This document shows positions 1 through 20,000 of a DNA stretch of 20,000 bases, piece by piece. The notes beneath the pieces were generated by a model that saw nothing but the letters and a program-made list of their open reading frames with translations, had not been told where the DNA came from and searched no databases. The position numbers and the translations under genes are program-made. Origin of the DNA: an uncultured virus (IMG/VR IMGVR_UViG_3300005782_000717) (taxonomy: Duplodnaviria > Heunggongvirae > Uroviricota > Caudoviricetes); IMG/VR virus record IMGVR_UViG_3300005782_000717. The stretch is one strand, 5' to 3'. How positions within the stretch are numbered: the stretch's first letter is position 1; each line of letters opens with the position of its first letter.

Positions 1-2
1 GC

Positions 3-1322
3 TCCTGTTGCCTCATTGACCCAGCAGGCCCTAACACCCCGGATAACCGAATGTGTACAACGAAGGGAGCTATCGGTACCCTCTCTGACAGGGAGGAACG
101 AGAGTGGTGCTCGGAGATAAATATCGTCGCGGATGGAAGATGCGCCAGGGCTATGGCAATCAGGGAGGCCGCCAGGGAATGCAAGGAGAAACATCCGAGC
201 GACACTGAAGCGTTCTTCCAATGCTACATTCCGGCCTTTAGTGCAGCCACCAAGGAAAGCAACCCTGCCCGGGTACATTTCGATCGTGCTGACATTGATA
301 GCGCCATAGAAGCTGCTAAGCGGTTGAAATCAGATAGAGACTTATATATCTTCGCTACACATCTGGGATATACCATAGATAAAAGACCACCACCCGGAAT
401 GCAGCAGTATGTAATAGTTCACACAGGTGGCTCAACAGAAACGATAAAGCCAGGAGGCGAGAGCAACCCCGGCACCCCCTATCAGGAAGAGGGAGAGCGA
501 ATCGCCCGGCAGCTGGGCAACGGAGTCATCTACAATGGCCCCCAGATGTATTACGATAAACTCTATGCACACATCTTCACCGATGTCGCCGTTACTGGCA
601 CAACCTTTGCTTGCCTCGGTCTCGAAGAGTGCAAGGCCAATCTCATTCAAAAGCGAAAAGACTTCGGAGCTGCCCCACCGGCTTTCAGCCAAATCACCAA
701 GGGGGGCAACCCTGGTACTGTGCCTGAAGTAACTGAAGACTTTGAGCATACAGTTATAGGGCGTATGGCTAGTGGCGAAGCCAATTTATTACAAACCCCC
801 GAAGGTGAGTTAATAGAACGCATTGCGGGTGGTGAAAAGCGAGGGTGGTGGAAGATTCTTGTTGGTAAAACAGAATACGTTGGTAAAACTCCCGCGGATG
901 TATTAAACCTTGCTCGTAGAAGAGAGGCTATGCGAGGAGAGGCTTTACCCAAAGCACTCCCAACTAAACCCCGCACAGCAGGCAATCCCGGTCTCCCTGA
1001 GCCTGGGCCACCTATTCCTGACCCTTGGCTGATGACAAGAACGGAGTATGAACCGTTGGCACGAAGTGAGTTCAGGCGGGTTACTGAGGATATGATTGCC
1101 CGTCTCGAGGAGAGACTCTCTGACTTTAAACCAGGCATGGCAGCGTATGAGGATACTCTTCGTGGCATTGCGATGCAGAAGCAGCAGCTGGAGGAAGGGT
1201 TGACTTCCGAGGGGATAAGATTCACACATCGATTGCATGTAAGGAAAGCGTTTCTCGAAGGCAAGCCTGTTCCCGCCGAAGTCTTAGCTGATTATCCTGA
1301 CCTGTCGAAAGGAGCGATATGA
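3..1322 (+). CDS. Modular hypothetical protein, probably 5'-truncated by the window, with four (S/G)NP(G/A) linkers
   Basis: The frame is open from position 3 (SCCLIDPAGPNTPDNR precedes M at 51). SNPA, SNPG, GNPG and GNPG occur at about 258, 462, 705 and 981. The C-terminal PWxMTRxEY...EGKPVPAEVLADYPDL module resembles segments I recall from large phage proteins. Confidence 0.8.
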   Translation, partial: SCCLIDPAGPNTPDNRMCTTKGAIGTLSDREEREWCSEINIVADGRCARAMAIREAARECKEKHPSDTEAFFQCYIPAFSAATKESNPARVHFDRADIDSAIEAAKRLKSDRDLYIFATHLGYTIDKRPPPGMQQYVIVHTGGSTETIKPGGESNPGTPYQEEGERIARQLGNGVIYNGPQMYYDKLYAHIFTDVAVTGTTFACLGLEECKANLIQKRKDFGAAPPAFSQITKGGNPGTVPEVTEDFEHTVIGRMASGEANLLQTPEGELIERIAGGEKRGWWKILVGKTEYVGKTPADVLNLARRREAMRGEALPKALPTKPRTAGNPGLPEPGPPIPDPWLMTRTEYEPLARSEFRRVTEDMIARLEERLSDFKPGMAAYEDTLRGIAMQKQQLEEGLTSEGIRFTHRLHVRKAFLEGKPVPAEVLADYPDLSKGAI

Positions 1323-1353
1323 AAGGTGGCGTAACTAAGCGCAGGGGGCTGAA

Positions 1354-1743
1354 ATGGACATAAGCAAGGCAAAAAAGGTTGTGGAATTGACCAGGGGCGA
1401 TAGGAAAATACTGGTCACCCTCTACGAGGGCGGCCAGGTGGCCAGCTGCATTGAGGACGAAGCCAAAAAGCAGTACTGCGAAACCTGCCAGGCGGATGAC
1501 GAGACCTGCCAACAGTGGATAGAACACCTGAAGGAAAAGGGTTACCAGGTAACCGAGGTCGAGCTTGGGAAACTGGGGATTGAGGAGAGCCTGCCCAAAT
1601 TTATTGAGCAGAGAGAATCAGCAGGTACCCCGACCGAAGTAGTTGAAAAGCTGACTGTGGCGGTGCCGGAGGTGGCTTCAGATGTAGAGCCGGAGGAAAA
1701 GCCAGAAGGAGAAGAAGAAAGTGCCGTCAGCGAGCCCGATTAA
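1354..1743 (+). CDS. Hypothetical protein with Cys motifs and an acidic C-terminal tail
   Basis: 129-aa ORF with a GGGGG RBS-like run before the ATG; CxxC motif; part of the + strand operon. Confidence 0.75.
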   Translation: MDISKAKKVVELTRGDRKILVTLYEGGQVASCIEDEAKKQYCETCQADDETCQQWIEHLKEKGYQVTEVELGKLGIEESLPKFIEQRESAGTPTEVVEKLTVAVPEVASDVEPEEKPEGEEESAVSEPD

Positions 1744-1951
1744 GCTCTACCTTGAGGTTTTGGAGGCATACAACAGGGGAGAAGAAGAAGGGGCAGCACA
1801 GAAGTTAGCTGAAGCCCTTGGCGCTAAGGAACCCGGCCCCGTCATAATCAACTCTCTTGATAAGTTTCTTAATTACGGCTCCATGCCGAATGATGTAGCA
1901 CTACAGATAGTAGCCACAGAAGTATCAAAAAGCAGAGGAAATAATGACTGA
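1721..1951 (+). CDS. Hypothetical protein
   Basis: 76-aa ORF overlapping both neighbours, which suggests translational coupling. Confidence 0.65.
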   Translation: MPSASPIKLYLEVLEAYNRGEEEGAAQKLAEALGAKEPGPVIINSLDKFLNYGSMPNDVALQIVATEVSKSRGNND

Positions 1952-2255
1952 AAAAAAATGCCCAGTTAAATTAAAACCCATGGCGACGTGGGTTCAGGAA
2001 GAAGACCCAAACGGCATTTGTCGGGAGTGCCTTTTAGGTCCAGTACTTCAGTGGTACCGCGATGAACTGAATGACAAGGGTCATGCCAAGTTCGTGGATG
2101 AGCTGAACCAAATTGCTCGTGAAGCTGAGGTTTTACCCTTGACTCTTTGTGAAAAGCTTGATAATATAAAAGGTGAGGTGGAAGAACCATTGAGGGAAAG
2201 GCTTGAGGAGTTCGATTGTGCCGCTCAAGCATATAAACCTAAAGATGATTCATGA
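1944..2255 (+). CDS. Hypothetical Cys-containing protein
   Basis: 103-aa ORF with GAGG RBS and a CRECL motif. Confidence 0.75.
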   Translation: MTEKKCPVKLKPMATWVQEEDPNGICRECLLGPVLQWYRDELNDKGHAKFVDELNQIAREAEVLPLTLCEKLDNIKGEVEEPLRERLEEFDCAAQAYKPKDDS

Positions 2256-2289
2256 TGATGAAGAAGTTTTTATTTAGGAGGTGTCTCCG

Positions 2290-2508
2290 ATGGCCAAAAT
2301 TAGAATGGCTCAGGTAGCTGGCCTACCGGTCCGAACCCTCCGGCGAATGGTTGGGATTCCTGCCCACAGGCCCAGCGCTTTCAATGCTTGCATTGGTGCT
2401 GCGCTCAGGGGCAAGACATATTCCACCCCTGCAGTCGGAACCGGCGGACAGCAAGACAAGAGGATCCAGTCTGCTTTTACTGCTGCGGCTAAGTCCTGCG
2501 GTAGATAG
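2290..2508 (+). CDS. Small basic protein with an HMG-box/YABBY-like motif, putatively DNA-binding
   Basis: AGGAGGTG RBS before ATG 2290. The PSAFN...AFTAAAK pattern parallels YABBY/HMG PSAYN...AFSAAAK. Function is inferred. Confidence 0.6.
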   Translation: MAKIRMAQVAGLPVRTLRRMVGIPAHRPSAFNACIGAALRGKTYSTPAVGTGGQQDKRIQSAFTAAAKSCGR

Positions 2509-2534
2509 AAAGCGTAACCTCCACTGACAAAAAT

Positions 2535-2574
2535 AGCCCGTGGTTTGACCTTTCCCTTCCACGGGCTTCTTCTT
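2535..2574 (+). terminator. Probable intrinsic terminator between convergent genes
   Basis: 9-bp stem AGCCCGTGG/CCACGGGCT followed by TCTTCTT; an A-run upstream could make it bidirectional. Confidence 0.6.
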
Positions 2575-2590
2575 AATAAAAAATGAGCTA

Positions 2591-2803
2591 CTACTTCCGC
2601 TGCCTGGAAGCCATGGAAAAGTAGCAAGCCTCATTGTGGCAAGCCTTCCATAGATTGCAACCAGTCTGGACAACGATTTTGCTTTGTTCCTCGTTCGCCG
2701 TCACCTTCAAGGGAGAGATGACTATAGAAACATTCTTTTGCTTCCCCTTATCATCAACGAACTCGCTGCAGACACCCTGCGTGGCCTGTATATTGACTTC
2801 CAA
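2591..2803 (-). CDS. Hypothetical Cys-rich small protein
   Basis: 70 aa, TTG start with AGGAGG RBS; C-x5-C-x4-C motif. Confidence 0.7.
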   Translation of the reverse strand: MEVNIQATQGVCSEFVDDKGKQKNVSIVISPLKVTANEEQSKIVVQTGCNLWKACHNEACYFSMASRQRK

Positions 2804-2844
2804 TGTTACCTCCTGTGGAAGTATCCGGAAAGGCTCTGGAATAA

Positions 2845-2892
2845 AAGGGGCGGGTAGCCCCGAGATTACTCCAGGGTTGCTACCCGCCCCTT
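2845..2892 (-). terminator. GC-rich hairpin with U-tract
   Basis: Perfect 14-bp inverted repeat AAGGGGCGGGTAGC/GCTACCCGCCCCTT, running into TTTTATT on the - strand. Confidence 0.65.
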
Positions 2893-2900
2893 GTCTTTAT

Positions 2901-2929
2901 ATAATGTGATAAGTTTTCGCCTTTGTCAA
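2901..2929 (-). promoter_or_regulatory. Sigma70-type promoter
   Basis: TTGACA (2929-2924), 17-nt spacer, CATTAT (2906-2901) in AT-rich intergenic DNA. Confidence 0.5.
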
Positions 2930-2968
2930 GTCCTCCTTACAGGCAGGATTATCGGTGGCGGTAGTTCT

Positions 2969-3283
2969 CTAGCCCTTAGTTTTTGTGCTCAACATCCACT
3001 CCCGCCAGCAGACCTCGCAGGTGCCGCTTATCAAAGTATCAACCTTGTTGTGGCATATCATGCACTCGAGGTCTGTGCCATGCTCAACCTGGCTTTGGGC
3101 ACGCTTTTCCTCAAGATATTCCTCCTCACCGAGGGGCTTTTCATGTTTCGCAAGCCATCTCCCGTTGGCAATCTGCGCCCTGGTCTTTTTGAGCTCTTCG
3201 GCATCGCCTCCCCTGGCCTCTATATCCGCTATCATTGCGTCCACTTCCTGTATGCTTAGTGTGACTGCAGCCCCTTTCGCCAT
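2969..3283 (-). CDS. Hypothetical protein with a C-terminal Zn finger
   Basis: 104 aa, GGGGGTGA RBS, CMIC...CEVC. Confidence 0.75.
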   Translation of the reverse strand: MAKGAAVTLSIQEVDAMIADIEARGGDAEELKKTRAQIANGRWLAKHEKPLGEEEYLEEKRAQSQVEHGTDLECMICHNKVDTLISGTCEVCWREWMLSTKTKG

Positions 3284-3341
3284 TTGCCCTTCACCCCCTT
3301 TTTTCTGACTGTATCCTTTTATATACCTGGTTAACTAACCC

Positions 3342-3824
3342 CTACCGGATTGACGCCTCAATTTCGCTCGGCCTTATGGTTTCCGCCAGTTTCAGGGCCA
3401 CGTCCTTTGCCTCGTCCAGGTCCTCCACCAGCTTGTGTACGTGTATGTGCAGGGGAACGATGTTTGGATCATACTTGTCAGGATTATAGTGCACATGGAA
3501 GTTACTGAAACTTGCCCCGGGTGGCAGCTGCGGCTGAAGATATTCCCTTATCTTGCCCTCCTTTTTCGTGCACTCCCGCTCCCACTCGGGCCCTTTGCCG
3601 GCGAATGCGCCATAGGCATAGTCAGTCTTATACTTGACCTCAATGTCGGTCTCCACCGAGAGCCGGCCGTCGTGGCGGATGATCTGGATGGTGTCGTAGA
3701 ACTGGAAGTCCTTGGGCCAATATTCCTGGAGGCCGAGCTTGACGTGGCAGGCCCCCATCCCATTCTCCACGCACGGGTTGCACTTCATATCGATCTCTTT
3801 CAGGTAATCGCAAAATTCAGCCAT
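3342..3824 (-). CDS. Hypothetical Cys/His-rich protein
   Basis: 160 aa; N-terminal Cys cluster and two HxH motifs (FHVH, HIHVH). Confidence 0.75.
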   Translation of the reverse strand: MAEFCDYLKEIDMKCNPCVENGMGACHVKLGLQEYWPKDFQFYDTIQIIRHDGRLSVETDIEVKYKTDYAYGAFAGKGPEWERECTKKEGKIREYLQPQLPPGASFSNFHVHYNPDKYDPNIVPLHIHVHKLVEDLDEAKDVALKLAETIRPSEIEASIR

Positions 3825-3828
3825 CTTT

Positions 3829-4086
3829 CTAATCCCTCCAGCAGTCCCAGCACAGGGCCTGGGCTATCCTAGAGTCAATCTCCAGGAATGTCCTGTCTAT
3901 AACGTATTGGTCCTTCGTTTCGAGAACTCTCTGCAGGTGCTGCTTTGTCGACTCGCTTATTGGCGACTGTTTGACGCTCTCCAGCGCCTTGTCGAATTGC
4001 CCGCTGTGGGCCAGCCTCCTTATCTGGGCGTAGCTCTCCATCTCCTCCGGTATCGCGGCCACTACCTTTGCTGCTTCGTCGTTCAT
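3829..4086 (-). CDS. Hypothetical protein
   Basis: 85 aa with a C-terminal CWDC; tightly packed with the downstream gene. Confidence 0.7.
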   Translation of the reverse strand: MNDEAAKVVAAIPEEMESYAQIRRLAHSGQFDKALESVKQSPISESTKQHLQRVLETKDQYVIDRTFLEIDSRIAQALCWDCWRD

Positions 4087-4101
4087 TGCCTATCCCTCTG
4101 C

Positions 4102-4130
4102 TTGATGCCTTTGACTAATTCTGTTACTAT
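4102..4130 (+). promoter_or_regulatory. Sigma70-type promoter with extended -10, probably giving a leaderless mRNA
   Basis: TTGATG, 17-nt spacer, TGnTACTAT ending at 4130. The ATG at 4137 sits at the expected start site and has no Shine-Dalgarno. Confidence 0.5.
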
Positions 4131-4136
4131 TATACT

Positions 4137-4535
4137 ATGTCAACTTGCCCCTGCAAAATCGGCGCAGACCCGAACCGCATGCCAGTCCAGGCCATACAGG
4201 ACGAGCTGAACGCCCTCATTTACGAGGAGGAGGTCCAAAAGGCTTGCGACGCCAAGGATCGGGAACTTCTCTCCATCATAATCGCCCAGCCGAAAGCCCA
4301 TCACTTCGATTTCCTCCAGGGCAAGACGGAGTGGAAGGTTCGCGGCAAGTGGAAGCGGCCCGACGAGGGCTTTGACATTGAGAGGAATGTCCAGCTCGAC
4401 GTCGAATTCAAAGATGCCGCCGACGAATGCGTCGGGAAGCGTGTTATCGAGCTGCTCAAGGCCTACAACACAAAAGTGGTCGGTGAGGAGGTTCTCTACG
4501 CCCGAACCATCCCCATCGAAGAAGGTACCCTCTAG
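4137..4535 (+). CDS. Hypothetical protein, weakly resembling the DUF3574/PII-like fold
   Basis: 132 aa, the only convincing + strand gene inside the - strand array; G-x-W...E-x-N-V...EEVLY pattern. Confidence 0.7.
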   Translation: MSTCPCKIGADPNRMPVQAIQDELNALIYEEEVQKACDAKDRELLSIIIAQPKAHHFDFLQGKTEWKVRGKWKRPDEGFDIERNVQLDVEFKDAADECVGKRVIELLKAYNTKVVGEEVLYARTIPIEEGTL

Positions 4536-4750
4536 TCCTTGTGCGTCCGGGCGTATTCCTTTTTGGCCTTCTCTATTTCTGCCTCGCTCCAGCCCCTGGG
4601 GGTATCCAGCCAGCCGCCGCCTGGCAGCCCCTCTTCCTCGCAGCGGCAGACATTATGGCGCCCCCTCTGGTATGGCGGCGTGGTTATCTGTAGGTCCTTG
4701 CCGCACAGCCAGCACCGGTATTGACCCAGCCTCCTTCTTTTCGCTTTCAT
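4532..4750 (-). CDS. Small Zn-finger-like protein
   Basis: 72 aa, CWLC...HNVCRC. Confidence 0.65.
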   Translation of the reverse strand: MKAKRRRLGQYRCWLCGKDLQITTPPYQRGRHNVCRCEEEGLPGGGWLDTPRGWSEAEIEKAKKEYARTHKD

Positions 4751-5071
4751 TCAGCCTCCTTTCGCCGCCTCAACTATCTCCGCCAGCTCCGGCGAGGCGT
4801 CCTCGACCGGGGTAAACCCGCCCAGGACAAGCCCGAGCTCGTCGTAGGACCAGTAGACCTCTTGGCCCCTGTAGCCATTGCCATTGGCGGTATGCCCCTC
4901 GGTGATGACGTTGCCGAAGGCGGCCTCGAGGGCCCGGACAGTGGCTCCATTGTCACATGGGACACGCTCGCACACGCCGGTTTCCGAGTCCTTAATCTCC
5001 AGTAATCCCAGGCCACTTCCCCAGGACCCGCCGAACTGGATCAGCTTGCCTTTTTTAATTTCCACTGTCAT
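4751..5071 (-). CDS. Hypothetical protein
   Basis: 106 aa with AGGAGG RBS. Confidence 0.75.
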   Translation of the reverse strand: MTVEIKKGKLIQFGGSWGSGLGLLEIKDSETGVCERVPCDNGATVRALEAAFGNVITEGHTANGNGYRGQEVYWSYDELGLVLGGFTPVEDASPELAEIVEAAKGG

Positions 5072-5220
5072 GCCTCCTTTCCTTTCTTAAGTTCGGGTAT
5101 CTGTCTGCCCTGCTTGCTCTTCAAGTAACACCGGTTACCTTTGCGCCAGTAGCAGGACGGATAGCAATACTCCTGCCCAATCGGGCACTTGGCTACCCTA
5201 ACGCCTTTGTCATTAGCCAC
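5068..5220 (-). CDS. 50-aa Cys-rich protein not in the ORF track
   Basis: Hand-translated MANDKGVRVAKCPIGQEYCYPSCYWRKGNRCYLKSKQGRQIPELKKGKEA; GGGGTGA RBS; ATGA overlap with the next gene. Confidence 0.65.
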   Translation of the reverse strand: MANDKGVRVAKCPIGQEYCYPSCYWRKGNRCYLKSKQGRQIPELKKGKEA

Positions 5221-5301
5221 GACAATCACCCCCTTTCTTTTTATTTGAGCTTACCCGCTCAGGAGAGAGTGGGACCGGCTCCCGCCCTCGGCCTGAATTG
5301 G

Positions 5302-5607
5302 TTAGCTGCTTAATCCTGGTATATCCTTAATCTTAGGCTGCCCAAAATAGAGATCTCTCTCTATCTTCAGCCCCACGGGGCCGGTGATAGATTCCAGCTC
5401 CTTCAGCGAGAAGTAACCCCATTCCTTCTCCTGGCCATCCACTAGCCCGAAGAAGAGGTCTTCGCCGTCAAACTCCACCGCGTACCAGGTCCAGCTGGTC
5501 CAGGGTGTGAAGAACTTTGCAATTACTACCTTCTCATCTGTCGGGATTTCCTCGCCTTCATAGAGCTTCGGGAATTGCTGCCTAAGTTCTTTGGTGAGTA
5601 GTTTCAT
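5302..5607 (-). CDS. DUF2958 family protein
   Basis: KFFTPW..WTWY..E......FFGLV.G.E.E.GYFSL.EL.......IERDLYF signature; AGGAGG RBS. Confidence 0.85.
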   Translation of the reverse strand: MKLLTKELRQQFPKLYEGEEIPTDEKVVIAKFFTPWTSWTWYAVEFDGEDLFFGLVDGQEKEWGYFSLKELESITGPVGLKIERDLYFGQPKIKDIPGLSS

Positions 5608-5716
5608 TGGTTTACCTCCTTTGTTTGATAAAGCCGGTTCGAGATCGAGCCATGGTCATAAAAATAGGCCGCCTCCTTTCCAGCTTTGGGCTATCGAGAA
5701 AGCGGCCGCGGGCAAC

Positions 5717-5740
5717 AAAAAAACCTCCGGGCGGAGGTTT
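5717..5740 (-). terminator. Intrinsic terminator, the probable riboswitch expression platform
   Basis: AAACCTCC-GCCC-GGAGGTTT followed by TTTT, about 35 nt downstream of the aptamer. Confidence 0.75.
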
Positions 5741-5773
5741 ACCGCCTTCCTTTTTCACAGTCTCTGCTGTGAC

Positions 5774-5874
5774 CTATCGTTCCCCTGGCGGGGCCAGCTT
5801 TGGCACCTTCAAGAAAGACTCAAAGGTTGCCGTGCGGATCATCGGGCTGGTTCCCTAACCGCAACTCTCAATAG
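5774..5874 (-). promoter_or_regulatory. SAM-I (S-box) riboswitch aptamer
   Basis: CUAUU-GAGAG...GGG-AACCAG-CCC-GAUGA...CGGCAACC...GGUGCCAA-AG-CUGG-CCCC-GCCA-GGGG-AAC-GAUAG. P1-P4, the L2-J3/4 pseudoknot (CCAG/CUGG) and the SAM-contacting core can all be mapped. Confidence 0.88.
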
Positions 5875-5982
5875 CTCCAGGACTTATTCAATTGTTAATG
5901 TGCAATTTATATTTGGTTCCACATTTATATTACCGCTAGTAATATACTAGGAGGGATACAACACTCGGCTATAACGCATAAA

Positions 5983-6153
5983 TCATCTCCTCCCTATCCT
6001 CAGCGCCCACCATAATTTCAGACTCTGCTTTAGGTGAAGCCAACTCTCCCTCCGCATAAACACCAGCCAAGTCTTGTCTCTGGGTAAAGCCAGGGCCTCA
6101 ATTAGCCGCTTACTGGACCGGTGTATCAGCTCTACCGTCTGCTCTAGTTTCAT
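5983..6153 (-). CDS. 56-aa hypothetical protein not in the ORF track
   Basis: AAGGAGG RBS; hand-translated MKLEQTVELIHRSSKRLIEALALPRDKTWLV...RIGRR. Confidence 0.55.
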   Translation of the reverse strand: MKLEQTVELIHRSSKRLIEALALPRDKTWLVFMRRESWLHLKQSLKLWWALRIGRR

Positions 6154-6162
6154 ACTGCCTCC

Positions 6163-6348
6163 TTAGTCTGCACAGGGGATAGTAAACTCCCCAGAGCAGC
6201 TCCCGCAGCGGATATAGTGCCAGGGCCCCAGGCTGGCAGTGGGGATTTGGGGTTCTTTCAAGTCTAGGCTAACAAACCCCGCATCCGTGAGCTTCTCCTT
6301 TTCCCCACAGTAGGGGCACTGGATGTTGTCATACTCGCAGATCTTCAA
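6163..6348 (-). CDS. Small Zn-ribbon protein
   Basis: CPYC...CGSC; GGAGGTGA RBS. Confidence 0.7.
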   Translation of the reverse strand: MKICEYDNIQCPYCGEKEKLTDAGFVSLDLKEPQIPTASLGPWHYIRCGSCSGEFTIPCAD

Positions 6349-6545
6349 GGCCTCACCTCCATTCGTATGGTTTCCCAGGCATCTTCACCTGGGACAAGAC
6401 CCAGGCTATGCCCGTCATCCCAAGTGATATGGACTGTACCTAATGCGTCCACAAAATCAACGGTTCCCTCAGTACCAGGGGCAATGCTTGTATAGGGATC
6501 GGGGCAGGAAATGAGCCTTACTCTATCACCTGCTTTATTTGACAC
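6345..6545 (-). CDS. DUF4314 family protein
   Basis: GDRVRL...DPY..I.PG..GTV.FVD.LG.VH..WD.G.SLGLV.GED signature. Confidence 0.85.
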   Translation of the reverse strand: MSNKAGDRVRLISCPDPYTSIAPGTEGTVDFVDALGTVHITWDDGHSLGLVPGEDAWETIRMEVRP

Positions 6546-6641
6546 TCCTCACCTCCTTATACTTTAGTGTCTACTGTTAAATGGCGCACCCCGCCGACCC
6601 GGGCACAAAGGGGAAGGCCCAGGCCGACAGGATGCATGTAC

Positions 6642-7613
6642 CTAATGGTGGCTATGGCACATCGGGCAGTAGGTGTGGTGGGTTTCCTCGCTGGCGAAGG
6701 TGGCGGCGACTTCCCTCACCCGCCCGATCTGTGCCGGCTCGGTGATCAGGTGGCTCGACGCCCAGGTGAGCAAATTCATCATCTCGTAGCTGTTGCGGGG
6801 TGGTTCCTGGATAGCCCGGGACCTGATGACGTCAGCAATCTCGCCGCCGATCTTGGCCCTTTTGAGCATTTCCTCGAGTATGAGGGCCCGCTGCTCCGCG
6901 GGTATGCGGTCCTGCATCATCTCCCGGTAGCGGTTGACTATTCCCCCAAGGGAGCCGTAGGCATCATGCAGGGACTTGCGGAACCACTGCCAGATATCGT
7001 CGCCCTCTCCGCCGCTTCCGCTGTACTCCTGCAAAATATCGTTATGCGTCATACCATTGGTGCAGGCCAGGCGCAGGACGAAGCTCTGGACCGAGGGCAT
7101 GATGCTGCCGATGGGCGAGAAGTTGATCAGGGCGCCGGCTCTTATGAGGTCACCCTTCCGGACCGGCTCACGCTTTTCGCCAACAATCTCAATAGTGGCG
7201 GCGTAGTCATGTGTGGTGACCTTGTGGTAATCGGCGCCGGGGATAACCTTCTCGATGGTGCTTACCAGGCGCTCGGGGGAGAGGTTGTGGGCCGACGAAG
7301 GCTTGGTGAAGTCTATGATGGCGCCCTTGTCCATCAGAACGGAGTAGCGCTCTCTCCTAGAGAGTATTTGCGTGGCCACTTCCCCGAATAGTCCGGGGGA
7401 TATTTCCTTCCCCATAGACTGGGGCATGCCGATGAAGCCGGCCAGGGACTTAACCCCCGTTTTCCCAATGGTCATCGAGTGGCTGCCGGAGCCAGGGCGT
7501 AATATGACCTGGTCAGGCTGGACCACTATCTTGGTTTTGGGCTGGTGGTCTATCGTCCTCACGGTGATATCCGCGAGGGGCTGTAGCTGTTTGATGACAT
7601 CGTCTTTCTTCAA
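6642..7613 (-). CDS. DUF932/DUF945-like protein
   Basis: 323 aa with the RLACTNGM motif and a C-terminal Y...NLLTWASSH helix; extra terminal CPMC. Confidence 0.65.
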   Translation of the reverse strand: MKKDDVIKQLQPLADITVRTIDHQPKTKIVVQPDQVILRPGSGSHSMTIGKTGVKSLAGFIGMPQSMGKEISPGLFGEVATQILSRRERYSVLMDKGAIIDFTKPSSAHNLSPERLVSTIEKVIPGADYHKVTTHDYAATIEIVGEKREPVRKGDLIRAGALINFSPIGSIMPSVQSFVLRLACTNGMTHNDILQEYSGSGGEGDDIWQWFRKSLHDAYGSLGGIVNRYREMMQDRIPAEQRALILEEMLKRAKIGGEIADVIRSRAIQEPPRNSYEMMNLLTWASSHLITEPAQIGRVREVAATFASEETHHTYCPMCHSHH

Positions 7614-7671
7614 TTTTTGCTCCTTATTTTAGCATTGTTTTACAGTTGGTACCAGTTGATTACCAATTACT

Positions 7672-8427
7672 TCATCCGAACACCCCCTTTGATCTCTGCA
7701 CGTCCTGAAAGAGTCTGGAGAGGTCATCGCACCACCAGGGCGGCAGACTATTCTTTGTCTGAGAGAAGCTAAAGTCGTCGAAATCCAGCACCAGGGCAGC
7801 CTTCTTCCTAGCGACCATACCCTTGATGCCGGCAAAGAAGTCATAGGCTCTCATCGAGAAGTCGCTCACCTCGTCTCTCTCGAAGAGCTGGTGGGCATAG
7901 GTTGGTTTTTTCCAGATAATGCGGTTGACTTCCGTAATAACATTCAGGTCCAGCTTGCGGGAGTGGTGAGCGATGAAGATTATTAGCTGCTCTCTCTGCC
8001 CGGAGATACTGATAAGGTCGTCGAGCTCCACGGCGTCGCTGCTCTGGGTGCGCCGGGCGTGGGCGGTTTGGGCCGCCTCGTCGTAGATGACCACCGACCT
8101 CTTGGGCCACGCATTGCGGCTGGAAACCACACTCATCCAATTGGGTAGAAGCCGGCCGATTTTCCGCTTGGTATTCTCCGGGACTACCTCAGGCATGTTC
8201 ACCACCGTGGGCAGGCCCAGCCGGGCATGTACCTGGTTGGCTATTTCATGGGCGATGCCGGTCTTACCCATCCGCCTGTCCCCCATGATGAGGATAAGAC
8301 CAGGGAACGGAAGCGCATGATACAGCGGAACTTTAGGCGGCACCTGCAGCACAATCTTGGCATACTCCTCAGCCTTCTCCTTCCGGTAGCGTTTGAGTTT
8401 CTCAGTCCATGATGTTTTAGGTGTCAT
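7672..8427 (-). CDS. P-loop ATPase, FtsK/HerA superfamily (Zot/packaging-ATPase-like)
   Basis: Walker A GDRRMGKT, Walker B VVIYDEA, followed by AR...IIFIAH....LD. Confidence 0.75.
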   Translation of the reverse strand: MTPKTSWTEKLKRYRKEKAEEYAKIVLQVPPKVPLYHALPFPGLILIMGDRRMGKTGIAHEIANQVHARLGLPTVVNMPEVVPENTKRKIGRLLPNWMSVVSSRNAWPKRSVVIYDEAAQTAHARRTQSSDAVELDDLISISGQREQLIIFIAHHSRKLDLNVITEVNRIIWKKPTYAHQLFERDEVSDFSMRAYDFFAGIKGMVARKKAALVLDFDDFSFSQTKNSLPPWWCDDLSRLFQDVQRSKGVFG

Positions 8428-8670
8428 TTACCCCCCTTTCCTTATAAGCTTAATTACCTTGGCGTGTATACGGGCATTGAAATTCGCCGCCTTCTCACGG
8501 AGATGGGTAACCTCGGCGCCGACGGCTTTGCAGGCCTTCTTCTCCAGATAGTTACAGGCCTCGACTCTGACGCACCTCACAGCTCCGAAGAACCGAGCCG
8601 GTGACCAGCAGTTAAGCCCCAACTCCTTCATGGTGACTATAGCGACCTTGGGTCCGATTTCTTTTGGCAT
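8428..8670 (-). CDS. Hypothetical Cys-rich protein
   Basis: ATG 8670 follows a GGGGGT RBS; CWS...C..V..C.....KAC pattern. Confidence 0.65.
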   Translation of the reverse strand: MPKEIGPKVAIVTMKELGLNCWSPARFFGAVRCVRVEACNYLEKKACKAVGAEVTHLREKAANFNARIHAKVIKLIRKGG

Positions 8671-9920
8671 TTTAACCCCCACATTATAGCTAATCCGCCA
8701 AGGCCAACTTGACATAAGTTATTTTGCTTGTGTATCACCACCATCCGGGAATTTACGCCGGTCTGGCGGAATGCCTCGGCTCCCTGGAAAGCGCCCGGGT
8801 CCAGACGGAAACTGGCGCCGCCGACCTCCCCAAGCCAGTCCCGGAACATCTGTGCTTTTACCTCGCTCCGGAAGAAGGGGCTCTCGGACATGATGGCCAC
8901 CAGGTGGCCACCGGGTTTCAGGTTGCAGTAGGCATGCCGAACATGGTTGACATCCTGAAACTTCTCGAAGGGTGGGTTCATCAGGATGCGGTCATATTCC
9001 CCGAAGTGTTTTAGGAAGTCCTCTTCCCTAACGTCAAAGCCCTTTAGCTGCAGTATCTTGCCCAGGGTATGGCTTACCTCAATAACGGTCAGCGGATTGT
9101 CCCGGTGCTCTCTCCGGATGGCCTCGGCAATATCGCCTTTGCCGGCGGATGGTTCCAGGACGGTCATGCCCGGCGCTATTTGCGCCAGCTGCAGCATCTG
9201 GTTTATTACCAGTGCCGGCGTGGGGAAGAAGCCGGGTATCTTGGTGCCGATGAGGGAGTACTCCAAGTCCCGGAGTTCCTTCTCCTTCGAGCGGTCGGGT
9301 ATGCTCCGGAGATATCCCCGGGCCGCCTCATGGGCCAACTGCCACTTCTCTTCGCTGGTGATGCCGGCTTGCATCAGGCGCAGGTCGGTATTCAGACCTG
9401 GTAATGCTCCATTGAGATAGACGCCCGGGTGGTTCTCCGCTTCCCGGACAAGTAAAATCATCGCCTTGATGCTGGCCTGGCTGGGCAGTTCCAGGAAACC
9501 GTCGGGCTTCTCTTTCTGCCGGAGCCGGACGATACACCGGCGAGCCGCCTGCAGGTCCCATTTCCCCAGGGTGACCTTCAGGACATCCCGAACCGTGGAA
9601 ATATGCAGTCCCGGCCGGTGATAGGCATTGACCAGCAAGCGCTCGACCATGCCCCTGGTGGTGATGCCCCGGAGCACCCTGGGGAGCTGGCGAGCCTCGA
9701 TATCGTCGGCCATGCCGGCCATGATTGTCTGCAACTGCTCCATGTAATCGGCGTCGCCCGCCATCGATGTCGCTATCCGGGCACGGCGGGCCGTCAGATT
9801 CTGATGGGCGATAGCAGGGTTTCGCTTGGCGTCAATCTGCCCCTGCAGGGAAGCGGCAGACTTCCGGAAAGCGGCCGCCTGCTTCTCCCGTTTCGCCCGG
9901 GCTGGGCTAATTTTCTTCAT
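8637..9920 (-). CDS. Class I SAM-dependent (N6-adenine) DNA methyltransferase with an N-terminal extension
   Basis: FFPTP (motif X), VLEPSAGKG (motif I), MNPPF (motif IV), F..TGV. The ATG at 9920 has an AAGGAGG RBS. Confidence 0.85.
   Translation of the reverse strand: MKKISPARAKREKQAAAFRKSAASLQGQIDAKRNPAIAHQNLTARRARIATSMAGDADYMEQLQTIMAGMADDIEARQLPRVLRGITTRGMVERLLVNAYHRPGLHISTVRDVLKVTLGKWDLQAARRCIVRLRQKEKPDGFLELPSQASIKAMILLVREAENHPGVYLNGALPGLNTDLRLMQAGITSEEKWQLAHEAARGYLRSIPDRSKEKELRDLEYSLIGTKIPGFFPTPALVINQMLQLAQIAPGMTVLEPSAGKGDIAEAIRREHRDNPLTVIEVSHTLGKILQLKGFDVREEDFLKHFGEYDRILMNPPFEKFQDVNHVRHAYCNLKPGGHLVAIMSESPFFRSEVKAQMFRDWLGEVGGASFRLDPGAFQGAEAFRQTGVNSRMVVIHKQNNLCQVGLGGLAIMWGLKCQKKSDPRSL
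8681..8717 (-). promoter_or_regulatory. Bipartite motif copy 1: TTATGTCAA-N11-CGGATTAGCTATAATGT
   Basis: Matches 14515..14551 at 25 of 26 arm positions with the same 11-nt spacer; contains TATAAT just upstream of an RBS. Confidence 0.65.
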
Positions 9921-9948
9921 ATTGCTATTCCTCCTTGAAATCGCTGAT

Positions 9949-10077
9949 TTAGCTTTTATTTTGGCAGTGTATGTATGCCGAGTATGTCTTGTGTAGATGT
10001 CCCTTATGGCAACGATAGGGTAATCCGGTTGGCATGGTATTCGCCTCGGTTTTCCCACTAGTAGTTACATTAGCCAT
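9949..10077 (-). CDS. 42-aa Cys/His peptide not in the ORF track
   Basis: Hand-translated MANVTTSGKTEANTMPTGLPYRCHKGHLHKTYSAYIHCQNKS; GGGGGTGA RBS. Confidence 0.55.
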   Translation of the reverse strand: MANVTTSGKTEANTMPTGLPYRCHKGHLHKTYSAYIHCQNKS

Positions 10078-10537
10078 TTCTCACCCCCTTACCTTCGGAG
10101 TCATAGATATCAGTAGTCTTTGCTCTGGTAACCTTACCCAGGGCTTTGTAGTCTTGTGGAGTAGCAGGGACTCCCAATCCTATGCGGCGATAGGTACGAG
10201 GAGCCATCCAGAAAGCCCTTTCCTTACCATTCTTCCCCCTGAAAATAACCTTCACCCGGCCGTTGTGTTGGAGGGCAGCGCATCGGAGTAGCTTCCCTGA
10301 GTTGAGAATTTCTTGCTTTCTCGCTTCCGCTTGCTCAAACCGTAGATGATTAGCTTCACAGTCGCCATGCTCTCTGTGGTACGCTTTGCTCACATACTCC
10401 GGATGCTCACGCTTGCATTTCTGGCATAGTGCAACCGGCGGACACCAGCCAAAGGGACAGCGGTTCTTTCTTACCCCGCCGCTACTACTGCAGACATCAC
10501 AGCAAAGTTTCCCATCTGCGTCATAAGAATATCCCAT
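10070..10537 (-). CDS. Hypothetical Cys-rich protein
   Basis: CCDVC...CPFGWC....CQKC; GGGGGTGA RBS before ATG 10537. Confidence 0.75.
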   Translation of the reverse strand: MGYSYDADGKLCCDVCSSSGGVRKNRCPFGWCPPVALCQKCKREHPEYVSKAYHREHGDCEANHLRFEQAEARKQEILNSGKLLRCAALQHNGRVKVIFRGKNGKERAFWMAPRTYRRIGLGVPATPQDYKALGKVTRAKTTDIYDSEGKGVRNG

Positions 10538-10539
10538 GG

Positions 10540-10821
10540 TCACCCCCTTTCCTTACCGTCTGTGGCAAGTTTTGGCCATGAGCAGTCGCAGGAAATAAGC
10601 TGGCGGCCACACTTCGGGCATCGTTCAACATCACAACCTTGGTGATGTATTTTGCCATGCTTGGCTCCACAGTCATGGCACCGTCCGGACGGCTCTCCAA
10701 AGTGCTCGACGGACCGAGGGTAGGATTTCCCCTCACTATCGACCAAATAGTTATAGGTGCACCCATCAGCCTCGAGCATGTCCTGTTTACAATCTGGGCA
10801 GATTGCCCCCATAATATTCAC
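10540..10821 (-). CDS. Cys/His-rich Zn-binding small protein
   Basis: CPDC...CHDCG....HH.GCD.ERCP.C..QLISCDC. Confidence 0.8.
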   Translation of the reverse strand: MNIMGAICPDCKQDMLEADGCTYNYLVDSEGKSYPRSVEHFGEPSGRCHDCGAKHGKIHHQGCDVERCPKCGRQLISCDCSWPKLATDGKERG

Positions 10822-11270
10822 CCCCTTATACTGGCTTTAAGGCCATGTTTCGACAATAACGCCCTAGCTCGCAGGACATCAGTATCTCTCTGTGTGCTGG
10901 TTGACTTCGCCGCTAGGTTGGGTATGTACTTTCGGGCTACCACGCACATGGCCCGGTTGATGTCGTGGTAATCGCTCGTACCGTCCCAGGCTATCCACCC
11001 GATTCCGCCATACTCCACACTTTGGGGTAGCCCATTCCTGTCATCAAACTGCGAGAGGAATCGAACGGTATCCTCCCCCTCTTCAAAGTATGTAGAGTAG
11101 AAGCCGGCCAGGTCATAATGGGCTATGAAGGAGCAATGCTGGATTAGGTGATGATATAGACTCTTGGTAAACTTCTCCCGCTGCAGGCCGCTCTTGAGAA
11201 AGAGCTCCCACTGCCGGAGGACTTTGCGCTTTTCAAGCGCAGTCATAAATTTGGTATCCTTGAACTCCAT
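10818..11270 (-). CDS. Hypothetical protein
   Basis: 150 aa, AGGAGG RBS, aromatic-rich LYHHL..HCSFIAHY....FY..YF core. Confidence 0.8.
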   Translation of the reverse strand: MEFKDTKFMTALEKRKVLRQWELFLKSGLQREKFTKSLYHHLIQHCSFIAHYDLAGFYSTYFEEGEDTVRFLSQFDDRNGLPQSVEYGGIGWIAWDGTSDYHDINRAMCVVARKYIPNLAAKSTSTQRDTDVLRARALLSKHGLKASIRG

Positions 11271-11284
11271 GCTTCTATCCCTCC

Positions 11285-11488
11285 TTATGTATGTATGTAG
11301 TAGCCTTTGCTACGCAGGATATCTACGACCTTTTGAAAGTCAGGTGCAGGCATCTTCTTTGTCCGGTAGTGAATATCGGAGTAGAAGATGTCACCTTGCC
11401 AGTGCTTGCCGAAGGCATCAAAGGGCTGTAGCCGCCCCTTGGCTAACTCCTCGGCTATCTCCTCTGGAGGTTGCCTTATCTTATTCAA
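11285..11488 (-). CDS. Hypothetical protein
   Basis: 67 aa, GGGGTGA RBS, TTG start. Confidence 0.7.
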   Translation of the reverse strand: MNKIRQPPEEIAEELAKGRLQPFDAFGKHWQGDIFYSDIHYRTKKMPAPDFQKVVDILRSKGYYIHT

Positions 11489-11501
11489 CTTTCACCCCTT
11501 C

Positions 11502-11681
11502 TTAATCTATCTCTTTGAAATCGCAGATGTGCACGACCTTGTAGTTGTCATTGCCGGCGTCGCTCACGATAACGGAGGACTTTTTCCCGACAACCGCAAA
11601 GTACCGGCTGTCCTCCTCGGCGCCGCAGAGCTTTTGCAGCTCGTCGCCGGTATAGGTTTCCCCTACCTTCAGTTTGGCCAC
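11502..11681 (-). CDS. 59-aa hypothetical protein not in the ORF track
   Basis: Hand-translated MAKLKVGETYTGDELQKLCG...HICDFKEID; GGAGGT RBS; fills the gap in the array. Confidence 0.7.
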   Translation of the reverse strand: MAKLKVGETYTGDELQKLCGAEEDSRYFAVVGKKSSVIVSDAGNDNYKVVHICDFKEID

Positions 11682-11696
11682 GCTTTACCTCCCTTT

Positions 11697-11879
11697 TTAT
11701 TCCTGGTTCACCCAGGTTGCTTTAGCGTCGCAGTTGGCACAGAACGCCAATACCATCTCCCCATCGGTGGGGTCGGCCTCGACGACGTTGCCGTTCTCGT
11801 CCATGACCCCCAGCCTCTGGTAAGTGACGTCGTACTTGGTCTGGTCTGTGCAATCCGGTTCGTGATTGCAAACCCACAT
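11697..11879 (-). CDS. Small Zn-ribbon-like protein
   Basis: 60 aa, C....C...CANC; GGAGGTGA RBS. Confidence 0.7.
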   Translation of the reverse strand: MWVCNHEPDCTDQTKYDVTYQRLGVMDENGNVVEADPTDGEMVLAFCANCDAKATWVNQE

Positions 11880-11891
11880 AGTTCACCTCCC

Positions 11892-12257
11892 TTATGCGTA
11901 TTTCCGTGGCTTCAGCACCACGACTGTTTTGGGTGCGCTGGGCACCCATGCCCTGTTGACCAGAGTGAAGAAGCTGTAATTCTGCCTTGGCTTCCTGAAT
12001 GATGTTCGGTAGTGCCCATCCCCCTGCTTTCTGTTTACCCTCTGGACAGTCTCGACTTCGAGCTTGCCGTTGGCTCTGATGAGGATGTCGGGGTAAGGCA
12101 TGAGCTGGAGGAGACGGCGGAGCTGGGCAGCCCCCACGCTTACCTTGCCGAACTCGACTATATCGCCCGCCTTGAGGGCTTTAATCAAGTCGGCGTTCCA
12201 GAAGACCCAGCCATCCCCCTTCTTCCTCGCCCACGGACGCTGGACTGTACGCTTCAA
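11892..12257 (-). CDS. Basic hypothetical protein
   Basis: 121 aa with AGGAGGTGA RBS. Confidence 0.7.
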   Translation of the reverse strand: MKRTVQRPWARKKGDGWVFWNADLIKALKAGDIVEFGKVSVGAAQLRRLLQLMPYPDILIRANGKLEVETVQRVNRKQGDGHYRTSFRKPRQNYSFFTLVNRAWVPSAPKTVVVLKPRKYA

Positions 12258-12269
12258 AGGTCACCTCCT

Positions 12270-12470
12270 TTATTCAGTTTTTCTAACGGTATCGGCCTCC
12301 CGCCACGGCTCTAGGGTAGGTATAAACTCCTCGGTGAAGTCCCCCTCCCTCTTGTTGTGCCGACGGGCGGCCTCTTCTCTGGCTGCCTCAAGCGCCTGGC
12401 CCTCGTCAGGCGCATCGACTGAGACAGTGATGTACCCAGAGTAGTAGATGTCTACGTCGAACTTAGGCAT
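12270..12470 (-). CDS. DpnD/PcfM-like small protein
   Basis: F.V.I......TV.V.A.DE..A...A pattern. Confidence 0.6.
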   Translation of the reverse strand: MPKFDVDIYYSGYITVSVDAPDEGQALEAAREEAARRHNKREGDFTEEFIPTLEPWREADTVRKTE

Positions 12471-12481
12471 AATAACCCCCC

Positions 12482-12718
12482 TTAAGCAGGTTCCTTCGCC
12501 TGCAGCTTTTTGGCTTCCTCGACCTCACGGATGGCATCGTCGATGAACAGGTCTATAGTCGTAGCCATGTCGCCGAAGTCCATCGCCTCAATCTTGTGGA
12601 TGACCTTTTCCACGACTTCGGGCGTTAGCTCGCTCTCATCACGACTATAGCTCTCCGCAGTCAGGAAGATGTCCTCTACCGTTATGCGATAGACGGTCTC
12701 ATTCATGTCCCTAGCCAC
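12482..12718 (-). CDS. Acidic hypothetical protein
   Basis: 78 aa, D/E-rich, GGGGGTGA RBS. Confidence 0.7.
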   Translation of the reverse strand: MARDMNETVYRITVEDIFLTAESYSRDESELTPEVVEKVIHKIEAMDFGDMATTIDLFIDDAIREVEEAKKLQAKEPA

Positions 12719-12808
12719 AGCTCACCCCCTTGTTTAGATTTGGGGCTTAACACCCCACGGCTCCCCAGCTCTTAGAGCTGGGGAGGTAGTCGGGCGTCTA
12801 GCCACTAT

Positions 12809-13096
12809 TCAATAGTCTATAAAATCGTTGTCAAGAAAGTCATAGTCCTTAGTACCGCAGTTAGCACAGTAAGGCTTATCACTATCTCCAGAAGAAGGCT
12901 GCTTATCATATTGCTTCGTTTCCTCATTCCAGACCCATGCGAGGAAGTCAAGCTGTGTCTCCTCAACCCTATTCAGCGGCTGCCCACAGTGGATACAGCG
13001 AGGCTGTCTCCCTTCGGCCGTGGCCAGCTTGAATTCCTCCGCCATTGTCTCAGGTAGACCTGCTGGAATGGGGTCAGCACTTAATGCTCCCCCCAT
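12809..13096 (-). CDS. Zn-ribbon protein
   Basis: CIHCG...CANCG; AAGGAGG RBS. Confidence 0.75.
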   Translation of the reverse strand: MGGALSADPIPAGLPETMAEEFKLATAEGRQPRCIHCGQPLNRVEETQLDFLAWVWNEETKQYDKQPSSGDSDKPYCANCGTKDYDFLDNDFIDY

Positions 13097-13177
13097 AAAT
13101 TCCCTCCTTCATTTATTTGGAGCTAACCGCCCCACGGCTGGAGGCAAAGCTGCCCTTGCCCCCAGAGTGTCAGGCCT

Positions 13178-13369
13178 CTAGCTGCCGATTGCGACGGCGC
13201 CGATGACTTGGTACTTCTGGCCGGTGCTGGCGTCCATCACCTGCCCGAAGAACCCCTGCTTCCCAGTGCTGAAGGTCTTGGCATAGGCGGATAAGACGAC
13301 GAGCTGGGCGATGGCCAGCCTCTCAGCCTTGGGCTTCTTGACCTCAGGTGCCCCGTTATTCTTTTTCAC
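13178..13369 (-). CDS. Hypothetical protein
   Basis: 63 aa, KTFSTGKQGFFGQ motif. Confidence 0.7.
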   Translation of the reverse strand: MKKNNGAPEVKKPKAERLAIAQLVVLSAYAKTFSTGKQGFFGQVMDASTGQKYQVIGAVAIGS

Positions 13370-13397
13370 CCTGTGTTAGTCCCCCTTCGTTTTATTC

Positions 13398-13712
13398 TCA
13401 AGCGTGTGCCAGCTGTAGCACTGTCGCCTTGAGTCGTTTTATAGTGTCCCTGTTAAACCCGTCGAGGTAGGTATTCAAGTCGAGGGTTCGAGACTTGGGC
13501 AATCCGTTTGGAGTACGTGAAAGCAGTCGAGGTCTTAGCGTCCCCTTCCCAGCCGGATACATCCCGACGACATGGCCACGGTAGGTTACAAACTTGGATG
13601 GCTTGACGGTCTGGCTGGCTTTGCTTAGCTTGTCAACTCTCTGTTGACATTGAGTGCAAAACCCAGTCCCCTTCCGGCTGGGACGCTCTTCGCATATGAT
13701 GCACTTAGTCAT
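13398..13712 (-). CDS. Zn-finger hypothetical protein, first gene of the small-gene array
   Basis: CIIC...CTQC; GGGGG RBS. Confidence 0.75.
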   Translation of the reverse strand: MTKCIICEERPSRKGTGFCTQCQQRVDKLSKASQTVKPSKFVTYRGHVVGMYPAGKGTLRPRLLSRTPNGLPKSRTLDLNTYLDGFNRDTIKRLKATVLQLAHA

Positions 13713-13794
13713 GGCGTCCCCCTTCGTGATGGCTTATGCCACCAGCCCCACCCACTAGCCGGAGCTAGTGGGCAGAGTGGTAGTATAAACAAGT

Positions 13795-14517
13795 TTCCCC
13801 CTGCCAGAAGCAGAGGGTCTGTGCTCTAGCCTTACTCAACTCACGTTGACAGTCACGCTGGACGTACGACAAACCCACTCTTGACATTTGAGAGCGGACT
13901 TCTCCCGTGCTCGGTTACAGCCTAAGGGTCTTGCTACCGCCCCTGCCAGTCGTTTTGAGCCTCGCCCCGCTTATCCCACGTAGCCTCTACATAAGGGCGT
14001 AGGGAGAGCATAGGCCCACCGGTGCCGGCCGCGCTGCGTTCTCTTGGGGGTGGGGGTTGCCCACCACAGCCGTTGCACGAGCTGCGCTTGTCGTGCCAGT
14101 GCTCCCAGTTACGGAGGGAACGTGGCAATTACCCGCCGACCCCTTTAACGTCTGGGTATGACGGACATATAGCCAGCGTATGTCAGGCCGTGCTGATTTA
14201 GGCCAGCAAGTCCCCCTATATTACCTTCAATAGGGTTAGGGCTGGGACTGCCGCCTTATCCCGTGGGGTCTGTGTTTCCTTTACCTTAAGCCCAGCTTCC
14301 GGCCACAGTTCCCTCGGTGTCCCCTGGTCCGGATGAGTTGGTTAGCATGACACCCTACGACCCCCGCAAGGTAAACCTCACCAGCCCCGAATAAACGGAG
14401 TGCGGGCGTAGGGTCGTTTTCCCTTCTCACCTTATCTCAAGGGATGAGCGACATTGTAGGGGGGGAATAGCAGAAGCGGCCGAACTAACGCCCAGCCGCC
14501 TCTAAAATCCCCCTACA
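13795..14517 (-). ncRNA. Candidate large structured non-coding RNA or leader, family unrecognised
   Basis: About 720 nt without a credible ORF in otherwise gene-dense DNA; many nested helices containing G-U pairs on the - strand; begins at the bipartite motif. Boundaries are approximate. Confidence 0.6.
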
Positions 14518-14551
14518 CTATAGCTAATCCGTTAACCTTTAATTGACATAA
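14515..14551 (-). promoter_or_regulatory. Bipartite motif copy 2: TTATGTCAA-N11-CGGATTAGCTATAGTGT
   Basis: Near-identical to 8681..8717; overlaps the stop codon of the sigma-like gene. Confidence 0.65.
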
Positions 14552-15117
14552 CTTGCTAAAACTGTTGGCCTGCTGCCAACCCACTTATTGAGCATTATGC
14601 GCTCACCACCTGTTATTGACTTCCCTATCAATCGCTTGTCTACAATGCTTTTTATCCAATAAGGCAATTGGTCATATAAAGCTTTACCATCCAACTCTCC
14701 ATTGAGCTTTCGCTCAAACTCTACCTCACCGACTATCAACTCACCATAAGGCACTTGATTACCCTCACCGTCCTCGACTACACTATCGAGGCTATAATGC
14801 TGCCTTATTTTGTATTTACTCCACCAATTCTGCCAATCGCATCTAGCCACTGCATAGGCTAAACGCTCATCTGTGGCTTTAGTTTTGAGCACTGCCAGTG
14901 CCAGTTCTTGGAATAAGTCTTCACGCTCTGGCTTTGGCACTTTACGACTGAAGACAAAAGCGGACTTTAGCGCCAGTTTAGCGCTAGTTGGCATGGCTTT
15001 AATTGCCTCGATATAACTCTCTACCCTCTCTCTAAACTCTTCCCCTTCAACTGGGAGGGCACTGCAAAGCATTTTAGCTATATCCCTATAAGTAACCTTT
15101 AAGAATGATTTACTCAT
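14539..15117 (-). CDS. Sigma70-family-like RNA polymerase sigma factor with a divergent or short region 4
   Basis: EREDLFQELALAVL (region 2-like), LAYAVAR, YSLDSVVEDGEG (region 3.2-like), LYDQLP...IV..R..G (start of region 4). ATG 15117 follows a GGGGG RBS. Confidence 0.65.
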   Translation of the reverse strand: MSKSFLKVTYRDIAKMLCSALPVEGEEFRERVESYIEAIKAMPTSAKLALKSAFVFSRKVPKPEREDLFQELALAVLKTKATDERLAYAVARCDWQNWWSKYKIRQHYSLDSVVEDGEGNQVPYGELIVGEVEFERKLNGELDGKALYDQLPYWIKSIVDKRLIGKSITGGERIMLNKWVGSRPTVLASYVN

Positions 15118-15269
15118 GATAAAACCCCCTTTGTTTTTTTGATAGGGATTAGCTATAGTTCGAGGTCTCAATATTAAATTTTTAACGTGCTCCGGCTGGC
15201 TAGGCCGACAATCTCATTTGAGATTGATACTTTTTAGCTTTAACCTCCAATTTTTGAAGCTATATCTAT

Positions 15270-15299
15270 ATTATAAGCATATTTTATTCTATTTGTCAA
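15270..15299 (-). promoter_or_regulatory. Consensus sigma70 promoter upstream of the sigma-like gene
   Basis: TTGACA (15299-15294), 18-nt spacer, TATAAT (15275-15270) in a very AT-rich intergenic region. Confidence 0.75.
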
Positions 15300-15370
15300 G
15301 ATACTTTTAGTAAAGTATTTTTCTCAATTGAGTAAATAAGCTAATCCGAATGTAAACAGTATTAAACTCA

Positions 15371-15769
15371 TTATTTTGCCAGCCCCCTTACTTCCTCAAT
15401 AGTGACCCAGCCCTTGGCTAGCCATTCCCTCACCGCCTCAAGCAACCTCCCCTTCATACCCTCAAAGAGTTCAGGCGCTTCCTCCGGGGTGATATACCTC
15501 CAATCCTTGAAGCTCCCCCTGCCGGCCAGGGTCTTGGCGACTCCAAAGGGCTTGTCCGGATCCCAGTCGATACTCTTAAAGTAGGGTACCGTCTCCAAGG
15601 TGATATACTTGACCTTCACCGCTCGGTCGACGACCATCTTCCCGCAGACGGGACAAAAGGCCTGCAGACTCTCACCTGTCGGCGCCGGCGCCGGCCTTCG
15701 CCTGGCTAATGACTTACCTCCCGCGGCGGCTCCGGCCCCTTCTTTTTCACTCCGTTTTTTCCTGCCCAT
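15371..15769 (-). CDS. Hypothetical protein with a basic N-terminus and CPVC
   Basis: ATG 15769 follows GGAGG; 132 aa. Confidence 0.7.
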   Translation of the reverse strand: MGRKKRSEKEGAGAAAGGKSLARRRPAPAPTGESLQAFCPVCGKMVVDRAVKVKYITLETVPYFKSIDWDPDKPFGVAKTLAGRGSFKDWRYITPEEAPELFEGMKGRLLEAVREWLAKGWVTIEEVRGLAK

Positions 15770-15785
15770 GACTATCCTCCCGAGT

Positions 15786-15839
15786 CCCCTTCCCCTTACC
15801 AAGGGGAGGGGAAATTCCAAGAGGGGCTAGCGGCCCCTC
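15786..15839. repeat. REP-like double-hairpin palindromic element
   Basis: GAGGGGC-N5-GCCCCTC (15821-15839) and CCCCTTCCCCTT-ACC-AAGGGGAGGGG (15786-15811); lies where the dam fragment ends. Confidence 0.5.
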
Positions 15840-16012
15840 AGATATCTAACCTCAGCGGCTCTCATGACGTAGTGGTGCCACAACCTCGTATCGGTCTGGG
15901 AGAGCACTAGGCAAACGACTAACTTCCCCAGCTGGGCCTCGGCATAGGCTTTGCTCAGCCACTTGCCGATCTCTCGCCCATAAGGGGGGTTACTGTATGT
16001 CCGGCTCCCCCA
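15827..16012 (-). pseudogene. Internal fragment of a phage-type N6-adenine methyltransferase (Dam-like)
   Basis: W...TYSNPPYGREIGKW..KA.......VVCL....TDT..WH.YV....EVRYLRGR; lacks the N-terminal motif I half and the C-terminus. Confidence 0.8.
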
Positions 16013-16118
16013 GGGCCTCCTCTTTGGTCCTCCCCTGGGAAATGCACCCGGGGAGCACTGGTATCTCGGCGGCGAGATAGCCGTTCTCACTGGGCGTGAT
16101 GACGACAGGCAAATTCAT
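15990..16118 (-). pseudogene. Truncated HicB-family antitoxin
   Basis: MNLPVVI....NGY..AEIPVLPGCISQGRTKEEAL then abrupt loss of similarity; GGAGG RBS. Confidence 0.75.
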
Positions 16119-16140
16119 AAATCCCCTCCTCCACCTAACG

Positions 16141-16362
16141 TTATTTCTCCACCAATTTTTGAAGGTCTTCTTTACTGAGACCACATTGTTTCAAGATGCC
16201 TAGGAGTGTTCCCGTGGCAAGTTCGTCATGGAGCGGTACCACCGTTTTATGATTTGCCTTCTGCAGGCTAACATGACTTCCTTTCTGTCGTACAACCTGA
16301 AACCCTGCCATTTGGAGCAGTTTGATAAGTCCATCCCCGGATAAGACTGGAAGTTTAACCAC
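16141..16362 (-). CDS. hicA: HicA family toxin (type II TA)
   Basis: LP.LSG..LIK.L...GF...RQKGSH.......VVP.H.EL..GTL..ILKQ. Confidence 0.9.
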   Translation of the reverse strand: MVKLPVLSGDGLIKLLQMAGFQVVRQKGSHVSLQKANHKTVVPLHDELATGTLLGILKQCGLSKEDLQKLVEK

Positions 16363-16576
16363 TAACGGTTACCTCAAGCGGATACAGGACTATCTCACCT
16401 GTATTCTTAGGAATATCCTCAGTCCCAAAACTTTCCAGGTAAAGCTCTACCGCTTCCTTAAGGTTTCCCTGTGCATCTTCAATTGTTTTACCCTGACTCA
16501 CCACTCCCAATTCCATACAATGGGCAACATACCATTTTTCTTCCTTGGTGATTATTGCTGTAAGCTTGCTAACCAT
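16355..16576 (-). CDS. hicB: HicB family antitoxin, short form
   Basis: YVA.C.ELGV.SQGKTIE.A..NLKEAVELYLE. Confidence 0.88.
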   Translation of the reverse strand: MVSKLTAIITKEEKWYVAHCMELGVVSQGKTIEDAQGNLKEAVELYLESFGTEDIPKNTGEIVLYPLEVTVSG

Positions 16577-16646
16577 ACTTTCCTTCCTATCCATCTCCCC
16601 GGTTTTACCCTGGGAAATTTACTTTCTTGCGGTCCGCATAGGCTGT

Positions 16647-16901
16647 TTAGGCTCGATAAACATCCCCTCTCGACATCACCCGATAAATGATGACCACCTT
16701 TGCGCCATCATCGACCTGGTAAAGGATTCGATAGTCCCCCACGCGAACCCTGTAGCCGCCTCTGGCGGTTAGCTTTTTGGCACTGGGCGGAAGGAAATTC
16801 TCAGCTAGACGAGCAATTGCCCTGTTAACCCTCTCCTGAGTTTGCGCTGGGAGCCTGCGAATCTGCCGATGAGCAGTGTGGCTAACTTCCAGTCGATACA
16901 C
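16647..16901 (-). CDS. relE: RelE/ParE family toxin
   Basis: Y.L......A.RQ...L.....R...I..L..N..P...KKL.....YRVRVGDYRILY.V.D.....I..V..R..VY. Confidence 0.9.
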   Translation of the reverse strand: MYRLEVSHTAHRQIRRLPAQTQERVNRAIARLAENFLPPSAKKLTARGGYRVRVGDYRILYQVDDGAKVVIIYRVMSRGDVYRA

Positions 16902-17169
16902 CGCTCTTCAGCTCTTTCGACTTCGTCAGGTGCTCCTCAAAGGGAATTGTTGCCTCCTGATCCAGCTCGGCCTGGAGCAAACCGGCAGCATCAGAAAGGT
17001 CTTCCATGCGCTCTATCATGTCGTTATACTGGTTAATCCCGACGATAACCGCTTTCACCTTACTCCCGGAAACTATAAGGTATGGCTCCCCGCCACCGGA
17101 GACTTCATCCACCAGCTGGGTGAGTTTCGGCCTAGCCTCGGCCATTCCGATTGATTTTATCCTGGCCAT
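16882..17169 (-). CDS. Phd/YefM family antitoxin
   Basis: I.M.EAR.KL..LVDEV....EP..I.......AVIV....Y..M.E..E.L; AGGAGG RBS; overlaps relE. Confidence 0.85.
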   Translation of the reverse strand: MARIKSIGMAEARPKLTQLVDEVSGGGEPYLIVSGSKVKAVIVGINQYNDMIERMEDLSDAAGLLQAELDQEATIPFEEHLTKSKELKSGVSTGS

Positions 17170-17244
17170 GCTGCCCTCCTTAATGCCTATCTTAATACAG
17201 GTATTAATCATTGTCAAGGACAGTCTTTTTCCTCCTTCAAGATT

Positions 17245-18627
17245 TCACCTCGACTTTGCCTTGGAGATGAGGCGCTCTTCTTCTTTCACCCTATCCCGGG
17301 TCATGGCGCAGTATTCCTCAACACAGTCAATAACAATAGCCTTGCGACCTAAGAAATTGGCAGCTAAAGCAAGTGTACCACTCCCCACAAATGGGTCAAG
17401 CACCACATCTCCTTCCCTACTGCCCAGGGTTATCAAGTAGGACATCAGCTTGAGCGGCTTGACTGTTGGATGCCAGTTGATTCTCGGAGTTGTTCCTGCT
17501 TTTTGGGGCACATTTCTAATATCCTGTCCTTCATCTCTACCTACTATCGGCTGAGGCACATAATCCAGTCCCCTATTCTTCTCACTCTTACTAGCCTTTG
17601 GGACTATCAGGAATGGGAAGGTCTTTTGTACTGACGCCGGCAGCTCTTTTATTTTCTCTTCCCACCACCTGTCTAAATCAAAGTAGCGCGAGAATGAGCC
17701 GGAGTCGCCTAACCCTGGTTTTGCACCTTGGTAGTATTCTTCCTTAAAGCCTCCCGAATATGCTCCTGTATGGCCAGATTTTCCCCCACTTGATTTTGTT
17801 ACCCTCCCATCATTCAGCACATCATCAGAAACTAATAGATTGGCTGGGAAACGGCCAGATTTATGCGGTGTCGACCTGAAGTCATGTTGTCCAAGACTAG
17901 CATTGAAGGTTGGTGTGCAAGTAGCATTGCTAGTCCCATAAACATCTGTTGGCCCGCCTTCCTCATACGGTATCCGTCCATCATCCAGCCAACTAATCCC
18001 CTTCTTATTTTTTAACGCTTGGTCAACAAAGGTCTTTTCACTTAACGGCTTCATTGCCACCAGGATTACCTCTACCGCAGGTTTCGGTTGCTATCCACCA
18101 TAACTGCCGTCCAGGGCTTTGGCTTGGGGAGATGTAGCTATCGTTTTATCTACCTCGATTACATTGACAGAGCGGCCAGAGTGCATCGAGCCCGATTGTA
18201 TTCCAATATCTACCTTTTCCCTGCCAATAACTTCCCTCTCAGCCCCCAGCCTCTTATCCACGGCCTTGCCAATGTTCTGCGCCTTTGGAAAGCCAGTGGC
18301 GTAGGTCCAGAAGATAGGCGTAAAATTTACCCTGAACCCCGCATCCTCAAGAGCTATAATCATCCTGCTGAGGCAATCAGCCCTGGGTATACACATCACA
18401 AAGGCAAAGGCACCGGGCTTTAATATTCTGAGACACTCAGCCCATATTCGCCTATCGGGTAATGCATTATCCCAGTCCTTGCCCATAAATCCAATACCAT
18501 AGGGCGGATCAGTTACCAATAAATCCACACTACTATCAGGCAACTGGGGTAATATCGCTCGGCAATCCCCATGATGAATTGTTACATAACTATGTTGATG
18601 ATAAGGCTGAAGTCCTTCAATTTCCAT
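17245..18627 (-). pseudogene. Beta-class N4/N6 DNA methyltransferase interrupted by a single in-frame TAG at 18093-18091
   Basis: N-half has GDC...VTDPPY; C-half has HPTVKP...VLDPFVGSGT. Both halves are in one frame, joined by GSYGG*QPKPAVEVILVAMKP. Confidence 0.85.
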
Positions 18628-18650
18628 CCCCCTCTATTTTACCCTATATC

Positions 18651-18746
18651 TGGTAGGGACGGCAGGGCTCGAACCTGCAACCTCGGGGGAATCAGCCCCT
18701 AATACCGGTTATAAGCCGGCTGCTCTACCGATTGAGCTACGTCCCC
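18651..18746 (-). tRNA. tRNA-Ile(UAU) with a 25-nt variable region and encoded CCA
   Basis: GGGGACG/CGTCCCT acceptor, GCTC/GAGC D-stem, GCCGG-CT-TAT-AA-CCGGT anticodon arm, GCAGG-TTCGAGC-CCTGC T-arm, ACCA end. Confidence 0.9.
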
Positions 18747-18822
18747 TGGTAGCGGGGGAGGGATTCGAACCCTCGACCTCCGGCTTATGGGGCCGGTGAG
18801 CTGACCACTGCTCCACCCCGCG
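18747..18822 (-). tRNA. tRNA-Met(CAU), initiator-like
   Basis: CGCGGGG/CCCCGCT with C1:U72 mismatch, A11-U24, CCGGC-CC-CAT-AA-GCCGG, GAGGG-TTCGAAT-CCCTC, ACCA end. Confidence 0.92.
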
Positions 18823-18868
18823 TCCCCGCTACCTATCGAACTTCCTCAGCCACATCCAGTCTTTCATT

Positions 18869-19165
18869 TCATCCATAACGGTGCTCAGCTTCCTTTTGGT
18901 ATGCTTTCACGAAGGACTCCCATTCATCTTTCAACTTGTATATCGTAATCCCCTTGGCCTGAGCATCTCTTATGAGGGCCGTCCGTATTTCCCACTGACG
19001 GAAGGGATCTTGGTGTTCCATAAAGAAACCGTTTAGAGTTTCATCACTCATGAAGCTAATGTTGAGTCCCTTTATAGCCAGCCAGTCCTTAAACTCTTGA
19101 GCTGTCGCTTCGGTAATAACATCCTTATTCTCTACACCGAATCTAGCATAAATCCCACTTTTCAC
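18869..19165 (-). CDS. Hypothetical protein
   Basis: 98 aa, AGGAGGTG RBS, GTG start. Confidence 0.7.
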   Translation of the reverse strand: MKSGIYARFGVENKDVITEATAQEFKDWLAIKGLNISFMSDETLNGFFMEHQDPFRQWEIRTALIRDAQAKGITIYKLKDEWESFVKAYQKEAEHRYG

Positions 19166-19181
19166 CTTCCACCTCCTTTAT

Positions 19182-20000
19182 CTATCCTCTCCAGAATGGC
19201 AGGAAGGGATGGTTTTCGTAGACCTTCTCGTCGATCTTCAGTGGATCCAGAGTCACGTAAGCCAGAGCCATGTCCCCGGTGAGCTTCCATCTTAAAAAAA
19301 TCTTGCAGTAGATGTAGTTCCACTGGACGAGGACGGTATCCAGCGCCCTTCTGAAGGAGTGCCAGCCTGCACTATCCTGATGCTCAATACCTGCCTTTAT
19401 CTCAATGGACCGGTAGAGGTTGGACATGGTGGCGAGGGAATATGGCTTGGTAAAGTCATGCCCCTTGAGGTACGGAATAATCTCTGGCGCCAGGAGCTGG
19501 TGGCGCTCGATGCCCCCCTTACATGTCAGGACGTAAAGCCGTCCCGTCTCGTAGTCGATATGCTCCTCCCCAATCCTCACCAGCTCCTCCCGGCGGAGCC
19601 CCAGGGTTGTGGAGAGGGCAAGGAAGGCGGTCTCATCCGAGGCAAGTTTGCCCTCCTTGGCCGCGTCGACCATTATGCTCACCTGCTCAAGCTCCAGTGT
19701 GGGTTTTACGACATCCGAGGGCTGGACCTTCGGCGCTCCCCTCTTTCCCATCAACCAGTGCACGCCGGCGGCGTCAAACACACGCTTCGTGATGGTATAA
19801 ATCAGCCTTTGTGTTCCCTTGGAGTACCCCTCCTTGTCCAGCTTCTTCATGAAGCGGATGACCAGAGACCTGTCCCACTCCTCCGACCGGCCAGCGAAAT
19901 CGAGGAACTTTTTGGCGTAGGCAAGGCGGCTGGCCCGGGTATGCTCGCTGCTCTGCCACAGATCCTCATCGAACCTTTTTAGAATCTCATCTCTATTCAC
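19182..20000 (-). CDS. Tyrosine recombinase/integrase (start at the window edge)
   Basis: GLRREEL (R), TCKGG (K), WHSFRR (HxxR), LRW (W in place of the second His), ALAYV (catalytic Y). Confidence 0.9.
   Translation of the reverse strand: MNRDEILKRFDEDLWQSSEHTRASRLAYAKKFLDFAGRSEEWDRSLVIRFMKKLDKEGYSKGTQRLIYTITKRVFDAAGVHWLMGKRGAPKVQPSDVVKPTLELEQVSIMVDAAKEGKLASDETAFLALSTTLGLRREELVRIGEEHIDYETGRLYVLTCKGGIERHQLLAPEIIPYLKGHDFTKPYSLATMSNLYRSIEIKAGIEHQDSAGWHSFRRALDTVLVQWNYIYCKIFLRWKLTGDMALAYVTLDPLKIDEKVYENHPFLPFWRG

Follow-up and report, generated by a model that had tools for sequence, protein, structure and literature searches.

The leader described here is carried on an integrative mobile element. 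The window, by which we mean the whole stretch of 20,000 nucleotides that was analyzed, contains integrase, tRNA, methyltransferase, and toxin-antitoxin genes. Three methyltransferase genes or gene pieces, the number given in the original prediction, were located at 8637–10058, 15827–16090, and 17245–18627, the last of which is split into two ORFs. The window also has an ORF resembling Lar, which scored 19 bits with PF14354, below the cut-off of 28.6. On the minus strand a SAM-I aptamer is followed by a hairpin, a purine-rich box, two terminators, and a small operon whose first gene encodes a DUF2958 protein. The coordinates of these features are given in Table 1.

Table 1 Features of the leader and of the unit downstream (positions in the window)
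Feature	Position	Strand	Description
Conserved 5' leader box CATTAACAATTGAATAAG	5883–5900	(−)	Between promoter region and P1
SAM-I aptamer	5771–5877	(−)	P1–P4, k-turn, and pseudoknot PK-1 (5847–5850 with 5794–5797)
Hairpin CACAG/CUGUG	5755–5772	(−)	Immediately 3' of P1; position of P5 of SAM-IV
Purine box GAAAAAGGAAGGCGG	5742–5756	(−)	Nearly invariant among leaders
Terminator 1	5711–5740	(−)	Stem 5733–5740 with 5721–5728, loop GCCC, U-tract
Terminator 2	5660–5707	(−)	Long hairpin 5667–5707, then UAUUUUU
DUF2958 gene	5302–5607	(−)	101 aa; Shine-Dalgarno GGAGG at 5615–5619
53-aa ORF	5068–5229	(−)	Cys-rich; GTG start; from ORF list and translation
P0002 gene	4751–5071	(−)	106 aa; unannotated family; 4-base overlap with 53-aa ORF
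P0003 gene	4532–4750	(−)	72 aa; Cys-rich; last gene of the unit; abuts P0002 gene
P0005 gene	4137–4535	(+)	132 aa; convergent; closes the unit

The downstream unit and its proteins

The assignment of the first gene to DUF2958, made originally from the letters of the sequence, agrees with the match of its product to PF11171 (E = 1.7e-16, 60.9 bits with a cut-off of 21, residues 3–89). The AlphaFold2 model of this protein (pLDDT 95.9) is a small β-barrel with an N-terminal helix. Foldseek found nothing in the PDB at E = 1e-3 or better, a wide VIA search reached a best Z of 4.1 with generic Sm/SH3-like barrels, and no match was obtained by a sequence search of the PDB or in PHROGs, NCBIfam, or PADLOC. 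These searches gave no link of DUF2958 to anti-restriction, SAM binding, or SAM cleavage. The family is frequent on plasmids and phages, with 91 and 12 records, respectively, and a Prevotella plasmid encodes a 2094-aa helicase-related protein in which it forms one domain.

All three small genes that had been proposed to follow DUF2958 are present, but conservation in several relatives is limited to the last two. The 53-aa ORF is weakly supported as a gene, because among related loci it was found only in L048. The P0002 gene is kept downstream of DUF2958 in seven loci that carry the leader or end in it. None of the 262 homologues of P0002 is named; its model (pLDDT 81.2) is weakly OB-fold-like, the best Foldseek match being PrgE of plasmid pCF10 (E = 6.9e-3, TM 0.42), and a protein atlas search gave only scores of ≤0.83, to clusters without names. 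P0003 is conserved at full length in five related loci, and P0005 is 81–86% identical over its full length in four. Family searches gave no match for the operon proteins besides DUF2958, no resemblance to the known anti-restriction families compared (ArdA, Ocr, Lar, KlcA, and similar families), and no excision, replication, or lysis gene in the unit; fold searches returned generic small barrels and OB folds only. The regulated proteins look like the small nucleic-acid- or Zn-binding proteins used early by mobile elements.

The SAM-I aptamer

A complete SAM-I fold had been proposed at 5874–5774 (−), and the Rfam scan confirmed it: positions 1–108 of the RF00162 model were matched with 53.5 bits (E = 5.2e-10), above the gathering cut-off of 44.4 bits. 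In the window, no strongly conserved core letter of RF00162 is missing. Judged by its sequence, the aptamer is a genuine SAM-I-type RNA switch, for which SAM sensing is predicted.

In an alignment of 11 related aptamers, which showed the four helices P1–P4 around a four-way junction, 94.6% of 407 cells were paired. P2, P3, and P4 (the last at 5782–5793 in the window) were 89–100% paired, and P1 was 82% paired, with a conserved G-G mismatch. PK-1, which joins the P2 loop to J3/4, was 100% paired, and both sides had changed in two of its four pairs. The same alignment bore out the unusual letters to which attention had been drawn. Where the window has CCAG/CUGG for the pseudoknot, most relatives have CUGG/CCAG; the latter is also the majority form in metagenome contigs of other samples, among which linked variants at 5848/5849 and 5795/5796 change all four letters together. 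The J3/4-J4/1 pair is G-C in all 11 aptamers, and the innermost P1 pair, U-G in the window, is C-G in nine of them. One strand of the k-turn is UUA, against gGA in the Rfam consensus; in this motif, for which tandem sheared G-A pairs are typical, the non-bulged strand has UA, not GA, and the bulged strand retains GAUGA. One RNA run yielded only a contig piece over 5824–5876 with six differences, and such contigs cannot show transcript ends.

Upstream of P1, the box CATTAACAATTGAATAAG is conserved in nine leaders (alignment A4), and a similar box, AACAACNGAA, occurs in metK leaders and in other leaders. Relatives have TTGACA-17-TATAAT-like promoters shortly 5' of the box; the promoter scan recognized no sigma-70-like promoter in the window itself.

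A hairpin and a purine box behind P1

The region immediately 3' of P1 contains a hairpin and a purine box, both of which were overlooked in the original prediction. In 21 leaders the hairpin was 91.2% paired and four of its five pairs had changed on both sides (16 cells), values reached by 0 of 500 shuffles; this alignment was fitted to the hairpin, and in a MAFFT alignment of nine leaders, three of seven pairs had changed on both sides.

The 5' part of the purine box (5744–5752) is complementary to the apical loop of P3 (5811–5819), in the manner of PK-2, and the 3' part (5742–5746) is complementary to 5730–5734 within terminator 1, forming a candidate antiterminator. When the inner P3 segment was compared with the downstream region, the best duplex fell on the purine box in 20 of the 21 leaders; in 20 of the 21 its z relative to shuffles was −1.8 to −4.0, and at most 11 of 200 shuffles equaled it. 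Covariation of the columns was not significant (22 of 500 shuffles reached the covariation score), and the contact was 88.9% paired, yet slid controls were 58–80% paired. Pairing of a purine run with a pyrimidine loop is easy from composition.

The hairpin of the window, with the candidate contact between its box and the P3 loop, has the topology of P5 and PK-2 in the cryo-EM structure of SAM-IV (RF00634; PMC6890682). Relatives L182 and L203–L208 lack P4, as does SAM-IV, whereas the window retains P4 and a SAM-I-like six-letter k-turn region. RF00634 scored 30.9 bits on a P4-less metK leader, in a match running through the hairpin, and 21.6 bits on another relative, both below the cut-off of 38. 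The SAM-I/IV variant RF01725 gave no match at E ≤ 1 in five genomes with relatives of the leader.

Terminators and candidate switching strands

The terminator claimed at 5740–5717 was recovered by the terminator scan as a site at 5740–5721 (−), with eight pairs (four of them G-C) and a four-base loop, followed by TTTTGTTGCC. The second terminator, 5667–5707, had gone unnoticed. The scanned region contained four terminator-like sites, versus 2.2 ± 1.5 in shuffles. Terminator 1 was 100% paired in nine leaders, with hairpin energies of −10.6 to −12.4 kcal/mol. The hairpin of terminator 2 was likewise kept in nine leaders, with −22.1 to −28.6 kcal/mol and −24.2 kcal/mol in the window. The leader design is not fixed: terminator 2 is missing from L051, and L064 has neither terminator.

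When 10 transcripts ending short of the 3' arm of terminator 1 were folded, each minimum-energy structure contained a GGCGG/CCGCC hairpin, made by pairing of the purine box with terminator 1 (antiterminator 1). This pairing was kept in the lineage variants GGCAG/CUGCC, GACGG/CCGUC, and AAGGAGG/CCUCCUU, and it was missing from L203. In the window this antiterminator has only 5 bp versus the 8 bp of terminator 1.

For terminator 2, the inner 5' arm (5690–5700) is complementary to the 5' strand of P1 together with J1/2 (5865–5875). Across 18 leaders this alternative helix was paired in 92.3% of 196 cells, with changes on both sides of four pairs (11 cells); slid controls were 24–42% paired, and none of 500 shuffles reached the observed values. 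The key G-C to A-U change in the P1 5' strand helix is confined to one clade and therefore may represent a single event. The duplex had energies of −12.8 to −22.7 kcal/mol in 19 leaders, and the P1 helix itself −5.9 to −10.4 kcal/mol in the nine leaders measured. The terminated form was found in every minimum-energy fold computed.

Other switching elements were considered and rejected. For a classical antiterminator made with the 3' strand of P1, the window offers just AGGU/ACCU plus CG/CG. Pairing of the purine box with the outer 5' arm of terminator 2 gives nine pairs in the window, is weak, and has an A-C mismatch in all eight of the other leaders. Two potential leader peptides, a 15-codon ATG frame at 5612–5659 and a frame through terminator 2, were discarded because the start is not conserved and indels of 2–4 bases break the frames in L001; the antisense ORFs at 5591–5950 and 5607–5858 (+) were taken as spurious on the same grounds. 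As a separate observation, L057 and L065 have an antiterminator with the P1 3' strand, of −14.7 and −15.3 kcal/mol, respectively.

Distribution of the leader

The aptamer lies upstream of DUF2958 on the same strand in 10 of 171 DUF2958 loci, and an eleventh locus (L059) starts inside the leader at a contig end. The 11 DUF2958-linked copies, the window's among them, all scored above the Rfam cut-off, and a model built from these aptamers found no further copy in the other 160 loci. The linkage was seen in one of 47 loci from genomes, and RF00162 was matched upstream on the same strand in nine of the 20 closest metagenome DUF2958 loci. The DUF2958 proteins encoded behind the riboswitch form one sub-clade, with at least 73% identity. 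The original prediction had raised the possibility of a chance capture, with the linkage appearing in this genome only; it was found in 10 further loci, and so that objection fails.

The same leader also stands before other, uncharacterized genes of mobile elements; the switch is not specific for DUF2958. In metagenome contigs the aptamer is far commoner than DUF2958, and its lineage is plentiful in several habitats. A search with the aptamer model alone was negative for all 44 viral loci with DUF2958, and a scan of viral contigs for the aptamer pattern gave 0 matches. A 17-base purine-box motif in five viral loci was set aside as likely chance. Eroded copies were also seen: terminator 2 is incomplete in L205, L206, and L208, and L200, with 46.9 bits, has a weakened P1.

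Relationship to metK leaders

Among 151 genomes of the Dehalococcoidia class, the top matches of the aptamer model after L001 included two metK leaders, L182, with metK confirmed downstream by Pfam, and L183, with metK called by eye. They scored 79–82 bits; ordinary SAM-I leaders of the class scored no more than 51 bits. The hairpin, the purine box, both terminators, and an inner "UUGAUAG" segment are common to the metK leaders and the family of the window, and the whole leader design of the window is nearly identical to theirs. Even the unusual letters recur: L182 has the P1 G-G mismatch (L183 has U-G there), and L183, the one metK leader that keeps P4, has the G-C pair between J3/4 and J4/1. 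The MAG with L001 contains no other RF00162 match that could mark a donor.

Because the match extends over the whole leader, the window's leader was probably captured from a host metK (SAM synthetase) leader and would be off at high SAM. This origin had not been considered in the original prediction; its proposal that the switch is off at high SAM is backed by the close likeness to the two metK leaders. We dropped the opposite reading, a switch turned on by SAM whose purine box is hidden in the ligand-free state, because the same leader stands before metK.

Proposed regulation and alternative explanations

We consider it likely that this is a working, SAM-responsive leader of metK descent, which would stop transcription of the small operon at high SAM and let it pass at low SAM. 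Since a SAM switch stands before the element's small proteins, the element probably reads the SAM level of the cell. We infer all steps of the following mechanism from sequence. With SAM bound, the purine box would dock on the P3 loop, like PK-2 of SAM-IV, and P1 would be locked. Neither terminator could then lose its 5' arm to a competing strand, the purine box in the case of terminator 1 and the P1 5' strand in that of terminator 2, and both would form. With SAM absent, the purine box would make the small antiterminator with terminator 1; past terminator 1, the freed 5' strand of P1 would pair with the 5' arm of terminator 2 over 9–11 bp, leading to read-through into the genes for DUF2958, the 53-aa ORF, the OB-like 106-aa protein, and the Cys-rich 72-aa protein.

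A fuller version of this scheme, which we put forward tentatively and regard as possible rather than probable, is that a family of elements in Dehalococcoidia-like sediment bacteria took the host metK leader as the SAM sensor of a cassette for small, probably nucleic-acid-binding proteins, DUF2958 among them, and that this leader is an intermediate between SAM-I and SAM-IV with two SAM-dependent checkpoints. As parts of that joint reading, P4 would coexist with the P5 hairpin and PK-2, the 3' strand of PK-2 would double as antiterminator 1, and the 5' strand of P1 would be the antiterminator strand of terminator 2.

As to what the operon is for, SAM might tell the element that its host is starved of methionine or one-carbon units, timing the synthesis of small DNA- or RNA-binding proteins for maintenance, replication, or escape, apart from any restriction. 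A metK-type leader is tuned to host SAM homeostasis, the proteins are small, one being OB-fold-like by its match to PrgE and others Cys-rich, and a timing role was proposed for the glutamine riboswitch of phage Melnitz (PMC9004378). We nevertheless find this purpose somewhat doubtful, given that the unit has no excision, replication, or lysis gene and that the OB-fold match is weak. The original prediction proposed, as an example, a back-up anti-restriction operon, switched on when low SAM stops the element's methyltransferases from protecting its DNA. The three methyltransferase genes or pieces and the weak Lar-like ORF would suit such a role, as would the spread of DUF2958 on plasmids and phages, its place within the Prevotella helicase-related protein, and the genes that adjoin the small gene of related leaders, ResIII/HSDR_N in L206 and an N6_N4 methylase in L208. 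It appears unlikely all the same: the family and fold searches showed no likeness of an operon protein to a known anti-restriction family, the DUF2958 fold is uninformative, and several unrelated genes of unknown function stand behind the same leader. Moreover, SAM is itself required by restriction enzymes of types I and III, and low SAM would therefore reduce that very threat.

Two further explanations question whether the leader responds to SAM in the usual way at all. The metK promoter and leader could have been acquired merely as a promoter, with SAM control incidental or decaying. The loss of both terminators from L064 and of one from L051, the partial terminator 2 of L205, L206, and L208, the weak P1 of L200, and the lack of a clear promoter in the window point in this direction; however, compensatory changes in 11 to 21 copies preserve the aptamer helices and pseudoknot, the hairpin, and the terminators, all 11 DUF2958-linked copies lie above the Rfam cut-off, and the lineage is abundant in several habitats, so that decay seems very unlikely. 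A change of ligand (to SAH, for example) or of sign (on with SAM) is suggested by the U for G in the k-turn, the G-C for U-A between J3/4 and J4/1, the G-G mismatch in P1, and the lack of a classical antiterminator using the P1 3' strand. The strongly conserved core letters of RF00162 are nevertheless all in place, and the mismatch and the G-C pair occur in L182 and L183, respectively, upstream of metK, which must be SAM-repressed; we regard such a change as extremely improbable.

Relation to known systems

The SAM-repressed leader that we favor resembles the SAM-I/S-box leaders of metK, metE, metI, and similar genes in its four-way junction of P1–P4, its predicted k-turn, PK-1, core, and intrinsic terminator, and the nearest relatives found stand before metK. 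Classical S-box leaders use the P1 3' strand for switching. In contrast, the candidate switching strands of the window are the purine box behind the extra hairpin and the P1 5' strand, two terminators stand in series, and the genes controlled belong to a mobile element and are not the usual Met/Cys/SAM genes. Within the DUF2958 family (PF11171), of which the window gene is a clear member, the riboswitch leader is confined to one sub-clade, the 160 other loci examined being without it.

Riboswitches are considered rare on phages and other mobile elements (PMC5473149). Precedents given in the same paper are c-di-GMP-I riboswitches, carried by prophages of C. difficile, and the glutamine riboswitches of cyanophages. 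To these can be added the glutamine riboswitch of phage Melnitz (PMC9004378) and SAM-IV, counted in 16 Mycolicibacterium prophages (PMC8190616). The leader of the window is like these in being a metabolite-sensing RNA on a mobile element before the element's own genes. It differs in its class, SAM-I, in its host group of Dehalococcoidia-like sediment bacteria, in being traceable to a host metK leader, and in recurring before unknown small proteins. Our literature search found no paper on a SAM-I metK-type leader before mobile-element small proteins of this kind.

A common riboswitch class thus recurs on a family of elements before non-metabolic genes and can probably be traced to a host metK leader. 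Should both the hairpin and the contact with the P3 loop be real, the SAM-I and SAM-IV architectures would be linked in one molecule, and if the proposed switching is true, the leader would be a two-terminator expression platform that uses strands other than the classical P1 3' strand. For DUF2958, the 262-member family of the 106-aa protein, and the other small proteins, the leader would provide a first regulatory clue, namely that they are made at low SAM.

Identity of the RNA and its setting

The entire window was scanned against Rfam with curated cut-offs. The three matches above cut-off were two tRNAs and RF00162 (SAM-I), the last scoring 53.5 bits (E 5.2e-10) against a cut-off of 44.4 bits and covering model positions 1–108. 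The original prediction had placed a SAM-I riboswitch and a terminator ahead of a DUF2958 gene, and all three parts were found: behind the aptamer lie a terminator-like hairpin and its U-tract, and the ORF after these matches DUF2958 (E 1.7e-16). We conclude that the window RNA is a real SAM-I-type riboswitch.

By its gene content the window belongs to a mobile element (see table). No phage structural genes or conjugation genes were seen in it, and its best DNA matches were marine-sediment metagenomes. A tRNA-Met(CAU) and a 96-base tRNA-Ile(UAU) abut at 18651–18822 (−), beside the integrase; the latter carries roughly 21 inserted bases in its variable region, which is unusual for an Ile tRNA. 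The N6_N4 methylase is divided between an ORF at 18091–18627 (profile positions 1–89) and one at 17245–18060 (positions 144–219), and could be either broken or a two-part enzyme. The Dam-like ORF is probably a remnant. The C-terminal methyltransferase domain of the 473-aa protein resembles segments of very large proteins from phages and plasmids; its matches were phrog_18947 (E 4e-86), phrog_15406 ("DNA methyltransferase", 2789 profile positions), and PADLOC mad2.

Features of the leader, the genes behind it, the surrounding element, and the genes that follow related leaders
Feature	Position	Strand	Remarks
Conserved 5' box	5883–5900	−	CATTAACAATTGAATAAG
Aptamer	5771–5877	−	RF00162
Hairpin	5755–5772	−	Begins in the final P1 bases
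Purine box	5742–5756	−	GAAAAAGGAAGGCGG; nearly invariant
Terminator 1	5721–5740	−	Plus U-tract
Terminator 2	5667–5707	−	Long hairpin, then UAUUUUU
DUF2958 gene	5302–5607	−	Shine-Dalgarno sequence at the 3' end of the leader precedes it
53-aa ORF			After DUF2958; among related loci only in L048
106-aa protein			After DUF2958; in 7 related loci
72-aa Cys-rich protein			After DUF2958; in 5 related loci
132-aa gene			Convergent, conserved; closes the DUF2958 unit
473-aa methyltransferase-domain protein	8637–10058	−	
Dam methylase fragment	15827–16090	−	87-aa ORF; profile positions 57–120 of 169, below cut-off
HicA/HicB-like toxin-antitoxin pair	16141–16594	−	
ParE/Phd toxin-antitoxin pair	16647–17217	−	Side by side with the HicA/HicB-like pair
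N6_N4 DNA methylase	17245–18627	−	Split in two ORFs
Partial tyrosine integrase	19182–20000		Adjoins two tRNA genes
AAA protein; DUF4314			Further mobile-element genes in the window
317–327-aa Cys-rich protein			After a related leader; then a homologue of the window's 106-aa protein
99–112-aa protein; 250-aa protein			After related leaders elsewhere
79–94-aa protein			After a related leader; twice beside a ResIII/HSDR_N or N6_N4 methylase gene

Conservation of the aptamer and leader

In 11 aptamer copies, 94.6% of 407 cells were paired. The pseudoknot between the P2 loop and J3/4 was paired in every copy, with two of its four pairs altered on both sides. The original prediction had read the window pseudoknot as a compensatory swap, and the comparison agrees: CCAG/CUGG is a compensated minority form, and contigs from lake, soil, and subsurface have CUGG/CCAG, all four letters changing together. 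On sequence grounds, the aptamer in the DUF2958-linked lineage is judged to be under selection.

The leader has features beyond those first described, such as terminator 2. In nine leaders, the hairpin and the two terminators were 92% paired overall, and the hairpin after P1 had changes on both sides at three of seven pairs. In 21 model-aligned leaders the same hairpin was 91% paired, with four of five pairs doubly changed, in an alignment that was fitted to the hairpin and favors it. Not all leaders share this design: terminator 2 is missing in L051 and both terminators are missing in L064, while L054 and L057 have an additional ORF ahead of DUF2958. Promoters resembling TTGACA-17-TATAAT lie immediately upstream of the leader in relatives; a scan recognized none in the window. 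The 5' box (TTAACAATTGAATAA) is partly palindromic, lies between promoter and P1, and is also present in relatives, a looser form being common to metK leaders; it may serve as an operator bound by a protein or belong to the RNA.

Linkage of the leader to DUF2958

We compared 171 loci with relatives of DUF2958, made up of 47 species-genome loci, the best 80 of 317 metagenome loci, and 44 viral-contig loci. Among all 47 genome loci, Rfam scans at gathering thresholds detected a single aptamer, in L001; this locus comes from a Dehalococcoidia MAG, and its DUF2958 protein is 78% identical to that of the window. In the 20 closest metagenome loci, Rfam found it in nine, each time upstream and on the same strand. 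A covariance model (R1) built from the 11 DUF2958-linked aptamers found no additional ones in the remaining 160 loci, and a loose S-box core pattern applied to all 171 matched eight, all within the 10 carriers; R1 is narrow, and in L068–L171, searched without Rfam, an unrelated SAM-I aptamer could escape it, the core pattern less easily. In a further locus, L059, the contig starts within the leader.

Linkage confined to this one genome would have pointed to chance capture; with 10 other DUF2958 loci carrying the aptamer upstream, the link of the riboswitch to mobile-element genes is real and recurrent. Because every carrier was among loci with DUF2958 at least 73% identical to that of the window, and other equally close relatives (such as L049, L050, L052, and L053) lie behind other genes without any leader, the linkage is a trait of one sub-lineage and not of the family. 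Nor is the leader specific to DUF2958, since summed depth over the aptamer in metagenome contigs was many times that over DUF2958, and in P0022 (133 aa), a homologue of the 106-aa protein from the databases, the N-terminus is extended by a stretch resembling the translated terminator-2 region. This extension suggests that on the P0022 contig the leader lies directly ahead of that gene, with the gene call running through the terminator.

Probable origin in metK leaders

A search with R1 of 151 genomes of the same class as the L001 genome gave SAM-I-like matches in 47, most at or below 51 bits, with a top tier at 79–93 bits. This tier included two leaders ahead of metK: L182, whose gene has three S-AdoMet synthetase domains (Pfam), and L183, whose metK was identified by eye from the translation. 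Both have the order promoter, AACAACNGAA box, aptamer, hairpin, purine box, terminator 1, and terminator 2, the last with an inner UUGAUAG. Six more leaders were found in 28 genomes of one order; these and the rest of the top tier precede mobile-element-type genes without any family. RF00162 matched all ten extra leaders (E ≤1.9e-6), and eight of the 10 reached its cut-off.

The original prediction had the switch off at high SAM. By homology this is well grounded, the window platform having the same parts in the same order as the metK leaders. Because a metK leader must shut off at high SAM and the whole platform is shared, the most likely origin of the window switch is capture of an off-switch from a metK-type leader. 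No second RF00162 match was found in the L001 MAG, and thus no donor genome can be named.

Comparison with SAM-IV

In SAM-IV, a hairpin after P1 and a tail pairing with the P3 loop make up the P5/PK-2 topology (PMC6890682); our leader has such a hairpin and a candidate tail pairing. SAM-IV also lacks P4, as do several relatives, including one metK leader, whereas the window keeps it. The P4-less aptamers (91–96 bases; L182 1501–1596 and L203–L208) scored 41.9–52.5 bits with RF00162, at or near cut-off. With the hairpin and a P3-loop complement, their layout resembles SAM-IV, although the k-turn is of the SAM-I type. On the P4-less metK leader the SAM-IV model scored 30.9 bits, short of its 38-bit cut-off, in a match that extends through the hairpin; RF01725 gave no match. 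A narrow, title-level literature search found no description of a SAM-I aptamer with both P4 and PK-2.

Candidate switching pairings

No convincing classical antiterminator using the P1 3' strand was found in the window. Three other pairings were considered. In pairing (a), the P1 5' strand and J1/2 (5865–5875) are complementary to the inner 5' arm of terminator 2 (5690–5700). Across 18 leaders, 92.3% of 196 cells were paired and four of 11 pairs were doubly changed (11 cells), the principal G-C to A-U change being confined to one clade; slid controls were 24–42% paired, and none of 500 shuffles reached the observed pairing or covariation score. The duplex, at −12.8 to −22.7 kcal/mol in 19 leaders with the terminator-2 arm, is stronger than P1 (−5.9 to −10.4 kcal/mol in nine leaders).

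In pairing (b), GGCGG on the 3' side of the purine box (5742–5746) can pair with CCGCC (5730–5734), the end of the terminator 1 5' arm plus loop. This hairpin formed in all 10 folds of transcripts ending before the terminator 1 3' arm, and in other lineages it persists with changed sequences (GGCAG/CUGCC, GACGG/CCGUC, and AAGGAGG/CCUCCUU); it is absent from L203. In pairing (c), which shares three bases with (b), the 5' part AAGGAAGGC (5744–5752) is complementary to the P3 apical loop GUCUUUCUU (5811–5819). When the inner P3 segment was paired with the sequence downstream of the aptamer, the strongest duplex involved the purine box for 20 of 21 leaders; in 20 of 21, at most 11 of 200 mononucleotide shuffles of that segment did as well, the exception being L051 (76 of 200). 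No such purine box was present in 16 ordinary SAM-I leaders of the same class. By columns pairing (c) was not significant (88.9% paired; slid controls 58–80%; 22 of 500 shuffles reached the covariation score), and it pairs easily because a purine run faces a pyrimidine loop.

We hypothesize that with SAM bound, pairing (c) and P1 would hold, precluding (a) and (b) so that both terminators fold; without SAM, (b) would weaken terminator 1 and (a) would block terminator 2. Every step of this scheme is inferred. Against it, pairing (b) is short, and minimum-energy folds always gave the terminated form.

Regulated genes and biological role

DUF2958 was the only protein of the unit with a family match in Pfam, PHROGs, NCBIfam, or PADLOC. 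Its model (pLDDT 95.9) has an N-terminal helix and a small beta-barrel, and 43 sequences all preserve F33, W41, G54, E62, G64, F66, and an ERD motif. Foldseek returned nothing at E ≤1e-3, and a wide structural search gave generic Sm/SH3-like barrels alone (best Z 4.1). Relatives occur in 91 plasmid and 12 phage records. One is an internal domain (about residues 440–538) of a 2094-aa "helicase-related protein" (L178 4684–10968, Prevotella nigrescens plasmid NZ_CP082843.1), beside topB and DUF4099. The 106-aa protein has 262 homologues, none named; modeled at pLDDT 81, it has a weak likeness to OB folds and matches PrgE of pCF10 best (E 6.9e-3). The proteins of the unit resemble small nucleic-acid-binding proteins from a mobile element.

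A Cys-rich module without a family, C.C/NCW-LPARFLGG-C..Y.C.Y..K..C.A, recurs in three settings: a 95-aa ORF of the window (8428–8715, −) beside the large methyltransferase; an ORF that follows the 106-aa gene in related operons with the riboswitch (L048 2032–2172; L056 1737–1877); and the N-terminus of the 317-aa protein whose gene comes first after the leader in other genomes (L200 512–1465).

In the literature searched, DUF2958 is scarcely mentioned, and nothing was found on SAM riboswitches with anti-restriction or, at title level, on those of Dehalococcoidia. A review describes riboswitches as rarely found in phage genomes (PMC5473149); two further papers report a glutamine riboswitch in phage Melnitz (PMC9004378) and SAM-IV in 16 Mycolicibacterium prophages, counted without further study (PMC8190616). 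Beyond that count, the portions of the literature consulted gave nothing on SAM-I in integrative and conjugative elements.

In two related loci, L206 and L208, the leader at 1501 is followed by a small ORF (about 1700–1950) and a further gene from about 2110 (oriented). The small protein (79–85 aa) reads MTWADAVAS...DGLLA.RKL.GDPDIIATDD, and the further gene encodes a restriction enzyme (ResIII, HSDR_N) in L206 and an N6_N4 methylase in L208. These neighbors may link SAM sensing to restriction-modification. The anti-restriction role originally proposed for the operon is possible but speculative, and any biological role of the leader is hypothetical. Judged by homology, the window leader is most likely a design inherited from host metK leaders and placed ahead of mobile-element genes.

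Follow-up and report, generated by a model that had tools for sequence, protein, structure and literature searches.

The minus strand of the window (the whole stretch of 20,000 nucleotides analysed here) encodes, between about 14531 and 13789, a new family of large structured RNA with some 35 helices; to its identity as a conserved structured RNA we give a probability of roughly 0.97. The conserved unit measures ~740-750 nt, with a further conserved hairpin extending to 13734. Its 5' domain is followed by a 3' domain that is closed by a helix of its own, and a pseudoknot of 7 bp links the 5' domain to the 3'-terminal hairpin, T1 (Table 1). A preliminary description, made by eye from the sequence, had proposed a new large structured non-coding RNA directly 3' of a gene for a sigma-like protein, at 13795..14517. 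That core claim passed checks of covariation, folding energy, coding content and Rfam membership; the interval was drawn slightly too narrow.

Table 1. Features of the RNA and its genetic neighbourhood, in window coordinates.
Feature	Position	Strand	Details
Sigma-70-type promoter	15270..15299	-	TTGACA, 18 nt, TATAAT; agrees with the consensus at 12 of 12 positions; precedes the sigma-like gene
Bracketing helix, 5' arm	15145..15166	-	core ACUAUAGCUAAUC at 15159-15147; ends 27 nt before the ATG
Sigma-like protein gene	14539..15117	-	192 aa; possibly a divergent ECF-type sigma factor
Bracketing helix, 3' arm	14517..14531	-	core GAUUAGCUAUAGU; begins 7 nt past the stop codon
First hairpin	14455..14517	-	outer helix UGUAGGGGG/CCCCCUACA; inner helix H1 (14501-14491 with 14484-14474)
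5' domain	14094..14444	-	helices H2-H19, with covariation in A2
H4	14415-14407 with 14359-14349	-	98% paired; double changes at 5 pairs
Pseudoknot, 5' strand	14359..14365	-	GGGGGUC; pairs with 13819-13813
GCTGGG/CCCAGC helix	14296-14290 with 14248-14241	-	93.5% paired; 4 of 7 pairs double-changed
H14	14235-14230 with 14219-14214	-	6 of 6 pairs changed on both sides
H16	14208-14191	-	invariant CCUAAA loop; within the 5' domain
3' domain	13867..14093	-	closed by H20; most conserved part of the RNA
H20	14093-14086 with 13874-13867	-	6 of 8 pairs double-changed
Pseudoknot, 3' strand	13813..13819	-	GACCCUC; overlaps the T1 5' strand
T1	13789..13824	-	G+C-rich two-part hairpin, then U-rich stretch; from a terminator scan; inner stem 13817-13810 with 13804-13797
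T2	13734..13788	-	long hairpin with 20-25 bp, almost perfectly paired, separating T1 from the following gene; its base pairs the U-rich stretch with an A-run
Zinc-finger protein gene	13398..13712	-	104 aa, CxxC..CxxC; always the next gene after the RNA
63-aa protein gene	13178..13369	-	frequent fourth member of the module

The ORF-free gap noticed at the outset is real: a six-frame count over 13713-14538 found TAA, TAG and TGA stops in every frame (10-14 per frame), so that no change of genetic code opens it. The minus-strand fold and the strand preference of its G-U pairs, both also proposed at the outset, were borne out. Folding of the minus strand gave -307 kcal/mol against a shuffled mean of -281.1 (sd 6.75; z -3.83), a value equalled by none of 20 shuffles, whereas the plus strand gave z -1.37 and was equalled by two of 20. 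Among the 4379 cells of predicted pairs in our principal alignment, A2, comprising 33 full-length sequences, 518 are G-U and 46 are A-C, an excess that fixes the RNA strand as minus.

Covariation, which the preliminary description had named among the tests to apply, is strong. Within A2 the 134 predicted pairs are 95.6% paired, compared with 36-50% when partners were slid, and 98 of them show double (compensatory) changes, compared with 41-49 when slid; these values were reached by none of 500 shuffles, a control that overstates significance because the aligned sequences share kinship, so that the slid-partner figures are the fairer comparison. A wider model of 203 pairs is 91.6% paired, with double changes at 142 pairs. 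Realignment of five poorly aligned segments yielded no additional well-supported helices, and pairings offered by RNAalifold between the ribosome-binding site of the next gene and C-rich parts of the RNA were rejected, being without covariation.

Most of the helices originally drawn by eye could be placed in this model. The pairing AGAGGCGGCTG/CGGCCGCTTCT is H1 (14501-14474), in which 9-10 pairs show double changes (10 of 11 in the wider model), and TGTAGGGGG/CCCCCTACA is the outer helix around it; the equivalent segments are complementary in most of 25 loci, and in 16 of the 25 the 5' strand of this outer helix is able to pair instead with the 5' UTR. The hairpin formed by these two helices differs in length among homologues. 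The pairing ACCCTACG/CGTAGGGT corresponds to H4 and CCCTCTGC/GCAGGGGG to the 3' hairpin T1, while H4 and the GCTGGG/CCCAGC helix each carry compensatory changes (Table 1). Other details fared less well. GACATA/TATGTC falls in a poorly aligned, variable hairpin where other sequences appear to use other complementary letters; the TCAAC-GTGA-GTTGA helix lacks conservation, since all 32 remaining rows of A2 are gapped at that place; and the repeat GGGCGTAGGG, present in the window as described, occupies two places that differ from each other in most homologues. Within the covarying scaffold, many nucleotides that stay unpaired at junctions and in loops do not vary. The sequence of several loops is the same throughout (CCUAAA, GUAGCAAG, CAAAAGUCC), and the conserved blocks within the 3' domain comprise ACGGCUGUGGUG, CCAAGAG, GUAGCAAG and CAAAAGUCC.

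The pseudoknot joins strands ~545 nt apart. It is paired in 99.1% of 231 cells, against 32-71% when slid, and has 15 double-change cells against 1-2 when slid; its covariation score and its paired share were each reached by none of 500 shuffles. All seven pairs form in 24 of the 27 distinct arm combinations found among 74 nhmmer matches. A scan for further long-range covarying stacks returned this pseudoknot only, other candidates consisting of invariant or G-U-tolerant columns. Its 3' strand runs into T1, which looks like an intrinsic terminator that at the same time belongs to the RNA fold: the hairpin is conserved across A2, both in the alignment and in folds of single sequences, and a run of at least four U lies within 30 nt of it in 25 of 33 sequences, the window's own tract being only UUUAU. 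Pseudoknot and T1 have four C residues in common (A2 columns 908-911), and both stay paired in every variant of these columns. Column 908 is U in four sequences, all with A at column 278; at column 926 one of the four also carries A, while a G-U pair is formed in the remaining three. Mutually exclusive pairings exist around the 5' strand of T1, but shortened forms can coexist. The G-run of the pseudoknot (14365-14361) also has covarying local partners, at A2 columns 213-217 or 244-249. Beyond T1, hairpin T2 has changed on both sides at 22 of 24 pairs, with 89.8% of cells paired.

A second long-range helix, 20-30 bp in length, encloses the entire sigma-like ORF, its 5' and 3' arms holding exact 13-nt inverted copies (14529-14517 versus 15159-15147). 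In the 34 distinct loci where both arms are present, 76-100% pairing is seen at the core positions; the pairs covary, and mixed types occur (A-U 12, G-C 11 and G-U 4 at one position; A-U 23 and G-U 11 at another). The median duplex energy is -29 kcal/mol, versus -17 for shuffled or reversed partners, and 60 of 72 loci reach -20 or better, compared with 100 of 360 shuffled and 27 of 72 reversed controls, whose values overlap the real ones. The 13-mer GATTAGCTATAGT is kept in sequence as well as in pairing and contains a -10-like TATAGT. In nearly all of 76 loci the 5' arm lies 0-27 nt from the start codon, and no more than 22 nt separate the 3' arm from the stop codon; given this closeness, the helix may control translation instead of, or besides, processing. 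Upstream of the gene, the sigma-70-type promoter is presumed to be the start of the transcript that carries the RNA; of 61 distinct related loci, 32 (a raw, uncontrolled count) have a match of at least 10 of 12 positions in the 260 nt that precede the sigma-like gene.

The RNA forms part of a four-part module comprising the sigma-like gene, the RNA, the CxxC zinc-finger gene and the 63-aa gene. The designation of the upstream product as a sigma factor, taken over from the preliminary description, is weakly supported. The protein has 348 homologues at E<=0.001 and no Pfam or PHROG match; 9 of 29 family members match the NCBIfam ECF sigma model TIGR02937 weakly (best E 0.0038, below any curated cut-off), while no Pfam sigma family matched any of the 29. 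A profile search against the PDB gave no matches, and the AF2 model (pLDDT 74.6) found its best Foldseek match, to sigma-E region 2, at E 0.45. VIA-align rows for sigma domains 2 and 4 reached Z 4-5.5, within the range of unrelated helical proteins, and fold matches overall reached at most Z 6. The downstream 104-aa gene, preceded by an AGGGGG ribosome-binding site at ~13723-13718, was found in 40 loci, ~10 to 50 nt past the RNA match in nearly all and farther away in three where the match ends early. Its product has an invariant N-terminal C4, C7, C19 and C22 (29 sequences), no Pfam or PHROG match and an AF2 model (pLDDT 80.2) with no Foldseek match at E<=0.001; all rows from a protein atlas fell below the level where chance matches are common. 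Weak Foldseek rows for this protein include small beta-barrel DNA-binding and ribosomal proteins. Neither flanking protein has an RNA-binding domain recognised by Pfam, PHROG or Foldseek. The 63-aa gene lies 3' of the zinc-finger gene in 13 loci (tblastn) and in both module copies of genome G003.

Interrogation of related loci revealed a tight linkage. Of the 59 loci in which 450 nt or more of sequence follow the sigma-like gene, 58 have the RNA, its strand being the same in every case; nhmmer located it in 74 of 85 loci. A covariance model of positions 14081-13904, R1, matched 54 places in 87 sources, one per source and on the strand of the gene every time; genome G003 has two copies of the RNA, with the same module at both. 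Among 151 genomes sampled from the class of genome G001, R1 matched G001 alone. The sources are metagenomes from sediment, soil and groundwater, together with a small number of genome bins assigned to Dehalococcoidia. An integrase lies within ~5 kb of the module at the three places with enough sequence, and the element carries two tRNA genes. The module is thus carried, a few kilobases from an integrase, by mobile elements whose hosts are uncultivated bacteria of these three environments. Comparison of the RNA core with the window gave 89-90% identity for the four closest relatives scored, against 80-81% DNA identity for the flanking genes; among distant relatives the core median is 58% against 66-68% for the flanking genes, figures measured in different ways, so that at this distance the core sequence is no better conserved than its neighbours.

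In phage and plasmid collections we found no match to the gap (blastn) or to the sigma-like protein (tblastn), and protein scans of viral contigs returned no relative of the sigma-like protein and one weak relative of the zinc-finger protein (L001). Another viral contig (L086) that matched a DNA pattern of three invariant blocks proved to be a chance match and not the RNA. Among the public sequencing runs searched, no RNA run matched the window sequence; the four runs with a full match contain DNA from marine sediment, possibly from the source sample itself, and four DNA runs matching over a small share (soil, sediment, groundwater and one unlabelled) carry diverged relatives that cover mainly the 3' domain of the RNA and part of the sigma-like gene.

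Comparison with Rfam 15, which includes GOLLD, ROOL, OLE, HEARO, raiA, RNase P, group I and II introns, tmRNA and 6S, identified at gathering score only two tRNAs and a SAM riboswitch elsewhere in the window, and one tRNA in 16 related loci. This agrees with the initial impression of no likeness to RNase P, tmRNA, introns or small ribozymes. At E up to 10 the RNA region gave four chance-level matches far below cut-offs (D12-methyl, mir-4928, mir-885 and JPX_2). One conserved loop bears some likeness to a conserved region of RNase P; this identity was rejected, there being no RNase P model match even at E up to 10. Full-text searches of the literature found no description of such an RNA, and term look-ups in PMC11109978, 10.64898/2026.10.21.760802 and 10.64898/2026.09.15.751765 returned none, although the supplements to these sources could list an unnamed candidate.

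The RNA can be compared with several known systems. As in the expression platforms of riboswitches and T-box leaders, a terminator-like hairpin has a strand that can pair instead with a conserved segment further upstream; here that segment lies ~545 nt upstream, inside a ~740-nt fold, and no known aptamer class is present. Long-range helices flank 16S and 23S rRNA and are cut by RNase III. The present system likewise has a long-range helix of 20-30 bp around a long insert, and a second long duplex, T2, beyond the RNA, but the helix encloses a protein-coding ORF and not a structured RNA. OLE with the Oap proteins and HEARO (omega RNA) with IscB are large RNAs encoded beside the genes of their partner proteins, and this type of adjacency is the main reason to suspect a ribonucleoprotein (RNP) here; the models of neither match our RNA, and its neighbours are a sigma-like helical protein and a small zinc-finger protein, in contrast to membrane proteins or a nuclease. 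Protein partners of OLE are mentioned in PMC12286853 and PMC3413148. GOLLD and ROOL, as reported in PMC12286853, measure 659 to over 800 nt, are encoded by prophages or phages, often near tRNA islands, have no known function and form RNA-only nanocages. Our RNA resembles them in its several hundred nucleotides, many helices, pseudoknot and encoding by a mobile element. It differs in matching neither Rfam model, in being tied to the sigma-like and zinc-finger gene pair, with which it is apparently co-transcribed, and in its absence from the phage, plasmid and viral-contig collections searched.

These features lead us to favour, tentatively and at a little under even odds when taken as a whole, a mechanism of RNase III-type processing followed by assembly of an RNP, proposed from sequence and predicted structure. 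The RNA would lack a promoter of its own; a strong promoter of the housekeeping type would drive the transcript of the sigma-like gene, and the RNA would form the 3' portion of that transcript. The conserved helix between the 5' UTR and the bases just past the stop codon would loop out the whole ORF. This helix and T2 both reach ~20 bp or more of near-continuous duplex, the length criterion for an RNase III site, and from that length we guess that they may be duplexes of the type cut by RNase III. The presence of such long duplexes to either side is compatible with excision of an independent RNA, which would then be released as a stable molecule ending at or near T1; the four C residues that pseudoknot and T1 share suggest that folding may be coupled to termination there. 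The released RNA might act in trans, as a scaffold or RNP partner of one or both flanking gene products, within the regulatory module of the element. Counting against this mechanism are the weak U-tract of T1 in the window, the eight of 33 sequences in which four consecutive U do not occur, the overlap between real and control duplex energies for the bracketing helix, the lack of a recognised RNA-binding domain in either flanking protein, and a core that in distant relatives is no better conserved than the flanking genes.

The preliminary description had offered three functions, namely an independent RNA, a partner of the sigma-like protein and an antitermination leader. Because the RNA always occupies one place between the same two conserved genes, and its pseudoknot shares bases with T1, the protein-partner reading stays in play, as does one in which the RNA stays in the operon transcript as a giant cis-acting leader or read-through switch. 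Pairing of the G-run at 14365-14361 with the C-run of T1 would block the terminator, local pairing in the 5' domain would leave T1 free to terminate, and the state of that domain, perhaps set by a protein or ligand, would decide the level of the zinc-finger gene and small-gene array relative to the sigma-like gene. Constancy of orientation as well as place agrees with such a switch, as do the columns shared by two pairings that every variant preserves, the covarying local partners of the G-run, the U-run that follows T1 in most sequences, and an interval from T1 to the next gene so filled by covarying T2 that little room is left for a separate promoter. We nevertheless consider it unlikely. 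Its ~740 nt, some 35 helices and many invariant unpaired blocks exceed known attenuator or riboswitch needs, and we know of no attenuator or riboswitch requiring that length and that number of helices. A pseudoknot of 3-4 bp (columns 278-281 with 905-908) can coexist with a nearly complete T1, so that a switch is not required; covariation in the lower stem of T1 comes from a single sequence, L070; there is no known ligand or effector; and the helix bracketing the ORF is left unexplained.

The remaining readings appear less probable still. Protein-free self-assembly of the GOLLD and ROOL kind, giving a symmetric homo-oligomer, cage or ring during the active phase of the element, would accord with invariant loops such as CCUAAA, GUAGCAAG and CAAAAGUCC, as loop-loop contacts would require, and the size, ornate fold, pseudoknot and mobile-element context resemble those reported for GOLLD and ROOL in PMC12286853. 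We regard it as quite improbable, since neither sequence nor model similarity to those RNAs was detected and ours is locked between two specific genes, where GOLLD and ROOL, according to PMC12286853, often lie near tRNA islands; the covariation scan gave no intermolecular contact, being in any case unable to tell one from an intramolecular contact. A ribozyme that excises itself from the transcript, or has as its target a different RNA, for instance a tRNA or a transcript of the element, would suit the invariant unpaired nucleotides at junctions and loops, a fold locked by a long-range pseudoknot and the two tRNA genes on the element. Its prospects are poorer again: no Rfam ribozyme, RNase P or intron model matched even at E up to 10, no interrupted host gene marks an intron, and there is no other pointer to catalysis. 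Close to refuted is the view that no functional RNA exists and that the region is a decayed or recoded gene, a possibility the preliminary description had itself named, or works at the level of DNA, for example as an origin of replication or a cluster of sites for protein binding. Some homologues do have stretches, chiefly antisense, in which as many as 188 codons pass without a stop, and the TATAGT-containing 13-mer is conserved in sequence; but the region is not coding, with all three kinds of stop in six frames of the window and open stretches that vary in frame, strand and place between loci. Compensatory changes in 98 to 142 pairs, and a 518:46 ratio of G-U to A-C, are what a single-stranded RNA with one polarity leaves behind.

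Bacterial RNAs of very large size and intricate fold are uncommon, and we know of only a handful of classes (OLE, GOLLD, ROOL, HEARO and raiA), each of which opened new biology or a new RNA architecture. With more than 50 natural representatives in hand, a well-supported secondary structure and a strict link to two uncharacterised genes, the present RNA is directly testable. It marks a conserved regulatory module of a family of integrative elements, themselves almost entirely unannotated, in Dehalococcoidia-like bacteria of sediment and subsurface. In a more far-reaching and doubtful scenario, in which the zinc-finger protein might be a partner or an antagonist of a mobile-element sigma factor, the RNA would be a decision device whose 5' domain senses a signal or binds a flanking protein, whose choice between pseudoknot and terminator sets the level of the downstream array, and whose bracketing helix allows translation of the sigma-like protein only until transcription reaches the 3' arm. 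If that scenario is true, the RNA would be by far the largest cis-regulatory RNA known, or else a new class of RNP or ribozyme, and in either case would add a further level of control, new in kind, to how integrative elements live and spread.

In the intergenic stretch between the sigma-like gene and the gene that follows it, every one of the six frames contains 10 to 14 stop codons, with TAA, TAG and TGA all represented, so that recoding a single stop cannot open it. In some homologues stop-free stretches extend up to 188 codons; their strand, frame and place vary between loci, and they are interrupted in the window itself, as they are at several further loci. The preliminary description had proposed a structured non-coding RNA and allowed for a decayed coding sequence, which these inconsistent open stretches and the stops in all frames argue against. 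It had also assigned the RNA to the minus strand, which over the interval 13795-14517 folds at -307 kcal/mol versus -281.1 +/- 6.75 for 20 dinucleotide shuffles (z -3.83; 0/20 as good); the plus strand under the same control gave z -1.37. No Rfam family accounts for the region: interrogation of the whole window with Rfam 15 at gathering scores returned two tRNAs and a SAM riboswitch elsewhere and no match in the gap, and a search of the gap region at E-values up to 10 retrieved four matches, all at chance level.

A search of a large protein collection with the sigma-like protein (192 aa, ATG at 15117) retrieved 348 homologues at E<=0.001, nearly all of them unnamed metagenome proteins. A profile of 29 homologues was used to gather 80 metagenome loci and four from Dehalococcoidia/Dehalococcoidales genome bins; protein scans of viral contigs found no locus with a relative. 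In most loci blastn shows DNA-level conservation of the gap immediately 3' of the sigma-like gene, and two rounds of nhmmer located the RNA element in 74/85. It occurs in 58 of the 59 loci having at least 450 nt downstream of that gene, the sole exception (L085) carrying just a gene fragment (residues 7-94), and its start is visible in 16/25 loci with shorter downstream sequence. In the closest four relatives scored, the RNA core is 89-90% identical versus 80-81% for the flanking genes; in distant relatives the figures, measured differently, are 58% versus 66-68%, the core there being not better conserved.

To evaluate structure we aligned the window with 32 distinct sequences among 34 full-length matches (33 rows, 1054 columns; the 5' domain and linker are partly poorly aligned). 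A narrow model comprises 134 pairs and a wider, ribosum-based model 203 pairs in 37 helices; of these, 98 and 142, respectively, changed on both sides, as against 41-49 and 70-81 when partners were slid. Paired cells amounted to 95.6% of 4379 in the narrow model (36-50% when slid by 1-3 columns) and 91.6% in the wider (39-49%), and double-change cells to 657 (96-127) and 855 (168-219). The observed values were attained by 0/500 shuffles for either model; because the sequences share kinship, the slid-partner controls are the fairer ones, and they settle decisively that this is a structured RNA. Among paired cells G-U outnumbers A-C by 518 to 46, a ratio that the opposite strand would invert, so that the polarity of the RNA is that of the flanking genes. 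Both the covariation expected among homologues and the strand originally named are thereby borne out, and the element is a conserved, multi-domain RNA of single polarity fixed between two conserved genes.

Past the sigma-like stop codon, the RNA comprises a variable first hairpin, a 5' domain in which all six pairs of helix H14 covary and the loop of H16 (CCUAAA) is invariant, and a 3' domain in which the most extensive invariant blocks lie (ACGGCUGUGGUG, CCAAGAG, GUAGCAAG and CAAAAGUCC). The linker beyond this domain is less conserved. It hosts the TCAAC-GTGA-GTTGA hairpin of the preliminary description, which is indeed present in the window and is not conserved: it is a window-only insertion (13835-13848), gapped in 32/32 aligned homologues. 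A covariance model of the 3'-domain core (177 positions, 48 pairs), trained on 46 of 47 listed segments (L004 was omitted as a near-duplicate of L002), matched once in each of 54 of 87 sources, always on the strand of the sigma-like gene. At one locus (L021:946-1308) the 3' arm and first ~73 RNA positions are followed by ~300 nt off-profile, possibly because of a sizeable insertion or because the 5' domain has diverged.

Features of the RNA and its surroundings (window coordinates)
Feature	Coordinates	Strand	Remarks
Sigma-70-type promoter	15299-15270	-	perfect; upstream of sigma-like gene
Intergenic stretch	13713-14538		between minus-strand genes 15117-14539 and 13712-13398; from ORF/stop survey
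3' arm of long-range helix	14531-14517	-	first feature past sigma-like stop codon
First hairpin	14517-14455	-	variable; inner helix H1
5' domain	about 14444-14094	-	at least a dozen helices
Helix H4	14415-14407/14359-14349	-	within 5' domain
Pseudoknot, 7 bp	14365-14359 with 13819-13813	-	GGGGGUC with GACCCUC
3' domain, closing helix H20	14093-14086/13874-13867	-	
T1 hairpin	13824-13789	-	last element of RNA
T2 hairpin	13788-13734	-	near-perfect, 20-25 bp; covariation at 22/24 pairs

When the alignment was scanned for covarying stacks beyond the nested pairs, a pseudoknot emerged that joins a bulged part of the 5' domain to a segment lying just before and within the 5' strand of the terminator-like hairpin T1. 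Its cells are paired in 229/231 instances (99.1%; 32-71% when slid), with 15 double changes versus 1-2 when slid, and neither its covariation score nor its paired share was attained in 500 shuffles. Pair variants include UC/GA, CU/AG, CC/GG, UU/AA, CAC/GUG and A/U; across the 74 nhmmer matches, 24 of 27 distinct arm combinations form all seven pairs and the remaining three form six. As the pseudoknot joins both ends of the RNA over about 545 nt, 14444-13797 constitutes a single folding unit. T1 itself is a G+C-rich, two-part hairpin, followed within 30 nt by a run of at least four U in 25/33 sequences, the window having UUUAU only. Its lower stem shares four C residues with the pseudoknot, limiting coexistence to shortened forms. 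Where one shared position is changed from C to U, in four sequences, the pseudoknot side has a compensating A in 4/4; on the T1 side the partner is A in one and G, a wobble pair, in three. The long hairpin T2 comes next, and beyond it the following gene is preceded by an AGGGGG ribosome-binding site.

A further helix is predicted to bracket the sigma-like ORF. The window contains exactly two copies of the 13-mer GATTAGCTATAGT, one at 14529-14517 (minus, just past the stop) and the other inverted, in the 5' UTR (15147-15159, plus). Across related loci, the 90 nt that precede the start codon pair with the 48 nt that follow the stop, typically as a 20-30 bp duplex, with a median of -29 kcal/mol (72 distinct loci) versus -17 for shuffled or reversed partners; -20 or better was reached in 60/72 loci versus 100/360 shuffled and 27/72 reversed. 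Since the controls overlap real values, duplex energy by itself is no more than suggestive. Stronger evidence is the mixed pairing of the core arms, recognisable in 34 distinct loci, at positions 76-100% paired (for example, A-U 12, G-C 11, G-U 4; A-U 23, G-U 11; C-G 11, G-C 10). Non-conserved flanks of the arms are also complementary locus by locus (L054, L008, L079 and L015, for example), and together with the core they imply that the entire ORF is looped out by the predicted helix. In nearly all of 76 loci the end of the 5' arm is separated from the start codon by 0-27 nt, and the 3' arm begins no more than 22 nt past the stop. The bases that immediately follow the 3' arm have two mutually exclusive potential partners, the 5' UTR or the far side of the first hairpin, in 16/25 loci.

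The gene following the RNA encodes a 104-aa protein with invariant CxxC..CxxC; tblastn placed it 3' of the RNA in 40/40 loci where it was found, starting ~10 to 50 nt past the RNA match in nearly all and farther in three with a short match, and a 63-aa gene comes next in 13 of the 40. Pfam and PHROG contain no family for these two proteins or the sigma-like protein. Weak signals suggest the sigma assignment: NCBIfam's model for ECF sigma factors matches 9/29 homologues (best E 0.0038), 5/29 match a CRISPR-associated RpoE-like model, and in one source a homologue is annotated as a sigma-24 protein. With an AF2 model (pLDDT 74.6) as query, Foldseek and VIA-align returned numerous entries for sigma domains 2 and 4, none of them significant (E 0.45 at best; Z no higher than 5.5), and a PDB profile search yielded no matches. 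Promoters scoring at least 10/12 precede the sigma-like gene in 32/61 distinct loci (raw count).

An integrase fragment lies at the right edge of the window (19185-20000), which also carries HicAB and ParE/Phd pairs, DNA methyltransferases, DUF2958 and DUF4314. A Dehalococcoidia genome bin, G003, has two module copies on two contigs. Both have an integrase 3-5 kb away, and downstream of one come genes for a beta-clamp-like protein, a protease and a ParB-like protein. This proximity of integrases and element-type genes indicates that the carriers are integrative mobile elements, prophage-like or otherwise. The G003 copies (C10:29009-29186 and C66:3345-3523; L091, L092) are diverged versions of the whole module, their sigma-like proteins 42-47% identical to the window's, and represent either two related elements in one host or a mixed bin. 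The core model was absent from the other 150 genomes sampled from the class of carrier genome G001, many of them incomplete, which fits a sporadic, mobile distribution. Relatives occur in contigs of four more DNA runs, three of them labelled as soil, sediment and groundwater and the fourth without a label; among public sequencing runs, none labelled RNA contains the sequence.

Other features were observed. Between the integrase fragment and the methylase genes lie two adjacent tRNA genes at 18651-18822 (-), an unusually long tRNA-Ile (96 nt; anticodon TAT) and a tRNA-Met (CAT), which are either element-borne or the integration site. An N6/N4 DNA methylase (17245-18627, -) is divided between two ORFs matching the Pfam N-terminal part (18627-18091) and C-terminal part (18060-17245), being either frameshifted or truly split; a short Dam-like fragment lies at 16090-15827. 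Just upstream of the module, the toxin-antitoxin pairs (HicA/HicB-like, ParE with Phd/YefM) stand back to back at 16141-17217 (-). The SAM riboswitch (S-box; 5771-5877, -) scores 53.5 bits, the gathering score being 44.4; it lies on the same element and precedes a small ORF and the DUF2958 gene (5607-5302), an unusual cargo for this riboswitch class. A protein of ~320-350 aa matching phrog_1362 (function unknown), encoded downstream of the module (window 6642-7613, -; L091:9542-10585), may be a further conserved gene of the element family.

A non-RNA explanation is nearly excluded. GOLLD and ROOL share the size, ornateness and mobile-element origin of the RNA (PMC12286853), but the present RNA differs from them in sequence, fold and its fixed tie to a gene pair. 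We consider an RNA-only assembly of their kind improbable; a ribozyme seems less probable still. No Rfam family matched the RNA, whether in the window or in any of 16 related loci, and full-text literature searches, extending to the main texts of recent discovery papers, yielded no description of such an RNA; we therefore rate it a new RNA class, with a modest but real chance that it is already catalogued somewhere as an unnamed candidate.

Judging from sequence, the promoter that precedes the sigma-like gene would initiate transcription. As soon as the 3' arm is made, the bracketing helix could close, curbing further translation initiation and offering a putative RNase III-type site. The RNA would then fold, the pseudoknot docking T1 onto the 5' domain, and transcripts would either stop at T1 or continue into T2, a second putative processing site, and the downstream genes. 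Competition between pseudoknot and T1 for their shared C residues could act in cis as a read-through switch; this main rival is rather unlikely, the size of the RNA and its many invariant unpaired blocks surpassing the needs of a leader. Those same properties lead us to favour, with a probability of about 0.45-0.5, a released, stable RNA working with the product of a neighbouring gene. Other large RNAs that work with proteins lie strictly adjacent to the genes of those partners, and the likeness of the module to such RNA-protein pairs favours a ribonucleoprotein. Release of a stable RNA and a read-through switch are not mutually exclusive.
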